This document shows, piece by piece, positions 1 through 64,000 of a stretch of 64,000 bases of DNA. The translations under genes and the position numbers were made by a program. Source of the DNA: Escherichia phage SP15; sequence record AP019559; one strand, given 5' to 3'. Each line of letters begins with the position of its first letter. Within the stretch, counting starts at the first letter, position 1. The notes beneath the pieces are model-generated. The model worked only from the letters and a program-made list of their open reading frames with translations. It did not search any database and was not told where the DNA came from.

Positions 1-64
1 AGGAATCGAACCTACCTCTTTCTAGCTTATGAGACTAGCGATCTCTACCAGAGATCTAACCCGC
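1..64 (-). tRNA. partial tRNA, anticodon CAU (Met or Ile-lysidine type); 3' acceptor strand cut by window edge
   Basis: Reverse complement gives GCGGGUU acceptor 5' strand, anticodon stem CUAGU/GCUAG with loop CUCAUAA, T-loop UUCGAUU; truncated at position 1. Confidence 0.5.
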
Positions 65-71
65 AATTGTT

Positions 72-147
72 TGGTCAGTGCGGCAGGACTCGAACCTGCG
101 ACCCGAAGCATCCAAGGCTCCCACGCTACCAACTGCGCTACGCACTG
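72..147 (-). tRNA. tRNA-Pro (anticodon UGG)
   Basis: 7-bp acceptor CAGUGCG/CGCACUG, D-stem GCGC/GCGU, anticodon stem GGAGC/GCUUC, loop CUUGGAU, T-arm GCAGG-UUCGAGU-CCUGC, encoded CCA. Confidence 0.7.
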
Positions 148-156
148 TTAATTCTT

Positions 157-354
157 TTATTGTGGGGGGATATTAATAATTCGTCCATCTACACAATAAA
201 CGGTACTAGGGATTGTACTGTATATGTAGAAATTCTTTATATTACTCTCTCCGCCACAGAAATTTTTAGCAAATTCATACTCTTTATTAATGGTTGAGTC
301 AAGTTTAAAACAACCAGTAAGTAGGAATACAGATAGCAATAAAACTTTCTTCAT
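157..354 (-). CDS. small putative lipoprotein (signal peptide with lipobox LLTGC)
   Basis: 65-aa ORF, N-terminal MKKVLLLSVFLLTGC, 3 further Cys in mature part; upstream TATAAT and AGAGAAGGAAA RBS on minus strand. Confidence 0.5.
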   Translation of the reverse strand: MKKVLLLSVFLLTGCFKLDSTINKEYEFAKNFCGGESNIKNFYIYSTIPSTVYCVDGRIINIPPQ

Positions 355-564
355 TTTGCTTTCCTTCTCTTCACTTTATAAAATATATTATACAGAGAAT
401 TAAGTAAAATAGCAAATGAATTTTTAATAAATTTACTTATTGTGTAGGCCACCTGGAGGCTATGAACCCCACGGCTGACAAAGAAGTTTGCGAGACTTCT
501 CTTAAAAGCCAGAATAGACCCGCCGATCTATCGGAACCTACATAATAAGTAAACTTTATAGTGT

Positions 565-685
565 CATTCTAGACAGGACTCGAACCTGTTATCACTTGTG
601 CGGACTTACGAGAACCATTCTTTCACTCGAATCGAACGAGCTTCTGCCCTAGCCAAGCTGGTTTCCCCATCAACCACGCTAGAAT
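565..685 (-). ncRNA. atypical tRNA-like RNA, about 121 nt, with two T-arm-like hairpins
   Basis: Perfect 7-bp terminal helix AUUCUAG/CUAGAAU, 3' T-arm ACAGG-UUCGAGU-CCUGU, internal hairpin GCUCG-UUCGAUU-CGAGU; too long for a canonical tRNA, no clean anticodon arm, no encoded CCA. Confidence 0.35.
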
Positions 686-807
686 GTTTGATTGTTTTCA
701 GTGCAAGAGTCCGAGTCTTGGACACGACCGCTTCGCAAGTACATAGGCAGCTTATCATGAGTCAGCACTTCCGAATTGCTAGCCCCGTGTTCTGCACTGA
801 AATTTTA

Positions 808-1155
808 TTAGTTTAACCGTAAAGTATTATCTACTTCACCATTAATTGTTCGGCATTCCTCTGGGATTGCTGGTGTAGCCTTGTATTCCCACCACTCAGC
901 ACCATCATATTCCCCACGTTCTAGCCAAGTTCCATCGGCAAACCATACATTACCATAAAGTAATTGTCCACCGTATCCAGAATCATATTCAAAGTCTAGG
1001 TTATTAAGAAACCCCTCAATGTCTTCTTCTGTATAACCTAAAGGTAATACCCAGACTTTTTTGTCCCCATAATACCCAAATTCTATTTTAATACACTTAA
1101 CTTTAGAATTGGTATTTTTTAAGGCGAGTAACAGCTCTTCTTTAGCATTACGCAT
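808..1155 (-). CDS. hypothetical protein
   Basis: 115-aa ORF between tRNA genes. Confidence 0.5.
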   Translation of the reverse strand: MRNAKEELLLALKNTNSKVKCIKIEFGYYGDKKVWVLPLGYTEEDIEGFLNNLDFEYDSGYGGQLLYGNVWFADGTWLERGEYDGAEWWEYKATPAIPEECRTINGEVDNTLRLN

Positions 1156-1180
1156 AGTATATTCTCATACTGAATTAAGT

Positions 1181-1257
1181 TGGCGCGACCGATGGGATTT
1201 GAACCCACATTCTCTCCCGTGACAGGGGAGTACCATTACCAAGCCAGCCCCGGTCGC
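1181..1257 (-). tRNA. tRNA-Asp (anticodon GUC)
   Basis: Acceptor GCGACCG/CGGUCGC, anticodon stem CUCCC/GGGAG, loop CUGUCAC, T-loop UUCAAAU, encoded CCA. Confidence 0.7.
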
Positions 1258-1266
1258 ATAATTCAT

Positions 1267-1452
1267 TTACTCAGCTTTGAGTTTTTCAATAGCTGCATTA
1301 AGTTCTTTAAGAAACTCTTTTCGTACATTAAGACGATTGAGACTTACTAGTATATCGTGTTTAAGTTCTTCGATGTATTTCTTTTCAACTTCAATATTGT
1401 TGATAGTGCTATCACGATGAACTTCTAGCTGCGCAATTACATTCTTGGACAT
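1267..1452 (-). CDS. hypothetical protein (coiled-coil-like)
   Basis: 61-aa ORF with GAGGAAAC RBS. Confidence 0.4.
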   Translation of the reverse strand: MSKNVIAQLEVHRDSTINNIEVEKKYIEELKHDILVSLNRLNVRKEFLKELNAAIEKLKAE

Positions 1453-1554
1453 GCTTGTTTCCTCAGTTATTAATGAAAATGGTATCTGTGGCTGAATTCG
1501 ATGTCAGCAATGATAGCTGGTTGGCTACCGGTTTACTTAACTCTACACAGAATT

Positions 1555-1637
1555 TGGCGGGCCGTGTAGGATTCGAACCTACGTTGTCTTTCGACATGGA
1601 TTAACAGTCCACCGCCAAACCGCTTGGCTAACGACCC
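1555..1637 (-). tRNA. tRNA-Asn (anticodon GUU) with unusually long 13-nt variable region
   Basis: Acceptor GGGUCGU/ACGGCCC (one G-U), D-stem GCCA/UGGC, anticodon stem GUGGA/UCCAU, loop CUGUUAA, variable GUCGAAAGACAAC, T-arm GUAGG-UUCGAAU-CCUAC, CCA. Confidence 0.6.
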
Positions 1638-1789
1638 TAAATTTATATTGCTGACTAGGATTTTCACCTAGACGGAGTTAGCACCGTAGCGTGTAGCGGC
1701 ATACCTCTCCAAACCGTGCCTCATCTTTCAATTACGGAGACAGTGTTCCTACGCGTGCCTGAATTGATTCAACAATTCTTCCAGCAAAT

Positions 1790-1865
1790 TGGACGACCGC
1801 ATGAGATTTGAACTCACATAAAAAGGATTTGCAATCCTTCGCCTAAGCCCTTCAGCCAACGGTCG
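1790..1865 (-). tRNA. tRNA-Cys (anticodon GCA)
   Basis: Acceptor CGACCGU/GCGGUCG, anticodon stem AAGGA/UCCUU, loop UUGCAAA, T-arm GUGAG-UUCAAAU-CUCAU, CCA. Confidence 0.65.
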
Positions 1866-1934
1866 GTTTATCTTGTTCTGTCATGTTGCTTCTCCAGTTC
1901 AATTTATGTAATTATTATACAGAACTTTTGGAAA

Positions 1935-2207
1935 CTAAGCAACTACATTTTTTAAGAATTTGATGCCTTTCTTTTTCTTCTTATATTTCCACGTTAATGG
2001 ATTCTGTCGATTATGAACGCTTGAGATCTTTGTCTCGTCAAAGTTCTTCAATATCATGTAATCACAGGATAATTGTTCTAGTAGAATGTGATCACCGTCA
2101 AAAGCGTATACATAAGGCTGTTGACTAACACGATAATGATAGACTTTGTTAATTCTACGTTTCAGCGACTTATCAGCGCAGTAAATAAAGAAGTTTTCAG
2201 GATGCAT
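1935..2207 (-). CDS. hypothetical protein
   Basis: ORF track 1935..2222 begins at TTG; internal ATG at 2207 follows AAGGAG with 6-nt spacing. Confidence 0.45.
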   Translation of the reverse strand: MHPENFFIYCADKSLKRRINKVYHYRVSQQPYVYAFDGDHILLEQLSCDYMILKNFDETKISSVHNRQNPLTWKYKKKKKGIKFLKNVVA

Positions 2208-2224
2208 CAGCAGCTCCTTCAATT

Positions 2225-2299
2225 TGGTGCACCCTGTTCGTATCGAACGAACCTCTCAAGCTCTTCAGGCAAGCGCTAATCCATCTCAGCTAAAGGTGC
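2225..2299 (-). tRNA. tRNA-like element, possible pseudo-tRNA (anticodon arm does not fold)
   Basis: Good 7-bp acceptor GCACCUU/AGGGUGC, T-arm GUUCG-UUCGAUA-CGAAC and CCA, D-stem GCUG/UAGC, but no 5-bp anticodon stem found. Confidence 0.35.
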
Positions 2300-2305
2300 A
2301 AATTT

Positions 2306-2382
2306 TGGCAAACCTACTAGGACTCGAACCTAGACCGTACGGTTTTGGAGACCGACATGCTGTCCAGTAACACTCTAGGAAT
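2306..2382 (-). tRNA. tRNA-Trp candidate (anticodon CCA), acceptor stem with two U-U mismatches
   Basis: Anticodon stem UCGGU/ACCGU, loop CUCCAAA, T-arm CUAGG-UUCGAGU-CCUAG, CCA; acceptor AUUCCUA/UAGGUUU imperfect. Confidence 0.5.
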
Positions 2383-2390
2383 GCAGAAAT

Positions 2391-2467
2391 TGGCGTCCTG
2401 TGCGGGGATCGAACCCGCAAATCCTACCTTGAAAGGGTAGTGACTTTACCAGTTTGTCTAACAGGAC
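2391..2467 (-). tRNA. tRNA-Glu (anticodon UUC)
   Basis: Acceptor GUCCUGU/ACAGGAC, anticodon stem CUACC/GGUAG, loop CUUUCAA, T-arm GCGGG-UUCGAUC-CCCGC, CCA. Confidence 0.7.
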
Positions 2468-2474
2468 TTAAATT

Positions 2475-2565
2475 TGGTGTTGGATGATGGAGTCGAACCA
2501 CCCGAGACCCTTCCGAGTCGGCAGATTTACAGTCTGCTTCGCTACCTCTACGATACTAATCCAAC
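2475..2565 (-). tRNA. tRNA-Tyr (anticodon GUA), type II with long variable arm
   Basis: Acceptor GUUGGAU/AUCCAAC, anticodon stem GCAGA/UCUGC, loop CUGUAAA, long variable arm, T-arm GGUGG-UUCGACU-CCAUC, CCA. Confidence 0.7.
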
Positions 2566-2695
2566 ATATTTAGAAGTATTCAAAAATTCTCATTTAAACA
2601 CTTTTAAATATGTTTTCAAATTAGGTAACTATTATACCAAGTTTTAAGGCACTGAGCAAGTCAAATTTTAAAGAACTTGCTCAGTGCTATATTAG

Positions 2696-2971
2696 TTAGT
2701 CGAACTTAGGAGTGACAGTTAAGGAGAACGGAAGTTCGAAAACTTCTTCACCCTCATTACTAACGGTAACTACACGACCTTTAAGTTCAGACATTAAAAT
2801 ATCAATATCAGCTTTTGCATCTGGAGCCATACCAGCTTCAACACATTTAGCTTTAACTTCCGGCAGAAGTTCGACATCGTAGAAATAAAGCCATTCAATC
2901 TCACCTTCCCAGCCTTCCCAGGATTTACAGATTGCACTTTCAATACCAGTTGCTACAACACGATTTTGCAT
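2696..2971 (-). CDS. hypothetical protein
   Basis: 91-aa ORF, GGAG RBS. Confidence 0.5.
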   Translation of the reverse strand: MQNRVVATGIESAICKSWEGWEGEIEWLYFYDVELLPEVKAKCVEAGMAPDAKADIDILMSELKGRVVTVSNEGEEVFELPFSLTVTPKFD

Positions 2972-3061
2972 TCGTTAACTCCTTCATCAATTTATACAAC
3001 TATTATATCAGAAATTTAAAGCAAAAGGCAAGTACATTTTTAAAAATTCTGTTTGGAGGAG

Positions 3062-3268
3062 CTAAACTCCAGATTCTTCAGCTAAGTCTAGGCTAATAAG
3101 AGTTATAGCCATAATTGCTGCACCGTGTTCTTTTTCTCCGGTGTTTTTAGCAGAGTCTATAATAGTCTTAATCTGTTCGTAATAGCCTTTTACTTCTTGT
3201 TCAATACCTGCCTCGGCTATCATGCCTTTAGTCATGATTCGTTGCATAGTAATTTCACGGTTAGCCAT
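3062..3268 (-). CDS. hypothetical protein
   Basis: 68-aa ORF, GGAGA RBS, start overlaps stop of upstream small ORF (TAATG-type coupling). Confidence 0.45.
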   Translation of the reverse strand: MANREITMQRIMTKGMIAEAGIEQEVKGYYEQIKTIIDSAKNTGEKEHGAAIMAITLISLDLAEESGV

Positions 3269-3428
3269 GATGTTTCTCCAGCTTCATTTTTAATAGTTTA
3301 CAAATGAAATCAACGTCTTCATCTGTACCTAGATCTCTATCTTCAAGAGTTGCCTTGAAGTTTTTAGTCAATTCCATGAGGATAACTTCTCTAGAACGAC
3401 GTGTTGGCGGAGGTGGATGTCTATACAT
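3261..3428 (-). CDS. small hypothetical protein (55 aa, Pro-rich N-terminus)
   Basis: Not in ORF track (below 60 aa); AAGGAA RBS 5 nt before ATG; translationally coupled to 3062..3268. Confidence 0.3.
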   Translation of the reverse strand: MYRHPPPPTRRSREVILMELTKNFKATLEDRDLGTDEDVDFICKLLKMKLEKHHG

Positions 3429-3443
3429 CTTATTTCCTTAGTT

Positions 3444-3520
3444 TGGTAGGGGTGGTGGGATTCGAACCCACAAAACCTGAATTTTAAGTCCAGTACCTAT
3501 GCCAATTCGATTACACCCCC
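3444..3520 (-). tRNA. tRNA with anticodon UAA (Leu-type anticodon but short variable loop)
   Basis: Acceptor GGGGGUG/CACCCCU, anticodon stem CUGGA/UUCAG, loop CUUAAAA, T-arm GUGGG-UUCGAAU-CCCAC, CCA; D-stem weak. Confidence 0.55.
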
Positions 3521-3527
3521 GTGTAGT

Positions 3528-3716
3528 TTAGTCAATTACTTTTGAGGCTTCAAGGTAGTCGATATAGTGTATGTTTTCTACCGTAATCATATAATCTGTC
3601 ACTTTATCCATAGCTTGGGCTTCAGAGGTAGCTCTGGCTAACCTATATCCTTTTTTATATTCATCCGGGTATTCTCTATCTTGGATAAACACAACATAAA
3701 CTATATATAGATCCAT
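3528..3716 (-). CDS. hypothetical protein
   Basis: 62-aa ORF. Confidence 0.4.
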   Translation of the reverse strand: MDLYIVYVVFIQDREYPDEYKKGYRLARATSEAQAMDKVTDYMITVENIHYIDYLEASKVID

Positions 3717-3725
3717 TTGTGACCT

Positions 3726-3803
3726 CTATTTAATTTGGTGGCTCCCCGAGGATTCGAACCTACGTACCTTCCGGTTATGAGCCGGGTGCTCATACCATAT
3801 GAG
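3726..3803 (-). tRNA. tRNA with anticodon CAU (Met/Ile type), weak T-stem
   Basis: Acceptor GGUUCUC/GGGAGCC, D-arm GCUC-AUAUGGUAU-GAGC, anticodon loop CUCAUAA, T-loop UUCGAAU but T-stem only 3 clean bp, CCA. Confidence 0.5.
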
Positions 3804-3809
3804 CTTGAG

Positions 3810-3898
3810 AACCAGAATTTGGCGGAAGAAGCGGGAATCGAACCCACAAGGCTATATTTCAAACCGACAGATTAGCAATCTGCTGCAATACCGTTATG
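3810..3898 (-). tRNA. tRNA-Ser (anticodon GCU), type II
   Basis: Acceptor GGAAGAA/UUCUUCC, anticodon stem GCAGA/UCUGU, loop UUGCUAA, long variable arm, T-loop UUCGAUU, CCA. Confidence 0.7.
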
Positions 3899-3929
3899 CT
3901 ATTCTTCCGAATTTATAAGATATATTATA

Positions 3930-4448
3930 TTAGAAATTTAGCTTCATAGCAAGAAAATTTTTCAAGTTTTCGGTAGACATCTCATCCACATCTACGGGAG
4001 AAACAAAGCCGTTTAATTTTCTAGCAAATTTTTCACCCGCAGGATCATTATCTCCGACAGCTACCAATTTAAAAGGTAGTAATTTCAGTTGCTTTAATAA
4101 CGCTTTTCCTGGAGAAGAACCCAACATTGCTAGGGCTGGATAACCAGCATTATGTAACGCAACTGCCTTAAATACAGATTCAGCAATCAATACTACTTTT
4201 TCATCTCCATTGAGAGTTTCTAGTCCCCATACACACTGGGTAGTAGAATAAGTAAAGTATTTAGCTTCAAAGGGGCACTTACCATGACCTTTTGGAGCAG
4301 AAGGATTATAAGTTTGATAGCCCCTCAACATCCCAGAGAAGTCATACAACGGGACTGTTAGCCATCCTTCCGGACTTAACCAGCAATGATATTTATCTGT
4401 ATCAAATCCTCTAGATAAGAGGTGCTGTGTTAGCTCATCAACATTCAT
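3930..4448 (-). CDS. stand-alone Toprim-domain protein (DnaG-like catalytic core)
   Basis: Motifs VVLIAESVFKAVALHNAGYPALAMLG and VAVGDNDPAGEKFARKL resemble the DnaG Toprim E...DxD core; start moved to ATG at 4448 (AGAGGA RBS), track extension reads through the promoter. Confidence 0.5.
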   Translation of the reverse strand: MNVDELTQHLLSRGFDTDKYHCWLSPEGWLTVPLYDFSGMLRGYQTYNPSAPKGHGKCPFEAKYFTYSTTQCVWGLETLNGDEKVVLIAESVFKAVALHNAGYPALAMLGSSPGKALLKQLKLLPFKLVAVGDNDPAGEKFARKLNGFVSPVDVDEMSTENLKNFLAMKLNF

Positions 4449-4623
4449 ATTTGGTTCCTCTTTCAAATTTATAGATATATTATACAGAGAATTTAGCATT
4501 CAAGCAATCAAATTTTTTAACTTTTTAGAGGAAAATCATAGGGCACTTAAGGATAGCAGATAAGTGGTGAGGACCAAAATTTGTGACCCCACTAAAAATT
4601 CAGGGGCAATTTTTAAAGACCCC

Positions 4624-4653
4624 TTGACATTTTCGCTGGGGTAGTGTAAAGTA
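4624..4653 (+). promoter_or_regulatory. sigma70-type promoter for the low-complexity cassette
   Basis: TTGACA (4624-4629), 17-nt spacer, TAAAGT; about 60 nt upstream of ATG 4714. Confidence 0.5.
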
Positions 4654-4713
4654 TATGTTATGGATGAGTGATCAAAGAGACACACATTTTCTATATACTA
4701 GGAGGTGTCAAAA

Positions 4714-5697
4714 ATGACAGAAGAAGTAGCTAAGAGTCCTGAGACCGTCGCTAGCGTTGCAGCAGAACTGCACCGTCACGAGGAATCAGATAAGAAAAAG
4801 TGGGAGAAGGTCAGAGCCTACGAAGAAAAACATCGTGAACACGATGATGAAGAAGATGACGATGAACATTGTCATAAATATGGAAAACATAAAATGCAAG
4901 AACCAGTAAACGTATTTACTAGTGGCTTCCCTGGCCTACTGGGTGGTTACCCAGCAAACGCAGGTGCTTTCGGTGGTGAAGGTATGGGACTATTCGGAGC
5001 TATCCTAATCGGTGCTCTATTAACAGGCGGATTCGGTGGTTTCGGTGGATTCGGTGGACGTGGTGTAGTTGGTGATGGTACCGCAGTTGATGCAGTACTT
5101 CAGAACCAAGATACCGCTAGTATTCTAGCAGCTATTAACACTACTCGTACAGAAGCTAACCAGGGTACTGGAGCTGTTTTAAGCGCAGTTAACAATGGGT
5201 TTAGCCAGACATCCCAAAACCAGAGCCGTGATACTCAGTCTGTACTAACTACGATCTATGGTACAGGTGCTAATCTGTCTAATCAGATCTGTCAGGAAAC
5301 TCGCAACGTTATTCAGGGTCAGTTCGATCTTTCTCGCCAGATTGATCAATCTTTCGCAGCTAATCAGATAGCTCGTGCACAAGATAAGTTTGATTCTGCA
5401 CAGATCGCTTTCCAGCAGACTTTACAAACTAATAACCAGTTTGCCGCTGTTCAGGCTCAGATGTGTGCTAACCAGAACTCTCTGGAACGTCAGATCGCTG
5501 AATGTTGCTGTGAACTTCAGACTGCTATCGCTGGTGTAACTACTGCTCGTATTCAGGATGAGTTAGATGCATGTCGCCTACGTGAAGCAATCGCTGCGGG
5601 TAACGGTGCTAACGGTCAGGTAATTAATCAAATCGCTGTAAGTCTTGGTGCTATCACTCAGACTCTGGCTGGTCTGCAGGCTAAACTGCCGGCTTAA
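4714..5697 (+). CDS. low-complexity membrane protein: His/acidic N-terminus, Gly-zipper TM segment, Q/N/S/T-rich C-terminal domain with CCC motif
   Basis: AGGAGG RBS 9 nt before ATG 4714; TM GLFGAILIGALLTGGFGGFGGFGG; codon usage rich in CGT/GGT/GCT/CTG. Confidence 0.6.
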   Translation: MTEEVAKSPETVASVAAELHRHEESDKKKWEKVRAYEEKHREHDDEEDDDEHCHKYGKHKMQEPVNVFTSGFPGLLGGYPANAGAFGGEGMGLFGAILIGALLTGGFGGFGGFGGRGVVGDGTAVDAVLQNQDTASILAAINTTRTEANQGTGAVLSAVNNGFSQTSQNQSRDTQSVLTTIYGTGANLSNQICQETRNVIQGQFDLSRQIDQSFAANQIARAQDKFDSAQIAFQQTLQTNNQFAAVQAQMCANQNSLERQIAECCCELQTAIAGVTTARIQDELDACRLREAIAAGNGANGQVINQIAVSLGAITQTLAGLQAKLPA

Positions 5698-5718
5698 TAT
5701 TAAGGGGAGGAGCCCATT

Positions 5719-6135
5719 ATGAGTAAATATGGTTTTGTAAATAACGGACTTAATCAAAGTATGGGCTCCCAGCAGCCCATTCCGGGTCTGGATAACCCCT
5801 ACTTACAACAATTGCAACAGCGTTTAGCAGAAGCGCAACAGATGCAACAACAACTCCAGCAAAACCCTGGAAGTGTGAGTCCTATGCAAATGATGCAGCA
5901 AATGAGCGGGCAGTCGCAAATGCCTCAACAAATGCAGCAACAGATGCCGCAGCAGCAAGTTCAGCAGCAAACCCAACAACCGCAGGTTTCTGCGGAAGGA
6001 CAGGCAGTACTAGCCCTTTTCGAAGACTTCACAAAGACAGAGGATGGGAAGCAGCTTGTATCACTTATGGGTAAGTTTAATAGCTTCTGCCAAAGCCAAG
6101 TTGCAAAAGCTCAAAATGGTGGTAATAACTCCTAA
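5719..6135 (+). CDS. Q-rich protein
   Basis: 138-aa ORF, RBS AGGGGAGGAG, about 30 percent Gln in central region. Confidence 0.55.
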   Translation: MSKYGFVNNGLNQSMGSQQPIPGLDNPYLQQLQQRLAEAQQMQQQLQQNPGSVSPMQMMQQMSGQSQMPQQMQQQMPQQQVQQQTQQPQVSAEGQAVLALFEDFTKTEDGKQLVSLMGKFNSFCQSQVAKAQNGGNNS

Positions 6136-6144
6136 GGAGAAATT

Positions 6145-6339
6145 ATGTGTTGCAGAAAACCTGTTTCGTGCTGCCCAATGCCTGTAGCACGTTGTTGCTC
6201 TCCAGCAATGTTTACACAAATACCGGCGTTCAATCCCTTTGCCTTTAAGCCTACTCTTATCCTGCCCCCTAGAGTAGATTTTCAGTCAAGATTGGCCTCC
6301 CGTATGGGTGGTTGCTGTACACCGAGAGTGTGGTTCTGA
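6145..6339 (+). CDS. Cys-rich small protein (paired CC motifs)
   Basis: 64-aa ORF, RBS TAAGGAGA, four CC pairs; followed by hairpin terminator. Confidence 0.5.
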   Translation: MCCRKPVSCCPMPVARCCSPAMFTQIPAFNPFAFKPTLILPPRVDFQSRLASRMGGCCTPRVWF

Positions 6340-6354
6340 AGAACCAAACAATAA

Positions 6355-6386
6355 AGCCCCTAGTCGAAAGACTTAGGGGCTTTTCT
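6355..6386 (+). terminator. rho-independent terminator after the low-complexity cassette
   Basis: Hairpin AGCCCCTAG...CTAGGGGCT followed by TTTTCTG. Confidence 0.65.
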
Positions 6387-6399
6387 GTATTTAAGATAA

Positions 6400-6436
6400 A
6401 AGAAAAGCCCTGCGCTCTCCAGGGAACGCAGGGCTT
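6400..6436 (-). terminator. rho-independent terminator after SPFH gene
   Basis: Hairpin GCCCTGCG...CGCAGGGC with U-run on minus strand. Confidence 0.6.
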
Positions 6437-6459
6437 ACTTCAGATGTTACATGCGGATA

Positions 6460-7407
6460 TTATTTATTACGCATATCCATGATCATTTGACCATCGTAGC
6501 CAGTACCTACCACAGTCTGTGGTACACCACCTTGATATTTCTGAGCACGAATCATTTCGACTTCCAGTTGTTTCCAACGAATCATCTCAGGAGTAATGGT
6601 ACGTTGCAGTGCGGCGTTAGCTTCAGCTTCTTTCTTAGCTGCGTACAGTTTAGCATCTGCGTCACGTTCATTAGCGATAGCTTGGTTGTTGCGAGCTTCA
6701 CGATCTGCTTCTGCTTGTTTAACTTTTTGCTGTGCTTCCTGTTCAACACGAGCTAATTCAGCTTTAGCAGCATTAACCTGTTCTTCACGAACTTTGGTAT
6801 TCTGTACCTGTTCCATGATTACCGGTGGCAAAGTAATATCCTGAAGGAATACCTGCTTAACTGTGTAACCATATGGGCGTGCATACTCTTCAACTTCCTG
6901 TTGAATTGCAGTTTGCAATTGAGCCTGAATTTTAGCATCAAACAAATCTTGTGCTTTAGGTACAGACTTACCAAACTCACGAATAGTAGACAGTAATTTT
7001 TCAGTTACATATTTGTCTAACGCTTGATCCTGAGTACCTGCGTTAATACGGTTAATTGGTGCCTTAGAACCATCAAACTGCAACATAACAGTCAGGTCAA
7101 CAGTGGATTTAAACTTATCCTGGCTAGGAACCTGAAGTTTATCTAATTTTACAGCAATATCTTTTGTACTAAAAGTGTCGAAAGATGCAAATGGGTTTAC
7201 AAGATGGAAACCTGGTAATACTGGGTTAGGATCTACTTTACCCAGAAATGTTTGGGTTTTAACCGTACCATCAGAAACAATAGTATATGAATTAAAGGCT
7301 AGAATCAAGCCTGCTAAACCAACTACAGCACCAATACCCCAACGTTTAATAGTACGAATTACTTTCTGCTCAGAAGTCAGTTCTTTCATATTTTTAGTAT
7401 TAAACAT
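6460..7407 (-). CDS. SPFH/band-7 (prohibitin/HflC-like) membrane protein
   Basis: N-terminal TM helix IGAVVGLAGLILAF, then band-7-like domain and Ala/Glu/Gln-rich coiled-coil typical of the SPFH family. Confidence 0.6.
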   Translation of the reverse strand: MFNTKNMKELTSEQKVIRTIKRWGIGAVVGLAGLILAFNSYTIVSDGTVKTQTFLGKVDPNPVLPGFHLVNPFASFDTFSTKDIAVKLDKLQVPSQDKFKSTVDLTVMLQFDGSKAPINRINAGTQDQALDKYVTEKLLSTIREFGKSVPKAQDLFDAKIQAQLQTAIQQEVEEYARPYGYTVKQVFLQDITLPPVIMEQVQNTKVREEQVNAAKAELARVEQEAQQKVKQAEADREARNNQAIANERDADAKLYAAKKEAEANAALQRTITPEMIRWKQLEVEMIRAQKYQGGVPQTVVGTGYDGQMIMDMRNK

Positions 7408-7440
7408 ATATTTCCTTTGTTTTAGTTACAGTTAATAAAA

Positions 7441-7515
7441 TTGGCCGAGGTGACAGGATTCGAACCTGCATAAAGGAATTTAGAAGACTCCTGCCTCTCC
7501 CTTAGACTACACCCC
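7441..7515 (-). tRNA. tRNA-Arg (anticodon UCU)
   Basis: Acceptor CGGGGUG/CACCUCG, anticodon stem GGAGU/AUUCC, loop CUUCUAA, T-arm GCAGG-UUCGAAU-CCUGU, CCA. Confidence 0.7.
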
Positions 7516-8029
7516 GTTTAAATATTTTTAAGAACTCTCGTAAAAACTCTTAAAAATACAGACGATACCGGGAGAGTCATAAGTCTCACTCATTAAGTAT
7601 TTCAAGACAAAATACAGTAACGTCTATTATTTTCCAGTTTAAGTCAGGGTGACTTAGTGGTTAGGTCCTGCGGTATATTGAGGACTCGGTTAGGCTTGGG
7701 GTCATGACTTCCCGCCTTTTGCTGCTACTCAACAGGAGTTATCGCGAATTACCTGTGCTATTGTGCACCATTAGTGACATCTCTCATGTCAGCATTTCCC
7801 ACTTTGTGGATAGCTTGAAAAACTACTCCGATATGGAGAAAAAACTTCACTATCCTAGAATACCTTCTAAAGTTCTTCTTTAGCCTGGACATAGTTAAAT
7901 CGTAATAAAACTATTCAGCAGACTGGTTGGTTAGCCTGGAACCAACTACCGCGTGGTTTAGGCAGTGCGCAACTAACCTCGGAAGCTTTTACGTTAAAAG
8001 CATCAGTTATCCAGTTCTTACCGACCGTA

Positions 8030-8100
8030 GGATTCGAACCTATATCTTCCACCAGTTACGGCTTGATAATACCAATTATACTAGGACGGCAGTGTTACTA
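8030..8100 (-). ncRNA. tRNA-like small RNA (acceptor and T-arm present, D and anticodon arms not canonical)
   Basis: Terminal helix GCCGUCC/GGUCGGU (one mismatch), T-arm AUAGG-UUCGAAU-CCUAC, no encoded CCA, about 71 nt. Confidence 0.35.
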
Positions 8101-8365
8101 CATAAGTGATTTCCACACCCCACTATTTATAAATTAGAGAAGAGTTTAGGGGAGAGGTTTCAGACGCCTCATTTTACACGTTCTAGCCACTAACCGGGAT
8201 TGCCGCCCCCTGTGTACTAGTTTTACAACTAACCTACCGACTCTATTCAACGAATCTTAGTGCTCGACGCATCTTACATTAAGACAAGTTCAGCGTAATC
8301 GGCTCGCTGTTCTCTAATTTATGAATATATTATACAGAATTTATAAGCATTTAGCAAATAAATTT

Positions 8366-8809
8366 TTAATTAAATTCACCAGCAATCTGAGCAGCAGTAC
8401 CACCATCATAACGCCCAGGAAATTCTTCCTTAATCGCTTTCATCAGCATACCTTTTGTAATTCCAGGGTTTAGCTTAACTAATTCTGCAAAGTATTTACG
8501 AATCTCAGTATCAGATAACTGAGGGGGCAGATACTCCTGCAACCACTTATTTAGAATGTACTCATACTGAGCGGACTGCAAGCTATAACTATCAAGATCT
8601 TGACCATGAAGTTTAGCTTTCATCTGGTTAATGCTTTTTAGTTGAGCTTTGAGATAAGACACAAATTGTTCAGAAGTGATGAAATCTTTATTAATACGCT
8701 GAAGATCCCCGATTATGGTCTGATAGCTTTTAGCGACTTCTTTATCAGAACCATTAAACTTAGAATCCTGCAAAGCTCTACGCAAAACATCTAAAATATT
8801 CTCTTCCAT
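8366..8809 (-). CDS. GatB/YqeY-domain protein
   Basis: C-terminal ITKGMLMKAIKEEFPGRYDGGTAAQIAGEF matches the YqeY family signature. Confidence 0.6.
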   Translation of the reverse strand: MEENILDVLRRALQDSKFNGSDKEVAKSYQTIIGDLQRINKDFITSEQFVSYLKAQLKSINQMKAKLHGQDLDSYSLQSAQYEYILNKWLQEYLPPQLSDTEIRKYFAELVKLNPGITKGMLMKAIKEEFPGRYDGGTAAQIAGEFN

Positions 8810-8979
8810 TATTTCATTCCTAACGCTTGGTTAAAAGATTGTTCTGTCATAACTGCTGAGACTTTGGCGAAATCAAACTTTTTAGGGTTCGTAGTGATCT
8901 CAGCAACGTTAGAAGTTTTAACAATTTTCGTAGTACGAATACCGCGAGTGTTAACACCAATAATTACAACTGATTTCAT
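8809..8979 (-). CDS. small hypothetical protein (56 aa)
   Basis: Not in ORF track; stop overlaps start of YqeY gene (TAATG). Confidence 0.3.
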   Translation of the reverse strand: MKSVVIIGVNTRGIRTTKIVKTSNVAEITTNPKKFDFAKVSAVMTEQSFNQALGMK

Positions 8980-9047
8980 ATTTCGCTTCCTCTCATTAAT
9001 TTATGGAAGTATTATACGGAAATTTAAGTATTTAAGCAAGTAAATTT

Positions 9048-9497
9048 TTAAGTTTTAGTGACAACAGGTTTATAAAACGTATGTCCCTTAATCTTAGTTG
9101 TTTTCTTAAACTTCTTTGTCCAGTAAGGTTTATCTTTACCACTATGGAAGTATAGTGCTCCATGTGTAGGATCTTGTGGTAAATCAACGTAGTATATCAC
9201 TCTAGCTAAATTCTTAGCGGTTTGCCAAGCCTCATCAGTTTTATCAACTTTTGGTCTCTTAGATACCCAAGAGAACTGGTTAGACTGATATACTACTTTA
9301 CAGTAGGAATCTGGGAATTTACCGGAGTTTACACGGTTTTTAGTAACGTGTGCAATCGCCGTCATTCCCTTTATGCCCTCACCACGACTTTCGAAATAGA
9401 TATTTTTAGCAATGCAATCTATTTCTTTTGCATCGTGCGATGCCTGACTACTAAAGCTGAAGGTAAGGGCAGCTACTAAAAGCAAAGCTGCCTTCAT
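9048..9497 (-). CDS. SleB-like cell-wall hydrolase (Hydrolase_2 family) with signal peptide
   Basis: Signal peptide MKAALLLVAALTFSFSSQA; motifs AIAHVTKNRV, FPDSYCKVVYQSNQFS, DPTHGALYFH; start at ATG 9497 after GCAGGAG RBS. Confidence 0.6.
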   Translation of the reverse strand: MKAALLLVAALTFSFSSQASHDAKEIDCIAKNIYFESRGEGIKGMTAIAHVTKNRVNSGKFPDSYCKVVYQSNQFSWVSKRPKVDKTDEAWQTAKNLARVIYYVDLPQDPTHGALYFHSGKDKPYWTKKFKKTTKIKGHTFYKPVVTKT

Positions 9498-9502
9498 TCT
9501 TT

Positions 9503-9820
9503 TTACTCCTGCCAATCATATTCAACACGATTGGGGTTTTCTTTGTACCCTAAGTCAAGCAAATCATTACGCATATGTTGCTTAGCTACTGGGTTCGAGG
9601 TTACTAGTACCACTTTCTTTGGTCTCTGCCCAAATTCTAAGAGTAAACGAAGAATTTGATAACCTTCCATACCATCTACAGCCAAGTCATTATCCATATA
9701 AACGAAGTGGCCTGTGGTATCAGTTTTATTCAGAAACTCGACAGCGGCTTCTGGGGTTCGAATGATAATGTCCATTCCGTGAAGATTACGCACATCATCA
9801 ATCAAAATATGAAAAGTCAT
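9503..9820 (-). CDS. receiver (REC)-like domain protein
   Basis: 105 aa; pattern IIRTPEAAVEFL...VYMDNDLAVDGMEGYQILRLL...KVVLVTS resembles a CheY-like fold. Confidence 0.4.
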   Translation of the reverse strand: MTFHILIDDVRNLHGMDIIIRTPEAAVEFLNKTDTTGHFVYMDNDLAVDGMEGYQILRLLLEFGQRPKKVVLVTSNPVAKQHMRNDLLDLGYKENPNRVEYDWQE

Positions 9821-10262
9821 AATAGCCTCGTTTCATCAATTTAAAAATATATTATACAGATAACTTAGTAAATTAGCAAATACATTTTTAAATTGTGAAA
9901 CTAGTAAACCGATAAACAGCCTAGAGGCGCCACAGGCCATATCTTATGAGCCATGTACCTTTGATCTAGGGTTTGAATCATCAACGAATACTTTGCATCT
10001 TTTAGCTTTAGAAGTTTAGAAGTTTGAGTTCTTTAAACTTTTCAGCTTTCATACTTAAATGTTGATCTTTGAAGTTGTGTCGGTAATATCAACGACGCTT
10101 TGTTCTTACGTGTCAGCTTAAAAGGCTGGTGTAATAAACATAATCTCCAATAGATTATACTTTATAGTATGGTCAGCGGTCTTATTTAACCTCGTATTTC
10201 AACCGCTGCTGCGAGGTAAGATGCTTGGGCTTTCGTCTACCGATTTACTAGCTTTTAAATTA

Positions 10263-10901
10263 TTACTCTACTTCAATGAAGGTAGAGGCGTTAGACTCGG
10301 ACAGAACAAAGTCAACATTTGTTGCAAAGTCCTGGTATTCCTCGTCATGCTGCTTAATCAGCTTTTCCAGTTCCAGCGGATCAATCAAGAATGGAGTATT
10401 CTTGAGTTCCAGCAGGTTGAGCTGCATTTTAACTTCATCTTCGGAAGTTTTCTTATCGCGGGTAGCCATGCTATCCTGCAAACGCTCATATTTAGCATCA
10501 AACTGTGCTTTCTGCGTATTAAACTTAACCGTAGCGGCATGGAACTGCTTACGCATGTTAGCCAGCAGTTGAGCTTTAAGTTCCATAGAACGCTTAGCTT
10601 CAATTGCTTCCGCAACAGTCATCTTACGAGAACCGATCTCAACGATTGTTTCTGCATTGCTCTTAATCAGAGCAGATTTAATACGATCACGCCGAGACAT
10701 CATATCCAGCAGAGATTGGAAATCAGTCTTAATACGAGTAGACAGATCAGCTACTTCGATTGCAGCGCCAACTACAACCTGGTTTTTATCCTTACCTTCA
10801 CCAACAGCAATCAGAAGATGTTGTTCAGTAGCTTTACGGATTTTAGCTTCCAGAGATTTGATAGTTGCCAGAGCGCGAGTTTTAGAAATACGAGTAGTCA
10901 T
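10263..10901 (-). CDS. hypothetical protein (coiled-coil rich)
   Basis: 212-aa ORF, AGGAAG RBS. Confidence 0.55.
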   Translation of the reverse strand: MTTRISKTRALATIKSLEAKIRKATEQHLLIAVGEGKDKNQVVVGAAIEVADLSTRIKTDFQSLLDMMSRRDRIKSALIKSNAETIVEIGSRKMTVAEAIEAKRSMELKAQLLANMRKQFHAATVKFNTQKAQFDAKYERLQDSMATRDKKTSEDEVKMQLNLLELKNTPFLIDPLELEKLIKQHDEEYQDFATNVDFVLSESNASTFIEVE

Positions 10902-10954
10902 TATTTGCTTCCTTATATGAAGTTTGAGATTTGAATTTGTTTAAAGTTGGCCTA

Positions 10955-11137
10955 TTACAGACCAATTGCCAGCAGAGTGCGCAGAACAGTATCATTACTG
11001 TTATCAATTTTAGGATTAGCACGATTTAGCAGATCAAAGATTTTCTGGATACCTGATTGACGTTCAGCCATACGACGGATACCAAGATTACGAGTAGCTT
11101 TCTTACCATTTTTACGAACATTTTTAGATACTGGCAT
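10955..11137 (-). CDS. hypothetical small basic protein
   Basis: 60-aa ORF, AGGAAA RBS. Confidence 0.4.
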   Translation of the reverse strand: MPVSKNVRKNGKKATRNLGIRRMAERQSGIQKIFDLLNRANPKIDNSNDTVLRTLLAIGL

Positions 11138-11207
11138 ATTTGTTTTCCTTTTATTGTTTTCTCAAATTTATGAATATATTATACAGAATTTTGGAGCCGG
11201 AAGCAAA

Positions 11208-11909
11208 TCAAATTTTCATTTTTTCGATCATAGCTGCAACACAATAGCTTTCAACTAAGGCATCAAATGCAGGATCATGCTTAACAGGATAGATCCCATA
11301 ACGAATAGTGTCCATCTTCTCCATTTTAGCTATTGCCCAGCTAATACCTTCGGTCTCTAGAGCCTTATAACTGTATCCAGCTTGCATCCAGAGATTACGG
11401 AGAGATCTAACATTACCCAAGTTCCAGAATTTCCACGGAACTATTTCTTCATTGGTTCCAGCATGGAAAGTGTTTGCAGAGTAGATAGTCATATCAAACT
11501 CTGGGCCATTGCCATAATACAAAGCATTTTCGCCTAGAGCCAACTCCATAATATTTTGAGCCATAGAGAAGGCAGCATGGTTAGAGCCAAGTTTATTAGT
11601 GCAATGATGTTTACCATTTTGGAAGGCAATCAGTTTTGGATTACGCTCATTCATAGCTTCCATAATGTGGATAGCAGACGGGCTATGTTTAGCCTGATCC
11701 ATCCAGAATGCTAGAGTAGGTGCTGTAACTTTGGCACCAGAATTAAGTTGATCTTGTACATCTAAAGTAACAAATACTAGATCAGGGTCTTTATCAATTC
11801 CATGCATAGCCACAAAAGCGAATGAAGGCATTACGATATGAGTAGTACCACAATCTCCTGGAGTTCCTAGAGATTCAATATCTAGCATACCAAATGGTTT
11901 TACTTTCAT
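11208..11909 (-). CDS. DEDD-type 3'-5' exonuclease (T4 DexA-like)
   Basis: N-terminal MLDIESLGT (Exo I D-x-E) and C-terminal H-x4-D (KHDPAFDA). Confidence 0.6.
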   Translation of the reverse strand: MKVKPFGMLDIESLGTPGDCGTTHIVMPSFAFVAMHGIDKDPDLVFVTLDVQDQLNSGAKVTAPTLAFWMDQAKHSPSAIHIMEAMNERNPKLIAFQNGKHHCTNKLGSNHAAFSMAQNIMELALGENALYYGNGPEFDMTIYSANTFHAGTNEEIVPWKFWNLGNVRSLRNLWMQAGYSYKALETEGISWAIAKMEKMDTIRYGIYPVKHDPAFDALVESYCVAAMIEKMKI

Positions 11910-11937
11910 AACTTATCCTTTATTGTGTAGAAAACTA

Positions 11938-12174
11938 TTAAAGAGCTGTCTCTTTAATAGACTCCCACTTCTTGGGGTCTTTAAAACCAGGGAGCATATC
12001 CTCACTGACATCCCAGTTCTCTTCCATAGAGAAGTCGGGCCATTCATTCCAGCTACCTTCCAGCTCTTCATAAGAGGTATCCATTACCTCATGACTAGAA
12101 AGTCGTGTATAATCCCTAGCTGACTTATGTGTGCTAGCACGGTTAAAATCATTCTTTGCTACAAAATTACGCAT
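11938..12174 (-). CDS. hypothetical protein
   Basis: 78-aa ORF, GGAGA RBS. Confidence 0.45.
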   Translation of the reverse strand: MRNFVAKNDFNRASTHKSARDYTRLSSHEVMDTSYEELEGSWNEWPDFSMEENWDVSEDMLPGFKDPKKWESIKETAL

Positions 12175-12215
12175 AGTTTCTCCAAATAAGAGGGGCTTTC
12201 GCCCCCTGATTTAAA

Positions 12216-12431
12216 TTACTTGCCCAGCAGTTTAAGGATATTTTCCATAATAGTTTGGGCAGATTTTTCACTCTTGTTGGTTTCAGCCAACTTTAAAGCG
12301 AGTTCTTCCTGCTGTTTCTGAATATCCGCAGCAATTTTTTGATCAGCCTCAATACGAGCTTGAAGCTCATCAGTGATAGTGGTAAAGGAAGCAACGATTT
12401 CAGTAACGGAACGTGGTTTCTTAGAGAACAT
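12216..12431 (-). CDS. hypothetical protein
   Basis: 71-aa ORF. Confidence 0.45.
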   Translation of the reverse strand: MFSKKPRSVTEIVASFTTITDELQARIEADQKIAADIQKQQEELALKLAETNKSEKSAQTIMENILKLLGK

Positions 12432-12496
12432 AAAAAAATATCCTTGATTAGTTAGAGAATCAGTAGATTGTAGGGGCTCTCGCCCCTATTTATCTG

Positions 12497-13012
12497 TTAC
12501 TTCGCTTTACGCTTGCGCGCTGGTTTAGCAGATTTACGAGCAGAATCACCCGTGAACTTAATGCCTACACCGTAACACAGAGCACGAACATTATCTTTAC
12601 TATACTCTACGCCAAAGATATTTGGCTTAACAGAGCCAAACTGTCCACGAGTATCACGCAATACATCTGCTGTTGGTTTACGCTTCTGGTTAACTGCCTT
12701 CTCATAGTCTTTCATAGACATACCATTACGAGAGAACAATTCAGCCCCAGCGTTGAAGCTCAGGGAAACTGGGACAGATTTGTGGCCGTAATTTTCTACA
12801 TACATAACCATTTTGTAGGATTTACGGGTAGCATTTTTAGCTTTAGGCTTCTGACGAATCGGAGCCGGATTATTCAGTGCTTGCGCAGCCTGAGCATCGG
12901 TAGGATGCTTACGCAGGTGACGTTCCAGGCGAGCTTTGCGATTAGCCTCAGTCTTCTGGAAAGTTTTAACTGCCGGAGCTGCTTGAGTTTTTGCGTTTTT
13001 CTGCTTAGCCAT
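12497..13012 (-). CDS. hypothetical basic protein (Lys/Arg-rich termini)
   Basis: 171-aa ORF, AGGAAA RBS. Confidence 0.55.
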   Translation of the reverse strand: MAKQKNAKTQAAPAVKTFQKTEANRKARLERHLRKHPTDAQAAQALNNPAPIRQKPKAKNATRKSYKMVMYVENYGHKSVPVSLSFNAGAELFSRNGMSMKDYEKAVNQKRKPTADVLRDTRGQFGSVKPNIFGVEYSKDNVRALCYGVGIKFTGDSARKSAKPARKRKAK

Positions 13013-13095
13013 TATTTGTTTTCCTTTTTGTTTATCAATTTATGAAGTATATTATACGAGAATTTGAAGCGTTTAGCAAATGAATTTTTTAAAAA

Positions 13096-13374
13096 TTATC
13101 TACCAACCATCTTAGCTTGTTCGGCATCTGAGACATATTGATACGCTCCTTTATTATATGCTGGAGCAGTACACATTTTCTTACGCTCAATCTCTTCTTG
13201 AGCTTTTCTTTCGCGTTCAGCTAATTCTTCGTCCAGATAAACTAAACGTTGTTCTGGAGGAGGTGGAAGACGTGTTTCTGGCTCACCAATATTAGCCTTT
13301 CTTATTTGACGAGGTGATTGTGCACGTTTTCTCAATGGTTTAAATCCTAATGAATTTGAGTTATAAATTCGCAT
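13096..13374 (-). CDS. hypothetical protein
   Basis: 92-aa ORF, GAGGGGG RBS. Confidence 0.45.
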   Translation of the reverse strand: MRIYNSNSLGFKPLRKRAQSPRQIRKANIGEPETRLPPPPEQRLVYLDEELAERERKAQEEIERKKMCTAPAYNKGAYQYVSDAEQAKMVGR

Positions 13375-13449
13375 AAAGCCCCCTCACTTTCAATACGAAT
13401 ATTATACTAAATTAGGGGGCTTTAAGCAAGTGAATTTTTAATTTATTTA

Positions 13450-13926
13450 TTACATCTCGGCCATTTCAGCTTCAGTAATAACTGTGTTACACAGTGCATC
13501 TACAGCTTCATTACCACTAATACCAGAATGCCCTTTAACCTTAATAAAGGTAGGATTAGTATTATGAAAGTTGATATACTGCTGTGTTAATTTAAATGCT
13601 TCCTGCCAAAGTTCTAGATTAAGAGGAACTTCACCATCTGCTTTCTTCCAGCCTTTCCTTTGCCAAGAAAACATCCAACTTTCCATACCATTTTTGCAAT
13701 AAGCAGAATCAGTATAGATAGCAATTGGTCTATTATCTTTTTTAACAGACCAACGTAGAGCTTCTATAATAGCTGTGAGTTCCATCTCATTATTTGTAGT
13801 TTTAGGATTATAACCAGATTTAGAACCTAAACGATCGTCGTTATCATCATAGACAATAAAACCCCAAGCACCTGGACCTGGATTAGACTTACAAGCACCA
13901 TCTGTGTAAATGTGGAAAACCGACAT
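13450..13926 (-). CDS. rnhA: ribonuclease H
   Basis: IYTDGACKSNPGPGAWGF and TDS...H..G motifs of the RNase HI family. Confidence 0.8.
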   Translation of the reverse strand: MSVFHIYTDGACKSNPGPGAWGFIVYDDNDDRLGSKSGYNPKTTNNEMELTAIIEALRWSVKKDNRPIAIYTDSAYCKNGMESWMFSWQRKGWKKADGEVPLNLELWQEAFKLTQQYINFHNTNPTFIKVKGHSGISGNEAVDALCNTVITEAEMAEM

Positions 13927-14189
13927 TATTTTTCACCTTCTGTTACAACTCTAGTTTTTGGCGGAGTAGGAGGCATTGGTGGAACTCTTGGGTACTCTCT
14001 TTGTGGACCATTTGATGCTAAAGACGGCTCAGGAGGCTTAGGTTTTATAACCTCTAATTCCCTATCCAAGAATTCCTCTATTGCTCTATCTACAAAGTAG
14101 TCATAAGGTAAATGATAGTATTCTGATAGAGTAAGAAGTTTGTGTTCTTGCCTTTCTGTTAAATAAATTTTCTTTCTAAAGAGTCCCAT
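13926..14189 (-). CDS. hypothetical protein (Pro-rich C-terminus)
   Basis: 87-aa ORF, GGAGG RBS. Confidence 0.5.
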   Translation of the reverse strand: MGLFRKKIYLTERQEHKLLTLSEYYHLPYDYFVDRAIEEFLDRELEVIKPKPPEPSLASNGPQREYPRVPPMPPTPPKTRVVTEGEK

Positions 14190-14254
14190 ATGTGTACCTC
14201 CAATTTATAAAATATATTATATTTAAATTTCACTAAATAAGCAAATGAAATTTA

Positions 14255-14283
14255 AATATAATAGCCCCGAAGGGCTATTTAAA
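14255..14283 (-). terminator. hairpin terminator downstream of thyA
   Basis: ATAGCCCCGAAGGGCTAT hairpin with T/A-rich tail. Confidence 0.4.
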
Positions 14284-15123
14284 TTAAGAAGACATTTTAG
14301 CTTTAAGAGCTGGATGCGGATCATATCCTTCAAGCTGGAAGGACCAAGCCGCAGTATTATTCTCTAATAAATCATAAAGGTCTACAAATTCTGGCATTAC
14401 TAGAGTTGGCAGATGACGTGGTTTACGTTTCAGTTGCTCCTCTACTTGCTCTATATGATCACTGTAAATGTGTGTATCTCCACCACTAAAGATGAGATAA
14501 CGAGGTTTTAGCCCAGTCAGTTTTGCCAGGATATGTGTTAATAAAGCATAACTAGCAATATTGAAAGGTAGGCCTAGAAAACAGTCTACAGAACGTTGTG
14601 TCCATTTAAGATCTAAGTATCCATCATTACTTACGTAGCACTGAAAACCATAATGACATGGTGGTAGTGCCATCTTATCCAGTTCAGCAACGTTCCATGC
14701 AGATACTAGGTGTCTACGACCATGTGGATTATTCTTGAGTCCCTCAATGAGTTCTAAAATCTGATCTCGTCCACCAAAGTTGCGCCATTGTTTACCATAT
14801 ACTGGTCCCAGATTACCCCTGTCATAACCCATGCTTATGGCTTGGTCTTCATAATTTGGAGTCCAGATAGTCCACTGTCCTTCGTCACGCCCAAATGTGA
14901 ATACTCGCAGATCATGGAGATTTGTAGATCCAGATAAAAACCATAAGAGTTCTCCAACTACCGATTTCCAAGCTAGACGTTTAGTGGTTACGGCAGGGAA
15001 CCCCTCACGTAGATCGAACTTAGCATAGGAATCAAAAATTGAAACTGTGCCTGTTCCTGTACGATCATTACGTGGTTCGCCTAGTAGAATTACATCTGTT
15101 AGAATTTTTAAATATTGTTGCAT
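14284..15123 (-). CDS. thyA: thymidylate synthase
   Basis: 279 aa with active-site LPPCH and conserved ThyA blocks. Confidence 0.9.
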   Translation of the reverse strand: MQQYLKILTDVILLGEPRNDRTGTGTVSIFDSYAKFDLREGFPAVTTKRLAWKSVVGELLWFLSGSTNLHDLRVFTFGRDEGQWTIWTPNYEDQAISMGYDRGNLGPVYGKQWRNFGGRDQILELIEGLKNNPHGRRHLVSAWNVAELDKMALPPCHYGFQCYVSNDGYLDLKWTQRSVDCFLGLPFNIASYALLTHILAKLTGLKPRYLIFSGGDTHIYSDHIEQVEEQLKRKPRHLPTLVMPEFVDLYDLLENNTAAWSFQLEGYDPHPALKAKMSS

Positions 15124-15656
15124 TAATAAGTAACCAATTCCTGTACAAATCGCAGGCTGTTATCACTGTTTGCGCCAGTTGCGTAAACTAAACGAGTAGA
15201 TTCATAGTTGTAATCTAGAATCGTATTATCCAGATGTACATCTGCCTCTAGTTTTTGATTACTAAAGATTGTGGATACAAAAGCACTTTCGATATGTCCA
15301 TGAATGTACATTTCGTACAGTAATGTTGCGCCACCTAAAACCACTGTCTGTTGATCTTTTAAGAATGTAGGTAATGTATCCCCAATCTTAGAAATTGGAG
15401 TGTAAATATCATGTGTAATATCGTCTGGCAGTGGACGATCAGCACGAATAAATAGGTCAGAAGCTCCAATCATACGTTCTCTAACGGCGTATGGAAGAGC
15501 TAAATAAGTACCCGCACCAATGATGATGTTATCTGGATTCAACACGTCCAGTTGAGAATAGAAAGCATCTAGTTCTTCTTTGAAGGAACCCCATGGAAGT
15601 TTACCACGGAGGCCGAACTCTCCATTCGGCCCAACTGCGTACATTGCTGTAATCAT
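15123..15656 (-). CDS. dihydrofolate reductase
   Basis: 177 aa, N-terminal MITAMYAVGPNGEFGLRGKLPW; translationally coupled to thyA. Confidence 0.75.
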   Translation of the reverse strand: MITAMYAVGPNGEFGLRGKLPWGSFKEELDAFYSQLDVLNPDNIIIGAGTYLALPYAVRERMIGASDLFIRADRPLPDDITHDIYTPISKIGDTLPTFLKDQQTVVLGGATLLYEMYIHGHIESAFVSTIFSNQKLEADVHLDNTILDYNYESTRLVYATGANSDNSLRFVQELVTY

Positions 15657-16798
15657 AAGAAATCTCCAAATTCATTACCCAGATCTTTCAGAGTATCAGT
15701 AGAGGTCTCAGTTACCTGACCTACACGGTAAGCTGCACCAATCTGGATTTCTTGTGGAGCAGGCTGTAAAGAAGTGGTATCCAACCAGTTCATGATCCAC
15801 GGAATAGGGTTTTTGGTGATTACTGGTAAATGACTAGGCCATTCTACACCAATGTGCATAAATGCATTACGCCCCACAAAGTACAGATATTCTTCTAGAA
15901 GTTCTGCATTCAAGCCAATCAGACTACGACCTTTGAAAATGAAATGACCCCATTCAATTTCAGTTTTCAGAGTTTTCAGGAGCTGTGCTGGTGCTTTAGC
16001 CACTGCTTCATCTACCAGATCTTTGTCAAACTGCTGGAACATAATCTGGATGATTGTTTTAGACATCTGAGTATGTAGGGCTTCATCTTTAGCAATCAAT
16101 TGCAGATTTTTAGCAATACCTTGCAGAATATCGTTCTCTGCTAACGCAAAGGTACATGCAAAGGATGCGTAAAACTGCATTGCTTCCAGACCATAGATAG
16201 CAAAGTAAGCGTCTAATAGTTTAGCCTGAGTTTCACGTTTAACTTCAGGGAACTCCGTTTCTGGGTATGTATTGTCGCCACGATGATCGCGTACTGCGAT
16301 GAAATACTGACCTAACTGGTATAGTTCATCGAATAGTTCAACAGAATCAGCGATGCGTGCGAATGCTTCTTGGTTTTTGGTTACAGAATCAATAAATTCT
16401 GCTGGATCAGTCAGAACATTACGAATAATATTGCTATAAGCACGACTATGCAGGTCTTCAAAATAGCTCCACTGTTTGAGCATACCTTCCAATTCTGGAC
16501 GACTTACAAGCGGCATAATAGCTGCTTCAGGGGCACGACTGATAAAGGAATCAGTTTGAGTCTGCCATGCTAAGTTCAGGAGTGTAATTTCCTGAATTTC
16601 ACGCGGGAGATTAGGCCATTGTTTCTTATCTGCTTCCAGACTGATTTCAGTTTCAGTCCAAAATTGAGAACGTTGCAGAAGTGCCAGACGTTCTAGTTCT
16701 GGATGTGCTACACGTACATAATCTGCGATACCGAGAGAATCTCCCAGGAAAAGGTCAGCGTTAGTATGATCCCAATTCAGGTTTAGTAAAGTAGTCAT
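15653..16798 (-). CDS. nrdB: ribonucleotide reductase class Ia beta subunit
   Basis: 381 aa with ferritin-like diiron motifs. Confidence 0.85.
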   Translation of the reverse strand: MTTLLNLNWDHTNADLFLGDSLGIADYVRVAHPELERLALLQRSQFWTETEISLEADKKQWPNLPREIQEITLLNLAWQTQTDSFISRAPEAAIMPLVSRPELEGMLKQWSYFEDLHSRAYSNIIRNVLTDPAEFIDSVTKNQEAFARIADSVELFDELYQLGQYFIAVRDHRGDNTYPETEFPEVKRETQAKLLDAYFAIYGLEAMQFYASFACTFALAENDILQGIAKNLQLIAKDEALHTQMSKTIIQIMFQQFDKDLVDEAVAKAPAQLLKTLKTEIEWGHFIFKGRSLIGLNAELLEEYLYFVGRNAFMHIGVEWPSHLPVITKNPIPWIMNWLDTTSLQPAPQEIQIGAAYRVGQVTETSTDTLKDLGNEFGDFL

Positions 16799-16904
16799 TG
16801 ATTTTCCTCTTTCTCACTATTTCAGGAATATTATAGCAAATCTGATAGCGATTAGCAAGTAAAATTTCAAAGAAAAAGGAGACCCGAAGATCTCCTTGTT
16901 TTTA

Positions 16905-19235
16905 TTAAATAGTACAACCACCTGATGCACAACCGGCTGCTTCTTCTCCAGCACCACCACCATTTGCGGTGTTGAAGTTAGCATAATACCAAGTTTTCCA
17001 CCCGTATTTAACAGCAGTCATGAAATCACGAACTACTACTGGGCCAGGAATAATTTCATTCTCAAACTTGGTGTAGTCGTAGTACATATTCGTACTGATA
17101 GACTGACTGAAGAATTTCTGCATAGTTGCTACCCATTTGATCCACTCGATACGATCTACATCATAAGCCAGTTTATAGCTCATTAAAGTTTCCCAATCGG
17201 TTGCACCTGGAGCAATTGCAATTACTTTATTCACTGCACTACCCTTGATAGACACAATCTTACGAGGTGGTTCAATAGAGTTAGTAACCCCTAACAGAAC
17301 GGAAGAACTTTCTCCCGGCATCTGCGCAGTCAGAACAGAGTTACGCATACCATATTTCAGAATATCTGCACGTAGAGACTCCCAATCCATTTCTAGACCT
17401 ACGGATACCAGTTCATCAACAGTTTTCTTGTATGTGTCGATTACCAGAATTCCTTTAGATGGTTTAGTACGATCAAACCACTCACATGCACCCTGTTCTT
17501 TAGCTAGGCGTACAGAGGCTTTATGCAGGAAGTAAGACAGTTTTTCAGCCTCACGGTGAATCCAGTTACGGGCTTCAATACCTTCATAAGCCAGACCTTC
17601 TGCTGCCATTGCACCTGCTGCGTTCATCAGGCCAATACCAACATTACGACGTTTCTTAGCCGTATATTCCATAGTTGGGAACGGATAATCCTGAATTTCA
17701 ATAATTGTATCAACGAATTTCAGGAGGATGTAGCAAGTTTTTTCCCACTCAGCCAGAGATTCCATGCGTCCAAGTACAACACCACCTAAGTTACATAGAG
17801 ATACTTCACCAATATCCTCCGGCTTCATTTGATCAAGTTGTTCTTTTGTTTTATACAGTTCCGTGATATGGTGGAACGGGCGTGTAGGCTGAGTAATCTC
17901 AACACAAAGGTTTGTCATACGGATCGGATCAAGGAAATTACCGTGACGATTAGATTCCCCGATGTGATGCGCATACATACGTCCTGTTTCCATTCGGATA
18001 CGTAGCCAAGTATCTAGGATTTCTTTTGCAGAGACTTTAGGAGCTGCTGGAACTGTTTTTCCTTCGTGGTCGATCTTTGTAAGAGATGCCACACGTTTCT
18101 CCGCTGCCACGTAGATTTCTTCAAATTTAGCCTCGTCATCACTATAAAACGCTTCATGAACTTCTGGAGCATAGAAGTATGACATTAGCGTAATATCTTC
18201 GTTTTTAAGATAACGTTTTAACAAAAGATTGTTGAAGCTCAGAGAATAATCCATCTTATCGATTTTATTCTCATCTGTAGCACGTTGTTGCTTAACCTGC
18301 ATCAATTGAATGATTTCAGGGTCGAAGTATGGATAAGATACTGTAGCAGAACCACCACGAGTTTGCTGAGTATTGGCCTTTACTGAGCGGTCAATGTGTC
18401 GATAATATGGCAGTTTTCCGGAATGCGGGAATGCCCCATTTCGCACCGGATCAGCAATTGATCGGCTTTCAAGATGATACCCGATTCCCGCTCTGGCTGC
18501 GACCATTTTGAAGACGATGTGCTCGGCGGTGTCGATTGAATCCAACGTGTCAGTGGAATCCACGAGACAGCAACTAGCAAATCCACGGTCACTAGAGCGC
18601 AGACCAACCAGTGGCGGCGTAGGAACGTTGATTTTGTGGAGTGACATTGCGTTGTAGAGGTCGATTGCATCTAGAATTGTCCAGTTAGGTTGAGAAAGCA
18701 TCGCCATTGCCATACCCATGTAGGCAAACTGCGGGGTTTCATAAATTTCACCAGTGGCTATATTACGACGGGAATACTTATCAAAGAACTGCTTCAGCCC
18801 ACCACTAGTAAAAAGACGGTCACGATCATGGTCGATAACCTGATTCAGAGCCTCAAATTGCTCATCGGTAATCCATGCACTCATGTCTTCCCATGCACCT
18901 ACGCTAACCATGTGGTCATGGAAGAAGCGTAGAGAAGGCGGTTCGAAAGAGTCATAAAGGCGTTTACGCATTTGCGCAAGACGTAATTCCTTTGCTGGCA
19001 CATCGTATGCTGGGTTATCTTTGATAAGACTTTCAGCAGCTTTAATTAATGCGTCCATCAGAGTGTCGGAATCTACAACCCCTTTAGGTAGAGTTTTTTG
19101 AGCAGCCATAGTAATGGCGGACCAACTTACATCAACTGTTTTGCAACCATACTCTGCCCAACCATTGAGTTTTTCAGGAGCAAAGTCTTCTACAGTACCG
19201 TCACGTTTAATTACTTTTTCAATGCGATGGCTCAT
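16905..19235 (-). CDS. nrdA: ribonucleotide reductase class Ia alpha subunit
   Basis: ATP-cone then RNR catalytic domain; start set at ATG 19235 (MSHRIEK, AGGAAAG RBS); track N-terminal extension reads through the promoter. Confidence 0.85.
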   Translation of the reverse strand: MSHRIEKVIKRDGTVEDFAPEKLNGWAEYGCKTVDVSWSAITMAAQKTLPKGVVDSDTLMDALIKAAESLIKDNPAYDVPAKELRLAQMRKRLYDSFEPPSLRFFHDHMVSVGAWEDMSAWITDEQFEALNQVIDHDRDRLFTSGGLKQFFDKYSRRNIATGEIYETPQFAYMGMAMAMLSQPNWTILDAIDLYNAMSLHKINVPTPPLVGLRSSDRGFASCCLVDSTDTLDSIDTAEHIVFKMVAARAGIGYHLESRSIADPVRNGAFPHSGKLPYYRHIDRSVKANTQQTRGGSATVSYPYFDPEIIQLMQVKQQRATDENKIDKMDYSLSFNNLLLKRYLKNEDITLMSYFYAPEVHEAFYSDDEAKFEEIYVAAEKRVASLTKIDHEGKTVPAAPKVSAKEILDTWLRIRMETGRMYAHHIGESNRHGNFLDPIRMTNLCVEITQPTRPFHHITELYKTKEQLDQMKPEDIGEVSLCNLGGVVLGRMESLAEWEKTCYILLKFVDTIIEIQDYPFPTMEYTAKKRRNVGIGLMNAAGAMAAEGLAYEGIEARNWIHREAEKLSYFLHKASVRLAKEQGACEWFDRTKPSKGILVIDTYKKTVDELVSVGLEMDWESLRADILKYGMRNSVLTAQMPGESSSVLLGVTNSIEPPRKIVSIKGSAVNKVIAIAPGATDWETLMSYKLAYDVDRIEWIKWVATMQKFFSQSISTNMYYDYTKFENEIIPGPVVVRDFMTAVKYGWKTWYYANFNTANGGGAGEEAAGCASGGCTI

Positions 19236-19377
19236 TTGGCTTTCCTTTTTATAGTTATCAGGATTTAAGGAATATTTTACTTTATTATCGGTCATTAGGC
19301 AAATAAAATTTTCTGATAGAAAAGGCCCGAGTATTTTCATACCCAGGCCCTGTATATTACCAGTCTAGCTTTTTAGC

Positions 19378-19599
19378 TTATTCAATTACTTTAGCTCTAG
19401 CTACTTCTTTTAATAGAATATCTATGGAGGTGCTCAGCTCGTTATAATTGAATGGTTTATTTGGATTTGAGGTTACAATTTTCCACGCTAGGGTTGTCTT
19501 AGGACTTTCTTCCCCTTCCTTACGTGTAATCATATTAGCAGCACTCAGTGAAGTACGATGTATTTTAGTTTTACGGCTCAGATGAACGACGTTTCCCAT
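19378..19599 (-). CDS. hypothetical protein
   Basis: Start moved to ATG 19599 (GGGGAAGGTG RBS) immediately after phoH stop. Confidence 0.4.
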   Translation of the reverse strand: MGNVVHLSRKTKIHRTSLSAANMITRKEGEESPKTTLAWKIVTSNPNKPFNYNELSTSIDILLKEVARAKVIE

Positions 19600-19600
19600 A

Positions 19601-20362
19601 TTACACCTTCCCCATGTCTTTAAAGATGTCATAGAATGCTTTAGACTCAACAGAACGAACGTTATCCATCAATTCGATCATTGAGAATGGGGCATTTTCG
19701 TATTTCTCATAGACTTCCATAAGGAGTGCTAGACCTGAGTCACCTTTAATGTCTTTCTGAGCTATATCTCCGCAGATAATTAAACGGCAGTCTTGTCCTA
19801 CACGAGTTAGGAGACAAATCATTGCCTCAACGGAAATATTCTGAGCTTCATCGACAATTACATAGGAGTTGTTGAAAGTTCTGCCACGAGCATGTTCGAT
19901 AGCCAAAAATTTAATTTTCTGACGTTCGACATATCCCTTATAGGCATGTTCGCCGATGGCCCATTTCATACCATCAGCTATTGGCTCCAACCAAGGCTCT
20001 AGCTTTTCTGCTAGATCACCAGGAAGCATACCAAGAGACTTACCTAGAGGTTCATTAGGACGTACGAGGATCACTTGCTCAATATCTGAGTGAATGTCTA
20101 CGAGTTCCTGAGCTGCAAGAACGGACGGAATAAAGGTTTTACCAGTACCTGGCTCACCGATACCCACAGTCACTGTGTTGTTCTTGATCATATTGATATA
20201 TGATTTTTGCTCGCGGTTTTTACCTACTAGGGATTTAGCAACTGGGTTAGCGTAATCATTAGAAAAATCAGCCTGAATTACGTTATTCTCATACTTGTTG
20301 CCACGCTTTCTTGAACCATTGCGGTTCTCTCTTTTTTGACGTGCTTTTCCCATAAATAACAC
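19601..20362 (-). CDS. phoH: PhoH-like ATPase
   Basis: Walker A GEPGTGKTF and PhoH family blocks. Confidence 0.85.
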   Translation of the reverse strand: MLFMGKARQKRENRNGSRKRGNKYENNVIQADFSNDYANPVAKSLVGKNREQKSYINMIKNNTVTVGIGEPGTGKTFIPSVLAAQELVDIHSDIEQVILVRPNEPLGKSLGMLPGDLAEKLEPWLEPIADGMKWAIGEHAYKGYVERQKIKFLAIEHARGRTFNNSYVIVDEAQNISVEAMICLLTRVGQDCRLIICGDIAQKDIKGDSGLALLMEVYEKYENAPFSMIELMDNVRSVESKAFYDIFKDMGKV

Positions 20363-20426
20363 TCCTATAGTGTACTTCGCTAACAGAGGATCAACAAAAA
20401 GATCTTGTTTATCAACTTACAAATAT

Positions 20427-20455
20427 ATTATACCAATATATACAGTAAAAAGCAA
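20427..20455 (-). promoter_or_regulatory. early promoter for phoH/nrd transcription unit
   Basis: On minus strand TTGCTT-17 nt-TATAAT. Confidence 0.55.
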
Positions 20456-20647
20456 CTACAATTTTAAATAAGCCTATGATATTGCATTTAAATAAAAAAT
20501 TTGCTTGCTTTTAACGTGAGATGTGTGATACTAGATAATCATTTTATATCGCGTGCACGAGTGCGTGATTATACAATTTTTAATAGAGATTGGCAAATAA
20601 AATTTTTTGACTCAGATCATGTTACAGAACTTTATAGTAAAATATTG

Positions 20648-20676
20648 TTGACATCCGCCCTCGAATGAGTTATAAT
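20648..20676 (+). promoter_or_regulatory. consensus sigma70 promoter for nrdD
   Basis: TTGACA-17 nt-TATAAT, then GAGAAGGAGA RBS. Confidence 0.65.
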
Positions 20677-20705
20677 AGTAGTCTTAGTTAGAGAAGGAGA
20701 GTATA

Positions 20706-22580
20706 ATGAATCGCAATGAAGAACTGAAGTATAAAGAAATGCAGGCGTTAATTAGAAACTGCAAAGAGATTATCGAAGGGTCAGCAGATGAAGAGCTGCT
20801 GTTTAATAATGCCAATAAACCCTCAGAACGTTTCCCTACACAAAGGGATATGCTTGCAGGTGAGTTGAGTAAGTATCTAATTCTAGAAGAAATGCCAATT
20901 CAGATTCGAAATGCTCATATGATTGGGGATATTCATTTCCATGATGCTGATTATGCTGCATTAGGCATGACTAACTGTTGCCTGGTAGCTCTGGAAGATA
21001 TGTTGAAGAATGGTATGAAGGTTGGTAATGCTGAAATTAGCACTCCAAACTCTATCACTACTGCGGCGGCTATCACTGCTCAGATTATCACTCAAGTTAG
21101 CTCCCATCAGTATGGCGGTACTTCTGTAGATCGCCTTGATGAAGTATTAGCCCCTTATGTTCGTAAATCCTATGACAAAAATCATGCGTTTGCAAAACGT
21201 TGGACTAAGGATGAAGCCAAAGCATCCGTAATGGCTACGGAGATGACTGAAAAAGAAGTCTATGATGCTTGTCAGGGTCTAGAGTATGAAATCAATACGA
21301 TGTTCAACTCTAATGGTCAGAGTCCGTTTATTACCTTTGGCTTTGGTCTGGGAACTTCTTGGGAGGCACGTCTAGTACAGAAAGCAATACTGAAAGTACG
21401 TATGGATGGTTTAGGTATCAATAAACGTACAGCTATCTTCCCGAAACTGGTATTTGTGCTTCGTGATGGCGTAAATATGAAACCAGGAGATGTTAATTAT
21501 GACATCAAGAAGTTAGCTATGAAATGTACTGCTGAACGTATGTATCCAGATTATATCAGCTATGACAAAGTTGTAGAAGTTACTGGAGACTACAAAGTTT
21601 CTATGGGCTGCCGTTCATTCCTAGCTGCTACAGAAGATGGTGAAACTGCCGGTCGTAATAACTTAGGTGTTGTTTCTGTAAACTTGCCTAGAATTGCTAT
21701 CGAAGCTGAAGGAAATATTGACCTATTCTTTGATTTGCTTGAGCTACGTGTGGATACAGCGTTAAAAGCATTGGAGTGGAGAGTTGATCGCTTAAAATAC
21801 ATTCAAGCTAAAGCTGCGCCCATCCTCTATATGTCAGGAGCCTTTGGACTGCGCTTGGAGCCTGATGAATATGTATTCGATCATTTCTATAACCGTGCTT
21901 CTGTATCTCTAGGGTATATTGGTTGCCATGAAATGCTACAGTTCATGTTTGGCAAAGATGTAGACACAATGTCCGAGACCTGCATCAAGTTTGTTCAGCG
22001 TGTATTGCAGTACATGCGGGATAGAGTAGATCAGAAGAAGGAAGAAACTAAGTTAGGTTATAGCCTGTATGCTACACCATCAGAGTCCCTGTGTGACCGT
22101 TTTTGTCGTCTAGACCGTGAATATTTCCCGGAGCATGAAGATATTCTGTCCAAAGGATACTACACTAACTCTCACCACCTTGATGTGGAACGTAAAGTTG
22201 CTCCTAACGTCAAATTTGATTATGAGTCTAACTTTACTCCTATTGCTTCTGGTGGGTGCATCTCCTATGTAGAATTACCGGATATGAAACGATTCCCAGA
22301 TGCACTGGAATGGGTTATTAATTATGCTGCTAGTAAGGTTCATTACTTCGGTATTAATACTCCAGTGGATTCTTGTGGTAAATGTGGATTCTTAGGTGAA
22401 ACAATAGCATCCGAAGATGGATTTAAGTGCCCTATCTGTGGTAATCATGACCCCGAAACTCTTGAAGTAACTCGCCGAGTTTGTGGGTATCTTGGAAATC
22501 CAGGTGCTCGTCCATTTAACCCCGGCAAACAGCACGAGGTGATGGGTAGAGTTAAGCATCAGGATATTCGAGCTAAGTAA
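20706..22580 (+). CDS. nrdD: anaerobic ribonucleoside-triphosphate reductase
   Basis: 624 aa; C-terminal Zn-ribbon CGKCGF...CPICG and glycyl-radical motif RVCGYLG. Confidence 0.85.
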   Translation: MNRNEELKYKEMQALIRNCKEIIEGSADEELLFNNANKPSERFPTQRDMLAGELSKYLILEEMPIQIRNAHMIGDIHFHDADYAALGMTNCCLVALEDMLKNGMKVGNAEISTPNSITTAAAITAQIITQVSSHQYGGTSVDRLDEVLAPYVRKSYDKNHAFAKRWTKDEAKASVMATEMTEKEVYDACQGLEYEINTMFNSNGQSPFITFGFGLGTSWEARLVQKAILKVRMDGLGINKRTAIFPKLVFVLRDGVNMKPGDVNYDIKKLAMKCTAERMYPDYISYDKVVEVTGDYKVSMGCRSFLAATEDGETAGRNNLGVVSVNLPRIAIEAEGNIDLFFDLLELRVDTALKALEWRVDRLKYIQAKAAPILYMSGAFGLRLEPDEYVFDHFYNRASVSLGYIGCHEMLQFMFGKDVDTMSETCIKFVQRVLQYMRDRVDQKKEETKLGYSLYATPSESLCDRFCRLDREYFPEHEDILSKGYYTNSHHLDVERKVAPNVKFDYESNFTPIASGGCISYVELPDMKRFPDALEWVINYAASKVHYFGINTPVDSCGKCGFLGETIASEDGFKCPICGNHDPETLEVTRRVCGYLGNPGARPFNPGKQHEVMGRVKHQDIRAK

Positions 22581-22587
22581 GATAATC

Positions 22588-22620
22588 AGCCGGGTTGCTA
22601 GTCGACCTGGCTTTTATTTT
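22588..22620 (+). terminator. rho-independent terminator after nrdD
   Basis: 7-bp stem AGCCGGG/CCTGGCT then TTTATTTT. Confidence 0.6.
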
Positions 22621-22622
22621 AT

Positions 22623-22651
22623 TTGCTTTCAGCCAAAAATTTATATATAAT
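22623..22651 (+). promoter_or_regulatory. T5-type early promoter
   Basis: TTGCTT-17 nt-TATAAT followed by conserved leader ATAAATTTGAGAGGAG. Confidence 0.6.
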
Positions 22652-22679
22652 AGATTTATAAATTTGAGAGGAGAAAGAT

Positions 22680-23060
22680 ATGGAATTAAAGCCCTATATA
22701 GTTGAGTCTACGTGTGGTAGTTTCCATCTGGGCGTGGATGATATTGCTGAAGCTGTCTTTGCTGCCACAGGTGATTACTCGCATATAGAGGGTGTTGCAT
22801 ACCCTACCATTATTGGCGATTGGGTGGGAACAAATCTAGATGTATCGCCTTATAACCCATATTGCTTGTTTGATGAAGACAGAGATGAAGTAAAATGTAA
22901 TCTTGAATTTGTGTATAATAGAGTGTTAAAAGTATACCAACGTAGCCCCAATGGATACGAAGATATTACTTGGAGTATTAAACAGTATCTTAAAGATGTA
23001 TACTCTAGTTTTTCTGACGAAGACCTAGAAACAGTTGCAGTGGAGTTTAATAATGACTAA
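22680..23060 (+). CDS. hypothetical protein
   Basis: 126-aa ORF with GAGAGGAG RBS. Confidence 0.55.
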   Translation: MELKPYIVESTCGSFHLGVDDIAEAVFAATGDYSHIEGVAYPTIIGDWVGTNLDVSPYNPYCLFDEDRDEVKCNLEFVYNRVLKVYQRSPNGYEDITWSIKQYLKDVYSSFSDEDLETVAVEFNND

Positions 23061-23259
23061 GAATGTAAAACATCTTAAATATCGCTTAATTTATAACGGA
23101 CGTATGGAAACAGAAGATCTGGCCCAGTTAGCTATTAATTCTAATGAGGTTACAGTGCGTGCGCTGGCAATTGAAAAGTTGCGTGCCTCTTATGAAAATC
23201 GTGTTATGGAACTAGAGGAGAAACTTTATGGCATTCTCGAAGCCGATGCTACCAGATAA
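23053..23259 (+). CDS. hypothetical protein
   Basis: ATG 23053 after GGAG; overlaps previous gene. Confidence 0.4.
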   Translation: MTKNVKHLKYRLIYNGRMETEDLAQLAINSNEVTVRALAIEKLRASYENRVMELEEKLYGILEADATR

Positions 23260-23449
23260 GGGTTTAAACGCCGCTTTGGAAAACGCATTAATGCAGCACT
23301 GGGAAACTGGCTATAAGGATGGTGTTGAATCCTGCGCTACTATGCTAGAAGTTATTGCTAATACCTTAATGGAGAAAGGCAATAAAGAATTAGCTGAGCT
23401 ATTAGACAGTATTGGGCAAAACTTCAGAGAACAGGTGAAAAATGCGTAG
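23228..23449 (+). CDS. hypothetical protein
   Basis: 73-aa ORF, GAGGAG RBS. Confidence 0.45.
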   Translation: MAFSKPMLPDKGLNAALENALMQHWETGYKDGVESCATMLEVIANTLMEKGNKELAELLDSIGQNFREQVKNA

Positions 23450-24260
23450 ATTAATTATTATTAGCGGTGCAGGTTTGAGTGTTGAAAGTGGTGTACGAGC
23501 TTTTCGTACTGATACTGCTAGTGGTAAAGCATTGTGGGATGATTATGATCTAGAAGAAGTATGTAATATTCATGCCTTTCGTGGTAATTTTTATCATAAA
23601 ACCCATATGTTTTACAACAAGCGTCGTGAAGAGCTAAAAACTGTTGAACCTAATCTTGCTCATTTGCGTATTGGTGAGTGGTATAAACAATATCCAGGTC
23701 AAGTAGTAAACTTGACTACCAACGTTGATGACCTTATTGAGCGTGCTGGCGTTCCACATAGTGACATTCTGCACATTCATGGGTACTTAAAAGAGGTTGT
23801 TGTGGCTGATAGTCACAATAGTAGTAATAAACGAGTTATTGATGTAGGATACAATTCTATTGATCCAGATGACTATAAATGGGTTAAACCTAATGTAATC
23901 TTCTTTGGGGAGCATGCTCCAGCATATGCAGAAATGTACAATATTTTTGATGGTATTACCAATCAAGATATGATCATTGTGGTTGGTTGCTCTAACCAAG
24001 TAATTAACTTCTACTGGGAATTATTTCCTATTCTTAACCGTACTGCTGCCAAGCTAATGGTAGTTAACTACTATGATAGTGCCCTAGCGGCAGAACCAGG
24101 CTATCAAGGTATGACTCGTAGTGAGATGTACCAGCTGGAAGAACGCGGTATCCCTTACTGGAGTAAAGGGGCTGTAGATGCCTTCAGTGATCCTGATTTT
24201 ATTGCTCGTGTAGAAGCTCATCTAGAGGGTAGACCTTATGTGTCAGGAAGTAAGAAATAA
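23442..24260 (+). CDS. Sir2-family NAD-binding protein lacking the zinc-ribbon module
   Basis: Motifs GAGLSVESGVRAFR, TTNVDDL, HIHGYL, VVGCSNQV; no CxxC...CxxC pair. Confidence 0.65.
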   Translation: MRRLIIISGAGLSVESGVRAFRTDTASGKALWDDYDLEEVCNIHAFRGNFYHKTHMFYNKRREELKTVEPNLAHLRIGEWYKQYPGQVVNLTTNVDDLIERAGVPHSDILHIHGYLKEVVVADSHNSSNKRVIDVGYNSIDPDDYKWVKPNVIFFGEHAPAYAEMYNIFDGITNQDMIIVVGCSNQVINFYWELFPILNRTAAKLMVVNYYDSALAAEPGYQGMTRSEMYQLEERGIPYWSKGAVDAFSDPDFIARVEAHLEGRPYVSGSKK

Positions 24261-24423
24261 TGAATGGGATATTTTCATAACTGAGTCTGGTACTTGGTGC
24301 TATAGATTTGCCTATAGGTTTCCTAGTGTAAGAAAACGGCTGGGGTACACATATAAAATTATCTACACTACAGATAATATATGGTTGTCCTCTGGAGATG
24401 AGGGGAAACAGATATGTCCATAG
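24238..24423 (+). CDS. small hypothetical protein (WCYR motif), paralog 1
   Basis: 61 aa; shares DIF..x..G.WCYR motif with the next ORF. Confidence 0.4.
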   Translation: MCQEVRNNEWDIFITESGTWCYRFAYRFPSVRKRLGYTYKIIYTTDNIWLSSGDEGKQICP

Positions 24424-24596
24424 TTAAATCTGTGTATACACATCCCGATGATATATTTGTATGGGCGGATGGTAGTTGGTGCTATCGATGTGAGCTATGG
24501 GAAATGGACTATAAATCTGATGACTATGGTGTCATATATGTTGATACGGTTGAGTATGATACGTTCTTAGAAAGGGACAAAAATGGAAATAAGTAA
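24414..24596 (+). CDS. small hypothetical protein (WCYR motif), paralog 2
   Basis: 60 aa, GAGGGGAAAC RBS. Confidence 0.45.
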   Translation: MSIVKSVYTHPDDIFVWADGSWCYRCELWEMDYKSDDYGVIYVDTVEYDTFLERDKNGNK

Positions 24597-25089
24597 TACT
24601 CCAATTATTTTTCTAGACATTGATGGGGTGCTTAATTCGAGCATCTCCCACCATCATGCACCTGATGATGAAAAGATTTTCTTTGGAAGTGACTGGGTTT
24701 TTAAGCCACTTCTCAAGGCTTTTCAGGACTTTATTCGTCCTTCTCCAATAATGATTGTTGGGGTATCTTCATGGTTCTCTGTCAGGAATGAGATGGAGAA
24801 CGTTCAGATTATGACCGGATTAGATCTTATCGATCGTTTTCTTGGTACAACGGATTTTACTGGTGGTGGGCTATCTAGGGGTAATTCTGTTCTTCGCTTC
24901 GTTGAAAAGCATAAGCTCAAACATTGGTGTGTGCTGGATGACGCTGGTGCTATGATGTATCAGTATCCAACTGTTATAGTCAATGGTAGAATTGGAATAA
25001 ATCTTCAAGATTTAAGAGCTGTTAGCTATATGTTAGAATTTAGTCCAGATCTTGAAATGTGTAAAGCCCTACAACAATTTAAGGTGTAA
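24583..25089 (+). CDS. HAD-superfamily phosphatase (possible deoxynucleotide 5'-monophosphatase)
   Basis: N-terminal IIFLDIDGVLN (HAD motif I) and downstream Asp-rich motif. Confidence 0.55.
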   Translation: MEISNTPIIFLDIDGVLNSSISHHHAPDDEKIFFGSDWVFKPLLKAFQDFIRPSPIMIVGVSSWFSVRNEMENVQIMTGLDLIDRFLGTTDFTGGGLSRGNSVLRFVEKHKLKHWCVLDDAGAMMYQYPTVIVNGRIGINLQDLRAVSYMLEFSPDLEMCKALQQFKV

Positions 25090-25091
25090 AT

Positions 25092-25520
25092 ATGTTCAAT
25101 AATGTGTTCTCTAAAGAAGCTAACCCAATATTAGTTAATTTTTGGCGTACTCTTCCAGCCAACCTGTACAATGAGGCTATTAATGCTCTGAAAATATGGT
25201 GTGAGAATAATGAAATCTCCTTTGCTTTTAAAGGCGAGGTTGAAGAGGCTCCCTGTATTGGTTTAATTGTGCAGGTGGAGGATGGTCTTGAAGAGATTGT
25301 CGGCTGGAAAGAGTTGGATGAAATGGGCTTGGTTTTTGCGTTAAACTATAAGCTGTTTATGCCCAATAAACACCGTATTGTTGTTAACTATAAAACCAAT
25401 GAATCTCCTGGTTTTCAAGTTAATGAACGGTATGGTTGGTCTTACTCACCGGAAGAGGTAAATGATGGTATCCAGAAACTTCGTCGTTTTGGTTATCAAA
25501 TTCCGGGTTTAACTGCCTAA
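25092..25520 (+). CDS. hypothetical protein, paralog A
   Basis: 142 aa; shares PCIG...W.EL...GL..ALN..LF.P...IPGL pattern with 25530..25922. Confidence 0.5.
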   Translation: MFNNVFSKEANPILVNFWRTLPANLYNEAINALKIWCENNEISFAFKGEVEEAPCIGLIVQVEDGLEEIVGWKELDEMGLVFALNYKLFMPNKHRIVVNYKTNESPGFQVNERYGWSYSPEEVNDGIQKLRRFGYQIPGLTA

Positions 25521-25529
25521 GGAGGCACA

Positions 25530-25922
25530 ATGGAACAAGTATATTGGCGTCAGATCGACCCTAGTTTGGTGAAGCGTGCAGAGAAGCTGCTACAACGTTG
25601 GTTGGGGGTAAGACAAGCCTCCTTCACTTTTCCGGAGCAGCAAATAGACGATCCCTGTATTGGTGTTTTCCTATCAGGCTACGCTAGGGAATGGGAATTG
25701 GATTGGAATGAATTGTCTGCTATGGGTTTAATTGTTGCACTAAATTTCTCTTTGTTCCATCCACGTGGTTTGGCCATATGTCGTGTGCCTGAGGACGGTT
25801 GTTCGCCCCATCTTTTACAGGTGGAAGATGATATTTGGGAGTACACTCCAGATATTCTCAAAGAAGCCAAAGAACAATTAAACCGTGTTGGAATTTATAT
25901 TCCAGGCCTGAATGATGAATGA
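25530..25922 (+). CDS. hypothetical protein, paralog B
   Basis: 130 aa, AGGAGG RBS. Confidence 0.5.
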   Translation: MEQVYWRQIDPSLVKRAEKLLQRWLGVRQASFTFPEQQIDDPCIGVFLSGYAREWELDWNELSAMGLIVALNFSLFHPRGLAICRVPEDGCSPHLLQVEDDIWEYTPDILKEAKEQLNRVGIYIPGLNDE

Positions 25923-26061
25923 TTTTTATTGGTTGACCTCTATAATCCGGGCTATTAGTGCTCGGATTATTGCCTAATCTTTCCAGCTAATTGACAGCAT
26001 GAATAAATTGTCATTGACAAATTGAATAGATTATGTAATAATATGTGTATTGGAGGTAAAG

Positions 26062-26514
26062 ATGTCGCTCACACAACAAGAACTTTTAGATAATTTCCGA
26101 TATGAAGATGGAAAATTATTTAGAACCACAGGAAGAAATGCAGGCAAGGAATGTTGTGTTTCAACGGGAAATGGGTATTATCGTATTTCTCTAGGTAGTA
26201 AAACTATGCTCCGACACAGAGCCATCTTCTTAATGCATCATGGTTATCTCCCTGATTTAGTAGATCATGAGAATACTATAAAAGGTGATGATCGTATTGA
26301 AAATCTTAGAGAGCAGACAGTATCCGGTAATCTAAGAAATATCAAATATAAGAAAGGAATGCATGTTTACCCTTCTGGTAGTAAGAACTGGCAAGTAGTA
26401 TTTACTATTAACCGTAAACGTATAGTTAAAGGAACATATGACAACTATGAGGTTGCATGTTCTATGGCCAAGATGTTTAGAGGTCAATTATACGGTAGGG
26501 AATCAATCCAGTAA
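26062..26514 (+). CDS. HNH homing endonuclease (HNH_3 plus AP2-like domain)
   Basis: HRAIFLMHHGYLPDLVDHENTIKGDDRIENLRE; GGAGG RBS before ATG 26062. Confidence 0.65.
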   Translation: MSLTQQELLDNFRYEDGKLFRTTGRNAGKECCVSTGNGYYRISLGSKTMLRHRAIFLMHHGYLPDLVDHENTIKGDDRIENLREQTVSGNLRNIKYKKGMHVYPSGSKNWQVVFTINRKRIVKGTYDNYEVACSMAKMFRGQLYGRESIQ

Positions 26515-27049
26515 AATTTCATTTGCAAGGGAGTATTATTTTATAGTATAATATTCCCATAAATGAGAGATATTAGTAAAAATTGATTTTGCTAATTTTT
26601 CTTGTTTACAATCCGCGATACGGAACAGTTAGGCTGCCCCATTAAGGGTTGTTTTAACTGTTACGTGTTAGTTTTTAAGCAAATAATTAATAGAATACTT
26701 AGCGATCTGCGTCCCGTAGGAACCCTGGTAAGGCCTCGAAGCAACCTAGATAGAGGTGGTTGTGAAGTGAGACGGGAGGAGTGAAAAACTCCGAGACGTG
26801 ATTCTGTAAGTTATATTGCATCTAGTATGAGCTAGTATATGAAGCATTAGGTGAGCAAATCTGGCTTAGCGGCCATCCTCAAGGATTTGTGCGGTATAGC
26901 AAAGCAGCAGCGCAGCGTGAAAGTGGAAGTTGCCACCCCACTTCAGTATTTGCGATTAATTTGTTGAGAAATTGACAGTAACAGTTGTTCTATTCTTTCT
27001 GAATAGTCCTAAAGAAAACTTATTTCATTTCCAACACAGGAGTATTGTT

Positions 27050-29839
27050 GTGTTTTCAATCCTACAAGGTCATGCAGGATTTCATCGCGATTTAGCCACA
27101 GGCAATTGGCGAGAAGTTAAGGCAGAAGATTATCTTTTTGCTAAAAGATTTTCCTCAAAGCATCCCGAAGGTAAACCAGCTTCAATGCCCTTCAAGTTTG
27201 ATGTAATTGATGAAGTTGATCCTCAAACCCTAGTAGAAATGCTTCCTCTTATGAGACGTTTAACGTCTGACCCTCATATCGTTGCGGTACGAGGTCGATG
27301 TCTTGCACCTAAAAATAATGTGCGACGTAAGAAGGGCAACTTTAATGTATCTAATCCAAGTCATATAATCGCAATGGATGTGGATGGTATTGTAGATACA
27401 GGAGGTTGTAACAAGTTTGATCTTGTTGGCATGGCGCGTCATATTATTAGGATGTTGAATAGTATTAGTGAGGATATGTTTCCTCTTGATGCAGGGTTTA
27501 TTGCTCATGCATCATCTTCGGCTGGCCTAAAACCAGGTATCCGAATGCACTTAATACTAGAATCTAATGTTAAAGTTACACAGGGTCAGATCAAGTTCTT
27601 ATTTACATCTATCAACGAAAGTAGTAGACAAAAGTATGGCTTTGATATTGCCGACTTAGCTTATTACTCTTCCGTACAGCTCCACTATTTTGCAGATCCT
27701 TTATTTACTGATGGTATAGTTGATCCGTTTAAAGCGGAGGGTGCTTCACGTCTGGTATTTGTTAAAGGCTCAAAAGTAAATTTACCTAATAATCTAGTTG
27801 ACTATGAAACAACTAGAGGAGAGTTTAAAGAGGAATTCTACTCTTTACTCGATCAAATTAAAGGTAAAAAAGCCGCCTCCGATAAAGTAGAGGAAACTAT
27901 CAGCGAACTAGAAGAAGCTGAGGATGGAGTGTATCTACGTATTATTCCTAAACTCTATCACAGGGCTTTAGAGGATGGTGTTGATTTTGCATGGCTAGAA
28001 AAAGAAATCCGCCCAGCCTTATCAGAGTATATTGCAACTAAAGATAATAGTCGTAATATTCAAGATTATTTTAACAACGGTAGAAAACAGGCTCTGAAAG
28101 CGTTTGTTAATAATTCTAAACGTGATATACCGGATGTTTTAAAAGGTATTCCACTTAAAAAGCTAGAAACTAACTCTCTAGAGACTGATAACTTCTTGAA
28201 ATTAAATACTGTACCACCAGAAGGTTATATGACTTTTGTAAAAGCAAGTCTAGGTACAGGTAAAACTACGGCGGTTGTGCGTTGGTTAGATTCAGGAGTT
28301 ATTAAGGGTAATTTCTTAGCAATTACCAATACTCGAGCACTGGTATCTTCAAATGCTAAGAAATTTAGTGCAGGACAATATGATAAGTCTGTAGATATGC
28401 TTAATTTTAAGCGTGGCGCTATTGACCGTATGTCCACAACTATACATTCTTTGCATAAGTTCAAGAGTTTTATTGGTCAAATCGATGCAATCTTTATCGA
28501 TGAATGTGACGCTGTAATGAATGACCTATTATTCGCCCCGGTTGTTAAACAACGTCGTGAATGTATTCAGGTTCTTCGGGATATTCTTGCAACTGCAAAA
28601 ATCATTATATTATCTGATGGTGATATTAGTGCTGAAACAATTGAAGCATATGGTTCTTTGATTGAGTTTGATAAACCGGTTGCATTTTATAATCATCACC
28701 GTAAGATGCTGTCAAAAGCTCATGCTTATGAGTTCCCTGATGAATCTAGTATTTGGGTTGCACTTCAGACCTCTCTAGAGATGGGTGAGAAATCTATTCT
28801 GGTATCTGATTGTGGGCCGGATGAGCTGAATGAGAAAGGTATGGCACTGCGTCGTAATACGGGTGCGTTAGTTAAGGAAATCCATTCAAACTCTACCTCA
28901 GATGTGGATATTAGACGTATTCTGGATTACACAACTAATGAACTAATTGATCAACAAATTGATTGTTTATTATGTAGTCCATCCGTAACGAGTGGTGTTG
29001 ACTTTAACTATTTTGATAACGTATTTGTTATTACTAGAACTAGTAATCAAGCGCCAAACATGCGTTTCCAAGCAATCAGGCGCGACCGTGGTGCTCAGAA
29101 TATCTATTATTTTATTGATAAATCCACTAGTGGATTCTCCGCAGGTTCTGAACAATATAATATTGATGAGGGTTGGCTGGAGTTAGCACAGCAATTATAC
29201 GCACGTCGCAGGGAGCTGGAATCTAGGAACTATACTAGTACTTTACGTTATTACTTACTTGATCAGGGTGCAACTATTGATATTTTCAGTGAAAGCTGGG
29301 GAACTATTGAAGGTGCTGGTAAAGAGTATACAGAAGAGCGAATCAAAGCTATTCTGCACTCAACTCCTGATTATTGTGCTCCACGTCATGCGGATGCGTA
29401 TGAAGCTAAACTACTTCTTGTTCGCTATTATCATCTGGAGTCTATTAAAGATGTAACCGTTGAGCATGTTGAACAATATATCAAAGATAAGCCGAATGAT
29501 CGAGCTGCATTCTTCCATAAGATGCATGAGATGTTCTGGGAAGATATTAAGAAGTGTTCAAATGTCACTATCAAACCTTTCATAGAAGCTCTGAAAGGTA
29601 AGAAGAAAGATTTCTTCCTTAAAACAGGTCAGAGTGCTAACCCAAAATATGCTAGAATGTATCTTGGTATGATGGGTATTGGTAAAGATATGAACACGGA
29701 GAATATCGTAGACTGGTACAGAACCTATTGTAAAATCGAGTGTATGCCAATTCCTTTCAAATTCATGACAGAGGAAGAACGTCAGATGCACGAGGAAGCA
29801 ATGTCAGAGCTAGGTGCTAGAAATGACAGTGAAGAATAA
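27050..29839 (+). CDS. large P-loop NTPase, putative replication initiation/origin-binding helicase-like protein
   Basis: Walker A SLGTGKTTAV and Walker B IFIDECDAV; likely GTG start 27050 after AGGAG (track start 26972 is TTG inside a TTGACA box). Confidence 0.6.
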   Translation: MFSILQGHAGFHRDLATGNWREVKAEDYLFAKRFSSKHPEGKPASMPFKFDVIDEVDPQTLVEMLPLMRRLTSDPHIVAVRGRCLAPKNNVRRKKGNFNVSNPSHIIAMDVDGIVDTGGCNKFDLVGMARHIIRMLNSISEDMFPLDAGFIAHASSSAGLKPGIRMHLILESNVKVTQGQIKFLFTSINESSRQKYGFDIADLAYYSSVQLHYFADPLFTDGIVDPFKAEGASRLVFVKGSKVNLPNNLVDYETTRGEFKEEFYSLLDQIKGKKAASDKVEETISELEEAEDGVYLRIIPKLYHRALEDGVDFAWLEKEIRPALSEYIATKDNSRNIQDYFNNGRKQALKAFVNNSKRDIPDVLKGIPLKKLETNSLETDNFLKLNTVPPEGYMTFVKASLGTGKTTAVVRWLDSGVIKGNFLAITNTRALVSSNAKKFSAGQYDKSVDMLNFKRGAIDRMSTTIHSLHKFKSFIGQIDAIFIDECDAVMNDLLFAPVVKQRRECIQVLRDILATAKIIILSDGDISAETIEAYGSLIEFDKPVAFYNHHRKMLSKAHAYEFPDESSIWVALQTSLEMGEKSILVSDCGPDELNEKGMALRRNTGALVKEIHSNSTSDVDIRRILDYTTNELIDQQIDCLLCSPSVTSGVDFNYFDNVFVITRTSNQAPNMRFQAIRRDRGAQNIYYFIDKSTSGFSAGSEQYNIDEGWLELAQQLYARRRELESRNYTSTLRYYLLDQGATIDIFSESWGTIEGAGKEYTEERIKAILHSTPDYCAPRHADAYEAKLLLVRYYHLESIKDVTVEHVEQYIKDKPNDRAAFFHKMHEMFWEDIKKCSNVTIKPFIEALKGKKKDFFLKTGQSANPKYARMYLGMMGIGKDMNTENIVDWYRTYCKIECMPIPFKFMTEEERQMHEEAMSELGARNDSEE

Positions 29840-30056
29840 AAAATGGGAAACAAGGAAGTTTCCAGTAAAAGAACGCAAAGTTCCTGTTTATGATACTTCG
29901 GAGAAGCTATGTAGGGTGGTACCGCATAGATTAGCTGGTATCCCTAACATATCCGAGTGGTTACTTAAACAACGGAGGACTAACGTATCTCTTCGCGTAG
30001 GGTTTGAGTTAGATAAAGTATATGCTGAACTTTCTTCTTTGCTCAAAGAATCATAA
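29823..30056 (+). CDS. hypothetical protein
   Basis: 77 aa from ATG 29823; overlaps end of preceding gene. Confidence 0.4.
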   Translation: MTVKNKKWETRKFPVKERKVPVYDTSEKLCRVVPHRLAGIPNISEWLLKQRRTNVSLRVGFELDKVYAELSSLLKES

Positions 30057-30065
30057 AAAATTTAT

Positions 30066-30094
30066 TTGCTTTCAGGAAAAATTTTCTGTATAAT
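30066..30094 (+). promoter_or_regulatory. T5 P_N25-like early promoter
   Basis: AAATTTATTTGCTTTCAGGAAAATTTTTCTGTATAATAGATTCATAAATTTGAGAGAGGAG matches the P_N25 sequence as I recall it. Confidence 0.75.
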
Positions 30095-30125
30095 AGATTC
30101 ATAAATTTGAGAGAGGAGTTTAAAT

Positions 30126-30830
30126 ATGGCTGGTTCTCGCAGAAAGAAACATATCCATGAAATCCCGGATGAAGTCTTTAAAAAAGTTATAGAGCACCTG
30201 GAGAACGGTGGTACTAAGAAAGCAGCATGTGAAATGCTCGGCGTATCATCCAATCCAACTATGGAAAGGATGATAGAAGAGTGGCAAGACCGGCAGATCC
30301 AAGTTGCCGAGATGAAGAAAAAGAAACGCGGTACACTCATTGAAGGCATTGAGTTGGCCAACGTTATTGAACAGTATCTATCTGGTGATTCCTTTGAGGA
30401 GATTGCCGATCGTAATTATCGTTCTGTAGCAATGGTTAAATCTGTTCTGGAACGCTATGGTGCTCTGCTTCGTTTGAACGATATTGTAGATCCATTGAAC
30501 CCACCAATTATTCCTGATGATGCTGTAGCAGAAGAATTTGAGGTAGGTGAGCTTGTTTGGGTTCCTGGATACCAGTGTATCGGTGAAATCAAAAAAGCAA
30601 TGGATAACCCTGTCGGTTGTTACCGTGTATGGCTTCTATCAGAAGGCAAACAACAGAACGTTCATTATATGAATTACGAGCTGGCTTCTGTTAAACATCT
30701 GGAAAAGTTAGGGGTTGATGTAAAGTCTCTGGGGTACAAATGGTCCCGGGAAGAAGTTATCACACTGATTAACGAAGCTGTTAAGGCTGCCCTGAAACTT
30801 GATAAAGAAAAAGGTAAACGTCGTGAGTAG
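30126..30830 (+). CDS. putative DNA-binding (HTH) early protein downstream of P_N25-like promoter
   Basis: 234 aa; strong promoter and GAGAGGAG RBS upstream. Confidence 0.6.
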   Translation: MAGSRRKKHIHEIPDEVFKKVIEHLENGGTKKAACEMLGVSSNPTMERMIEEWQDRQIQVAEMKKKKRGTLIEGIELANVIEQYLSGDSFEEIADRNYRSVAMVKSVLERYGALLRLNDIVDPLNPPIIPDDAVAEEFEVGELVWVPGYQCIGEIKKAMDNPVGCYRVWLLSEGKQQNVHYMNYELASVKHLEKLGVDVKSLGYKWSREEVITLINEAVKAALKLDKEKGKRRE

Positions 30831-31074
30831 ACTAACTGATTTACTTAAAGATGGGGAAGTAAAAACGCTATATCGTAGAAGCTGGGATAACGATAATAAC
30901 GGCTTAGTGTTACTAACTTTAGATGCTGACTCGGATGTAGCTACTCAGCATACCTGGGTAGCCGGTAACTATCCATATAGCGAGGTTGTTTCATTAACAG
31001 TATGCGAAGCTATTGCGGACGATTGGGAGGTTGCCAGCATTGATGATATGCTCGCTGTTGGCCTGGTGGAGTAA
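30799..31074 (+). CDS. hypothetical protein
   Basis: Start uncertain; GTG at 30823 follows an AAGGTA SD-like sequence. Confidence 0.4.
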   Translation: MIKKKVNVVSRLTDLLKDGEVKTLYRRSWDNDNNGLVLLTLDADSDVATQHTWVAGNYPYSEVVSLTVCEAIADDWEVASIDDMLAVGLVE

Positions 31075-31091
31075 CTACTTAAAAATTTCAG

Positions 31092-31120
31092 TTGCTTAAT
31101 CCTATAATTCTTGATATAAT
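31092..31120 (+). promoter_or_regulatory. T5-type early promoter
   Basis: TTGCTT-17 nt-TATAAT. Confidence 0.55.
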
Positions 31121-31177
31121 ATTCTCATAGTTTGAAAGAACTATTCTGTTTAATTCTTAATTAAGGAAATATAAAAT

Positions 31178-31588
31178 ATGACTACTCCAACTCAGTGGAC
31201 TGATGAACTGTTTGAAAAAATGTCTTCCGAATATGTTGCTCGTATGGAGCAATTCCCAGAGGATGAACGTCCGGGTGTTAGCATGGAAATTGTTAGCGAA
31301 ATTGCCCAGGAAAATGGTGTAACTCCGAACGGTTTTCGTATGAAGCTGACTAAAGCAGGTTTGTATATCAAGAAAGCTGCTGGTTCTACTTCGAAATCTA
31401 GCGCATCTACTGGAGAAAAAGCTTCCGGTGGTTCTCGTACCTCCAAAGCTCAAGCCCATGCCGACCTTCGTTCAGCTTTCTCTGATGCTGGCTTAGCACC
31501 AGATTTTCTGGATGATGCAATTATCGACAAACTGACCGGTAAAGCGGCTGCTCATCTGGCAGAAGCAATCCGAGCTATCACTAAGTAA
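31178..31588 (+). CDS. hypothetical protein
   Basis: 136-aa ORF, AAGGAAA RBS. Confidence 0.55.
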   Translation: MTTPTQWTDELFEKMSSEYVARMEQFPEDERPGVSMEIVSEIAQENGVTPNGFRMKLTKAGLYIKKAAGSTSKSSASTGEKASGGSRTSKAQAHADLRSAFSDAGLAPDFLDDAIIDKLTGKAAAHLAEAIRAITK

Positions 31589-31625
31589 TATTTAGATAAA
31601 TCCACCAACAAAAGGAACTATAGCT

Positions 31626-31922
31626 ATGACTAAAGCTGAAATTATTGCACAGTGCGAAAAATTTGGTGAGTTTTATCTTCATTACGAGAAACTTCGTCAG
31701 AAAGGAACCACGTACCTTCAGGGTACAATGGAATTTGATCCAGCCCAAGATAAATATCTGGCTGAGCGTATTAAACGTGAACGTATTCGTAAAGCGAAAG
31801 ATGATGAAATCCTTGTCTTCTCTCGTACTAATGATAGCTTCCGTTTTATTCCTGTCGAGAAAGTTCGTCGTGTGACTAGCCTCCAATCAGAGTTAGATCG
31901 TGCTTCTCCAGTAGGCCGATAA
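31626..31922 (+). CDS. hypothetical protein
   Basis: 98-aa ORF followed by hairpin terminator. Confidence 0.55.
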   Translation: MTKAEIIAQCEKFGEFYLHYEKLRQKGTTYLQGTMEFDPAQDKYLAERIKRERIRKAKDDEILVFSRTNDSFRFIPVEKVRRVTSLQSELDRASPVGR

Positions 31923-31924
31923 GA

Positions 31925-31952
31925 AAACAATTAGCCCCTATATGGGGCTTTT
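31925..31952 (+). terminator. rho-independent terminator
   Basis: AGCCCCTATATGGGGCT hairpin then TTTTTGTG. Confidence 0.6.
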
Positions 31953-31972
31953 TGTGTATTTGGGATATGTAA

Positions 31973-32281
31973 ATGAGCGAACAGGTAAATCAAAACTATG
32001 AAGGACACGTTGATGACCAGTCCATCATACTTTGGGAGAAGGAGGGGGAACAAGTAAGATTAACAGTATCTGAATTTCGTGGGAATCTATACATGGGTAT
32101 TCGTTACTGGCTTCTTGATATTAATGATGAATGGTTTCCAACGAAATCTGGCTTCTCTTTTCCTTACACCCTAGAAACAACATCACAGCTTTTCTATGCG
32201 TTTACACAGATTCTTAGCGAATCTGAGGTTTTACATGAAGTACAGAAACGAGCTGAAGAACTCAAAGCCAAGAATGCCTAG
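31973..32281 (+). CDS. PC4-like ssDNA-binding protein
   Basis: VRLTVSEFRGNLYMGIRYW...PTKSGFSF resembles the PC4/YdbC fold signature. Confidence 0.45.
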   Translation: MSEQVNQNYEGHVDDQSIILWEKEGEQVRLTVSEFRGNLYMGIRYWLLDINDEWFPTKSGFSFPYTLETTSQLFYAFTQILSESEVLHEVQKRAEELKAKNA

Positions 32282-32308
32282 TTCTTGGCTTTTTCTTTAT
32301 AAATGTAT

Positions 32309-32337
32309 TTGCTTTCAACTCAGTTTTGTTATATAAT
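32309..32337 (+). promoter_or_regulatory. T5-type early promoter
   Basis: TTGCTT-17 nt-TATAAT, conserved leader. Confidence 0.55.
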
Positions 32338-32367
32338 ATTTATATAAATTAATGAGAGGATTGCAAA

Positions 32368-32640
32368 GTGAAAAAGATAAATATAAGTACACTTAAACCT
32401 TTTCCATATATCGGACAGCCTCTCATCCTCATGTGGGAGGAAAAGATTAATGGGGAAAAGTATACTAAAACTAGAATTGGGTATAAACTGATTTCACTTT
32501 ATTACGAAAAAGAAGTATTAATAGCTGAAATATACTCTCCATTATCGGATAGGCTAGTAAAAACTACATATTTGCATCTTTGCAAAAATTATACGTGGCA
32601 CGGATCTACCAGACAACCCACGTACTATGAGGCAGAATAA
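32368..32640 (+). CDS. hypothetical protein
   Basis: 90-aa ORF, GTG start. Confidence 0.45.
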   Translation: MKKINISTLKPFPYIGQPLILMWEEKINGEKYTKTRIGYKLISLYYEKEVLIAEIYSPLSDRLVKTTYLHLCKNYTWHGSTRQPTYYEAE

Positions 32641-33612
32641 ATGACTAATGTAAAAGAATTTATTAAACGCTGTCAAGAAGCATATTATCGGGGTATGTCT
32701 TTAATCTCTGATGAGGAGTATGATTGCCTGGTAAAACGCTTCCCGTTAGAAGAAGAGATCGGGCCTAAGGGTGATATTCCACATCTGTACCGTATGTATT
32801 CTTTACAGAAAGTTTATTATAATCGTGGGGATAAACCACCATTTAATCCTTTAGGTCAGGTAGAAACTGATAAGTTAGATGGTTGTGCAATTTCTCTGCT
32901 ATATATTAACGGCGAATTTGTTCAAGCACTAACTCGTGGTAATGGTATTCTAGGGAATGATGTCACAAGCAACGTAAGACTGCTGAATATCCCTAAAAAG
33001 ATTTCCCAAAAAGTACCAACTCAAATCACTGGTGAAGTTCTAATTACAAAAGAAGTAGAAAATAAACGTAACTTTGCCTCTGGTGCTATTAACCTCAAAG
33101 ATAGTGATGATTTCGTACAACGTATCGGGGAAGGTGGTTTAATCTTCGTTGCATACGGTATCCAGTGTTCTGCCGAATCTGTAGGTATTACAGAAGCATA
33201 CTTAAAAGATATGCTTTGGCTAGAGAATGAGAACTTCTTAACAGTTGTTAATGTGCGTTCCTTCTTTAAATGGATTCCGACGGACGGTAAAGTTGTTCGT
33301 ATTAATGACAACAACAAATTCTTCCGAGAAGGCTGGACTAATAAATTCCCTCGCGGGGCGTTCGCTATTAAAGAGGATGAAGAAGGCGAGATTACAACTC
33401 TTACTAAAGTTGAATGGCAGGTAGGGGCTTCTGGTAAAGTAACTCCAGTTGGTTATTTCGAACCGGTAATTATTGATGATGCTACAATTGTTAAAGCGAC
33501 TCTTAATAACGTTGATTATATTAACTCTCTCGATCTAGAGATCGGTTGCCAGATTCGAGTGATTCGTGCTGGTGGTGTAATCCCGTGCATAGTAGAGCGA
33601 GTATACGATTAA
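32641..33612 (+). CDS. NAD-dependent DNA ligase, adenylation/OB-fold part (split ligase subunit A)
   Basis: Adenylation motif TDKLDG (KxDG), RGDG-like and OB-fold blocks. Confidence 0.75.
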   Translation: MTNVKEFIKRCQEAYYRGMSLISDEEYDCLVKRFPLEEEIGPKGDIPHLYRMYSLQKVYYNRGDKPPFNPLGQVETDKLDGCAISLLYINGEFVQALTRGNGILGNDVTSNVRLLNIPKKISQKVPTQITGEVLITKEVENKRNFASGAINLKDSDDFVQRIGEGGLIFVAYGIQCSAESVGITEAYLKDMLWLENENFLTVVNVRSFFKWIPTDGKVVRINDNNKFFREGWTNKFPRGAFAIKEDEEGEITTLTKVEWQVGASGKVTPVGYFEPVIIDDATIVKATLNNVDYINSLDLEIGCQIRVIRAGGVIPCIVERVYD

Positions 33613-33755
33613 CTAACAACCCTTTGCTACCCATCTACCATATCGGAATTATAAAGTGGTTATTGACATTTTCGCCGCTTAGGTATATACTATTATCATT
33701 CAGTTGAGGGATAGAAAGTTATGGCGAGGGTAAGCAAAGTTAGTTAAAATTGTAG

Positions 33756-33784
33756 TTGCTAAATGCTTAAATACTTGCTATAAT
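33756..33784 (+). promoter_or_regulatory. T5-type early promoter for ligase subunit B
   Basis: TTGCTA-17 nt-TATAAT. Confidence 0.55.
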
Positions 33785-33814
33785 ATTTATATAAATTGAT
33801 AAGGAAGAAATTTG

Positions 33815-34594
33815 ATGAAAATCGAAATTCCAACACAATGTCCCTCTTGTGGTTCTAAGCTCGATCTTGTCAACGGACAATTATTCTGTCGTAATAAGTC
33901 CAACTGTCCAGCACAATCAAGTAAGTTAATTGAGAACTTCTGTACAAAAATGAAGTTAAAGGGTTTTGGCCCAAAAACTATTGAGAAGCTGGAGCTGACG
34001 AAGATTTCAGAACTATTTTACCTAACCGAAGAAGATTTGGTTAGAGCCGTGGGTAGCAAGGTTGCCGCTAAGTTAATTAGCGAATTAAATACTAAAGTTC
34101 GCGGAGACATTGACTTTGGTTCAGTTCTCGGTTCTTTAGGAATCCCTCTAATTGGAGAGGTTGCAGCAAAGAAATTATCCCAAAATTGCACTAGCTTCCA
34201 CGATGTGAAGGCTGACGGCAAGGCTGGAGAAAACTATAAAGCCTGGCTAAATTCCACACAAGGCAAGGATGTTATCGAATTACCGTGGAAATTCACAACT
34301 GGTATTAAAGGTGCTAAAGCCGAGGTCATCATTACTGATGGTCTAGTAGCCCAACCAAATGGAATAACGGTATGTATTACCGGATCTTTGCAAGATTTTG
34401 CAAATAGAACGGATGCAACAAACTATCTAGAAGGTCTAGGGTATACTGTTAAAAAATCAGTTACCAAAGACGTTAAATACCTAATCTGTGAGGATGAATC
34501 TAAGCGTTCTTCCTCATCTTATAAGAAAGCCGAAACGAATGGGATAGAAATCCTGTCGATTAAAGAACTATTGGAGAAAAATAATAATGTCTAA
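33815..34594 (+). CDS. NAD-dependent DNA ligase, Zn-finger/HhH/BRCT part (split ligase subunit B)
   Basis: CPSCGSKL...CRNKSNCPAQ Zn-finger, HhH-like GIPLIGEV, C-terminal BRCT-like region; ATG 33815. Confidence 0.7.
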   Translation: MKIEIPTQCPSCGSKLDLVNGQLFCRNKSNCPAQSSKLIENFCTKMKLKGFGPKTIEKLELTKISELFYLTEEDLVRAVGSKVAAKLISELNTKVRGDIDFGSVLGSLGIPLIGEVAAKKLSQNCTSFHDVKADGKAGENYKAWLNSTQGKDVIELPWKFTTGIKGAKAEVIITDGLVAQPNGITVCITGSLQDFANRTDATNYLEGLGYTVKKSVTKDVKYLICEDESKRSSSSYKKAETNGIEILSIKELLEKNNNV

Positions 34595-35354
34595 ACTGAA
34601 CTGGAACGTAGAGGGTGTAACCGAGTCTCTGAAAGCAAAAGCCACTGCTCTGGGTGTTGATGTAATCTCTCAAGAACAAGTAGCTGCTATCGCTGCTGAA
34701 CTGGCTGCTGAAACTGGCAAAGACGTTACCGCTCGCTCTGTTGGCTCTAAGCTGCGTAAAGAAGGTTTCGAAGTACAGAAAGCTAACGAAGTACAGAAAT
34801 CCCCGTGGACTCCTGAGCAGGAAGCTGAACTGGTTGATTTCCTGAACGCTCATGCTGGTCAGTATACTTATGCTGAAATCGCTGCTGCTGTAGCTGGTGG
34901 TCAGTTCGGTGCTAAACAGGTACAGGGTAAGATCCTGAGTCTGGAAATGACCGCTTCTGTTAAACCAACTGAAAAAGCTGCTGCTGTTCGTTCCTTCACC
35001 CCTGATGAAGAAACTGATTTTGTTAACCAGGTTGTTGCTGGTGCTACTATTGAAGCTATCGCTGCTCACTTCGGTCGCAATATTAAGCAGATCCGTGGTA
35101 AAGCTCTGAGTCTGCTTCGTGAAGGTCGTATCGCCGCTATGCCGGTACAGGAAACTTCAAGTGCTAAAACTCGTGAAGATCTGTTAGAAGGTCTGGATCT
35201 GGCTAACATGACCGTTGCTGAGATTGCTGAGAAAACTGGTAAGTCTGAGCGTGGTGTTAAATCTATGCTGTCTCGTCGTGGTCTGGTTGCTAAGGACTAT
35301 GATGGTGCCGCTAAGCGTGCTAAACTGGATGCAAAAGCTGCGGCTGCTGAATAA
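34587..35354 (+). CDS. putative DNA-binding protein with three tandem HTH-like repeats; highly expressed codon usage
   Basis: Repeats TYAEIAAAVAG, TIEAIAAHFGRNIKQIRGKALSL, TVAEIAEKTGKSERGVKSMLSRRGL; strong CTG/CGT/GCT/GGT bias. Confidence 0.55.
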   Translation: MSKLNWNVEGVTESLKAKATALGVDVISQEQVAAIAAELAAETGKDVTARSVGSKLRKEGFEVQKANEVQKSPWTPEQEAELVDFLNAHAGQYTYAEIAAAVAGGQFGAKQVQGKILSLEMTASVKPTEKAAAVRSFTPDEETDFVNQVVAGATIEAIAAHFGRNIKQIRGKALSLLREGRIAAMPVQETSSAKTREDLLEGLDLANMTVAEIAEKTGKSERGVKSMLSRRGLVAKDYDGAAKRAKLDAKAAAAE

Positions 35355-35372
35355 TCTGGTAAATTAAACCTA

Positions 35373-35403
35373 AGGGGAGGGGGCTATGCTCCTTCCCCTT
35401 TTT
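35373..35403 (+). terminator. rho-independent terminator after the HTH-repeat protein gene
   Basis: 8-bp stem GGGGAGGG/CCTTCCCC then TTTTT. Confidence 0.6.
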
Positions 35404-35436
35404 GCATTTAGAAGGCACGAAAGCGTGCAAAGGAGA

Positions 35437-36909
35437 ATGACCTTGTTTAACGTGCAAGCTGTAGTGTTGAAGATGCTTCTAGCTTCCGAACAGAAGCAAA
35501 TAGCATTGGAAACATTCTCAAAACTGCATAAAGATCATTTTAATGACGCTTTCTCCTCAATTTACCAAGCCGTCCAGAATTATTATAAAAAATATAACAC
35601 AATGCCGTCCATTGACGCACTGATGCTTGAGGCTAATAGGAACGCCCGCCTTTCTCAAGCTCTAGTCGTTTTAGCTAACACTCAAATTCCAGAAGTTAGC
35701 ATGGAACAGGCACTTGAAGTCCTAGAAGCCGAGTATACACAGGATTTATTCCTGAAGCTTCTAGAAACAGACGTGCTTCAAGATTTAACAATGCTGGATC
35801 AGGGAGAAATTCTTAACCGAGTTGCCTCCCTTCACTTAAAATTAGAAGAGAAAGTAACGAATACTGGAAAAGTATTCAACGCAGATAACATGCGTATTTT
35901 CCAGAGAGAAGAAGATACCAAACTGAACTTAATCGCTCTTGGTATCTGTAATGAGTTCGACGCTCAAATTGGTTTAGCTCGCACAGAAACGTTACTGCTT
36001 GGTGGTTGGCGTGGTACTGGTAAATCCATTATCTGTTCAAACATACAGGTTCAGCAATATTTGAATGGGGATATTGCTCCATACTTCTCAATTGAGATGA
36101 AAGAACATGAAGTATTTAGACGTAATCTAGCCATGTTAGCTGGTGTATCCGCACTAGCAATGCGTAATAATACTCTAGAAGGCGCAGCTCTGTTGAGATT
36201 AGCCAGAACTAGAGCTAGGATGTTTAATGGTGGTGAAGAGCTTTTCGATAACTTCGTTAAACAGTACACAATGGCTAAGATGAGTGATTTCTACGATATG
36301 GAAAGTAAGCTAATAGAAGGGTATGAACTACATACTCCTATGATTATTGTTTATGATCCTGAGCTGTCTATTACAACAGTTGACGTAGAATTAAATAAAT
36401 TAGTTGCTAGATATGGGGATAAAGTTACAGTAGCTTTACTGGACTATATTAACCAAACCCGACTTCCAGATTCTAAAACCATTGATATGTATGACTGGAA
36501 AGAACAGATGGTTGTTAGCTCGTCTTTCAAATCTATCTGCCAGAAACATAACGTGGCTGGCGTAGCTCCTTACCAGATCGATCAAGATGGTAGAACACGT
36601 ATGTCAAAAGGGATTCTTGATTCCGCAGACATGGCTGCTAATCTTAATGCTGCAAAAGCTGATAATGGTCAAGGTGCTATTATGTTTGACTTCGTTAAGA
36701 CTCGTTCTTCTGATAGCGTGAAGTTTATGCCTAAAATGAACTGGGAAACCCTGCGGATGGATAATACTACCAACCTAGCAATGGAAGATATATCTCAAAT
36801 GGAAGCTGAGTTCGTTATCCCTATTGAGAAGGATAAGCCGGCTCAATCTAAACGTGCTAAGAAAGACAAAGCTGAAAATTCAACAGGTGAACAGGCCAGC
36901 GATATATGA
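35437..36909 (+). CDS. DnaB-like replicative helicase
   Basis: RecA-fold Walker A GGWRGTGKS and Walker B-like block; start uncertain (ATG 35437 or TTG 35443) because the track start lies in the upstream terminator hairpin. Confidence 0.65.
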   Translation: MTLFNVQAVVLKMLLASEQKQIALETFSKLHKDHFNDAFSSIYQAVQNYYKKYNTMPSIDALMLEANRNARLSQALVVLANTQIPEVSMEQALEVLEAEYTQDLFLKLLETDVLQDLTMLDQGEILNRVASLHLKLEEKVTNTGKVFNADNMRIFQREEDTKLNLIALGICNEFDAQIGLARTETLLLGGWRGTGKSIICSNIQVQQYLNGDIAPYFSIEMKEHEVFRRNLAMLAGVSALAMRNNTLEGAALLRLARTRARMFNGGEELFDNFVKQYTMAKMSDFYDMESKLIEGYELHTPMIIVYDPELSITTVDVELNKLVARYGDKVTVALLDYINQTRLPDSKTIDMYDWKEQMVVSSSFKSICQKHNVAGVAPYQIDQDGRTRMSKGILDSADMAANLNAAKADNGQGAIMFDFVKTRSSDSVKFMPKMNWETLRMDNTTNLAMEDISQMEAEFVIPIEKDKPAQSKRAKKDKAENSTGEQASDI

Positions 36910-37439
36910 TAACACAGGAAAGGCTAAAAGAGTTATTTGATTACTCCCCAGAAACTGGGGAGTTTACTAGAAAAGTATCTAGAGGTAATCAGAAAGCTGG
37001 TAGTATAATAACCAGAAAAGACTCTAACGGTTATATAATTATTGGTATAGATGGCAAGGGTTACAAAGCCCATCGGATGGCTTTTCTATTTATGGAAAAT
37101 ACATTGCCGGAAAAAGTAGACCATGTAAACAGAATACCTTTTGATAATAGGTGGTGTAATCTAAGAGACGCCACAGCTCAGGAAAATAGTAGAAATAAAA
37201 CCGCATGTAGTAAGTCTGGATATTTGGGAGTTGCTTGGGATATCGAAAAACAAAGATGGAGAGTTCAAGTAAGAGACTCTAATAGCACTCTTAAAAATGG
37301 TGGCAGATTTAAGTATGAAGAGCTAGAGCTAGCTGTAAATTCAGCAAATATATTAAGGACTAAGTTACATGGAGAACGTGCTGTTATAGAAATTTTTGAT
37401 ACATCCAATTATCCTTCACTGGAGGAGTTAAATTCATGA
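36906..37439 (+). CDS. HNH homing endonuclease (HNH_3 plus AP2-like domain)
   Basis: YKAHRMAFLFMENTLPEKVDHVNRIPFDNRWCNLR; paralogous to 26062..26514. Confidence 0.65.
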   Translation: MITQERLKELFDYSPETGEFTRKVSRGNQKAGSIITRKDSNGYIIIGIDGKGYKAHRMAFLFMENTLPEKVDHVNRIPFDNRWCNLRDATAQENSRNKTACSKSGYLGVAWDIEKQRWRVQVRDSNSTLKNGGRFKYEELELAVNSANILRTKLHGERAVIEIFDTSNYPSLEELNS

Positions 37440-38326
37440 GTCGAATAACAGAATTACTTGATCTTAAGGGAATTGAGTATAAAGATACTGGTGGAGATAT
37501 TTTAATCTGTTGTCTCAATCCAGATCATGACGATAAACACCCAAGTTTGCGTATTGACCCTGAAACAGGTATTATGCACTGCTTGAGTTGTGGCTTCGGT
37601 AAAGGTATACCGAGCATTTACCATTATTTTAATGAGACTCAGTACCGACAGTCCCCAAGGCTATCACAAGTACGTAAAAAGATTTCAGAGATTAGGAATG
37701 GATCAACGAATCTTGCAATTCCTGAATCTGCTTACCTTTTTGAAGGTGATTTCCGAGGTATAAGTTCTAAGACCTTGAAGAAATATTTTGCTTTCCAACA
37801 CCAAGCAGACTGGGAAGGCAGAATCGTATTCCCAATCACAGATGCTGTTGGACGCAATATCCTATTTTTGGGTCGTTCTATAAACAGTTCTGCCCCTCCT
37901 AAATACTTAGTAAAACCAAAACAAGTTTCACCGCCAATTTTTCCTGTACGATATAATACTCCAGTTCTTATTCTAGTTGAAGGCATCTTTGATATGCTGA
38001 ACCTAGAGGATAATGGTATAGACTACGCTTCTTGCTGCTTTGGTACACATCAGTTTACTTCGGATAACATTGCAGATAAGTTCAGTCCTTATATTATTGC
38101 CGGTGTAAAAGTTGTTGTTATCTTACTAGATAATGATGCTTCTGGTAATAAAGCTGCACAAGCATTGGCCAAGCTAATTCGTACAAAAACGCGTTTAACA
38201 CCTGTAGTTGCTAACTTTCTTCTGCCTGAAGGTAAAGACCCGGGTGACTTAAATAAAGAAGAGATTGATATGTTAGCAAAACGTATTGAAATTTTAGTTG
38301 CTGAATCGCTTAAAGATTTGGTATAA
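37436..38326 (+). CDS. DNA primase (Zn-ribbon plus Toprim)
   Basis: CCLNPDHDDKHPSL...CLSCGFGKG Zn-binding; Toprim LILVEGIFDML...LLDNDASGNKAA. Confidence 0.8.
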   Translation: MSRITELLDLKGIEYKDTGGDILICCLNPDHDDKHPSLRIDPETGIMHCLSCGFGKGIPSIYHYFNETQYRQSPRLSQVRKKISEIRNGSTNLAIPESAYLFEGDFRGISSKTLKKYFAFQHQADWEGRIVFPITDAVGRNILFLGRSINSSAPPKYLVKPKQVSPPIFPVRYNTPVLILVEGIFDMLNLEDNGIDYASCCFGTHQFTSDNIADKFSPYIIAGVKVVVILLDNDASGNKAAQALAKLIRTKTRLTPVVANFLLPEGKDPGDLNKEEIDMLAKRIEILVAESLKDLV

Positions 38327-38352
38327 TAGTCCTAAATAACTGAGGAGCTACT

Positions 38353-38682
38353 ATGGAATATGTATATATTTACGAGGATGTTCCAGTATACGATAGTATA
38401 ACACACGAAGAGGTTAAACTAGAGCTGTTTACAGTACTAGAGTCCCTTAATAAACGGAAGGATTTTCATTTATTTGGTGATCCTAAATTACCTGCATCTT
38501 ATATTTTCTTTAAAGTAAAAGATACAGGTCAAGAGGTGTATCTAACTTATGATTGGGCTGTTGTAGAAAATACTGAGCAATCTATGAAAGTGTTAGGTGC
38601 TTTTCTGCGTATAGTTGAAGAATTTCAGGCACTAGAAAAGCAGCGCAATGAAATGCGTAAATTACTACATACCTATAAATAG
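38353..38682 (+). CDS. hypothetical protein
   Basis: 109-aa ORF. Confidence 0.5.
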   Translation: MEYVYIYEDVPVYDSITHEEVKLELFTVLESLNKRKDFHLFGDPKLPASYIFFKVKDTGQEVYLTYDWAVVENTEQSMKVLGAFLRIVEEFQALEKQRNEMRKLLHTYK

Positions 38683-38685
38683 TAT

Positions 38686-38714
38686 TTGCTATTATCCCAA
38701 TATTTTGATATAAT
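38686..38714 (+). promoter_or_regulatory. T5-type early promoter for DNA polymerase gene
   Basis: TTGCTA-17 nt-TATAAT. Confidence 0.55.
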
Positions 38715-38717
38715 ATA

Positions 38718-38762
38718 TTGGTAAGTTAGAGAAGAAACACTGAAGTTATACTTACTTACCAA
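38718..38762 (+). promoter_or_regulatory. 5' UTR stem-loop immediately upstream of the DNA polymerase SD (candidate translational operator)
   Basis: Perfect 9-bp stem TTGGTAAGT/ACTTACCAA, 27-nt loop, ends 1 nt before AGAGGAG and the TTG start. Confidence 0.45.
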
Positions 38763-38775
38763 GAGGAGATTAAAT

Positions 38776-41343
38776 TTGAAAATCGCAGTAGTTGATAAAG
38801 CCCTAAATAACACTCGTTATGATAAACATTTCCAGCTATACGGCGAGGAAGTTGATGTATTCCATATGTGTAACGAGAAGTTGTCCGGTCGTTTGCTCAA
38901 AAAGCATATTACTATCGGGACTCCGGAAAACCCATTTGACCCGAATGATTATGATTTTGTTATACTGGTAGGTGCCGAACCTTTCCTGTACTTTGCAGGT
39001 AAAAAAGGTATTGGTGATTATACCGGTAAACGTGTAGAGTATAATGGGTATGCTAACTGGATTGCGAGTATCAGCCCAGCCCAGTTACACTTTAAACCTG
39101 AAATGAAACCAGTTTTTGATGCAACAGTAGAGAATATCCACGATATTATCAATGGTCGTGAGAAGATTGCAAAAGCTGGTGATTACCGTCCTATTACTGA
39201 CCCTGATGAGGCAGAAGAATATATCAAGATGGTGTATAATATGGTTATCGGACCTGTCGCATTCGACTCCGAAACCTCAGCACTATACTGTCGAGATGGT
39301 TATCTGCTTGGTGTTTCTATTTCTCACCAAGAGTATCAGGGTGTATATATCGATTCTGATTGTCTCACAGAGGTTGCAGTATATTACCTCCAGAAAATTC
39401 TGGATAGTGAAAACCACACTATTGTTTTTCACAACTTGAAGTTTGATATGCACTTTTATAAGTACCATCTGGGACTTACTTTTGATAAAGCACATAAAGA
39501 ACGCAGGCTCCATGATACCATGTTGCAGCACTATGTTCTAGATGAACGTCGGGGTACTCATGGCTTGAAATCTCTAGCAATGAAGTATACCGATATGGGT
39601 GACTATGACTTCGAACTAGATAAGTTCAAAGATGATTACTGCAAAGCACATAAAATCAAGAAAGAAGATTTCACCTATGATTTAATTCCGTTTGATATTA
39701 TGTGGCCTTACGCTGCGAAAGATACAGATGCCACCATACGTTTGCACAACTTCTTCTTACCAAAAATTGAGAAGAATGAAAAACTTTGCAGTCTGTATTA
39801 CGATGTTTTGATGCCTGGTTGCGTATTCTTGCAACGTGTTGAAGATCGTGGTGTACCTATTTCTATTGATCGTTTAAAAGAAGCTCAATATCAGTTAACC
39901 CATAATCTGAATAAGGCCCGTGAGAAACTGTACACTTATCCAGAAGTTAAACAGCTAGAACAAGATCAGAATGAAGCATTTAACCCAAACTCTGTTAAGC
40001 AGCTACGTGTTCTTCTGTTTGATTACGTTGGCTTAACTCCAACAGGTAAACTGACGGATACTGGAGCAGATTCTACGGATGCAGAAGCTCTAAATGAACT
40101 GGCTACGCAGCATCCAATTGCTAAAACTCTGCTAGAGATTCGTAAGCTGACTAAGCTGATCTCTACTTATGTTGAGAAGATTCTACTGAGTATTGATGCA
40201 GATGGTTGCATTCGTACTGGTTTCCATGAACATATGACTACTTCTGGTCGTCTGAGTTCTTCTGGTAAACTGAACCTGCAACAGTTACCTCGTGATGAAT
40301 CTATTATCAAGGGTTGTGTAGTAGCTCCTCCGGGGTATCGTGTAATCGCATGGGACTTAACAACTGCGGAAGTTTATTATGCTGCTGTTCTATCTGGGGA
40401 TAGAAATATGCAACAAGTATTTATCAACATGAGAAATGAACCTGATAAATACCCTGACTTCCACTCTAACATCGCACACATGGTATTTAAGCTCCAATGC
40501 GAACCTCGTGATGTTAAAAAGTTATTCCCAGCTCTGCGTCAAGCAGCTAAAGCAATTACCTTTGGTATTTTGTATGGTTCTGGCCCAGCTAAAGTAGCTC
40601 ATTCTGTTAACGAAGCTCTTCTGGAGCAGGCTGCTAAGACAGGCGAACCGTTTGTAGAGTGTACTGTTGCAGATGCTAAAGAGTACATTGAAACTTACTT
40701 CGGTCAGTTCCCGCAGCTTAAGCGTTGGATTGATAAGTGCCACGATCAGATCAAGAATCATGGATTTATCTACAGTCACTTTGGTCGTAAACGTCGTCTG
40801 CATAATATCCACTCCGAAGACCGTGGTGTTCAGGGTGAAGAAATCCGTTCTGGATTTAACGCAATCATTCAGTCTGCTTCTTCTGATAGTCTCCTTTTAG
40901 GTGCTGTAGATGCAGATAATGAGATCATTTCTCTTGGCCTAGAACAAGAGATGAAGATTGTTATGCTGGTTCATGACTCCGTAGTTGCTATTGTTCGTGA
41001 AGACTTGATTGATCAATACAATGAAATCCTGATTCGTAATATTCAGAAAGACCGTGGTATCAGTATTCCTGGCTGTCCGATTGGTATTGATTCAGATTCT
41101 GAAGCTGGAGGTTCTCGTGACTATTCTTGCGGTAAGATGAAGAAACAGCACCCATCAATCGCTTGTATTGATGATGATGAATATACTCGTTATGTTAAAG
41201 AAATGCTACTTGATGCAGATTTCGAGTATAAGAAATTAGCTGCAATGGATAAAGAGCATCCAGATCATAGCAAGTACAAGGATGATAAGTTTATTGCTGT
41301 ATGTAAAGATCTGGATAACGTGAAAAGGATTCTCGGTGCTTAA
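38776..41343 (+). CDS. DNA polymerase, family A, with 3'-5' exonuclease domain
   Basis: Exo motif VAFDSETSALY, Pol A motifs; TTG start 38776 after AAGAGGAG. Confidence 0.9.
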   Translation: MKIAVVDKALNNTRYDKHFQLYGEEVDVFHMCNEKLSGRLLKKHITIGTPENPFDPNDYDFVILVGAEPFLYFAGKKGIGDYTGKRVEYNGYANWIASISPAQLHFKPEMKPVFDATVENIHDIINGREKIAKAGDYRPITDPDEAEEYIKMVYNMVIGPVAFDSETSALYCRDGYLLGVSISHQEYQGVYIDSDCLTEVAVYYLQKILDSENHTIVFHNLKFDMHFYKYHLGLTFDKAHKERRLHDTMLQHYVLDERRGTHGLKSLAMKYTDMGDYDFELDKFKDDYCKAHKIKKEDFTYDLIPFDIMWPYAAKDTDATIRLHNFFLPKIEKNEKLCSLYYDVLMPGCVFLQRVEDRGVPISIDRLKEAQYQLTHNLNKAREKLYTYPEVKQLEQDQNEAFNPNSVKQLRVLLFDYVGLTPTGKLTDTGADSTDAEALNELATQHPIAKTLLEIRKLTKLISTYVEKILLSIDADGCIRTGFHEHMTTSGRLSSSGKLNLQQLPRDESIIKGCVVAPPGYRVIAWDLTTAEVYYAAVLSGDRNMQQVFINMRNEPDKYPDFHSNIAHMVFKLQCEPRDVKKLFPALRQAAKAITFGILYGSGPAKVAHSVNEALLEQAAKTGEPFVECTVADAKEYIETYFGQFPQLKRWIDKCHDQIKNHGFIYSHFGRKRRLHNIHSEDRGVQGEEIRSGFNAIIQSASSDSLLLGAVDADNEIISLGLEQEMKIVMLVHDSVVAIVREDLIDQYNEILIRNIQKDRGISIPGCPIGIDSDSEAGGSRDYSCGKMKKQHPSIACIDDDEYTRYVKEMLLDADFEYKKLAAMDKEHPDHSKYKDDKFIAVCKDLDNVKRILGA

Positions 41344-41833
41344 TTTCAAATTGCCCGTCTATGCGTTACGGGCGTTTGTATCAATTGAGCAAGAAGGTGA
41401 TTATTCCGTAATTACAACAAGATATAATAAATATGTGCTAGATAACAGGAAGTTGCCTGGCACGTTTTCTCAACGTAGGCTTATTCTATTTGAGAAACGG
41501 AAAGAATTACCATACAAGCTCTATCCTATTAGAGGTAGAATATCAATGTTGTCTCAATTAGTTGGGTCAAAGCGTAACCAATTTATAGATTCTGATGGAA
41601 ATCTTATTAATTGGAAGAAAACTACGTTCTACGATGTTGTCACCTCTAAAGTTTTGCATTCAGCTAGAATTTATAATGGAAAATACCAATGCTATGTGGC
41701 TAAAGTCCCTTATCCATTTGTATTATCCTATGTTCCAGCTTATATAAGCTATATTCTGGTAAATAATAGCCCTGTTATTTATCAAGTCCATCAAGAGGAG
41801 CCTGAAATTCCTAGACTTAGAATAAAATTATGA
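41336..41833 (+). CDS. hypothetical protein (no in-frame ATG until codon 69; GTG start)
   Basis: GTG 41336 after AAAGGA; translationally coupled to downstream helicase (ATGA overlap). Confidence 0.4.
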   Translation: MLNFKLPVYALRAFVSIEQEGDYSVITTRYNKYVLDNRKLPGTFSQRRLILFEKRKELPYKLYPIRGRISMLSQLVGSKRNQFIDSDGNLINWKKTTFYDVVTSKVLHSARIYNGKYQCYVAKVPYPFVLSYVPAYISYILVNNSPVIYQVHQEEPEIPRLRIKL

Positions 41834-43182
41834 AGGTTGTTATATCTAATAAAGCCTATTTCAAGCCCGATGATGAACTTTGGGATTATTGTAGTAAGCA
41901 AACCACTTATCACATAGAGACAATGACTAGTAAATACCCTATTATGTATAAGAATAGTGGTGTTGTTGCCAAAGAGATTAAGTGGATTCCTATTACGCGT
42001 CTGGACTTACTAGATGCTAAAGGAGTAAAATACGAATTAGTCGATAAACGCACATTAGCTCCGGTAGATATACCAAAACCTAAGTTCAAACTGCGTGAAG
42101 AAGATCAGCTTCCAATATATGAAGAATGCGATGATACCTGTATTATTAATGGTAAGCCTGGATTTGGTAAGACTATTCTAGCCCTTGCACTTGCGTATAA
42201 ATTTGGCCAGAAAACTTTGGTAATCTGTACGAATACATCCATTCGTGAAATGTGGGCGGCAGAAGTTCGTAAATGGTTTGGGTTTGAACCAGGCATCATA
42301 GGTTCTGGGAAATACAATATTGATCCACCAATTGTAGTCAGTAATATTCAAACAGTGAATAAACATGCGAATAATCTTTCTAAAGTATTTGGTACTGTTA
42401 TAGTTGATGAAGTTCACCATTGTGTGGCTACAACTTTCACTAACTTCCTAGAAATATCATGTGCTCGCTATAAAATTGGACTATCCGGCACACTAAAACG
42501 AAAAGATGGTTTACAAGTTATGTTCAAAGATTTCTTTGGATATAAGATATTTAGCCCGCCGGTTAATAATACTGTTGCACCTACAATCCATAGGTACTCC
42601 GTGCCTGTTGAGCTATCAGGAAACCAAAACGTGCCGTGGGCATTACGTGCTAACGATGTGTATAATCATCCTGAATATCGAGAGACTATTATAAACCTAG
42701 CACATTTATATGTGAATATGGGACATAAAGTACTCATTGTAAGTGATAGAACAGAGTTAATCCAAACAGTACTAGAAGCACTATCTCAGCGAGGAGTCAC
42801 AACCTATGAGATTATTGGCGCAACCCACTTAGATAACCGATTAAAAATTCAGGAAGATATAGCAAAAGGTGGCCCTTGTGTACTTGCAGCAGCTCAAAGT
42901 ATCTTCTCTGAAGGTATTTCCCTTAATGAGCTATCTTGTTTAATAATGGGAAGCCTCATTAATAATGAATCTCTCATTGAACAGCTTGCAGGCCGTGTTC
43001 AACGTATTGTCGATGGTAAACTCGACCCTATTGTTGTAGATCTAATTATGAAAGGTGGCACTGGACTAAGGCAGGCTTCTGGACGGATGGCAGTATATCG
43101 TAACAATGGGTGGAAAACTATTACTATGACTCCTGAGAAAGCAGTTCAATTAGCTAAAATTGCATTTGGCAACAGCTCATAA
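41830..43182 (+). CDS. SF2 DNA helicase (T5 D10-like)
   Basis: Walker A GKPGFGKT, DEAH-like VDEVHH, helicase C-terminal motifs. Confidence 0.8.
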   Translation: MKVVISNKAYFKPDDELWDYCSKQTTYHIETMTSKYPIMYKNSGVVAKEIKWIPITRLDLLDAKGVKYELVDKRTLAPVDIPKPKFKLREEDQLPIYEECDDTCIINGKPGFGKTILALALAYKFGQKTLVICTNTSIREMWAAEVRKWFGFEPGIIGSGKYNIDPPIVVSNIQTVNKHANNLSKVFGTVIVDEVHHCVATTFTNFLEISCARYKIGLSGTLKRKDGLQVMFKDFFGYKIFSPPVNNTVAPTIHRYSVPVELSGNQNVPWALRANDVYNHPEYRETIINLAHLYVNMGHKVLIVSDRTELIQTVLEALSQRGVTTYEIIGATHLDNRLKIQEDIAKGGPCVLAAAQSIFSEGISLNELSCLIMGSLINNESLIEQLAGRVQRIVDGKLDPIVVDLIMKGGTGLRQASGRMAVYRNNGWKTITMTPEKAVQLAKIAFGNSS

Positions 43183-43194
43183 ATGATGTATAAT
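43166..43194 (+). promoter_or_regulatory. promoter copy 1 (no ORF immediately downstream)
   Basis: TTGGCA-17 nt-TATAAT followed by conserved leader ATATACATAAATTTGAGAGAG. Confidence 0.45.
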
Positions 43195-43265
43195 ATATAC
43201 ATAAATTTGAGAGAGAAAGTTTCGGATTGATAAGAAAGTCCGAAGCAGAAAAATAAAAATTTTAG

Positions 43266-43295
43266 TTGCTAAATTCTCTCGAAATCTAGTATAAT
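43266..43295 (+). promoter_or_regulatory. promoter copy 2 upstream of SSB-like gene region
   Basis: TTGCTA-18 nt-TATAAT followed by ATATACATAAATTCGAGGAG. Confidence 0.5.
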
Positions 43296-43402
43296 ATATA
43301 CATAAATTCGAGGAGAAAACAAAAATTAAATTCTTCGATTATGAAAAGCTATACTTACTAGCTAGAGGAAATTCCGACCTAATTATTAAGTTATTCAAAA
43401 GA

Positions 43403-43687
43403 ATGCTTATAGAGCCTGATGCTCACCAATTATTGGTCGGTTCCTCATTCATTTTGAATGAGTCAACAATAGTTGATAATCCAAATAAATTGTCTAATAG
43501 ACAACTGGCAGAATATCTAGGAATTTTAAGTCTACGAAATTATGCCGAATACAAGTTTACAAACGATCCTAGTTTGAACATACAATATGTTCCAGTATGG
43601 ATACCACGTTTAGTAATCGACACTAACCCACTAATCGCAATTAACAAATCGAAATTAATCTTTAAAGAGGAAATAAAATATGGCTAA
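43403..43687 (+). CDS. hypothetical protein (weak; may be 5' UTR)
   Basis: 94-aa ORF without recognisable RBS. Confidence 0.25.
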   Translation: MLIEPDAHQLLVGSSFILNESTIVDNPNKLSNRQLAEYLGILSLRNYAEYKFTNDPSLNIQYVPVWIPRLVIDTNPLIAINKSKLIFKEEIKYG

Positions 43688-44453
43688 GTCTTGGGGCGAA
43701 ACTACTGGCGGTTCTAACGATAAAATCGAATTCCTGAAGTTCAACAACGGTATCACTCGTGTTCGTATCGTTTCTGGTGTTCTTCCACGTTATGTCTATT
43801 GGCTGACTAATAAAGAGGGTAACGTAGCTCCTTTCGAATGTCTCCGTTTTAACCGTGACAAAGAGAGCTTTGTTCGTGGTAAAGCTGATCCAGTTCATGA
43901 GATGGGCTTCTTCGAGAAAGAGCTGGATAAAGATGGTAATCGTGTTCCGCTGAAACCGAAGAAAAACTATATCGCTTTTGTTATCGACCGTTCTGATAAC
44001 AAACTGAAAGTAATGGAAGTCAAGGCTACTATTCTGAAAGGCATCCAGTCTATCATGAAGCAGTTGAATCTGGCAACTCCGTTTGATATTGATATTTCTA
44101 TCGAGAAAAAAGGTAAAGGTTTCGATACTGAGTATGATGTGCAGCAGATTGCTGCTATGCAGTTCCAGATTAAGCTGCAAGACCCTAACAGTGCGGAATC
44201 TAAGCAATATGCTGCGGATGTAGATCTGATCGGTGAAGCTATGTGTGATGAAGATGGCGACATCATTAAGTTCGAAAAAGTTCCTTCTCTGGAACAAACC
44301 TATCCGGTTCCTACCTATGAAGAGCAGAAAGAAGCAATTCAAGCCTTCATGGAAGGTCGTGAGAATAAAGATGATGATGCCAAATCTGGTAATAGCAATG
44401 CAGGCTCCCAGAAAGGTATTGACACAGAAGCTGCAAGCGATCTGGACGACTAA
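43680..44453 (+). CDS. putative ssDNA-binding protein with acidic C-terminal tail; highly expressed codon usage
   Basis: 257 aa, AAGAGGA RBS, acidic tail ending ASDLDD, strong codon bias. Confidence 0.45.
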   Translation: MAKSWGETTGGSNDKIEFLKFNNGITRVRIVSGVLPRYVYWLTNKEGNVAPFECLRFNRDKESFVRGKADPVHEMGFFEKELDKDGNRVPLKPKKNYIAFVIDRSDNKLKVMEVKATILKGIQSIMKQLNLATPFDIDISIEKKGKGFDTEYDVQQIAAMQFQIKLQDPNSAESKQYAADVDLIGEAMCDEDGDIIKFEKVPSLEQTYPVPTYEEQKEAIQAFMEGRENKDDDAKSGNSNAGSQKGIDTEAASDLDD

Positions 44454-44458
44454 TAAAT

Positions 44459-44486
44459 AGAGGGGCTTCGGCCCCTTTCTTTTTAA
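44459..44486 (+). terminator. rho-independent terminator after SSB-like gene
   Basis: AGGGGCTTCGGCCCCT then TTCTTTTT. Confidence 0.65.
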
Positions 44487-44489
44487 CAA

Positions 44490-45467
44490 ATGAGAATATT
44501 ATTTAGTGCTGATCATCATATCAAACTAGGACAAGATAAAGTTCCAAAGGAATGGCAGAAGCGTCGCTTCCTGATGCTAGGAGAACGGTTAAATGATATA
44601 TTCCATAATCATAACTGTGATCTTCATATTGCTGGTGGTGATATACTTGATGTTGCCGACCCGTCGTCAGAAGAAATAGAACTGCTTGAACAGTTCATGT
44701 CAAGACTTGACCATCCAGGCAAAATCTTTACTGGAAATCATGAAATGTTAACGAAAACCATTTCATGCCTATATCATTATGCAGGAGTTATTAATAAAGT
44801 AACGAGTGGGAAGTGGGAGGTAGTTACCAAACCATATCGTTCCCCTGAATTTGATATTGTTCCGTATGATGAAATCCATAAGTCTAAGTGGAAACCATCT
44901 GAATCAAAACTATGTTTCACGCATGTTCGTGGTGAAATCCCTCCACATGTAAAACCAGAAATTGATCTAACTAAGTACAACTGTTATGATACTGTAATTG
45001 CTGGCGATTTACACTCTTATACTAATAGCCAGACTATCGGATCTACCAGACTCCTCTACCCAGGGTCTCCATTAACTACATCGTTCCATAGAGAACGCAC
45101 AAAAGGTACAAATGGTTGCTTTATCGTTGATACCGACACATTAAAAGTAGAATGGATTGAACTAGGTGATTTACCACAACTGATTCGTAAAACAATCGGA
45201 GCGGGTGAAGAGATGGAACCTAGTGATTATGATCGTGTAGTCTATGAAGTTACTGGTGACGTTGTTCAATTAAAGTCTATCAAAGACTCTGATTTATTAG
45301 ATAAGAAGATTAACCATCGAGTTACTAAAGACGCTAAGTTAAATCTTGTTGATCTTGATATGTTAGGTGAACTTGAACTTTACTTCCGTGAAGTTGAGAA
45401 GCTATCTCAAGGTGACATTGATAGAATCTTGGCTAGAGCTGCGAAATATGTCAAAGATTACAATTAA
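44490..45467 (+). CDS. SbcD/Mre11-like nuclease (T5 D12-like)
   Basis: Calcineurin-like phosphoesterase motifs DHH, GD..D, GNHE. Confidence 0.75.
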   Translation: MRILFSADHHIKLGQDKVPKEWQKRRFLMLGERLNDIFHNHNCDLHIAGGDILDVADPSSEEIELLEQFMSRLDHPGKIFTGNHEMLTKTISCLYHYAGVINKVTSGKWEVVTKPYRSPEFDIVPYDEIHKSKWKPSESKLCFTHVRGEIPPHVKPEIDLTKYNCYDTVIAGDLHSYTNSQTIGSTRLLYPGSPLTTSFHRERTKGTNGCFIVDTDTLKVEWIELGDLPQLIRKTIGAGEEMEPSDYDRVVYEVTGDVVQLKSIKDSDLLDKKINHRVTKDAKLNLVDLDMLGELELYFREVEKLSQGDIDRILARAAKYVKDYN

Positions 45468-47286
45468 GACACTAAAATTTAGTAACGTTATGTCTTACGG
45501 TAAGGACATCGTAATTCATTTCGACAAGAATCCAGTTACTCAACTAATTGGTGGCAATGGGCTAGGGAAATCCACCATCGCTACGGTTATCGAGGAATTG
45601 TTTTATAACAAGAACTCACGGGGTATTAAGAAAGATGCTCTGTTCTCTTGGTCTTCTCCGAAAAAAGAGTATGATATGCACGCTTATTTCTCGAAAGATG
45701 AAGATGAGTATGAATTGCATAAAGTAGTTAAGTCAACTGCTAAAGTAACTCTTATTAAGAATGGGGAAGATATTAGTGGACACACGGCAACCCAAACATA
45801 CAAGATGATTGAGGAGATTATGGGCGGTGACTTCCAAACATTCACCAAACTAATTTATCAATCAGTGGGTTCCAATCTAGACTTTCTAAAAGCAACAGAT
45901 GCAACACGTAAGGCTTTTCTTGTCAACTTGTTCAATCAAGAACAGTATAAAGAAATGTCAGAAACTATTAAGGCTGATCGTAAAGAAATAGCAAATACCT
46001 TAAATAATTTGCAGGGCCAAATGGCTGTAATTACGAAAATCCTTAATGGAAAGAATAATCTGGGAACTTTGCAGGAACCTGTAGAAGTACCAGAGTTTGA
46101 TGAAGAGCCATTAGCACAAGAACTTACTGAATCGAAAATTAAGGCGGCATTAGCCAAGTCTCAAGAGGCTAATATTACTAAATTGCGTAATTTGGACAAA
46201 GCTGTACAAGTTGCCGAACAATCTTTCGAGCCTTTCAAAAATTTACCCGCGCCCACTGACCAAAATGAAGAGATCTCGAGTGTTACGCGTGACCTAACGA
46301 TTGTGACCTCACGTGCGAGCGAAGTTAAGAAACGTTATCAGAAGTTCAAGCAAGAGGCTTCAAATACTGAATGTCCTACCTGTGGTACTCATCTGGATAC
46401 AACTGCTGCGCAAAAAGCAATGGATATGGCTAGAACAGAATATGATCCTCTGTTCAAAGAGAAGCAATCTCTTGAAGCTAAGCTAGAACAGTTGAAGAAA
46501 GAACAACTTGAGTACGTTGCATATACTAGAGCAAGGGATGCTTTGGATAAGGCAGTAGCATCTAGAGACGAATTCAAAAATTCAATGAGTGATACTTCTT
46601 TTGAAGAACTCAATGTGCAAAACCTACAGGTGCAAATCCGACAACTAGAACAGGAAATCGCTGATGGCCGTTCTAAGGTTGCAATTGCCAAAGAGCATAA
46701 TGCAAATGTTGAATTAGCCAATGCAAAATATAAAGCGAAACTAGAACAGATTGAGAAAGCTGAGGCAGAAATGTCTGAGATTACTTCCAAACTGGATGGA
46801 GTATCAGAAGCTGTTGCTGATCTCGATATTCTGATTGCTGCATTGAAGAATCTAGTAGGATATAAACTAGAGCATAGTGTGAAAGTATTTGAAGAGCTTA
46901 TCAATAAATACCTTTCTATTATGACTGGCGGTAAATTCGCACTTGGATTTGAACTTGATGAAACAAAATTACAAGTAGTAATCTTCAATGATGGAAATCG
47001 TACCAGTATGGAGAACTGCTCTACTGGTCAACAGAGTCGAATTAACCTAGCAACCCTGTTAGCTATTCGGATGCTGTTAACATCTATTAGTAAAGTTAAT
47101 ATTAATCTTCTATTCCTTGATGAAGTAATTAGCTTTATTGATACAAAAGGACTTGATACTCTTGTTGAATTATTAAATGAGGAAGAAAGTCTAAATTCTA
47201 TCATTGTTTCTCATGGGCATACGCATCCATTAGCCCATAAGATTACTGTCAAAAAAGATGCAGAAGGATTTTCCTACTTAGAATAA
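45448..47286 (+). CDS. SbcC/Rad50-like ATPase (T5 D13-like)
   Basis: Walker A GGNGLGKST, coiled-coil, Walker B LLFLDEV; start at ATG 45448 overlapping the SbcD-like stop by 20 nt. Confidence 0.75.
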   Translation: MSKITIKTLKFSNVMSYGKDIVIHFDKNPVTQLIGGNGLGKSTIATVIEELFYNKNSRGIKKDALFSWSSPKKEYDMHAYFSKDEDEYELHKVVKSTAKVTLIKNGEDISGHTATQTYKMIEEIMGGDFQTFTKLIYQSVGSNLDFLKATDATRKAFLVNLFNQEQYKEMSETIKADRKEIANTLNNLQGQMAVITKILNGKNNLGTLQEPVEVPEFDEEPLAQELTESKIKAALAKSQEANITKLRNLDKAVQVAEQSFEPFKNLPAPTDQNEEISSVTRDLTIVTSRASEVKKRYQKFKQEASNTECPTCGTHLDTTAAQKAMDMARTEYDPLFKEKQSLEAKLEQLKKEQLEYVAYTRARDALDKAVASRDEFKNSMSDTSFEELNVQNLQVQIRQLEQEIADGRSKVAIAKEHNANVELANAKYKAKLEQIEKAEAEMSEITSKLDGVSEAVADLDILIAALKNLVGYKLEHSVKVFEELINKYLSIMTGGKFALGFELDETKLQVVIFNDGNRTSMENCSTGQQSRINLATLLAIRMLLTSISKVNINLLFLDEVISFIDTKGLDTLVELLNEEESLNSIIVSHGHTHPLAHKITVKKDAEGFSYLE

Positions 47287-47289
47287 AAC

Positions 47290-47772
47290 ATGGCTGTAGA
47301 TAGTAGAGAGAAAGGTAAACGTGGTGAATATCAGGTAAGAGATATTCTACGTGAGCGTACAGGTCTTGAGTGGGAACGTGTTCCTGGCTCTGGTGCTTTT
47401 GGCCAGAGCCACGGATTGAAGGGTGACATCTACCTTCCACCACAAAGCGGACACATTAGTAAATACTGCTTCGAAGTTAAGTGGTATAAAGATGATAATA
47501 TATCAAGTAATTTATTTAATGTTGGTGAATCCACTCTAGAGAAGTGGTGGCAGCAGTGCTCACGTGAAGGCGAGCAGATGAACTCCAAACCTGCATTAAT
47601 ATTCAAAAAAGACAGAGGACAGTGGTTAATAGCTTTGGATAGCTCAGACCCGATGGTTGACAACTTAATGAGTCGTACCCATATGGTGTTAAATAAGAAA
47701 GACATGGAAATCGTAATTGGTTTATTTGAACCGTGGCTACATCATGCATCTGTTGAGGACTTAATTAAATAA
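47290..47772 (+). CDS. putative PD-(D/E)xK nuclease / Holliday-junction resolvase-like protein
   Basis: 160 aa with GKRGE...D...E.K-like pattern. Confidence 0.4.
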   Translation: MAVDSREKGKRGEYQVRDILRERTGLEWERVPGSGAFGQSHGLKGDIYLPPQSGHISKYCFEVKWYKDDNISSNLFNVGESTLEKWWQQCSREGEQMNSKPALIFKKDRGQWLIALDSSDPMVDNLMSRTHMVLNKKDMEIVIGLFEPWLHHASVEDLIK

Positions 47773-48647
47773 TGAGTAAATCCTGGGGAAAATTTATTGA
47801 AGAAGAGGAAGCTGAAATGGCTTCCCGTCGTAACCTAATGATTGTTGATGGAACTAACTTAGGCTTTCGCTTCAAGCATAACAATAGTAAAAAACCCTTT
47901 GCCTCAAGTTATGTTTCTACAATTCAATCTCTAGCAAAATCTTATTCTGCTAGAACTACAATAGTTTTAGGGGATAAAGGAAAGTCTGCATTCCGCTTAG
48001 AGCATCTTCCCGAGTATAAAGGGAATCGAGATGAGAAATACTCTCAGCGCACGGAAGAGGAGAAGGCGTTAGATGAGCAGTTCTTCGAGTATTTGAAAGA
48101 TGCTTTCGAACTATGTGAAACTACATTCCCAACCTTCACTATTCGTGGCGTAGAAGCAGATGATATGGCAGCTTATATTGTTAAGCTGATTGGGCATCTA
48201 TATGATCATGTTTGGCTAATTTCTACCGATGGTGACTGGGATACTTTATTAACTGATAAAGTTTCTCGCTTCTCTTTCACAACACGTCGTGAATATCATC
48301 TTCGTGATATGTACGAGCATCATAATGTTGACGATGTAGAGCAGTTTATCTCTCTGAAAGCAATTATGGGTGATTTAGGAGATAATATCCGTGGTGTTGA
48401 GGGCATTGGGGCAAAACGCGGGTATAACATTATTCGTGAATTTGGTAACGTTCTGGATATTATTGATCAGCTTCCACTGCCTGGAAAACAGAAATATATA
48501 CAGAATTTAAATGCTTCGGAAGAGTTGCTTTACCGAAACCTAATTCTGGTTGATTTACCTACCTACTGTGTGGATGCTATTGCTGCTGTAGGTCAAGATG
48601 TATTAGATAAGTTTACAAAAGATATTTTGGAGATTGCAAAACAATGA
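47772..48647 (+). CDS. 5'-3' exonuclease / flap endonuclease (T5 D15 exonuclease)
   Basis: 291 aa; sequence matches T5 exonuclease as I recall it (MSKSWGKFIEEEEAEMASRRNL...), FEN motifs. Confidence 0.9.
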   Translation: MSKSWGKFIEEEEAEMASRRNLMIVDGTNLGFRFKHNNSKKPFASSYVSTIQSLAKSYSARTTIVLGDKGKSAFRLEHLPEYKGNRDEKYSQRTEEEKALDEQFFEYLKDAFELCETTFPTFTIRGVEADDMAAYIVKLIGHLYDHVWLISTDGDWDTLLTDKVSRFSFTTRREYHLRDMYEHHNVDDVEQFISLKAIMGDLGDNIRGVEGIGAKRGYNIIREFGNVLDIIDQLPLPGKQKYIQNLNASEELLYRNLILVDLPTYCVDAIAAVGQDVLDKFTKDILEIAKQ

Positions 48648-49090
48648 TTAAAATTAAACTAACTCATCCAGATTGTATGCCTAAGATTGGTTCCGAAGAT
48701 GCCGCAGGTATGGATCTGCGAGCATTCTTTGGTACTAACCCTGCCGCAGATTTACGCGCTATTGCACCAGGCAAATCCTTAATGATTGACACCGGTGTCG
48801 CGGTAGAAATTCCGCGAGGTTGGTTCGGTTTGGTAGTTCCTCGCAGTTCTTTAGGTAAACGCCATTTGATGATTGCAAATACCGCAGGAGTGATTGACTC
48901 AGACTATCGTGGAACTATTAAGATGAACTTGTTCAATTACGGTTCTGAAATTCAAACTCTGGAGAATTTTGAAAGACTTTGTCAGTTAGTAGTAGTACCG
49001 CACTATTCAACTCATAATTTTGAAATCGTTGACGAACTAGGGGAGACTGATCGTGGGGAAGGCGGATTTGGAAGCTCAGGAAGTAAATAA
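48644..49090 (+). CDS. dut: dUTPase
   Basis: Motifs AGMDLRA, PRSSL, GVIDSDYRG, RGEGGFGSSG. Confidence 0.9.
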   Translation: MIKIKLTHPDCMPKIGSEDAAGMDLRAFFGTNPAADLRAIAPGKSLMIDTGVAVEIPRGWFGLVVPRSSLGKRHLMIANTAGVIDSDYRGTIKMNLFNYGSEIQTLENFERLCQLVVVPHYSTHNFEIVDELGETDRGEGGFGSSGSK

Positions 49091-49109
49091 TCTACGTATC
49101 AAATAAATA

Positions 49110-49146
49110 ATAAACCCCAGTGGATTTTGTCCACTGGGGTTTTCTT
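49110..49146. terminator. bidirectional terminator between convergent early (dut) and late (tail fibre) units
   Basis: 10-bp stem CCCCAGTGGA/TCCACTGGGG flanked by A-run and T-run. Confidence 0.7.
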
Positions 49147-49149
49147 ACA

Positions 49150-50898
49150 TTACTGCACTAGGTTTGCTCTTAATTGCTTGAGTTCTTCCTCTAAGTCTTC
49201 AACCCTTTTAATAAGATCCTGCACAACATGCATAGTATCAAGAAGCATTGGAGTTGTATCTAATTCCTTTTGCTCCTGTTCTACTCCGTCATCATTATAG
49301 AATCTTCTAGTCTTTACATAGAGTGGCTCTATAGTCTCTACTTGCTGTGCAATAACCCCACGTCGGATACGAGATTTTTCATCGTTATTATATATAAAGG
49401 ACTGGAATTCTAATCCTTTTAATACCTCGATGGACTTAGTTGCATCTATAGCTTTAATATCATGCTTTAAACGAGAATCAGATATAGCATTTAACTGCAG
49501 AGTATACGTTGCTGCGCCATTGGGCCACCAAGAATAGAAATAAATACTATTATTGTTCGGTTGAATTTTTAAACGTACACCATATCTGTTATCCGCGTCT
49601 CCCGATACGTGCCAGCAAGAATCAGCAAAGGAACCTAAGTCATTATGAATTAATCCAAAATGTGCAGATGTTTTATACCCCGCATTAGAATACTGGGAAC
49701 CACTCAAAATACTGTTAAAAGCGTAATTTGTTCCAATAGCCTGTTCTTCTGTACTAAATGTACCTTTAACAAGACCTGTTTCACTCCAAGCCATCATAGT
49801 CCCATAGCGGGCGCTATATCTATCAGAGTTTAATGTACCTGTGTCATCAAAGGCAAGGTCTTTTGTCACCCCTTTTGTCTTGTTGTATACAGACAGAATC
49901 GCATAATAAAGGCCATCCATGTACGCATCGCAACGAAGGCCAGCATCAGCTTCAACAACGGTGCCGATTTTGTATTGCGCCTTTACCTGCCCAGAGTATG
50001 CTCTTACTCCAGAACCTGGGCGAACAGCATCACCATTGATCACACTCCAAGAGGTATTCGCAGCAACAAATCCACCAGATGCACGAATCACCCAGACGCC
50101 GACAAAGTTTCGTGTAAGGATTTCGTCATTTGATGCCCCGTAGATCGGGCTTGAGCGTGACGCATCAATCTCAAGGGTGTTGTAGCGCCCAGATATTGAA
50201 ATTGCACCCGTCATTGGGATTGCATCACCTGCCGCAGCAGGGTATAGATCATTACTTGTTCTAAATGCACCTTGATTGATATCGCTGAATACCTGAGCAT
50301 ATGACGAGCCAGAATAACTAGCAATACGCCCATAGATATTAGGCGCAGCGGATTCAAAAACACGCCCGTTAGCGTCGGACATACCACCATCTCCACGGCC
50401 ATAAAGAGCACGTATTGATCCCTCCTGCACCCCATTCTTATCTGGAACACGAAAAGTTGTTGCTCCGTCACCATTAGAGTATTTGCCACGCTGGAATTTA
50501 TCAGCTAACCATACCGAATCCTCTATAACACCAACCATTTGAGCGTACGCCCAAAGCTCCGGCCAGTCGGCTCTATTAAGAAGTTGTCCATCAGAAACCA
50601 CTTCGTACGGTTGGATATACGCACGACTATCTCGAAGGTGGAAATCACCAACCCCGTAATTCATAACGCCGTTCATAGTAGGACCGACTGTGCCAGTATT
50701 AATCTTATTCTCCACCCAACGTTTAGTTGCAGCGTCATAGTCTCTCACAGGATCCCCCGCAAGAGGGGTAGACCCAATAGGACGTACATTTAGCCATGCT
50801 GCTGCACGGTCCGCAAGATCGGATAAGTTATTACTTTTATCCATCTTTTCATCTTTAAGTTTTGTAATGTCCCGAGGGATATTAGTATAAGTAGTCAT
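49150..50898 (-). CDS. tail fibre protein with C-terminal intramolecular chaperone domain (LtfB-like receptor-binding fibre)
   Basis: C-terminal S74-type chaperone signature (SDSRLKHDI...GLEF...GVIAQQVE) and coiled-coil end; GAGGTG RBS. Confidence 0.65.
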   Translation of the reverse strand: MTTYTNIPRDITKLKDEKMDKSNNLSDLADRAAAWLNVRPIGSTPLAGDPVRDYDAATKRWVENKINTGTVGPTMNGVMNYGVGDFHLRDSRAYIQPYEVVSDGQLLNRADWPELWAYAQMVGVIEDSVWLADKFQRGKYSNGDGATTFRVPDKNGVQEGSIRALYGRGDGGMSDANGRVFESAAPNIYGRIASYSGSSYAQVFSDINQGAFRTSNDLYPAAAGDAIPMTGAISISGRYNTLEIDASRSSPIYGASNDEILTRNFVGVWVIRASGGFVAANTSWSVINGDAVRPGSGVRAYSGQVKAQYKIGTVVEADAGLRCDAYMDGLYYAILSVYNKTKGVTKDLAFDDTGTLNSDRYSARYGTMMAWSETGLVKGTFSTEEQAIGTNYAFNSILSGSQYSNAGYKTSAHFGLIHNDLGSFADSCWHVSGDADNRYGVRLKIQPNNNSIYFYSWWPNGAATYTLQLNAISDSRLKHDIKAIDATKSIEVLKGLEFQSFIYNNDEKSRIRRGVIAQQVETIEPLYVKTRRFYNDDGVEQEQKELDTTPMLLDTMHVVQDLIKRVEDLEEELKQLRANLVQ

Positions 50899-50908
50899 TA
50901 ATCACCTC

Positions 50909-51175
50909 TTATGCCCAGTTACGTACACGGGGATTCTTAATAATAAATTGTTCAAGATTTGATAAGTCCACATCGTCCCCTATTATTCTTATGTTTATAT
51001 AATACCCCTCTTTGCCAATGACAACTGGAGTCTTACTTTTAGGGTCATCTACTAGGAGGACAAAACCAATTTCATCTACAAACACTTTACCATAGTTTGT
51101 CTTAAGCCACTCACTATCAATGACAACATCCCGATAATGTTTTTCGTCTTTAAATTGCAAATTAATATCTTTCAT
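50909..51175 (-). CDS. hypothetical protein inside tail-fibre locus
   Basis: 88 aa, GAGGGAGAAAG RBS, start overlaps ltfA stop (TAAAATG). Confidence 0.5.
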   Translation of the reverse strand: MKDINLQFKDEKHYRDVVIDSEWLKTNYGKVFVDEIGFVLLVDDPKSKTPVVIGKEGYYINIRIIGDDVDLSNLEQFIIKNPRVRNWA

Positions 51176-52639
51176 TTTAAACTTTCTCCCTCATTTGATT
51201 ATCCGTTAATACTCGATTCCATATTCTAAGGTTACGAATATGACCGTACAATTTTGACGGATCAGTTGGTCTTCCACCTATTTCCACTAGCGAGTCCGAG
51301 TCCGTTCCTTTCCATGTAAAACCGTGTGAGGTCCCACCTTTATTCCCATTAACAAACGATGTGACATCCCCATTACCACTAAAAATAAAACCAAATATAT
51401 GTGGAGAAAATTTATTTTCAAACGAATAACCTCTAGACAACGTAGCTGATTCATCCTCATTTAGTACATACGTGTAAGGTGTCACGGAGATTATGTCAAA
51501 TTCCGCAATAAATGCTTTTCCTCCTACATTGTATTGATTATTATCAATTATCATTGGGTATATATTATTTAATTGAAAGCTATCCCAGTTAACGCTCACT
51601 TCAGCAAGGAATGAAATATTCGTCCCCGAGAAATTATTTCTTGCAGGTATAGTAACATAATCCAGAGTCCTTGTTGCAGGCGTGCTTCCCGTAATAATGA
51701 AGGAGGATGCACAAAAGCCCTTTTCAAATTGCGGAGTACAAAATGATATTGTATCCCCAACTTGCACAGGTTGATCATTATTTCGACAATAATTTACAGA
51801 TCCAATAGAACTACCTCCACGTTCTACAAATTTACACATAGCTTCAACTTTCAACCATCCGTTGTCTTCTCTATATATTCTATGTGTTATAGTCCCTCTC
51901 CCTTCTACTACAGAAGAAACTTCGCCGGTTTCGCAATTTATGAAAGATCTAGCGCCGAGAATAAGACCTCCATCCTCACCTACTAAATAAAATTGTGGGG
52001 TGATATAGATATCCAAGTTTGCCTTTACTCGTATAGATAAAGAAACGTATTCATTTTGCTGACAGTTGATTGCATTTACTGTTTCACAATAAAATAATGA
52101 AGGATACTCACCTTGTGAATTTTCGTTTGCTGTTGCGGTTGCATATGCAAAACCATACTTATCAATATTATAAGTAACATCACTACGGTATTTATCTGTA
52201 TTTAATGAAGCGGGGTCATTACTGAAAGTAATGTGATTTGTCCGCTGGCCTTCAATTAAGAGTCCTTGCTTTTCAAATCTAGGTTCATCGATATTAGCAA
52301 TACAAAATTCACCATGCTTATTTATATATGTTGCGTTTGATGCACGCGAGAAACTAACAACCTTATCAGAAGGCATTGTAATAACATCTTCACCAACTGT
52401 TATTTTCTTATAGCCTGGTGAATAACCTGCAAGCATATCAAGCGAGTCATTAAATGGAATCCATACGTCAGGGAATGGTTGAAGATCCGGAGCCCTGTTA
52501 GCTGCAACTTCCGCACGGTCTGCTTCTGTTTTTGCACGGTCTGCTTCTGCTTTAGAGCTGTTTGCACTACCAGCAGCATTGCTAGCTTGTTGCCCGGCCT
52601 CAATAGCACTATTACCAGCTTGTGTAGCAGAAGCAGCAG

Positions 52640-52870
52640 CTTGGTTTTTTAAAGCTGTTGTATCAGATACCGCGCTATCCTTAATACCTTGTGTATCCGT
52701 TTTTAATTGCTCAACATCTGCTTTTAAAGTTGTTATCTCGGATACCGAGCTATTTTTAATGGCCTGGGTATCAGATTTTAACTGTTCTACATCTGCTTTT
52801 AAAGCTGTTGTCTCTGTTACAGCACTATTTTTAATGGACTGGGTATCAGATTTTAACTGTTCGACATCTG
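52640..52870. repeat. three in-frame 66-bp tandem repeats encoding 22-aa fibre shaft repeats
   Basis: Protein repeats KADVEQLKSDTQ.IKNS.VS..T.L x3 in ltfA. Confidence 0.7.
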
Positions 52871-53023
52871 ATTTAAGTCCTTGAATAGCAGCTACAGATT
52901 GGCTGGCAGAAGTTGCAGATCCCGCAGCATTAGTTTCACTAGCCTTAGCTTTTGTTTCCGAGGTTTTTGCATTGGTTTCAGAGATTTTTGCCGCAGATGC
53001 CGATGCAGCAGCTTGCCCAGAAA

Positions 53024-53211
53024 ATATTTCCGCCTCATTCCTAAAACCGCTAGAATCAGCCGCTGATTGAGCTGCATTAGTCTCACTTGCCTTTGCGTTA
53101 CCCTCGCTAAGTTTTGCATATTTCCGCCTCATTCCTAAAACCGCTAGAATCAGCCGCTGATTGAGCTGCATTAGTCTCACTTGCCTTTGCGTTACCCTCG
53201 CTAAGTTTTGC
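53024..53211. repeat. perfect 94-bp direct tandem duplication (2 copies) inside ltfA
   Basis: Units 53024-53117 and 53118-53211 are identical; unit length is not a multiple of 3. Confidence 0.9.
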
Positions 53212-53717
53212 ATCAGCCGCTGATTGAGCTGCATTAGTCTCACTTGCCTTTGCGTTACCCTCGCTAAGTTTTGCAGCAGTAGCTGATGCGTCAGCGTTAG
53301 TTTCACTAGTCTTTGCATTAGTTTCACTAGCCTTTGCGTTAGTTTCACTAGTTTTTGCGTTAGTCTCAGATATTTTTGCAGCCGCCGCTGATTCTGCAGA
53401 TCTATCCGCGGATGCAGCAGATTGAGTAGCAGATGTAGCGGATTGAGTAGCAGAAGTTTCAGAAGCTCCAGCAGAAATAGCAGCTTCCTGTTCAGAGTTC
53501 TTAGCGTTAAGTTCCGAAGTCTTAGCAGCTATCTCAGAATCTTTTGCAGCTGCAGCAGACTTAGCTGCTGCCTCAATAGAAGATACTAACTCACTTGCAG
53601 TAATAGAACTAATAGAGTTACCAAGAGTTACTGTATATCTAGGAAATTTACTCGCAGTAGCCTTAGTATCATCAATATTTAATATCTGTTGTACAATAAT
53701 TTTAGTAGTTACTGCCA

Positions 53718-54140
53718 TTATTTAGTTACCCCATCACTGATAAATACTTTACCCTCCATTATACGAAAGGAGCTAATTGCAGATCCTATAACATCTCTAG
53801 TCATAATTATATCATAGTATCCTGCGAATCGCTGACGAGGATTATACTTATCTCTATCTTTAGATGCTTTAGCTCCTATATTTTCCACGGATTCTACGGG
53901 TAAACTTATAGCTACAGCTCCTTGAGCAGCATCAATAATATTAGTAGTAAAGGATGCTAATATCTCCGCATTCTCATCTAGGCTACTTTTTATAGTGCCC
54001 CTTAAAGAATACCCAGTTAAGTTAACGGGGGTATTTGTAGGTGGATAAGCACTATCATCAACGTCTAAGAACTGCATCATTAGACCATATGGTACATTTT
54101 CGTCTATTACTAAATCTATAACTCTATTTTCAGTACTCAT
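53718..54140 (-). CDS. tail collar protein (T5 p132-like)
   Basis: 140 aa at the position of p132 between pb4 and ltf. Confidence 0.6.
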
Positions 54141-54143
54141 TAT

Positions 54144-56201
54144 TTACCTTATATGAATGTACCCGTTTTGCAGGTCTATCTTCATTCTATAATAGGCTTC
54201 CGGATTATCAGATAATGCAGCGTTTCTATCATAAATAACGTTAACACCGATCTGAGATAAGAAGGCATTATTTGCTACAATCTTACTGGCGGTTACCGTA
54301 CCGTTAACTATCATATCGCCATGCAGTACCATTGCAGGGTTAATCCAACCGGAACCATTCCATTGACGAGTAAATGCAGATTGCGGAGCATTACTATTAA
54401 ACTCAGTCAATACATCATATCTAACTGGTGGACTACCAAAGTTATTCTGGAAGAAGGCATTAGCTTGTCCATCATCCCAGCCTCCAAGACCTGGAATACC
54501 TAAGGAGTACATGCCAGGCCCCCTTTGACCATCTGCACCAATAGTACCTTCAGTACCGCTCCACTGAACTACATCAGACCAGCTAGTACCTTCAAGAAGT
54601 TTGTTAGTAACTGGATCAAGTGTACCCGTAGTCGCATAAATATTTTGAGTCATATCTGTGCGGTTAGGTGGGGTTTTAGACCAACCAGGAGGTGGGTAAT
54701 CTTGTTCTAGTGGTTTAGCAGGTAGAGATGTTGCTAACTTATAAACAAATACTGTTTGCTTACCTTGCATACCAGTACCTAGATCTACATCGCCATTAGG
54801 AGTTCCAATAACTACTCCACTAGAAATACGTAGCACATCACCATCATAACGAATCCACTGTGTGGCATTACCAATGTCTAATTTAGCTTTGGCAGAGGTA
54901 TTATCCATACCCATCCAAATACCAGAGTTATTATCTCCCCAAGATTTACCTTGAGTGTAAATTGCTGGGTTATCCTTACCAGATAAGTTAGTCATGATAA
55001 AGTTCGCAGCATTAATATCTCTAGTAATTACTTTACCATCAACGTTAACAACACGGTTTATAGGGTCGAAAGAAATAGGTGCTTTTCCTTCTTCATCTAG
55101 CAGACCAATGTTAATAGCACCAGTAGCTGCGTCGATTAAGAATGTCTGTCTCCAGATTTCTCCATCTTTCATGCTGCCCTTAATAAAGGCATAATTAACA
55201 TCAATACCCGTCTCATTGACAAAGCTGTTGTCTAGAGGAGTATCTTCATTCAATATAAATGTTACAGGAGCTGATTCTGTTATATCTTGCTTATTTGGTC
55301 CCCAGGCAATTGATGATACCTTAAAAGTATGCTCAACTTTCCATGGGAATGATATAATTGTTGCAGCTCTAGCAGCCCCAACGTTTATCTTTTGAGCTTT
55401 AGCCCAACCAGTCTTAGCGTATTCTTCAGAGTTTATATAAGTAACCAGAAATTCACGGACATTAGCACCAGCACCACGTTCCCAGTCCCATTCTATTCTA
55501 ACATCATATCGTTCCTTACCGTCTGCGATTCGTGCAGCTTTAAAGGCAATGTTAGTAGGTGCAGTAGGTGGTACGAAATTATAAGCTACAGTGAAAACGC
55601 TAGGATATTCATAATAACCAGATGAGTCAACTGTAACACCATCTGGCATCGTAACTTGACCAGATATTCTGATCTTATAGTCACCAACAGGAACACCACC
55701 AAATTTGATAGTAGGTCCCAGTGCGCCTATATAATATTTAACCCATTCACTATCTTCTGATGCAGTACTTTTTAATTCAATAGTGCAGTAATTAGCTTCA
55801 CCAGCAGTCTCTACAACAACTATTGGAGCACCAACACCAACGTCAACGGGTTCTGATTCAGATCTTGCTGCAGTAATTATTGGCTTTTCCTTTGTTCTAA
55901 AGTTAGTTTCATTAGAGAGGTTGATACCAATCTTAGCTTCCAGTAACTCTGAGTCAATAATTGAGTCATAGAAAGCCCCCTGAATCTCATAGGAGGTAGA
56001 GGGGGTTAGATTATTAATCATTACGAAGAAAGTATCTATACCGGTGTAATCACGTCTATCTATACTTTCTCCTATTTTTAACCAAAAAGATCTACCAATA
56101 ACATCATAATCAGTATAAATGGAGTGCTGGACATAAGCCAAAGTATATCCAGTCATTATACTATTTAAGACCATTTTGGCTGGTGCATTATTTGAAATCA
56201 T
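54144..56201 (-). CDS. pb4: central straight-fibre/baseplate protein (T5 pb4-like)
   Basis: Size and position match pb4; start at ATG 56201 (MISNNAPAK) overlapping pb3 stop (TAATG). Confidence 0.7.
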   Translation of the reverse strand: MISNNAPAKMVLNSIMTGYTLAYVQHSIYTDYDVIGRSFWLKIGESIDRRDYTGIDTFFVMINNLTPSTSYEIQGAFYDSIIDSELLEAKIGINLSNETNFRTKEKPIITAARSESEPVDVGVGAPIVVVETAGEANYCTIELKSTASEDSEWVKYYIGALGPTIKFGGVPVGDYKIRISGQVTMPDGVTVDSSGYYEYPSVFTVAYNFVPPTAPTNIAFKAARIADGKERYDVRIEWDWERGAGANVREFLVTYINSEEYAKTGWAKAQKINVGAARAATIISFPWKVEHTFKVSSIAWGPNKQDITESAPVTFILNEDTPLDNSFVNETGIDVNYAFIKGSMKDGEIWRQTFLIDAATGAINIGLLDEEGKAPISFDPINRVVNVDGKVITRDINAANFIMTNLSGKDNPAIYTQGKSWGDNNSGIWMGMDNTSAKAKLDIGNATQWIRYDGDVLRISSGVVIGTPNGDVDLGTGMQGKQTVFVYKLATSLPAKPLEQDYPPPGWSKTPPNRTDMTQNIYATTGTLDPVTNKLLEGTSWSDVVQWSGTEGTIGADGQRGPGMYSLGIPGLGGWDDGQANAFFQNNFGSPPVRYDVLTEFNSNAPQSAFTRQWNGSGWINPAMVLHGDMIVNGTVTASKIVANNAFLSQIGVNVIYDRNAALSDNPEAYYRMKIDLQNGYIHIR

Positions 56202-59050
56202 TAAATGGATGCCCACTCCACAGACTGTTCTCCATCATCCCCTTCTGCCCTAATACGAAAATACAATTTTCTATTTATACCTAGAGCACCGCTGTTCTGG
56301 AGAGCAAAGTCTGCCTTATTATATGTTAATAAATAGTCATAAGTATACTGATTTTCAATACGTACACTTCTTAACATCCTATTTTGCGAATCGTGTATTT
56401 CAAGGGTATAAAATATACTCTCTATTATATCTTCTTCAGGTATTCTATCCCAGGCTAGTTTCACATCTGGGCCAACAAACTCAGTTACATCTCCAGAAGC
56501 AGTATTAGTTACCCTAAAATTAGATACTACACTAAGGTTTTTAGCAGAGTTAAGTTCTATAGACAGAGTCACCGGGGAACTTCTTCTACCATTAATATCT
56601 ACTGCCCTTATCTCAAATATAGCCAGACCTGCTGGTTCCCCAATTATTTCTTGGATCATACGTTCGTTAGGATTGGTCTCTAACTGTTGTATTATGTAAG
56701 GTTCAGCATGACCGGAATGCACGATAGAGTAATAAACTACATTATTGGTTAGACTCGGAAGCCAGGATAACTCACCATTTTTACCTATAGAACCAACTAA
56801 GCCACCGGGTGTAGGAGTATACTTAAAATCTCTAGGAGGAAGAACATTGTTACTAATATCTGGTATATCATTACCGCTATTATCAACCTGCTCAGAGTTG
56901 ATGAATACATCTTCTCCATACTCCTGTAGAGTAACATTTATCTTACCCTCTCTAGAGTTTTCAACCTCATCAACTAGGAAATACTTTTTGTCCCATCCAT
57001 AACGATCATATGTGAATGCAATAGCATCATTAGGCTCAATACCAATGAATTGATATGGCAATGAAAAAGAAAGTGTTCTTGAGTATCTGGATTTCTTAAG
57101 TTCTCTATCCGCAAAACTTCTTGCAGTATAGTAATTAGTAATATTAGCAAAAGATAGTTGTAATTTTTTATCCAGGTTCTTGTCCTGTTCCTTATACTTG
57201 GAGTTATAGAATGTAATGGAATTAGTTTTCCAGCTAAGGGCTGGGTCTACGATAGATGCTTGAACTGAGTTGAATTTATTTCTACCAGTAGTATCTGATA
57301 GCTCCAAATCACCATAAGTATCTAGAAAATTAATCTCTAATGGAGTATTAGAGTATTTTTCTACAGTAACCCTGTACTGGCCAGATAAGTTGTTAATAGC
57401 CCCACCGTAGGACTCTAATAAACCTTGCACATTTTTAAATACTGATTCAGATGTATCCAGAATAGTATTCATTTGTACTATTTGTCTATTTTCTGCTAGT
57501 GGATCAGTCCACCCAACGTATCTCCAATATGGCTGCCAAGATACCTGATAGGATTCATCTATAATATCTAAAATAGCTGCTTCCTGTATTAATTGCTGAA
57601 GAGGGAACTGATCAATGGTAATATTAGCACCGTATCTATCAGAGGTTAAGTAATCAAGTGTTTGCCAAATACCATTTAAACTAGTACTATTAGCAGTTAC
57701 TCTACCATCAGAATGATAGACTTTTACTTTTTTACCTTGAATTTCAGCACTAACTTCAGGAATCTCAGTCCTATTTTCATTAATAGTGAAGCGCACCACT
57801 GCGTATGCAGTATCTAGTAGTTTATATCTAGCATCCCAGTACTCCGGTCCATTGCCATTCATATTCTGAAGGTAGAACCCACGTTCTTTAGCTATATCTA
57901 CTAGTACTTCAGAAGCCGTTTGATCAGATTTTCCATGATACGTCCAGATTCTTATATCACCATTACCATCATTATACTTATACTCCTGCCCATGCATAGA
58001 AGGACTACTAGAAGGTGTTCCTGACGCTATTCTTTGCATGGTATCTCCGGCTACTTTTTTAACACCGAAACAGGTTCTAGCAGAGCTATCATTAGAGTCC
58101 ATACAAATCATGGGGTTATCCCCAAATGAAAAGTCAAGAAAACCGTCTATCTCTCCTTCAGCAAAAGCATATACTACGTAAACTATATTAGGATTGTGTA
58201 ATTCCGTATCCGCAAAAATAGGTATTCCCGGTATTTTTTGAACTCCATAAACCACCGGTATATATTTAGCAGCAAGGTTAAAATCTATATCTACTTCTTT
58301 AGTAACAGTCTCATAGTACTTTTTAAGACTATAGCTTCTAGATAGACCAAATAGTTTTTTCTTAGACTTTAGCTTGTATCTTTCTTCCTGTACCTGATAT
58401 TTTGCTAGGATAGAGATACTTTTATTAGAGTGGAAGAATCCATAGTCTTCTTGGTACTCAGGTCTTTTAGCCCCATTAGATGGTACTAACTGTCCAGCTA
58501 CAACTTCAAGCCCCCTATGGGAAGCGTCATCAGTATATCTGCCATTAACTCTATCAAAGTCATAGAATTGGTTAGAACAATTCCAGGTAATTATAGAGGT
58601 TCCTACTCCAGAGGTACTAATGTTATCTTTAATGCCCCCTCCAGTAATCCTCCCCCTAAAATATAGTAAAGGACCATTTGTATCTGGGTCTACTGGTAGA
58701 ATAGAACCATCTTCAGTAATAATTGCTTGATGAATTGATACGGTTCTATCTAAGAAGGATACACCATTTTGTACTAGTTTTAGTACTTCATCCTGTGCTG
58801 TACCAGTAATAGTAAAAGATAGACTACCAATAGATAAATCTCTATTTTGTTTGTGTGAGCTAATAGACTTAACTTTACCCGCCTGGTATAAGATGCCATT
58901 ATATAGTACATCCCTAAAATAATCAGTTAAATAAATAAAAGCAGTACTAGTACCAGTAGAGCCAGGTAACTCTAGAGAAATTAGACTAGCAGTTTTTATT
59001 CTGCTATTATTTTTTAAGTAGTTTCTAGCACTATCTAGTATTTTTTTCAT
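56201..59050 (-). CDS. pb3: baseplate hub protein (T5 pb3-like)
   Basis: 949 aa, position between pb9 and pb4. Confidence 0.7.
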   Translation of the reverse strand: MKKILDSARNYLKNNSRIKTASLISLELPGSTGTSTAFIYLTDYFRDVLYNGILYQAGKVKSISSHKQNRDLSIGSLSFTITGTAQDEVLKLVQNGVSFLDRTVSIHQAIITEDGSILPVDPDTNGPLLYFRGRITGGGIKDNISTSGVGTSIITWNCSNQFYDFDRVNGRYTDDASHRGLEVVAGQLVPSNGAKRPEYQEDYGFFHSNKSISILAKYQVQEERYKLKSKKKLFGLSRSYSLKKYYETVTKEVDIDFNLAAKYIPVVYGVQKIPGIPIFADTELHNPNIVYVVYAFAEGEIDGFLDFSFGDNPMICMDSNDSSARTCFGVKKVAGDTMQRIASGTPSSSPSMHGQEYKYNDGNGDIRIWTYHGKSDQTASEVLVDIAKERGFYLQNMNGNGPEYWDARYKLLDTAYAVVRFTINENRTEIPEVSAEIQGKKVKVYHSDGRVTANSTSLNGIWQTLDYLTSDRYGANITIDQFPLQQLIQEAAILDIIDESYQVSWQPYWRYVGWTDPLAENRQIVQMNTILDTSESVFKNVQGLLESYGGAINNLSGQYRVTVEKYSNTPLEINFLDTYGDLELSDTTGRNKFNSVQASIVDPALSWKTNSITFYNSKYKEQDKNLDKKLQLSFANITNYYTARSFADRELKKSRYSRTLSFSLPYQFIGIEPNDAIAFTYDRYGWDKKYFLVDEVENSREGKINVTLQEYGEDVFINSEQVDNSGNDIPDISNNVLPPRDFKYTPTPGGLVGSIGKNGELSWLPSLTNNVVYYSIVHSGHAEPYIIQQLETNPNERMIQEIIGEPAGLAIFEIRAVDINGRRSSPVTLSIELNSAKNLSVVSNFRVTNTASGDVTEFVGPDVKLAWDRIPEEDIIESIFYTLEIHDSQNRMLRSVRIENQYTYDYLLTYNKADFALQNSGALGINRKLYFRIRAEGDDGEQSVEWASI

Positions 59051-59661
59051 AAACTTTCCCGTAAATTTAATGAGATGCCGGAGTATGTTCCGTTATTATT
59101 TAATGTAGATCCGAAAGCATCACCATTCATGAGTTTTGTTCTAAATAATATCCCATTAAATACTGGTTTTTCAGCTCCAGTAGTAGTTACAAATAAATCA
59201 GGATATACGTTAATAGACCATGAATTACCAGATCTATTAAATGATGTTATTTTATAAACTTTTGGGTGATTGGATAACTTAAATAAATCACCTGGTTTAG
59301 GAATACCGGTAAGAACACCTTTTGTATCCATAGTAATATTGGAACCTTTCTGTCCAGCAGGTATACTTACTAAGTTAGTATTGCCACTAACCCTAAAAGC
59401 CTCATACTGAGGTAATATAACATCAATGTAGCCTCCTGTCCTCTTATACTCTAGAATAAAGGAATCTAGAACACTGAATTCATCAGGAAACAATTCTGGG
59501 TAAGAAATGTTTATACCCCAGTACTGAGCGGATACCTTAACTTCGTTAACTTTACCATTAGGTAACTCATCACGAATTACTGGGTCATTATCAATCAGGT
59601 TAACACTTTCGAATCCTAAGCCTGAAAGTTCTGGATTCGTGTATGGGTCTGGTAATCTCAT
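59047..59661 (-). CDS. pb9: distal tail protein (T5 pb9-like, Dit)
   Basis: 204 aa directly downstream of the tape measure gene; GGAGA RBS. Confidence 0.7.
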   Translation of the reverse strand: MRLPDPYTNPELSGLGFESVNLIDNDPVIRDELPNGKVNEVKVSAQYWGINISYPELFPDEFSVLDSFILEYKRTGGYIDVILPQYEAFRVSGNTNLVSIPAGQKGSNITMDTKGVLTGIPKPGDLFKLSNHPKVYKITSFNRSGNSWSINVYPDLFVTTTGAEKPVFNGILFRTKLMNGDAFGSTLNNNGTYSGISLNLRESL

Positions 59662-59734
59662 AGTTAATTTCTCCTCTTTAATAACAATATTATAATAGTA
59701 TTAGAAAATTTTATCAAGAAATTTTTATTTTTCC

Positions 59735-59765
59735 ATAAAGAAAAGGAGGACTCAAAGTCCTCCTC
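59735..59765 (-). terminator. terminator-like hairpin between tape measure and distal tail protein genes
   Basis: GGAGGACTCAAAGTCCTCC hairpin with U-run on minus strand. Confidence 0.45.
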
Positions 59766-59770
59766 CAGTT

Positions 59771-62700
59771 TTAAGAATTTCCTAATGTTTTCAGACTAGC
59801 ACCGTTCTCATTCAGAGCTAGTTCTACTGCGTCTCTTAGAGCACTACTATTACTAGAGGCAAACTCTCTAAAACTTGCAGCATCCATAGCACTAATATTC
59901 AGGATGATAGGTCTTCCTGAAGTTGAGTTAGACGAGGTTTTTAGCTCATCATTAGGTGTAGCTTTCATAGGAATCATAGGTGTAATTACTTCTGTACCAT
60001 GTTCTCCCATCTGGTAGCTAACCCCGGGGTACATATTACCACCTTCGGCACGCGGCACAAATGAATTAGCGTTACCAATACCTTGATCGCCACGAATATA
60101 AGATAGTTCACCTGCATTAGCAGACATGGACACATCAATGTTCTTCTGTCGCTCCCCTAAGGTTAAGTAACTAGTTGTATCTGCCCCAGAATCCGCAATA
60201 CTTGACATACTAGATGCAGAGGATGCCTGAGCAAGAGCTAATGCACCTGCCAAACCTGCCGCTACCATTAGAGGAATAGAGAACGGGTAAGGTACAGCTG
60301 TTGCTGCCTGCATAACTGCTACTGCAGTTTGGATGATAATCTGCTTCTTAGCTGCATCTTGTTGAATCTTCAGCTTTTCAGCTTCTAGCTTCTTCAATTT
60401 AGCTTTAGATGCTTCTGATTTACCATCACGTTTCTGCTCCGCTGCGATAGCTGCATCAATAGCACTAACCTGTTGACTAGTACTATACTGAATCATAGAA
60501 GATACAGTTTGCATGCCAGAAGCAATCAAGGAGGTAGTATCTAGTGATCCCTGAGAGAACTGGATCATAGCGTTAGTTAAGTTACCCATACTTTGAGCCA
60601 CAGCGGTTGCTTCAGAATTTAATTCAGATAGCTTAGAGATTGCCTGATCATAAGAAGCCATTCTATTTTGCATATCTGCAAAATCTTTGTCTTCCCCAGA
60701 TAGTCCAGTTGTAGGAGTGTACACAGCACCCACAGAAGATCCTACCTGTTGCTGCATTTGGCCTTCTCTTTGCTTTCTAAGTTGCTCTAGAGCAGCAGCA
60801 GTTTTATAGATCTCATTACGATACTTGATCTCTTCTTCGGTATTGCCCTTAGATAGTTCTAGCTGTTCTTGCAAAACAGATAATCTTTCCGTAAGAATCT
60901 GAGCTTGGCCAGTAACATTTCTTTGTGTTTGGCTGACTTCTAGTGCATCCATGAGAGCTGATACATGTGAGGCAGTTGCCTGCTTCTCCGTTTCCCATAG
61001 TTCCCTGCTTATTTGTGCTTGAGCACGTCTAGACTGTTCCGCCTCTTTCTGTTTGTCCGCTTGTTTTGTATACCATTCGTACTTCTCTTTCTCTACAGTT
61101 AGTTCTAGTTTTAGCTGAGCTAATCTATATTGAGTAGTAGTCATAGTACGGTCATTCAGAAGAGCTATCTCACGATCTACACCAAGAATTTTATCTGTGT
61201 AATCCTTGACCTTCTTCTGAGCTTCCATACCCTGATTGGTAAGTTTAAGTTTCTCCAGCTGAATTTTTTCAATTTCTTTCTCAACAGCTTTATTCCCCTG
61301 GTTTGTTTGAAGAACACGGCGTAAAGCAGCTTCTTGCTCTTCTAACTGTTGCAACTCTAAACGTCTACCAGCTTCCTGAGCCTTTTCCTTATCCTTAGTT
61401 TGATTGTATACATCAGCTATCTTCTGTTGAACTGCTAACTGATTTTTAGTTTCATTACCAGTTAGTTTAACATACTCAGATAGAGCCTGAGATGCAGTTT
61501 TCATTTCAGACAGGGTGTTATAACCCAGATTAAGGTTTTTAACATATTCATCAGCACTCTTACCAGTACCTAGAGATAGAGATTCTATGTTTTTTATAGC
61601 ATCTGCTAAAGTAGCACTAGTTTTAGCAGCAGTATCTGTATTCTGAGCAACGTTCTGTATGTCATTAGCTAAGTCACTAGCCGTTTTCTTAGTCTGATTG
61701 TACGCTTTCTGCTGCTCAGTTAGTCCTTTTAATACAGTAGAGTTAAAATCGTATACAGCATCAGGATCAGTAGTATCTCTCTGTAGATTAATTTGCTTCT
61801 GAAACTCTGGACTAGCCTTTGCAGCAGCGGCCCCAGCAGCTTGATACGCTGATTTCCAAGCATTGAGATTCTCTGTAGAATCCTCTACTTCCTTACCAAG
61901 TCTAGTTACTTGTAAACCCATAGCTGCAGTTTCTGCTACAAATTGCTTATTGGCCTCCGAAGCACCTGCTGCTGCAAGACCAACAGGAATACCTTCACCA
62001 ACTTGACGTATAGCTAATTTTGTATAGAAATCTGCTTGTTCCATTCGTTTATCGAACTCAGATTTTAGCTTATTACGCTTATCAAGAGATTCCTTATACA
62101 TATCTAGAGCTTTATTATACCCTTCTTCAGAAGCGGCTAAACTTAAAGCAACAGCACCAACGTTGGTAGGATCTATCTGTCTATTAGTTTTTTCTTGAGC
62201 TCTAGCTGCTTCAGCAGATACAGAAGCCTGAGAAGTATAAAATACTGTGTTGATAGCATCAATTACGGGCCCTAAGTATTTAGCAGCAGCCTGCTGAATC
62301 TTTCTCAGTGCGGCATCAGCATTAGCGGCAAATTGCTCCCACGGAGTAGCACGTAAAACTTCATCTAAGTAGCCAAAACGTTTAGTAGACTCTGCTATAA
62401 CAGCATTAGCATACGCCTGCTGTTTCTGGAAAGTAGTAAGGCTGTTAATATTATATGTTATACCTGTGTTTGCAGCATTTAACTGCTTAACGTAATCAGC
62501 ATAAGCATCATTAAGACGAATAGTAACACCAAGTTCATCCAGAAGTTCGATTTCTTGTTTAGATACACCCTTAATTACACGGTTAAGTGCATCAGTCATA
62601 TCAACGCCAAGAACAGCAGCAGCACGACGAGCTACTAAACCAAATTTATTAAGTTGTTCGGCGTCAAATCCATAAGCGGACGCTGAGGATGCTTGCCTCA

Positions 62701-63451
62701 TAGCTTCTTCAAAAGAGATTGCATAGCCAGCTGCCTCTTGTAGTGATCTAGCAAGGGACTGAACAGGAGTACCTGTCTGAGTACCTACTATAACACCAAA
62801 TTTTTCTAGACGATTTAGCTGATCACCTAGTTTAAGTTGCTCGAATGCAGATTGCAAAACGAAGATGTTGGAAGCAAGAGCTGCGTACATAATAGGTAAA
62901 CTACCACCGATCTTAGCCATTGCTGCAAAATCACGAGTTGCACCGCGTGCCGAACCAGAAGTATTACCGATAGCTCTGGAAGCTCTTCCAGCAGCACCAG
63001 TAGTATCATTAAAGCCCTTAGCTGTACCACCTAAAGCTCTATTAGTATCGTATAACCTATCTTGAACTTTCTCTGTTGCAGCTGCAACATCATTGCCCAT
63101 TGTTTTAACAGATCTAGAAACTCCATCGAATCCAACTTCTAGTTTATCTGCTACTTCAATCATTGTAATAGCTAGGTCATCCAGCTTAGTCCCTATATCA
63201 TTAATAGATTTAGTAATACTAAGCATGCCCCTACTAGCCTGCATTTTAGTAAGACTTTTCGCTGCTCTATCTGCTGCCCTCTCAATGGAGTATAGAGTTT
63301 TGGGCATTTTACCTAACTGTTCATTCGTTAGCTCAGAAGCCGCAGCAGCATTCTCTAATGCATCAGATACGTTTTCAATAGACTTTGCAGTACGAGTTGC
63401 CCCCTTCTGTTTAACGTCTATCAGTAATTCTCGTATTAGCTTATCAGTCAT
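59771..63451 (-). CDS. pb2: tail tape measure protein (T5 pb2-like)
   Basis: 1226 aa, extended coiled-coil, Ala/Gly-rich hydrophobic stretch near C-terminus. Confidence 0.85.
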   Translation of the reverse strand: MTDKLIRELLIDVKQKGATRTAKSIENVSDALENAAAASELTNEQLGKMPKTLYSIERAADRAAKSLTKMQASRGMLSITKSINDIGTKLDDLAITMIEVADKLEVGFDGVSRSVKTMGNDVAAATEKVQDRLYDTNRALGGTAKGFNDTTGAAGRASRAIGNTSGSARGATRDFAAMAKIGGSLPIMYAALASNIFVLQSAFEQLKLGDQLNRLEKFGVIVGTQTGTPVQSLARSLQEAAGYAISFEEAMRQASSASAYGFDAEQLNKFGLVARRAAAVLGVDMTDALNRVIKGVSKQEIELLDELGVTIRLNDAYADYVKQLNAANTGITYNINSLTTFQKQQAYANAVIAESTKRFGYLDEVLRATPWEQFAANADAALRKIQQAAAKYLGPVIDAINTVFYTSQASVSAEAARAQEKTNRQIDPTNVGAVALSLAASEEGYNKALDMYKESLDKRNKLKSEFDKRMEQADFYTKLAIRQVGEGIPVGLAAAGASEANKQFVAETAAMGLQVTRLGKEVEDSTENLNAWKSAYQAAGAAAAKASPEFQKQINLQRDTTDPDAVYDFNSTVLKGLTEQQKAYNQTKKTASDLANDIQNVAQNTDTAAKTSATLADAIKNIESLSLGTGKSADEYVKNLNLGYNTLSEMKTASQALSEYVKLTGNETKNQLAVQQKIADVYNQTKDKEKAQEAGRRLELQQLEEQEAALRRVLQTNQGNKAVEKEIEKIQLEKLKLTNQGMEAQKKVKDYTDKILGVDREIALLNDRTMTTTQYRLAQLKLELTVEKEKYEWYTKQADKQKEAEQSRRAQAQISRELWETEKQATASHVSALMDALEVSQTQRNVTGQAQILTERLSVLQEQLELSKGNTEEEIKYRNEIYKTAAALEQLRKQREGQMQQQVGSSVGAVYTPTTGLSGEDKDFADMQNRMASYDQAISKLSELNSEATAVAQSMGNLTNAMIQFSQGSLDTTSLIASGMQTVSSMIQYSTSQQVSAIDAAIAAEQKRDGKSEASKAKLKKLEAEKLKIQQDAAKKQIIIQTAVAVMQAATAVPYPFSIPLMVAAGLAGALALAQASSASSMSSIADSGADTTSYLTLGERQKNIDVSMSANAGELSYIRGDQGIGNANSFVPRAEGGNMYPGVSYQMGEHGTEVITPMIPMKATPNDELKTSSNSTSGRPIILNISAMDAASFREFASSNSSALRDAVELALNENGASLKTLGNS

Positions 63452-63535
63452 ATTTTATTTTTCCCAATAAAAAAAGGCTCTGGGCAAATCACCCAGAGCC
63501 AAGCCTCATCGTGGAACGCCCATTGGAGGAAACTT

Positions 63536-63904
63536 TTATCGCGCCCGAGATCTAGCATGTGGCTTAACGTTAGGTATTCTACCGTTTTGCGGCTTATGCT
63601 TCTCAGCACGTTTACGTGCAGCGTCTACAGCTTTAGCATCAAATATATTGATAATGTGTAGAACAAATTCTTTCTCTATAGGATCGGTAATCCCATAAAT
63701 ATCAAATAAAACACCTAGAGCAGCTTTATCTTTGCCTATAAAGATAGGAAAGTCACCCGGTATGAAACAGTCAACTAGACTATTATAAATATTCATACTA
63801 ATAGCTACAATAGGTGGAAAATCTTCAAGTTCAACAGGCATAGCCTTAGGATCAGGTTCTATACCCATTGACTCGCAAAGTATTAGATATTGTTGTTTAG
63901 TCAT
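63536..63904 (-). CDS. hypothetical protein upstream of tape measure (possible tail assembly chaperone)
   Basis: 122 aa; position typical of tail assembly chaperones. Confidence 0.45.
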   Translation of the reverse strand: MTKQQYLILCESMGIEPDPKAMPVELEDFPPIVAISMNIYNSLVDCFIPGDFPIFIGKDKAALGVLFDIYGITDPIEKEFVLHIINIFDAKAVDAARKRAEKHKPQNGRIPNVKPHARSRAR

Positions 63905-64000
63905 TTTAGACGCTGAGCTTTTAATACATTTATCAGCAAAGTCGGCAACAGCATCTAGTAGTTCTTTACGCTTTTGAGCTACGAAAAGTGTCTAAGTGGA

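What the first reader, a model, noticed from the sequence alone, without database searches (positions are those of the whole stretch)
565..685. 121-nt tRNA-like RNA with two T-arm-like hairpins and a perfect 7-bp terminal helix
On the minus strand a perfect terminal helix AUUCUAG/CUAGAAU encloses a canonical T-arm (ACAGG-UUCGAGU-CCUGU) plus a second T-arm-like hairpin (GCUCG-UUCGAUU-CGAGU). It is far too long for a tRNA and I could not fold a standard anticodon arm. It could be a tRNA with an insertion or intron, a fused or permuted tRNA pair, or a stable tRNA-like RNA such as the species RNAs known from T4-type tRNA clusters.
Basis: seen in the sequence. Interest (0 to 1): 0.5.

Follow-up and report, generated by a model that had tools for sequence, protein, structure and literature searches.

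The report
Phage T5 "RNA2": tRNA-scaffolded stable RNA
This is the already-annotated phage T5 "RNA2", a tRNA-shaped RNA whose anticodon loop is replaced by a highly conserved 55-nt structured module; it belongs to a large phage-only family whose function is still unknown.

Summary
Window 565-685(-) holds a 121-nt RNA with a perfect 7-bp terminal helix, a D-arm, a canonical T-arm and a second T-arm-like hairpin, but no anticodon loop.

It is not new as an object. The window is a T5-like phage, and the T5 and Salmonella phage 5 GenBank records annotate this locus as rna2/RNA2, "tRNA-like stable RNA with unknown functions".

What I add is the family picture:
- Pattern scans and a covariance model found 127 copies (79 distinct, 51 lineages) in phage and metagenome contigs, and only one hit in 185,579 cellular genomes.
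- All five helices covary strongly.
- The scaffold is a real tRNA: ARAGORN accepts 38 of 45 once the module is replaced by a 7-nt loop.
- The payload module is nearly invariant. It folds as an irregular extension of the anticodon stem capped by a T-loop hairpin.

There is no anticodon, no conserved discriminator base and almost never an encoded CCA, although neighbouring tRNAs usually have one. It is not an intron, not a permuted or fused tRNA pair, and not homologous to T4 rnaC/rnaD. A T5 mutant whose deletion spans it is viable.

Most likely it is a non-decoding RNA that uses a tRNA body for processing and stability and displays a conserved module to an unknown partner.

The parts
565..685 (-). 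Whole RNA (n1-n121; window coordinate = 686 - n). GenBank's rna2 feature corresponds to about 562-686.
   Evidence: Covariance model R1 hit 565-685(-), 78.7 bits, E = 1.8e-17. Annotated as rna2 in AJ604531, AY692264 and AY543070.
679..685 (-). Terminal (acceptor-like) helix, 5' strand AUUCUAG (n1-7)
   Evidence: Pairs 7/7 with 566-572. All 7 pairs show compensatory changes in relatives, 91.7% of cells paired.
566..572 (-). Terminal helix, 3' strand CUAGAAU (n114-120). Position 565 is the discriminator G. It is followed by ACA, not CCA.
   Evidence: Only 3 of 51 lineages encode CCA.
659..676 (-). D-arm UGGUU-GAUGGGGA-AACCA (n10-27), with GG in the loop
   Evidence: The 4 scored pairs all covary, 95.2% paired. 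Many relatives have a textbook D-arm, UA-GCUC-AGUUGGUA-GAGC.
654..658 (-). Connecting (anticodon-equivalent) stem, 5' strand GCUUG (n28-32)
   Evidence: Pairs with 594-598. 5 of 5 pairs covary, 99.4% paired. Shuffled control gives 5/5 in 7% of trials against 26 of 27 observed.
594..598 (-). Connecting stem, 3' strand CAAGU (n88-92)
599..653 (-). Conserved payload module (n33-87) replacing the anticodon loop
   Evidence: Near-invariant across 64 distinct modules. Replacing it with a 7-nt loop restores tRNA detection in 38 of 45 scaffolds.
644..649 (-). GGGYWG box (GGGCAG, n37-42), 5' strand of the irregular helices Py and Px
   Evidence: G1/G2/G6 present in 58 of 58, G3 in 55 of 58; this box was not required by the first two scan patterns. 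G1-c10: GC 57, AU 5, GU 2. Y4-c5: UA 29, UU 21, CG 14. G6-c0: GC 64 of 64.
625..641 (-). Inner T-arm-like hairpin T2, GCUCG-UUCGAUU-CGAGU (n45-61)
   Evidence: 4 of 5 stem pairs covary, 93.1% paired. Loop UUCGAUU is conserved in the blastn-found relatives, which were not pattern-selected.
611..624 (-). J2 strand GAAAGAAUGGUUCU (n62-75): A-rich, with conserved UGG (615-617). Its last nucleotide U75 (position 611) pairs with A43.
   Evidence: GG present in 63 of 64 modules. The post1-J2(last) pair is formed in 57 of 64 with 5 pair types; shuffle mean 27.4, 0 of 2000.
599..610 (-). CGUAAGUCCGCA box (n76-87), 3' strand of Px and Py, with GUAA looped out
   Evidence: Exact in 44 of 52 family hits found with a pattern that did not require it, and within one change in 4 more. 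Covariation.
590..593 (-). Variable region GAUA (n93-96)
   Evidence: Segmentation. Relatives often have the tRNA-like AGGUC or AGAC here.
573..589 (-). Canonical T-arm ACAGG-UUCGAGU-CCUGU (n97-113)
   Evidence: 3 of 5 pairs covary and 2 are invariant G-C, 95.6% paired. Rfam's tRNA model aligns this arm.

Best explanation
This is the T5-type RNA2 gene. It encodes a non-decoding stable RNA that uses a genuine tRNA body (acceptor helix, D-arm, T-arm) as a processing and stability scaffold.

In place of the 7-nt anticodon loop it carries a conserved module of about 55 nt. The module is an irregular continuation of the anticodon stem. A GGGY strand pairs with N(U)CC(G)C (helix Py), GUAA is looped out, a short helix (Px) follows, and a T-loop hairpin caps the arm, with an A-rich, UGG-bearing strand at its base.

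Shown here: identity with the annotated RNA2, the architecture, covariation of all helices, the tRNA nature of the scaffold, the absence of an anticodon and of a CCA end, restriction to phages, and residence in or beside tRNA clusters.

Inferred:
- It is transcribed within the polycistronic tRNA/small-ORF transcript and cut out by the host tRNA-maturation enzymes (RNase P at the 5' end, 3' trimming). This is the principle that engineered 'tRNA scaffold' RNAs exploit.
- The invariant module, not the interchangeable scaffold, is the functional part. It acts in trans by binding a partner conserved across very different hosts, most plausibly a component of tRNA or translation metabolism. The RNA would then be a tRNA mimic or decoy rather than an adaptor.

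The partner is unknown. My confidence is about 0.9 for the identity and architecture and about 0.35 for the trans-acting mimic or decoy mechanism; the figure given is a blend of the two.
For: Identity: 99.8% to phage FFH1 over 501 bp. The locus is annotated rna2 / 'tRNA-like (stable) RNA with unknown functions' in AJ604531, AY692264 and AY543070, with the same neighbours (ORF upstream, RNA IV and promoter P13a downstream).

Selection on the element: in distant phages (Pectobacterium My1, Klebsiella Sugarlandvirus, Pantoea AAS21, Acinetobacter T4-likes) only the element is retained and the flanks are not.

Family: 127 instances, 79 distinct, 51 lineages in IMG/VR and metagenomes, against 1 hit in 185,579 species genomes. 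Members score 37-82 bits, ordinary tRNAs 32 bits or less, with one copy per locus.

Structure:
- 94.8% of cells paired against 53.9% shuffled; covariation score 0.91 against 0.19; slid registers 0.20 or less; 23 of 26 pairs compensatory.
- The strand-selection bias was measured and is small.
- Module pairs G6-c0 (64/64), post1-J2last (57/64, 0 of 2000 shuffles), Y4-c5 and G1-c10 (0 of 500 shuffles).

Scaffold is a tRNA: ARAGORN of 45 scaffolds once the module is replaced by a loop and 0 of 45 when it is intact. R1 also picks up true tRNAs weakly.

Not decoding or charging: no U33/anticodon. CCA is encoded in 3 of 51 lineages against 251 of 318 neighbouring tRNAs. The discriminator is A19/U14/C11/G7.

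Context: 22 of 24 divergent loci have tRNA genes nearby, mostly on the same strand. In Acj133 the element exactly fills the gap between two tRNAs. There is no terminator and no strong promoter between it and the upstream tRNAs.

No conserved protein neighbour: the maximum is 6 of 51 lineages, and those are homing endonucleases.
Against: - No expression, end-mapping or binding data were available to me. 'Stable RNA' rests on a GenBank note.
- The partner and the phenotype are unknown.
- T5Mos, whose deletion 30661-38625 spans rna2 at 32959-33083, still forms plaques on E. coli (PMC11464382), so any function is conditional.
- My wider family set was collected with patterns that required the two T-loops. 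Conservation of those loops in that set is partly by construction, and more divergent members are under-sampled (addresses only the CGUAA box).
- The Acinetobacter-type copies lack a convincing terminal helix and D-arm, so the full tRNA scaffold is not universal.
- The single-sequence fold is not unusually stable.
Confidence: 0.6

Rival explanations
1. A functional tRNA gene interrupted by an intron or insertion that is removed to give a decoding tRNA.
For: The scaffold passes a tRNA finder when the insert is removed. ARAGORN intron mode of 45 family members. The 3' end of the module, N-U-C-C-G-C-A, superficially resembles an anticodon loop.
Against: - The intron-mode calls disagree on anticodon (Arg-CCG x12, Pro-AGG x4, Trp, SeC, Phe, Ile, Gly, Val) and on intron position, and they derive from the invariant module boxes. 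The window copy is not called at all.
- The look-alike loop has a pyrimidine at the position-37 equivalent, and its residues covary as base pairs with the GGGY strand.
- 55 nt is far below group I intron size, and there is no Rfam intron hit.
- By inspection there is no bulge-helix-bulge motif, and bacteria lack the enzyme that cuts such motifs (established knowledge).
- The insert is the most conserved part, which is the opposite of what is expected for an intron. CCA is almost never encoded.
Confidence: 0.03
2. A decaying tRNA pseudogene, or a selfish insertion into tRNA genes, with no function of its own.
For: Dispensable in T5Mos (PMC11464382). Homing endonuclease genes recur nearby. The scaffolds are very diverse while the insert is constant, which repeated insertion of a mobile module could also produce. 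A few copies have degenerate terminal helices.
Against: - Compensatory substitutions maintain all five helices across 51 lineages. The module keeps near-invariant boxes and internal covariation. That is purifying selection on an RNA fold, not decay.
- It is retained at the same syntenic position in 483 phage records while the flanks diverge.
- There is one copy per locus, with no flanking repeats or target duplications noticed and no associated mobility gene in 45 of 51 lineages.
Confidence: 0.05
3. A purely cis-acting processing signal: a tRNA-like 'punctuation mark' that directs RNase P to cut the polycistronic transcript and so separates or stabilises neighbouring mRNAs. The released RNA would be a by-product.
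For: It lies between small ORFs inside a tRNA/ORF operon, with no promoter or terminator of its own. The tRNA scaffold is what RNase P needs.
Against: A punctuation role needs only the acceptor/T domain. It does not explain a 55-nt module conserved almost to the nucleotide from enterobacterial T5-likes to Acinetobacter T4-likes and to jumbo-phage contigs. In many loci the element is flanked by tRNAs, which already provide cleavage sites.
Confidence: 0.08
4. Not an RNA gene: the conservation reflects a small protein-coding ORF (for example 606-758 on the minus strand, or 598-816 on the plus strand). Some GenBank records place a 'hypothetical protein' over it.
For: ORFs of 50 and 72 aa overlap the element. 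Some records annotate a CDS there.
Against: The ORFs are not conserved outside close relatives. Variation consists of compensatory base-pair changes and of indels that are not multiples of three in linkers. The expert T5 annotations call it an RNA.
Confidence: 0.01

Closest known systems
Bacteriophage T5 / BF23 / Salmonella phage 5 'RNA2' (GenBank misc_RNA rna2; AY543070 32959-33083, AY692264 32962-33086, AJ604531 5936-6060)
   Same: It is the same gene. Identity is 97.7% to phage 5, and many other T5-like records are 100% identical. It has the same position between the ORF that follows tRNA-Asp and RNA IV/promoter P13a, and the same length class of 121-125 nt.
   Different: Nothing material. 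The annotated feature includes one extra 5' nucleotide and the 3' ACA. The records give no structure, family or function.
Canonical tRNA (Rfam RF00005)
   Same: 7-bp acceptor helix, D-arm with GG, short variable region, and a T-arm with GGUUCGA loop. The scaffold is accepted as a tRNA when the module is replaced by a loop.
   Different: No anticodon loop, U33 or anticodon. About 55 nt sit in its place. It scores below Rfam's cut-off (18 bits against 29) and ARAGORN does not call it. CCA is not encoded even though the neighbouring tRNAs encode it.
T4 stable RNAs species 1 and 2 (rnaC, rnaD)
   Same: Stable non-tRNA RNAs of unknown function encoded at the end of a phage tRNA cluster.
   Different: No detectable homology. 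They do not align and are not hit by the family model. T4-like Acinetobacter phages do carry true members of the present family, but E. coli T4 does not.
Engineered 'tRNA scaffold' RNAs, in which a recombinant RNA is inserted in place of the anticodon loop so that cells process and stabilise it (from my own knowledge: Ponchon & Dardel 2007)
   Same: The same design: a tRNA body with a structured payload grafted onto the anticodon stem. Here the scaffold helices drift freely while the payload is conserved.
   Different: That is a laboratory method, not a natural family. That the phage RNA is processed and stabilised in the same way is an inference and was not tested here.
tmRNA and bacterial Y-RNA-like YrlA (other tRNA-mimicking non-coding RNAs)
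   Same: They use a T-arm/acceptor-type tRNA mimic joined to a non-tRNA domain.
   Different: No tag reading frame and no tmRNA call by ARAGORN. No Rfam hit to tmRNA, Y RNA or YrlA families at E up to 10. The ends lie in the acceptor helix, as in a normal tRNA.

Membership tests
T5-type RNA2 (annotated misc_RNA rna2) | Sequence identity to the annotated feature | tested here: met
   97.7% to AJ604531 rna2, and many T5-like records are 100% identical. R1 hits T5 AY692264 at the annotated place, L066 5966-6086.
T5-type RNA2 (annotated misc_RNA rna2) | Synteny: downstream of tRNA-Asp and an ORF, upstream of RNA IV and promoter P13a | tested here: met
   Window: tRNA-Asp 1181-1257, ORF 808-1155, element 565-685, RNA IV about 443-545, promoter-like site 415-387. 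The order is the same.
T5-type RNA2 (annotated misc_RNA rna2) | Accumulates as a stable RNA in infected cells | not testable with these tools
   Only the GenBank note 'tRNA-like stable RNA'. No expression data were accessible.
Canonical tRNA | Acceptor helix, D-arm and T-arm in cloverleaf order | tested here: met
Canonical tRNA | 7-nt anticodon loop with U33 and an anticodon | tested here: not met
   55 nt lie between the stem strands. There is no conserved U33, and the look-alike residues are paired.
Canonical tRNA | Detected by tRNA models (Rfam gathering score, ARAGORN) | tested here: not met
   (18 bits, below 29). 0 of 45 family members are called when intact.
Canonical tRNA | CCA 3' end and aminoacylation | tested here: inconclusive
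   CCA is not encoded here (G-ACA) and is encoded in only 3 of 51 lineages, against 79% of neighbouring tRNAs. Post-transcriptional CCA addition and charging cannot be tested here.
Intron-containing tRNA (group I or bulge-helix-bulge type) | Removing the insert regenerates a consistent anticodon loop | tested here: not met
   ARAGORN intron mode gives inconsistent anticodons and positions and makes no call for the window copy.
Intron-containing tRNA (group I or bulge-helix-bulge type) | Group I core or bulge-helix-bulge motif | tested here: not met
   No Rfam intron family at E up to 10. The insert is only 55 nt. The internal loop has both strands at the same level rather than staggered 3-nt bulges (by inspection).
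Permuted or fused tRNA pair | 3' half precedes 5' half, or two complete cloverleaves | tested here: not met
   The arm order is normal. The second T-like hairpin has no acceptor or D-arm of its own and caps the extended anticodon arm.
T4 species 1/2 RNAs (rnaC/rnaD) | Sequence or structure homology to rnaC/rnaD | tested here: not met
   No convincing alignment. R1 gives no hit at L009 2909-3172.
tmRNA | tRNA-like domain plus a tag-peptide reading frame | tested here: not met
   ARAGORN's tmRNA search is negative. There is no Rfam tmRNA hit on the element.

The most novel reading that the evidence does not exclude
The conserved module is a dedicated effector displayed on a tRNA body. It could be an aptamer-like or T-loop-based docking domain that captures a universally conserved host factor that reads tRNAs. 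Candidates are a tRNA-processing or tRNA-modifying enzyme, a ribosome or translation-factor site, or a tRNA-directed immune nuclease. The phage RNA would then reprogramme tRNA metabolism or blunt tRNA-targeting defence.

Other tRNA-cluster RNAs with different inserts (T5 RNA1, L006:284-415, L100:2978-3116) would then be further examples of a general phage strategy of 'tRNA-scaffolded effector RNAs'.
Probability: 0.25. Interest if true: 0.8.

Novelty: already known. Interest (0 to 1): 0.45.

Why it matters
T5's tRNA region has recently turned out to hold counter-defence functions, with T5 tRNA-Lys acting against PARIS and tRNA-Tyr against the Eco7 retron (PMC11464382). Its non-tRNA RNAs, however, have stayed unexplained since they were annotated.

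This work shows that RNA2 is not a T5 oddity. It is a phage-restricted family with 51 lineages, found from T5-likes to T4-like and jumbo-phage contigs, with an almost invariant payload on an interchangeable tRNA body. That turns a forgotten annotation into a testable problem: a defined, covariation-supported structure, clear mutational targets (the GGGYWG and CGUAA..CC..A boxes, T2, UGG), and a natural precedent for tRNA-scaffolded RNAs.

It would also fill a gap in Rfam and stop annotation pipelines from placing spurious ORFs over the locus.

Tried and rejected
- **Single-sequence folding.** z = -0.47 and the MFE mispairs the module, so it was not informative.
- **MAFFT plus RNAalifold on raw sequences.** It recovered only the two T-arms because the variable helices do not align by sequence. 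I replaced it with motif-anchored segmentation and an N-padded alignment.
- **Homology to T4 rnaC/rnaD.** Rejected.
- **Second-elbow idea.** I considered that the UGG of J2 docks on the T2 loop as a D-loop does. In many members only one unpaired nucleotide separates GG from helix Px, which is too short to reach the T2 loop, so I did not adopt it.
- **UGG-capped mini-hairpin in J2.** Its stem-length distribution is no better than shuffled. It was dropped in favour of Px anchored on G6-c0.
- **A Px register taken from the T5 group (AGAA/UUCU).** It does not transfer to other lineages.
- **Anticodon-loop or codon-anticodon mimic reading of NUCCGCA.** Rejected because those residues covary as pairs with the GGGY strand.
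- **Conserved protein partner next to the RNA.** None found; only homing endonucleases recur.
- **Literature searches.** They found no functional study of RNA2 or of this family. The AcrIIIA1 and SegB/Septu papers concern host tRNAs or true tRNAs only. Glukhov et al. 2018 is not held.

Full report
**1. The observation**

Read on the minus strand, window 685-565 is:

AUUCUAG CG UGGUU-GAUGGGGA-AACCA GCUUG GCUAGGGCAGAA GCUCG-UUCGAUU-CGAGU GAAAGAAUGGUUCU CGUAAGUCCGCA CAAGU GAUA ACAGG-UUCGAGU-CCUGU CUAGAAU G

ARAGORN finds 11 tRNAs in the window and Rfam finds 12, all on the minus strand in the first 8 kb, but neither calls this element. Rfam run on the element alone gives only an 18-bit partial tRNA match against a 29-bit cut-off. 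The single-sequence fold is not unusually stable (z = -0.47), so the case for a real RNA has to come from comparison.

**2. What it is**

The window is a T5-like phage (Tequintavirus), 99.8% identical to phage FFH1 over 501 bp. 483 phage records hold the element. Three expert-annotated records mark this exact locus as a misc_RNA:
- AJ604531, Salmonella phage 5: "rna2, tRNA-like RNA with unknown functions".
- AY692264, T5 st0: "rna2".
- AY543070, T5: "RNA2, tRNA-like stable RNA with unknown functions", 32959-33083.

Gene order is the same as in the window: tRNA-Asp, an ORF, RNA2, RNA IV, promoter P13a. The object is therefore already known and annotated. Its structure, family and function are not described in anything I could find.

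**3. A large phage-only family**

In progressively more distant phages, blastn retains only the element and loses the flanks. These include Pectobacterium My1, Klebsiella Sugarlandvirus, Pantoea AAS21 and the T4-like Acinetobacter phages 133 and Henu6.

Pattern scans built on the conserved core gave the following:

| Collection | Result |
|---|---|
| IMG/VR | 55 loci, from contigs of 9 to 363 kb |
| Metagenomes (lake, marine, soil, sediment, gut) | 65 loci |
| 185,579 bacterial and archaeal species genomes | 1 hit, on a 167-kb contig of an unnamed MAG |

Altogether there are 127 instances, 79 distinct sequences and 51 lineages at 85% similarity or less.

A covariance model built from 32 representatives separates members (37-82 bits) from ordinary tRNAs (32 bits or less). 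It finds exactly one member per locus and one in the window, with boundaries 565-685.

In 22 of 24 divergent loci the element sits among or beside tRNA genes, mostly on the same strand. In Acj133 it exactly fills the gap between tRNA-Gly and tRNA-Cys.

No protein family recurs next to it in more than 6 of 51 lineages, and that family is homing endonucleases (NUMOD3, GIY-YIG), which are mobile passengers of tRNA clusters.

**4. Structure**

MAFFT plus RNAalifold recovered only the two T-arms. I therefore segmented every sequence on the conserved motifs and wrote a structure-registered, N-padded alignment. Results on 32 lineage representatives for the five-helix model:

| Measure | Observed | Control |
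|---|---|---|
| Cells forming a standard pair | 94.8% | 53.9% in shuffles (0 of 500 as high) |
| Covariation score | 0.91 | 0.19 in shuffles; 0.20 or less in slid registers |
| Pairs with changes on both sides | 23 of 26 | |

I chose the 5' strands of three helices by best complementarity, so I measured that bias:

| Helix | Shuffled upstream sequence | Observed |
|---|---|---|
| Connecting stem, 5/5 paired | 7% of trials | 26 of 27 lineages |
| Terminal helix, 7/7 paired | 2.4% of trials | 14 of 27 lineages |
| Terminal helix, at least 6/7 paired | 26% of trials | 24 of 27 lineages |

Outside the T5 group the scaffold often reads like a textbook tRNA (UA-GCUC-AGUUGGUA-GAGC, variable loop AGGUC). 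When the module is replaced in silico by a 7-nt loop, ARAGORN accepts 38 of 45 scaffolds as tRNAs, including the window's. With the module intact it accepts none.

**5. The module**

The roughly 55 nt between the strands of the anticodon-equivalent stem are almost invariant:

nCnR-GGGYWG-n(1-3) [T2 hairpin, loop UUCGAUU] A-rich...UGG-n(2-7) CGUAA-N-U-CC-G-C-A

My patterns required both T-loops and the CGUAA box, so I rescanned with the CGUAA box left free. 44 of 52 plausible family hits have it exactly and 4 more differ by one change. The GGGYWG box and the UGG were never required in the first scans.

Motif-anchored covariation analysis resolved most of the module's pairing:
- The invariant G6 pairs with the invariant C that opens CGUAA (64 of 64).
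- The next pair outward is formed in 57 of 64, with five pair types. The shuffle mean is 27.4 and 0 of 2000 shuffles reach it.
- Y4 pairs with the N after CGUAA: U-A 29, U.U 21, C-G 14, never C-A, C-U or U-G.
- G1 pairs with the C before the final A: G-C 57, A-U 5, G.U 2. Both of these last two associations were reached by 0 of 500 shuffles.

The module is therefore an irregular continuation of the anticodon stem. It consists of helix Py (GGGY with N(U)CC(G)C), a looped-out GUAA, the short helix Px, and the T2 hairpin on top, with a 10-25-nt A-rich, UGG-bearing strand bulging at the base of T2.

In window numbering the pairs are G37-C86, C40-G81, G42-C76 and A43-U75, with T2 at 45-61.

Some members insert an extra small hairpin with a GAAA tetraloop into the bulged strand (L106, L119). 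The Acinetobacter-type copies keep the module, the connecting stem and the outer T-arm, but they lack a convincing terminal helix and D-arm.

**6. What it is not**

- **Not a decoding tRNA.** There is no U33 or anticodon. The discriminator base is not conserved (A19/U14/C11/G7). CCA is encoded in 3 of 51 lineages, against 251 of 318 tRNAs in the same loci. In the representative T5-like locus all 16 tRNAs encode CCA while the RNA ends G-ACA.
- **Not an intron-bearing tRNA.** ARAGORN's intron mode produces mutually contradictory anticodons read from the module's own conserved boxes and does not call the window copy. The insert is the most conserved part. It is far too small for a group I intron and has no Rfam hit. 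The residues that look like an anticodon loop (N-U-C-C-G-C-A) are paired.
- **Not a permuted or fused pair.** The arm order is normal.
- **Not a tmRNA**.
- **Not homologous to T4 rnaC/rnaD**.
- **Not a protein-coding region.** The overlapping ORFs are not conserved, and the variation is compensatory.

**7. How it most likely works**

*Shown:* a tRNA body whose helices drift by compensatory change, carrying a payload under very strong purifying selection, located in tRNA operons of phages only.

*Inferred:*
- The nearest strong promoter match lies downstream (415 to 387, TTGCTA-17-TATAAT) and there is no terminator between the element and the upstream tRNAs. The RNA must therefore be excised from a polycistronic tRNA/small-ORF transcript.
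- The tRNA body is what RNase P and the 3'-trimming enzymes recognise. This is the principle exploited by engineered tRNA-scaffold RNAs (my own knowledge).
- The module is conserved across phages of very different hosts, and no protein gene is co-conserved next to it. This suggests that it binds something conserved in bacteria, or that it has an intrinsic activity. A tRNA mimic or decoy acting on tRNA or translation metabolism, or on tRNA-directed immunity, is the most economical guess. I have no direct evidence for any particular partner.
- Any function is conditional. T5Mos carries a deletion of 30661-38625, which spans rna2 (32959-33083), and it still forms plaques on E. coli lacking PARIS (PMC11464382).

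**8. Verdict**

The finding is real and correctly described. As an object it is already known (T5 RNA2).

The new content here is the family, its restriction to phages, the covariation-supported structure of scaffold and module, and the evidence against decoding or charging. Interest is moderate: an old, unexplained RNA that now looks clearly functional and experimentally tractable.

Noticed in passing
window 443-545 (-): A strongly structured 103-nt stretch (MFE -37.4 kcal/mol; ends UGUAGG.../...CCUACA) about 20 nt downstream of RNA2. It corresponds to 'RNA IV, stable RNA with unknown functions' in the T5 and phage 5 records.
   Followed up: partly
window 1482-1554 (-): A 73-nt stretch directly 3' of tRNA-Asn, corresponding to the annotated 'RNA3, putative tRNA-like RNA'. 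It has an acceptor-like helix UCUGUG/CACAGA and a T-like hairpin GCUGA-CAUCGAAU-UCAGC. Neither ARAGORN nor Rfam calls it.
   Followed up: partly
window 8018-8091 (-): A 74-nt degenerate tRNA-like sequence with a D-arm-like hairpin and a UAGG-UUCGAAU-CCUA T-arm. The R1 model picks it up at 21.6 bits, but ARAGORN and Rfam do not call it. It lies where AJ604531 annotates the long 'RNAX' upstream of tRNA-Arg(TCT).
   Followed up: partly
window 3739-3813 (-): Rfam calls a tRNA here (40.3 bits) that ARAGORN misses. Relatives annotate a CAT-anticodon tRNA (Met or Ile2) at this place.
   Followed up: no
window 1-65 (-): A tRNA cut off by the window edge (Rfam 28.9 bits, truncated at the 3' end). By synteny it is the initiator tRNA-fMet.
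   Followed up: no
L066:3505-3648(-) (T5 RNA1); L006:284-415; L100:2978-3116; L057:1502-1640; L011:8967-9094: Other phage tRNA-cluster RNAs of 128-144 nt are also tRNA scaffolds, but with unrelated insertions. The insert is in the anticodon arm in most and in the D-loop in L100. This suggests that tRNA bodies with grafted domains are a recurrent phage design.
   Followed up: partly
L107:5111-5225; L123:4759-4884; L133, L134, L137, L139: These look like divergent relatives of the RNA2 module: a GGGUAG-like box, an inner T-hairpin and an A-rich UGG strand, but a different 3' box. In L123 a second, D-arm-less copy lies in the same contig as a true member. The family is probably wider than my patterns could sample.
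   Followed up: partly
loci L011, L044, L045, L052, L102 (within about 2.5 kb of the element): HNH/NUMOD3 and GIY-YIG homing endonuclease genes recur beside the RNA in several unrelated lineages, as is usual for phage tRNA clusters.
   Followed up: yes
L014:5451-5523; L052:12400-12474; L065:7053-7127: ARAGORN labels CTA-anticodon tRNAs as 'tRNA-Pyl' in three loci that carry the RNA. These are probably amber-suppressor-type phage tRNAs.
   Followed up: no

Follow-up and report, generated by a model that had tools for sequence, protein, structure and literature searches.

The tRNA genes at the start of the window (the whole 64,000-nucleotide stretch of Escherichia phage SP15, record AP019559, that was analysed) raise the question of whether tRNAs that depart from the canonical structure are decaying copies, tRNAs of unusual identity, or working genes with an architecture of their own. 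Five of them (Asn, Phe, Trp, a Leu with the anticodon UAA and a tRNA with a CAU anticodon) had been singled out in an initial annotation, made from the letters alone, as non-canonical and possibly pseudogenes or tRNAs of non-standard identity. We put the probability at roughly 80% that these five are working phage tRNAs whose odd features are maintained architectures and not decay; the sequence evidence for this is that they are identical to curated genes, that they are conserved with covariation, that identity elements are kept and that such features recur in other viruses. Taken on its own, a role in translation for all five is very likely.

The tRNA cluster and its gene calls

By sequence match the region is the classic, long-studied tRNA gene cluster of T5, BF23 and phage 5. 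Positions 1-8200 of the window are 99.3% identical over 8200 nt to Escherichia phage FFH1 (Tequintavirus), and gene set, order and strand match those of the T5/BF23/phage 5 tRNA region (AJ604531, NC_005859; Ksenzenko laboratory). The stable RNAs RNA2, RNA3, RNAIV and RNAX and the promoters of the phage 5 record also map onto the window (Table 1; all tRNA coordinates are on the minus strand). Asn, Phe, Trp, Leu2 and Ile2 of the window are 100% identical to the curated phage 5 genes (AJ604531); the five odd tRNAs are already catalogued, and as far as the window itself is concerned these are known genes. T5 differs in having 78-nt Asn and 71-nt Trp alleles and an HNH endonuclease gene in the place occupied here by Leu(UAA), and the window lacks a hegB insertion.

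Table 1. tRNA genes and promoters of the cluster, in window coordinates
Feature	Coordinates	Strand	Details	Evidence
tRNA-Pro(UGG)	72-147	-		ARAGORN, Rfam
tRNA-Asp(GUC)	1181-1257	-		ARAGORN, Rfam
tRNA-Asn(GUU)	1555-1637	-	83 nt including CCA	ARAGORN, Rfam, identity to phage 5 tRNAN
tRNA-Cys(GCA)	1790-1865	-		ARAGORN, Rfam
Promoter P14b	1888-1962	-		blastn of AJ604531 features, 100% identity
tRNA-Phe(GAA)	2225-2299	-	75 nt; anticodon arm 2257-2273	ARAGORN, Rfam
tRNA-Trp(CCA)	2306-2382	-	77 nt; mismatches 2380-2381 opposite 2311-2312	ARAGORN, Rfam
tRNA-Glu(UUC)	2391-2467	-		ARAGORN, Rfam
tRNA-Tyr(GUA)	2475-2565	-	91 nt, class II	ARAGORN, Rfam
Promoter P14a	2607-2681			blastn of AJ604531 features, 100% identity
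Promoter P15c	2976-3050			blastn of AJ604531 features, 100% identity
tRNA-Leu(UAA)	3444-3520	-	77 nt; variable loop 3472-3476	ARAGORN, Rfam
CAU tRNA, curated tRNA-Ile2	3736-3813	-	78 nt; T stem 3747-3764	Rfam match 3739-3813; tRNAI2 of AJ604531
tRNA-Ser(GCU)	3820-3908	-	89 nt, class II	ARAGORN, Rfam
Promoter P15b	3897-3971			blastn of AJ604531 features, 100% identity
tRNA-Arg(UCU)	7442-7516	-		ARAGORN, Rfam

All five tRNAs score above the Rfam RF00005 gathering threshold of 29 bits (Asn 59.0, Leu 57.4, Phe 42.4, CAU 40.3, Trp 36.3), with E-values from 8e-5 to 5e-11, and hence none of them is a chance match. ARAGORN, which takes the isotype from the anticodon alone, fails to call the CAU tRNA. 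Loops and cloverleaf layout are present in five of five, and each of the five has U33 in an anticodon loop of 7 nt, encodes its own CCA and carries identity elements for a synthetase; the irregular stems are those at 2:71 and 3:70 in Trp, at 28:42 and 29:41 in Phe, and the T stem of the CAU tRNA, which has a bulge. While the tools call these genes as tRNAs, the oddities remain in the tools' own (Rfam) alignments, so that the structures returned are not the canonical ones that would have spoken against the initial annotation.

Recurrent deviations in tRNA-Trp, tRNA-Asn and tRNA-Leu

Three of the oddities recur in many unrelated viruses. The acceptor stem of tRNA-Trp consists of A1-U72, U2·U71, U3·U70 and then four Watson-Crick pairs, which bears out the two U-U mismatches first reported; the tRNA also has G8/U14 and a U·U at 27:43. 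The mismatches are conserved, whereas pairs 4-7:66-69 and the T stem covary. We observed 24 distinct viral tRNA-Trp, forming at least 11 clusters or lineages, with pyrimidine·pyrimidine oppositions at both 2:71 and 3:70; pairing is 0% at these two positions, 100% at positions 4-7 and 96-100% over the remaining stem positions apart from 27:43, and all have G73. In some of this class the body is 97% identical to cellular tRNA-Trp and the acceptor stem has been replaced. Such host-like bodies are not att-site fragments, since they are full-length tRNAs in which both acceptor strands have changed complementarily. An alternative 5' end, with the leader pairing to G73/C74, was likewise rejected, as conservation among the carriers does not extend to the bases upstream. 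In matched samples retrieved with one search pattern (arbitrary and phylogenetically unbalanced, as are all our viral and cellular tRNA samples), the mismatches were found in 8/113 viral and 0/105 cellular tRNA-Trp among the matches listed (Fisher p=0.007). Setting aside two parsing errors, no other recurrent acceptor-stem double mismatch was present in the tRNA-Trp sample.

The variable region of tRNA-Asn, GUCGAAAGACAAC (1583-1595), is indeed 13 nt long and contains the mini-hairpin described in the initial annotation, a GUC/GAC stem with a GAAA loop. With a variable region of more than ~10 nt that forms a helix, this tRNA is class-II-like: as in class II tRNAs (bacterial Leu, Ser, Tyr) a paired hairpin lies between positions 44 and 48, although Asn is outside the class II isotypes (Leu/Ser/Tyr) of cellular life and the arm is short (3-4 bp plus the GAAA loop). 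Long-arm tRNA-Asn occur in at least three phage families, in T5-like, Straboviridae and Phapecoctavirus genomes. In 13 distinct ones, 98.1% of cells are paired; shuffling lowers this to 84.7%, and 0/500 shuffles attain the observed figure. The extra-arm helix is 100% paired, with two of its four pairs covarying. Long versions account for 6/53 viral tRNA-Asn among the matches listed, in a sample not selected on Asn. To see whether the long form could derive from tRNA-Ser or a different class II tRNA, the 5' halves were compared by nearest-neighbour search, and the isotype of the nearest neighbour was not consistent.

tRNA-Leu(UAA) lacks the long variable arm of class II and is class-I-like. Its variable loop is short (5 nt, GUUUU, ending in U48) and, as had been noted, unlike that of canonical tRNA-Leu, while the D arm (loop GAAUUGGCAUA) is of the Leu type and A73 is present. 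Among the matches listed, 37/94 viral tRNA-Leu are without the long arm, whereas it is kept in 75/75 Ser and 35/35 Tyr; the short viral Leu retain A73, the Leu-type D arm and U48. Bacterial tRNA-Leu is normally long (6/6 in a small cellular sample). Elsewhere arm-less Leu occurs as animal mitochondrial tRNA-Leu(UUR) and in minimal E. coli tRNA-Leu substrates, and with the latter the phage form shares A73, A15-U48, G18G19 and A20a, which are enough for LeuRS. A literature search with thin coverage of the T5 tRNA papers of the 1980s-2000s returned nothing specific on U2-U71/U3-U70 or other Trp acceptor mismatches in phages, on arm-less phage tRNA-Leu, or on extra-arm tRNA-Asn.

The explanation that best survives these data, other than maintained architecture, is that the deviations are near-neutral, i.e. 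that constraint on phage tRNAs is relaxed and mismatches outside identity elements are tolerated. Viral tRNAs do have more anticodon-stem mismatches than cellular ones, and G2-C71/G3-C70 occurs in only 16/113 viral as against 68/105 cellular tRNA-Trp among the matches listed. One would expect drift to spread mismatches, however, whereas here both are always at 2:71 and 3:70 and always pyrimidine·pyrimidine, in no fewer than 11 lineages, with the lower acceptor helix intact and no second pattern of this kind. The covariation of the Asn extra arm also speaks against drift, as does the restriction of viral arm loss to Leu, to the exclusion of Ser and Tyr. We therefore regard near-neutrality as unlikely, though it deserves to be taken seriously.

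Synthetase recognition and amino-acid identity

A non-standard identity for any of the five is rather improbable; examples would be an extra-arm Asn charged also by SerRS, an arm-less UAA tRNA that carries an amino acid other than Leu, or a CAU tRNA that serves as a second elongator Met instead of Ile2. Asn has the AsnRS set (GUU anticodon and G73), Leu the LeuRS set (A73, A14, the A15-U48 Levitt pair, G18G19 and A20a), Phe has GAA, A73 and U59, and Trp the CCA anticodon, G73 and A1-U72 of the TrpRS set (PMC9976931). Among known E. coli identity elements only the Trp 2:71 and 3:70 pairs are clearly missing: G2-C71 and G3-C70, strong tRNA-Trp determinants in B. subtilis, are replaced here by the two U·U oppositions.

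The extra-arm Asn has G73, G1-C72, G2-C71 and C11-G24, and the features that SerRS recognises are the extra arm, G73 and G1-C72/G2-C71. The long-arm Asn suppresses with a CUA anticodon although AsnRS needs GUU, while the short T5 allele does not; charging of the long-arm form must therefore be the work of a synthetase for which the anticodon is irrelevant. Against this, an extra-arm stem of this size is far below that of tRNA-Ser, whose variable region in the window has ~19-21 nt. For Leu, a review states that E. coli LeuRS does not use the long arm for identity, with which short Leu that retain all the E. coli LeuRS elements are in keeping.

In the CAU tRNA the T stem has six nucleotides on its 5' strand and five on its 3' strand, the U at 3762 being bulged, so that the weak T stem described in the initial annotation stands. 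The coordinates given with it (3726-3803) do not, as judged by Rfam and by identity to tRNAI2, since they omit the first 10 nt of the gene and take in 10 nt of trailer. The tRNA also has A8, a C·A at 27:43 and A73. The bulge is retained in nine CAU variants, among which compensatory changes occur at 49:65, 30:40 and 2:71. The gene is curated as tRNA-Ile2 (tRNAI2), an assignment that would hold for the window by sequence identity. In tRNA-Ile2, C34 is converted to lysidine by TilS, after which IleRS charges the tRNA; TilS determinants include C4-G69, and the U4-A69 found here thus favours a different identity. Against a second elongator Met, T5-like genomes already carry separate initiator and elongator Met tRNAs.

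For the element at 2225-2299, the earlier statement that no anticodon arm can be folded was too strong. Both ARAGORN and Rfam recognise tRNA-Phe(GAA), and the arm (CUUGC-CUGAAGA-GCUUG) exists, with C27-G43, G30-C40 and C31-G39, but carries two mismatches, U28·U42 and U29·U41, which the Rfam alignment flags as non-standard pairs. All Markadamsvirinae examined have the arm in this same form, and covariation is hence of no help in supporting it. The T loop is UUCGAUA, and for U20, which also belongs to the PheRS set, the position is ambiguous in the 8-nt D loop. T5 tRNA-Phe is an E. coli PheRS substrate according to Kholod 1997, as cited in PMC9976931. An alternative register of the arm, taken from the minimum-free-energy fold (G26-C40, C27-G39, U28-A38, U29·G37), was rejected, because it displaces U33 and GAA from the anticodon and the T5 tRNA is a PheRS substrate.

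Function in translation

According to GenBank notes, CUA-anticodon versions of phage 5 Asn, Trp, Tyr and Leu2 are amber suppressors, and so is that of T5 Ile2; the T5 CAU tRNA allele differs from that of the window by one compensatory pair. Amber suppression leaves the identity of the inserted amino acid unspecified.

It is very improbable that the five act mainly outside decoding, for instance as decoys or competitive inhibitors of tRNA-targeting host enzymes, in the manner of neighbouring tRNA-like RNAs. The cluster does encode the tRNA-like RNA2 and RNA3, of unassigned function, and Belukhina et al. raise competitive inhibition as a possibility for overexpressed viral tRNAs. Against this stand the intact 7-nt anticodon loops with U33, the encoded CCA and the identity elements of all five; furthermore, in the OLD study host tRNA was still cleaved and was not protected by the phage tRNA, and rescue from retron-Eco7 required the anticodon.

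Even less credit can be given to the suggestion that the five include pseudogenes, or duplicates in decay, that have gone out of use. It would fit the low Rfam scores of Trp, CAU and Phe, the failure of ARAGORN to call the CAU tRNA, and the weak predicted stability of two cloverleaves, which with unmodified-RNA parameters lie well above the minimum free energy (-9.2 compared with -16.5 kcal/mol for Trp, -17.2 compared with -24.6 kcal/mol for Phe); in T5, moreover, a tRNA-Gln has been flagged as a pseudogene, and the Trp and Asn alleles do not suppress. From pseudogenes one would expect free substitution, broken helices and non-conservation. Instead, Tequintavirus and Epseptimavirus share these sequences unchanged, although their regions overall are only ~83% identical, the oddities are retained across genera, and compensatory changes keep all other helices, the remaining stem pairs covarying. 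The identity to curated genes, the suppressor notes, the charging of T5 tRNA-Phe by PheRS and the repeated origin of the Trp motif also speak against decay.

The weakest alternative, that the Trp mismatches are mended after transcription by templated 5' editing to give a canonical mature tRNA, draws on their confinement to the first three positions and on a 3' strand (U70-U71-U72) that is invariant in the T5-like group while 5' position 3 varies between U and C, a pattern resembling mitochondrial 5' tRNA editing in Acanthamoeba and chytrids, but we know of no templated 5' editing enzyme in E. coli or T5, an all-against-all blastp of ORFs flanking mismatch-class Trp genes revealed no co-encoded family shared beyond close relatives, and some members have C on the 3' strand too (CC and UC pairs), which simple templated A-U repair would not explain.

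Possible selective causes

If the five are working tRNAs of maintained architecture, they would be transcribed on the minus strand from the mapped early promoters and, with their encoded CCA, be charged by host synthetases, and they may supplement or replace host tRNAs in infection. tRNA-Asn would have gained a short extra arm and tRNA-Leu would have lost a long one that is dispensable for E. coli LeuRS. Such deviations could alter surfaces read by tRNA-targeting host factors, candidates being anticodon-stem or acceptor-stem nucleases and acetyltransferases, and spare recognition by synthetases. Escape from a tRNA-targeting defence or toxin as the main selective cause is our leading guess, at somewhat less than even odds; tolerated near-neutral variation and a different adaptive cause (for instance an effect on charging kinetics, EF-Tu binding or processing) are each conceivable but less likely, and in this comparison equally so.

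Phage tRNAs defeat several tRNA-targeting defences (PARIS, retron-Eco7, OLD, PrrC): T5 tRNA-Lys, -Thr and -Asn neutralise the PARIS nuclease AriB, a T5-type tRNA-Tyr counters PtuAB of retron-Eco7, and a phage tRNA-Thr resists OLD. These nuclease-resistant tRNAs come from the same phage group and cluster as those of the window, and they deviate from the host isoacceptor in the stems cut by TOPRIM tRNases (AriB at 40|41, OLD after positions 27-29). The U·U pairs of Phe at 28:42 and 29:41 fall in the stem of these cuts, as far as positions alone are concerned. Host tRNA-Asn is a secondary AriB target; since the window's Asn retains the E. coli AriB site U36AAUC|C41, which is lost in the resistant T5 allele, it is not an obvious sequence-level escape variant.

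In the acceptor stem, known functional irregularities are the C1·A72 mismatch of initiator tRNA and the G3·U70 of tRNA-Ala. We found no description in the literature of adjacent pyrimidine·pyrimidine oppositions at 2:71 and 3:70 as a determinant for any enzyme, and no link there between the features seen here and a defence system directed specifically at Trp, Phe or Leu. The toxins CdiA-CT EC869 and AtaT of enterohaemorrhagic E. coli read acceptor-stem features, and both have E. coli tRNA-Trp among their prime substrates (Asn, too, is a CdiA-CT target). CdiA-CT prefers weak or mismatched 1:72 pairs, however, and a mismatch therefore need not protect against it.

A more specific proposal, which we offer as speculation, is that the U·U tRNA-Trp is an instance of a virus-specific design (a paired A or G at position 1, pyrimidine·pyrimidine at 2:71 and 3:70, a normal helix below, and G73) that many phages may have reached independently, sometimes by rewriting the acceptor stem only. 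The driver would be a widespread host factor that inactivates tRNA-Trp via its G2-C71/G3-C70 top, and the gain of an arm in Asn and its loss in Leu would be parallel changes of shape that spare synthetase identity.

Conclusions

For the window the result is mostly a clarification: these are catalogued and very probably functional tRNAs of a T5-like phage, and neither annotation errors nor pseudogenes. For annotation, ARAGORN missed one gene, and with tools built on canonical structure such tRNAs may receive a wrong score or type. Of possibly greater weight than this clarification is what the comparison yielded: the recurrent deviations (2:71/3:70 in Trp, arm gain in Asn and arm loss in Leu) are candidate sites of contact with defence systems or synthetases.

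Structure and identity of the five unusual tRNAs

All five tRNAs that had been singled out as non-canonical exceed the 29-bit Rfam tRNA threshold (Asn 59.0, Leu 57.4, Phe 42.4, CAU 40.3 and Trp 36.3). Prediction tools did not return canonical structures for them, and the irregular pairs persist in the Rfam alignments. The structures drawn from the sequence in the initial annotation were correct, except for the coordinates of the CAU tRNA and the anticodon arm of tRNA-Phe. In tRNA-Asn the 13-nt variable region, GUCGAAAGACAAC (1583-1595), forms the hairpin that had been described, in which a GUC/GAC stem closes a GAAA loop, and the minimum-free-energy fold is approximately the cloverleaf (-30.5 versus -29.3 kcal/mol). 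The two U-U mismatches of the tRNA-Trp acceptor stem are likewise present, the stem reading A1-U72, U2·U71, U3·U70, C4-G69, C5-G68, U6-A67 and A7-U66 with discriminator G73, and G8/U14 replace U8/A14. The short variable loop reported for tRNA-Leu(UAA) consists of 5 nt (GUUUU). The CAU tRNA does have a weak T stem (C-G, G-C, bulged U at 3762, A-U, G-C, G-C), but it had been placed at 3726-3803, a shift of 10 nt. The element said to have no foldable anticodon arm is tRNA-Phe(GAA), in which the arm is weakened rather than absent (C27-G43, U28·U42, U29·U41, G30-C40, C31-G39).

As reference for identity elements we took the sets listed in PMC9976931. The identity elements GUU and G73 are present in tRNA-Asn, as are GAA, A73 and U59 in tRNA-Phe, and tRNA-Leu has the full E. 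coli LeuRS set (A73, A14, A15 with U48, G18G19 and A20a), from which the long arm is explicitly excluded (PMC9976931). In tRNA-Trp, CCA, G73 and A1-U72 are present, while G2-C71 and G3-C70, strong tRNA-Trp determinants in B. subtilis (PMC9976931), are absent. The CAU tRNA is curated as Ile2; the DNA alone fits either Ile2 via lysidine or Met, and these genomes encode initiator and elongator Met tRNAs separately from it.

The tRNA gene region and its relatives

These genes belong to the classic T5/BF23/phage 5 tRNA gene region. In the window ARAGORN predicts 11 tRNA genes, which all lie on the minus strand between 72 and 7516; to these the Rfam tRNA model adds the CAU tRNA (3739-3813) and a truncated tRNA (1-65). 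Positions 1-8200 match 611 phage records, among them Escherichia phage vB_EcoS_FFH_1 with 99.3% identity; this Tequintavirus infects E. coli O157:H7. The gene order in Salmonella phage 5 (AJ604531) is that of the window: tRNA-Asn (83 nt), Cys, Phe, Trp, Glu, Tyr, Leu2(UAA), Ile2(CAU) and Ser3. Identity with the phage 5 counterparts is 100% for the Asn, Phe, Trp, Leu and CAU genes, and the AJ604531 annotation also includes promoters and the stable RNAs RNA2, RNA3, RNAIV and RNAX. Mapped early promoters precede the tRNA genes, and all five tRNAs encode CCA and have the features of decoding tRNAs.

Features of the tRNA gene region of the window
Feature	Position	Strand	Remarks
RNAIV	441-541	(-)	curated stable RNA
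RNA2	562-686	(-)	curated stable RNA; tRNA-like
tRNA-Asp(GUC)	1181-1257	(-)	
RNA3	1480-1552	(-)	curated stable RNA; tRNA-like; 100% identical to phage 5
tRNA-Asn	1555-1637	(-)	
tRNA-Phe(GAA)	2225-2299	(-)	
tRNA-Trp	2306-2382	(-)	
tRNA-Leu(UAA)	3444-3520	(-)	
CAU tRNA	3736-3813	(-)	
Two ORFs within tRNA cluster	3930-4499, 8366-8809	(-)	
RNAX	7517-8316	(-)	stable RNA region

Several further observations were made in this region. In 12 of 12 window tRNA genes CCA is encoded and an A/U-rich trailer (AAUU, AUUU or AAAU) comes after it, which may be a shared 3' processing signal. RNA3 ends in ACCA and is separated from tRNA-Asn by 2 nt, and RNA2 has acceptor, D and T arms with about 57 nt in place of the anticodon arm. 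Inside RNAX, an Rfam tRNA match at 8019-8090 (28.3 bits, slightly below the threshold) could be a degenerate embedded tRNA. One of the two ORFs, labelled a DNA primase-related protein in relatives, contains a Toprim-like domain (Toprim_2, 24.9 bits); the other shows weak similarity to YqeY (25.4 bits, where the cut-off is 27), and 'tRNA amidotransferase' is the label of its T5 counterpart. Allelic mosaicism is also seen: in T5 (NC_005859) the tRNA-Asn is another, 78-nt allele with a U30·U40 mismatch, the tRNA-Trp is also a different allele (71 nt versus 77 nt), and the HNH endonuclease gene hegA takes the place of tRNA-Leu(UAA); homing endonuclease genes are interspersed in relatives. The tRNA-Asp of phage 5 (AJ604531, 2403-2479) differs from that of the window only in its anticodon, AUC instead of GUC.

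Recurrence in other viruses

A blastn search with the Asn gene retrieved 85-86-nt tRNA-Asn from Pectobacterium phage PM2 (Straboviridae), Klebsiella phage Roth80 (166 kb) and a Phapecoctavirus, and a pattern scan of IMG/VR, which fixed the 5' side of the extra arm and its GAAA loop but left the 3' side free, yielded 13 distinct sequences at 28 loci, the contigs being 102-175 kb long. When these 13 were aligned, standard pairs occupied 98.1% of pair cells versus 84.7% after shuffling (0 of 500 shuffles reached the observed value), with two-sided changes in 14 of 25 pairs; the extra-arm helix is 100% paired and two of its four pairs covary (C-G to U-A and A-U to C-G). Long arms, unrelated in sequence to those of the scan, also occur in 6 of 53 distinct viral tRNA-Asn from loci chosen for carrying tRNA-Trp, with GAAA in the arm loop of five and GAAU in one. 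Class-II-like tRNA-Asn is thus a recurrent viral form.

For tRNA-Trp, a first scan required the T loop and U70U71U72G73CCA and left the 5' half unconstrained; its matches were mostly tRNA-Trp, and a 5' A-Y-Y faced UUU in at least 12 non-T5 contigs. For an unbiased comparison, one pattern, constraining only the anticodon and T loops, was applied to IMG/VR and to the GTDB genome set. Among the matches listed, mismatches at exactly 2:71 and 3:70 were found in 8 of 113 distinct viral tRNA-Trp, a lower bound because two more viral cases were mis-parsed, versus none of 105 distinct cellular ones (Fisher's exact test, p=0.007), which mostly carry G2-C71/G3-C70 (68/105) or C2-G71/G3-C70 (21/105). In viral tRNA-Trp the acceptor stem is generally divergent at its top, also outside the mismatch class: among the same matches, G2-C71/G3-C70 occurs in 16/113 viral versus 68/105 cellular sequences. 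G·U at 1:72 is seen in 24/121 viral non-mismatch tRNA-Trp versus 0/105 cellular ones.

All scans pooled, 24 distinct tRNA-Trp sequences belong to the mismatch class, in at least 11 clusters with body identity below 80%. None is paired at 2:71 or 3:70 (0%), all are paired at 1:72 and 4-7 (100%), the D, anticodon and T stems are 96-100% paired save for the often open 27:43, all have G73, and the mismatches are only UU, UC, CU or CC. In several, the body almost matches that of canonical cellular tRNA-Trp and the acceptor stem alone is rewritten. One viral locus (L082) has a body 97% identical to that of a Xanthobacteraceae tRNA-Trp but the acceptor stem AUCGUGG/CCACUUU versus AGGAGUG/CACUCCU, and another (L059) stands in a like relation to Oscillospiraceae tRNA-Trp, which points to repeated, independent origin of the class. 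No gene family common to the flanks of its carriers was found. A T5-like contig (IMGVR_UViG_2974654585_000001) has the same mismatch-class tRNA-Trp with anticodon CUA instead of CCA, by its sequence a natural amber-suppressor allele; a CUA tRNA, annotated 'Pyl', is also present in Aeromonas phage TS3 (14915-14989).

Among viral loci selected for tRNA-Trp, 37 of 94 distinct tRNA-Leu are at most 76 nt long without CCA, whereas tRNA-Ser (75/75) and tRNA-Tyr (35/35) are all long. This asymmetry, considering the Leu and Ser identity sets, is what would be expected if arm loss is confined to isotypes whose synthetase can do without the arm. In the pooled viral set, short tRNA-Leu have anticodon UAG, UAA or CAA, A73 in 41 of 49, a 5-nt variable loop ending in U, and the Leu-type 3-bp D stem and GAAUUGGYAKA loop; Demerecviridae have intermediates of 81, 85 and 87 nt. 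The tRNA-Phe mismatches, on the other hand, are lineage-specific, the double U·U being found only in T5-type sequences (4 of 45 distinct viral tRNA-Phe). In the set assembled here, 19 of 1499 viral tRNAs have at least two inner anticodon-stem mismatches, versus 0 of 236 cellular ones.

Function and possible causes of the deviations

The initial annotation suggested that some of these genes may be pseudogenes. While its observation of odd features was largely right, that interpretation is wrong, being contradicted by suppressor notes, published Phe charging and comparative data. According to AJ604531, Asn, Trp, Tyr and Leu2 of phage 5 with a CUA anticodon are amber suppressors, the Leu2 form an "effective" one, and Ile2 with a CUA anticodon is likewise an amber suppressor in the T5 record (NC_005859). 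The T5 tRNA-Phe is reportedly charged by E. coli PheRS (Kholod et al. 1997, as cited in PMC9976931). Epseptimavirus genomes share only about 83% identity with the window in this region, but their tRNA-Asn, Phe, Trp and Leu match those of the window exactly or are one base apart. U2·U71 and U/C3·U70 of tRNA-Trp are kept in Tequintavirus, Epseptimavirus, Sugarlandvirus and Enterobacter-phage versions, while pairs 4-7 change in a compensatory manner (CCUA/UAGG, CCCC/GGGG, UCCC/GGGA, GACC/GGUC) and covariation is seen in the T stem as well. The one-nucleotide T-stem bulge of the CAU tRNA is retained in nine variants, with two-sided changes at 49:65 (C-G to G-C), 30:40 (G-C to A-U, in T5) and 2:71 (G-C to C-G). 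The anticodon arm of tRNA-Phe is invariant across the Markadamsvirinae sequences examined, so here it is conservation, and not covariation, that supports the arm. We therefore consider it highly probable (roughly 0.85) that all five function in translation.

As for why they deviate, the changes may have been selected for altering surfaces read by host factors, with synthetase determinants spared. Published studies on this phage group show that AriB, the PARIS nuclease that cuts at 40|41, is neutralised by T5 tRNA-Lys, -Thr and -Asn; that T5-type tRNA-Tyr rescues infection in the presence of retron-Eco7; and that OLD cuts after positions 27-29, phage tRNA-Thr being resistant. The U·U pairs of tRNA-Phe (28:42, 29:41) fall within the stem stretch cut by TOPRIM tRNases, and the AriB-resistant T5 Asn allele combines its U30·U40 mismatch with an altered site. 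Two toxins that read the acceptor stem have E. coli tRNA-Trp as a prime substrate: CdiA-CT EC869, which requires G73 and a weak 1:72 pair, and AtaT of enterohaemorrhagic E. coli, which requires G-C pairs at 4-6:67-69; in the phage tRNA-Trp these pairs are replaced by C-G, C-G and U-A. However, the window tRNA-Asn keeps the exact AriB site, U36AAUC|C41, and CdiA-CT tolerates mismatches. Escape from defences or toxins as the main cause is a tentative proposal, to which we give slightly less than an even chance, the rest being shared between near-neutral tolerance and other adaptive causes.

The five genes themselves are already known. We found no description of the Trp 2:71/3:70 mismatch motif in the open-access literature searched, and the recurrence of three of the designs across viruses, above all of this Trp class, appears not to have been described previously; it is open to direct testing.

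Follow-up and report, generated by a model that had tools for sequence, protein, structure and literature searches.

Genes and features at the rad locus

The window analysed in this study, a stretch of 64,000 nucleotides (record AP019559), comes from a T5-like phage (Tequintavirus), and over its first 20 kb it shares 97% identity with Escherichia phage FFH1 and other Tequintavirus genomes. The gene under study, rad, the orthologue of T5 ORF071 and SP15 ORF75, occupies 3930..4448 on the minus strand. Reading of the open reading frame and its translation gave a coding sequence of 172 aa, which starts with an ATG at 4446-4448 and includes a TAA stop at 3930-3932, and a ribosome-binding site, AGAGGA (4456..4461, minus strand), could be read from the sequence 7 nt upstream of this ATG. 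A longer, mechanically derived form of the same ORF begins with an ATG at 4497-4499 and would encode 189 aa, the length stated in the preprint that described Rad (10.1101/2023.03.15.532788). But this ATG is not preceded by a Shine-Dalgarno sequence and is placed between two hexamers, TTGCTT (-35) and TATAAT (-10), and both the homologues of rad and the GenBank annotations start with the methionine of the 172-aa form. Furthermore, the five mutant residues numbered in the preprint fit the 172-aa form and not the 189 aa stated there. Since the ribosome-binding site, the starts of the homologues and the preprint's own residue numbering all favour the shorter form, the published 189-aa start is probably wrong and the start at 4448 is better supported.

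The two hexamers upstream of rad, TTGCTT-17 nt-TATAAT (4479..4507, minus strand), may constitute an early promoter with the ATG of the 189-aa form inside its spacer; we regard it as putative because the consensus scan made no call there, the -35 hexamer matching at only 3 of 6 positions. The scan did report a promoter-like sequence, TTGCTA-17 nt-TATAAT, at 3924..3952 on the minus strand (10 of 12 matches), which overlaps the 3' end of rad and is directed into the tRNA genes downstream; a promoter is annotated under this match in the GenBank records of Salmonella phage 5 and BF23.

The rad gene sits between a divergent ORF at 4705 and an array of tRNA genes, with Ser, Met, Leu and Tyr tRNAs among them, on its own strand. 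The array (2225..3908, minus strand) was delineated from ARAGORN, Rfam, the FFH1 and T5 annotations and published papers, and corresponds to the published tRNA-rich region, or anti-defence island, of T5-like phages. The tRNA-Ser gene (3820-3908, minus strand) lies directly downstream of rad and is followed by a tRNA-Met (CAT) gene (3739-3813, minus strand), which was missed by ARAGORN but scored 40.3 bits with Rfam and is annotated in FFH1. The array also carries Leu, Glu, Trp and Phe tRNAs with small ORFs interspersed, and a tRNA-Tyr (GTA) gene (2475-2565, minus strand). The latter corresponds to the tRNA-Tyr with which T5 and SP15 reportedly cancel retron Eco7, a retron that depletes host tRNA-Tyr by means of its PtuAB effector. 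Two of the small ORFs overlap one another a short way downstream of rad, at 3062-3268 (68 aa) and 3261-3428 (55 aa) on the minus strand, and correspond to ORF71 and ORF72 of FFH1. It may be noted that the preprint credited the rescue from retron Ec83 to an adjacent pair of small ORFs on a neighbouring fragment, named ORF71/72 in its text and ORF72/73 in a legend (10.1101/2023.03.15.532788). On the other side of rad, two low-complexity proteins rich in Gly, Gln and Ala are encoded divergently on the plus strand, at 4705-5697 (330 aa) and 5719-6135 (138 aa), and neither has a Pfam match. In the T5 record the first of these is split into ORF072 and ORF073, and the second is labelled 'cAMP-dependent protein kinase catalytic subunit', a label which looks spurious.

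The product of rad has 100% identical counterparts in dozens of T5-like phages. It shows 97.1% identity over 172/172 aa to T5 AAX12008.1, which is annotated as 'DNA primase' and lies between ORF070 and ORF072, and all five residues that were mutated in the Rad preprint (R13, P33, I88, D135 and E156) occur here at the same positions. Based on the alignment with T5 ORF071 and these five residues, we are highly confident that the ORF at 3930-4448 encodes Rad ('retron anti-defense'), with its anti-retron role. It is the same protein as Rad of T5 and SP15 (97-100% identical) in the same place upstream of tRNA-Ser, and the only difference is the length stated by the preprint, 189 aa as against 172 aa (10.1101/2023.03.15.532788; PMC11555353). 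Thus the gene is already known and named. The region that contains rad is deleted in the viable phages T5n and SP15m, and the sequenced BF23 also lacks rad, its genome paper of 2023 describing a deletion of ~4 kb which takes out ORF071-075 (PMC10644984). A partial BF23 record of 14.5 kb (NC_042564.1) does carry rad, at 97.7% identity; apparently, the laboratory lineages of BF23 differ at this locus.

Rad as a primase-type catalytic core

The original prediction, made from the sequence, was of a stand-alone Toprim-domain protein with a DnaG-like E...DxD core and no zinc-binding or helicase-interaction domain, encoded in addition to a complete primase elsewhere. The Toprim core was borne out by several searches. 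Residues 83-172 (3933..4202, minus strand) match Pfam Toprim_2, Toprim and Toprim_4, the Toprim_2 match scoring 25.2 bits against a gathering cut-off of 22.1, and checking of the codons placed motif IV at E90 (4179-4181), motif V at D133-N-D135 (4044-4052) and motif VI at D153-V-D155-E156 (3981-3992). Rad also matched PHROG 849, 'DNA primase', with an E value of 2.5e-62, the match spanning positions 146-337 of the 435 positions of that family. The prediction of a Toprim protein was nevertheless understated, as Rad, although indeed free-standing, is of primase type and more than a bare Toprim module: residues 1-82 (4203..4448, minus strand), with a helix at 3-12 and a beta sheet, form the primase N-terminal subdomain, which carries motif II, TVPLYDFSGMLRGYQ, and motif III, K63-Y64 (codons 4257-4262).

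The comparison with the phage's own primase supports this assignment. The gene at 37436..38326 on the plus strand encodes a DnaG-type primase with matches to Pfam, PHROG 47 and TIGR01391; its Zn_ribbon_DnaG, DNAG_N and Toprim domains in Pfam agree with the complete primase that had been predicted there, and it serves here as a comparator and is not part of rad. When the profile of the Rad family was aligned with that of this primase (hhalign), the two matched with 95.9% probability and an E value of 6e-9, residues 27-172 of Rad aligning with residues 127-284 of the primase and motifs II-VI in register: TVPLYDFSG with VFPITDAVG in motif II, KY with KY in motif III, AESVF with VEGIF in motif IV and GDNDPAG with LDNDASG in motif V. 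The primase gene is flanked by DNA polymerase A and by a DnaB-like helicase (35386-36909), with an HNH gene intervening on the helicase side, and this replication module, which further includes an SF2 helicase, is ~33 kb away from rad. The intervening HNH endonuclease gene (HNH_3; 36906-37439, plus strand) overlaps its neighbours by stop and start codons and is probably a homing endonuclease inserted into the module.

Structure comparison led to the same conclusion. A search of PDB sequences with the single Rad sequence returned chance matches only (xylanases, E > 0.2), but the family profile reached DnaG structures from sequence alone (E 1e-6), and nearly the whole AF2 model of Rad (pLDDT 89) superimposed on the RNA-polymerase domain of primases. 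The Toprim fold was thus found both by profile and by structure, and the nearest structures were DnaG catalytic cores, those of Aquifex, B. subtilis, E. coli and M. tuberculosis giving scores of 13.3-11.5 over 156-161 of the 172 residues. Twinkle (12.6 over 157 residues), the T7 gp4 primase fragment (12.2 over 145) and T4 gp61 (9.2 over 145) matched as well, and RNase M5 and small Toprim proteins scored about 7 over 83-90 residues. Rad hence resembles the polymerising primases in fold much more than it does any of the known Toprim nucleases, and it is not of the RNase M5 type, in which Toprim is the whole catalytic unit and RNase M5 or a small Toprim protein would be the nearest structure.

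Rad shares with the DnaG-type primases (E. coli, Aquifex and Bacillus DnaG, T7 gp4, T4 gp61 and Twinkle) the RNA-polymerase domain with motifs II-VI, but differs from them in lacking the zinc-binding domain (motif I), the C-terminal helical or helicase-binding domain and any link to a replicative helicase, and in being dispensable for growth. In primases the zinc-binding domain serves template recognition. No Zn_ribbon_DnaG match was obtained for Rad with Pfam, and its only cysteines, C22, C58 and C72, do not form a CHC2 pattern; the protein ends ~15 residues past motif VI, right after Toprim, with no C-terminal helicase-binding domain. The predicted absence of both domains therefore stands, and Rad is, as judged from sequence and model, a minimal primase RNA-polymerase domain without a zinc-binding domain and a helicase-binding tail. 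We also considered whether rad is one piece of a primase gene that has been split or interrupted, and ruled this out, as stand-alone proteins of 165-190 aa are the norm in the family and rad has its own ribosome-binding site and stop codon.

With the Toprim nucleases (RNase M5, the Toprim protein of retron Eco2, AriB of PARIS and the OLD family) Rad has the Toprim acidic metal site in common, and, as Rad probably does, they act on structured RNAs, or in tRNA or msDNA biology, in phage-host conflict. A PADLOC scan gave no AriB (DUF4435) or OLD match to Rad, and its sole match was to the DRT 'RTasDnaG-like' model (E 5e-7, residues 84-145). The truncated DnaG paralogue MG010 of mycoplasmas (TIGR00646) resembles Rad in being short, zinc-finger-less and encoded beside a full primase, but MG010 is cellular and of unknown function and Rad is phage-encoded. 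Rad matched TIGR00646 weakly, over residues 22-148, with 20.4 bits against a cut-off of 260.65, and thus is not a member.

The Rad family and its genomic surroundings

An exhaustive profile search recovered 855 cluster representatives of the Rad family at E <= 1e-3 and 353 at E <= 1e-10, which are mostly stand-alone proteins of 165-190 aa. Among 88 representatives that were compared, G43, Y64 and G75 were invariant, and L10, R13, Y47, E90, F93, D135, G138 and D153 were conserved in at least 90%; at the metal site E90 was kept in 87, D135 in 86 and D153 in 80 of the 88. Because the conserved positions fall in both the primase N-terminal subdomain and the metal site, both appear to be under selection, and the best conserved positions of the family include those of the primase-specific motifs II and III. 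Four residues after the motif IV Glu, Asp was found in 45 and Lys or Arg in 36 of the 88 representatives; this position, equivalent to D269 of the DnaG-type primases, is Lys94 in the T5 subgroup, including Rad.

Priunavirus PR1, Salmonella phage Arash and 16 of 41 non-T5 IMG/VR loci have their homologue of rad within a tRNA array on the same strand, and in several unrelated IMG/VR phages a tRNA-Tyr gene often lies immediately 3' of the Rad-like gene. The homologue adjoins an RtcB ligase gene in the Erwinia (Agricanvirus) jumbo phages, overlaps with the gene of a tRNA nucleotidyltransferase in Vibrio phage F102, comes after an SSB gene in Pseudomonas phage pf16 and, in Kagunavirus, comes after an SNF2-type helicase gene, the start and stop codons of the two genes overlapping. 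Of the Pfam families found in 146 neighbouring ORFs, NAMPT (5), Dam-type methyltransferases (4) and DNA polymerase A (3) were the most frequent, and RtcB and NUDIX were each seen once. The longer family members are fusions, some of them with other counter-defence enzymes; the partners are CCA-adding-enzyme domains in both orders (P0072, P0098), Arr-like ADP-ribosyltransferase, GNAT and Mom domains, an NMNAT-like cytidylyltransferase fold, HAD, ParB_N and a DUF3268 zinc finger. On its phage-like contig the ORF of the P0072 fusion is uninterrupted, but it forms a singleton cluster, and a search with it was dominated by ordinary CCA-adding enzymes. Phages with a Rad homologue also encode a separate primase, for example Gp34 of Kagunavirus; that the Rad-like protein is the real primase of Kagunavirus could be ruled out, given its SNF2-type neighbour and the separate helicase-primase of 752 aa in the same phage. 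Taken together, the surroundings of the family have an accessory or counter-defence flavour in which the tRNA theme is recurrent.

Two further observations were made at these loci. A NAMPT gene (456-477 aa) lies ~1-2.5 kb upstream of the Rad-like gene in the IMG/VR loci L049, L051, L052, L058 and L066, all of which except L058 also have tRNA arrays. NAMPT takes part in the NAD+ reconstitution with which phages counter NAD-depleting defences, and if this role holds here, NAMPT would be another counter-defence neighbour of Rad-like genes. In jumbo phages the Rad homologue is spread over two frames (L004:2902-3511, L084:5990-6520 and L074:5990-6530; Erwinia and Dickeya). The part encoding the N-terminal subdomain ends in '...RI(L/F)N*' and the Toprim part ('TVFLTESVFKACALH...') follows in the +1 frame with an overlap of ~20 codons; the annotated start of the second CDS comes after the motif IV Glu, though that stretch is conserved in the protein. 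Among the tblastn matches listed, Rad was in two pieces in all jumbo phages of Erwinia, Dickeya and Klebsiella. Either the +1 frameshift is programmed, or the enzyme consists of two chains that are divided at the subdomain boundary.

Published function and possible modes of action

The activity of Rad was mapped within a region of ~8 kb that is deleted in T5n and SP15m, and the responsible gene, SP15 ORF75, was named rad and presented as the first phage mechanism for retron evasion (10.1101/2023.03.15.532788). When Rad has been deleted from T5 and SP15, a near-identical protein restores their plating on cells with Eco2 (Ec67) and Eco7 (Ec78). The preprint reported complementation by fragment and by ORF for Ec67, Ec78 and Ec83, and rescue from Ec83, Ec48 and Se72 is described in the preprint only. 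On co-expression of Rad the levels of msDNA and of msr/msd RNA were lower, with the RT and effector transcripts unchanged, and each of the substitutions R13E, P33T, I88T, D135H and E156H caused a partial loss of function (10.1101/2023.03.15.532788). The peer-reviewed version kept ORF75 as the determinant against Eco2 and Eco7, but dropped the ncRNA-degradation mechanism, and the mechanism of ORF75 could not be determined there (PMC11555353). A later paper used SP15m as a strain 'lacking the anti-defense protein Rad', other later retron papers mention Rad only in passing, and none of several retron papers of 2025-2026 that were consulted gives a mechanism for Rad.

Considering these reports together with our analysis, we regard Rad as an early, non-essential counter-defence protein of T5-like phages and judge it likely that its primase core acts catalytically on retron nucleic acid. 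Catalysis through the Toprim metal site, which might be hydrolysis or nucleotidyl transfer, is suggested by the conservation of its acidic residues and by the weakening of Rad in the mutants D135H and E156H; the conserved residues of the N-terminal subdomain, together with the weakening by R13E and P33T, point to a primase-type nucleic-acid cleft. The single-strand-binding cleft between the two subdomains and the acidic Mg2+ site would be used together on some structured nucleic acid in the retron pathway. The msr-msd ncRNA or the msDNA is the most likely target, and if Rad cuts it or renders it unusable in another way, no functional sensor-effector complex of the retron would be maintained. 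That the decisive step is nucleolytic destruction of the ncRNA or msDNA we hold only tentatively, at somewhat less than an even chance. The nuclease alternative of the original prediction does agree with the sole published mechanistic proposal, which rests on qPCR and gels (10.1101/2023.03.15.532788). But the proposal was dropped from the peer-reviewed paper, the preprint describes no in-vitro nuclease assay, the fold of Rad is polymerase-like, and a plain nuclease would have no need for motifs II and III. It also conflicts with what is known of the retrons concerned. In Eco7 the RT-msDNA is the antitoxin and msDNA cleavage frees the PtuAB toxin, and in Eco2 msDNA decay uncages a Toprim RNase; because msDNA loss activates both, a lowered msDNA level is expected to trigger them and not to silence them.

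This paradox does not arise if Rad works on the tRNA side, where it would heal, re-extend or shield tRNAs damaged by tRNA-cutting effectors, for example by templated refilling of a 3'-truncated acceptor stem ahead of CCA addition, so that the outcome of Eco2 or Eco7 would be cancelled and the retron itself not disarmed. Both retrons validated for ORF75 in the reviewed paper kill by tRNA cutting (PMC11555353), the PtuAB of Eco7 depleting tRNA-Tyr and Eco2 placing its nicks in acceptor stems, 6-7 nt ahead of the CCA end. The polymerase-type motifs II-VI kept in Rad, the position of Rad-like genes inside tRNA arrays of several unrelated lineages, often directly ahead of tRNA-Tyr, the RtcB tRNA ligase and tRNA nucleotidyltransferase neighbours and the fusions with CCA-adding-enzyme domains all point in this direction. 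We nevertheless consider it unlikely. The drop reported in the preprint was specific to msr/msd RNA and msDNA, and Rad was found there to protect against Ec83 with its OLD nuclease, Ec48 and Se72, whose effectors are not known to target tRNA (10.1101/2023.03.15.532788). Phage tRNA regions are general hot spots of accessory genes and the co-location may be mechanistically meaningless; the CCA-enzyme fusions are rare, one of them being the singleton P0072, and the PolyA_pol family was not among the commonest neighbours at 23 sampled loci. Furthermore, DnaG-type primases copy DNA and not RNA templates.

A non-catalytic role was also weighed, in which Rad is a binder or decoy whose cleft holds the msDNA, the ncRNA or the RT priming site and thereby either blocks reverse transcription or shields the msDNA from the phage nucleases that trigger the retron. 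The RNA-polymerase domains of DnaG and T7 gp4 still bind single-stranded nucleic acid when they lack the zinc-binding domain, and shielding of msDNA would explain why retrons with msDNA cleavage as their trigger are inhibited. That D135H and E156H singly reduce the activity only in part is in line with a binder, but the fall of msDNA on Rad co-expression, where it should rather be stabilised, is not (10.1101/2023.03.15.532788). The retention of E90, D135 and D153 in at least 90% of 88 divergent members favours catalysis, and a pure binder is decidedly improbable. The other half of the original prediction, an accessory replication factor, fared worse. A second, auxiliary replication primase or primase subunit would accord with the whole catalytic core with motifs II-VI, with the 'DNA primase' annotation of the family by GenBank and PHROG and with the helicase gene that precedes the Kagunavirus homologue. 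However, Rad has neither a zinc-binding nor a helicase-binding domain, its gene lies far from the replication module in a deletable, tRNA-rich accessory region, the Kagunavirus neighbour is SNF2-type and not a replicative helicase in a phage that has its own helicase-primase, and the known phenotype is rescue from retrons. Since the natural deletions of rad in T5n, SP15m and BF23 are viable, this role is nearly excluded.

Rad keeps the complete primase active site, unlike a typical Toprim nuclease, and destruction of the ncRNA, the only mechanism proposed so far, fits awkwardly with the newer structures in which msDNA loss activates the retron. Ties to tRNA genes and to tRNA repair or CCA-adding enzymes run through the whole family. 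As a long shot, Rad and its relatives of ~170 aa may be active zinc-finger-less primase-type nucleotidyltransferases for RNA work, and not nucleases, which could for instance refill acceptor stems before CCA addition or RtcB ligation, or polymerise on the msDNA or ncRNA and so disable the retron. Rad reportedly blocks several retron types and is therefore of interest for the design of phage therapies and for genome editing with retrons. If the nucleotidyltransferase reading is true, the primase core would be a new kind of RNA-repair or counter-defence polymerase.
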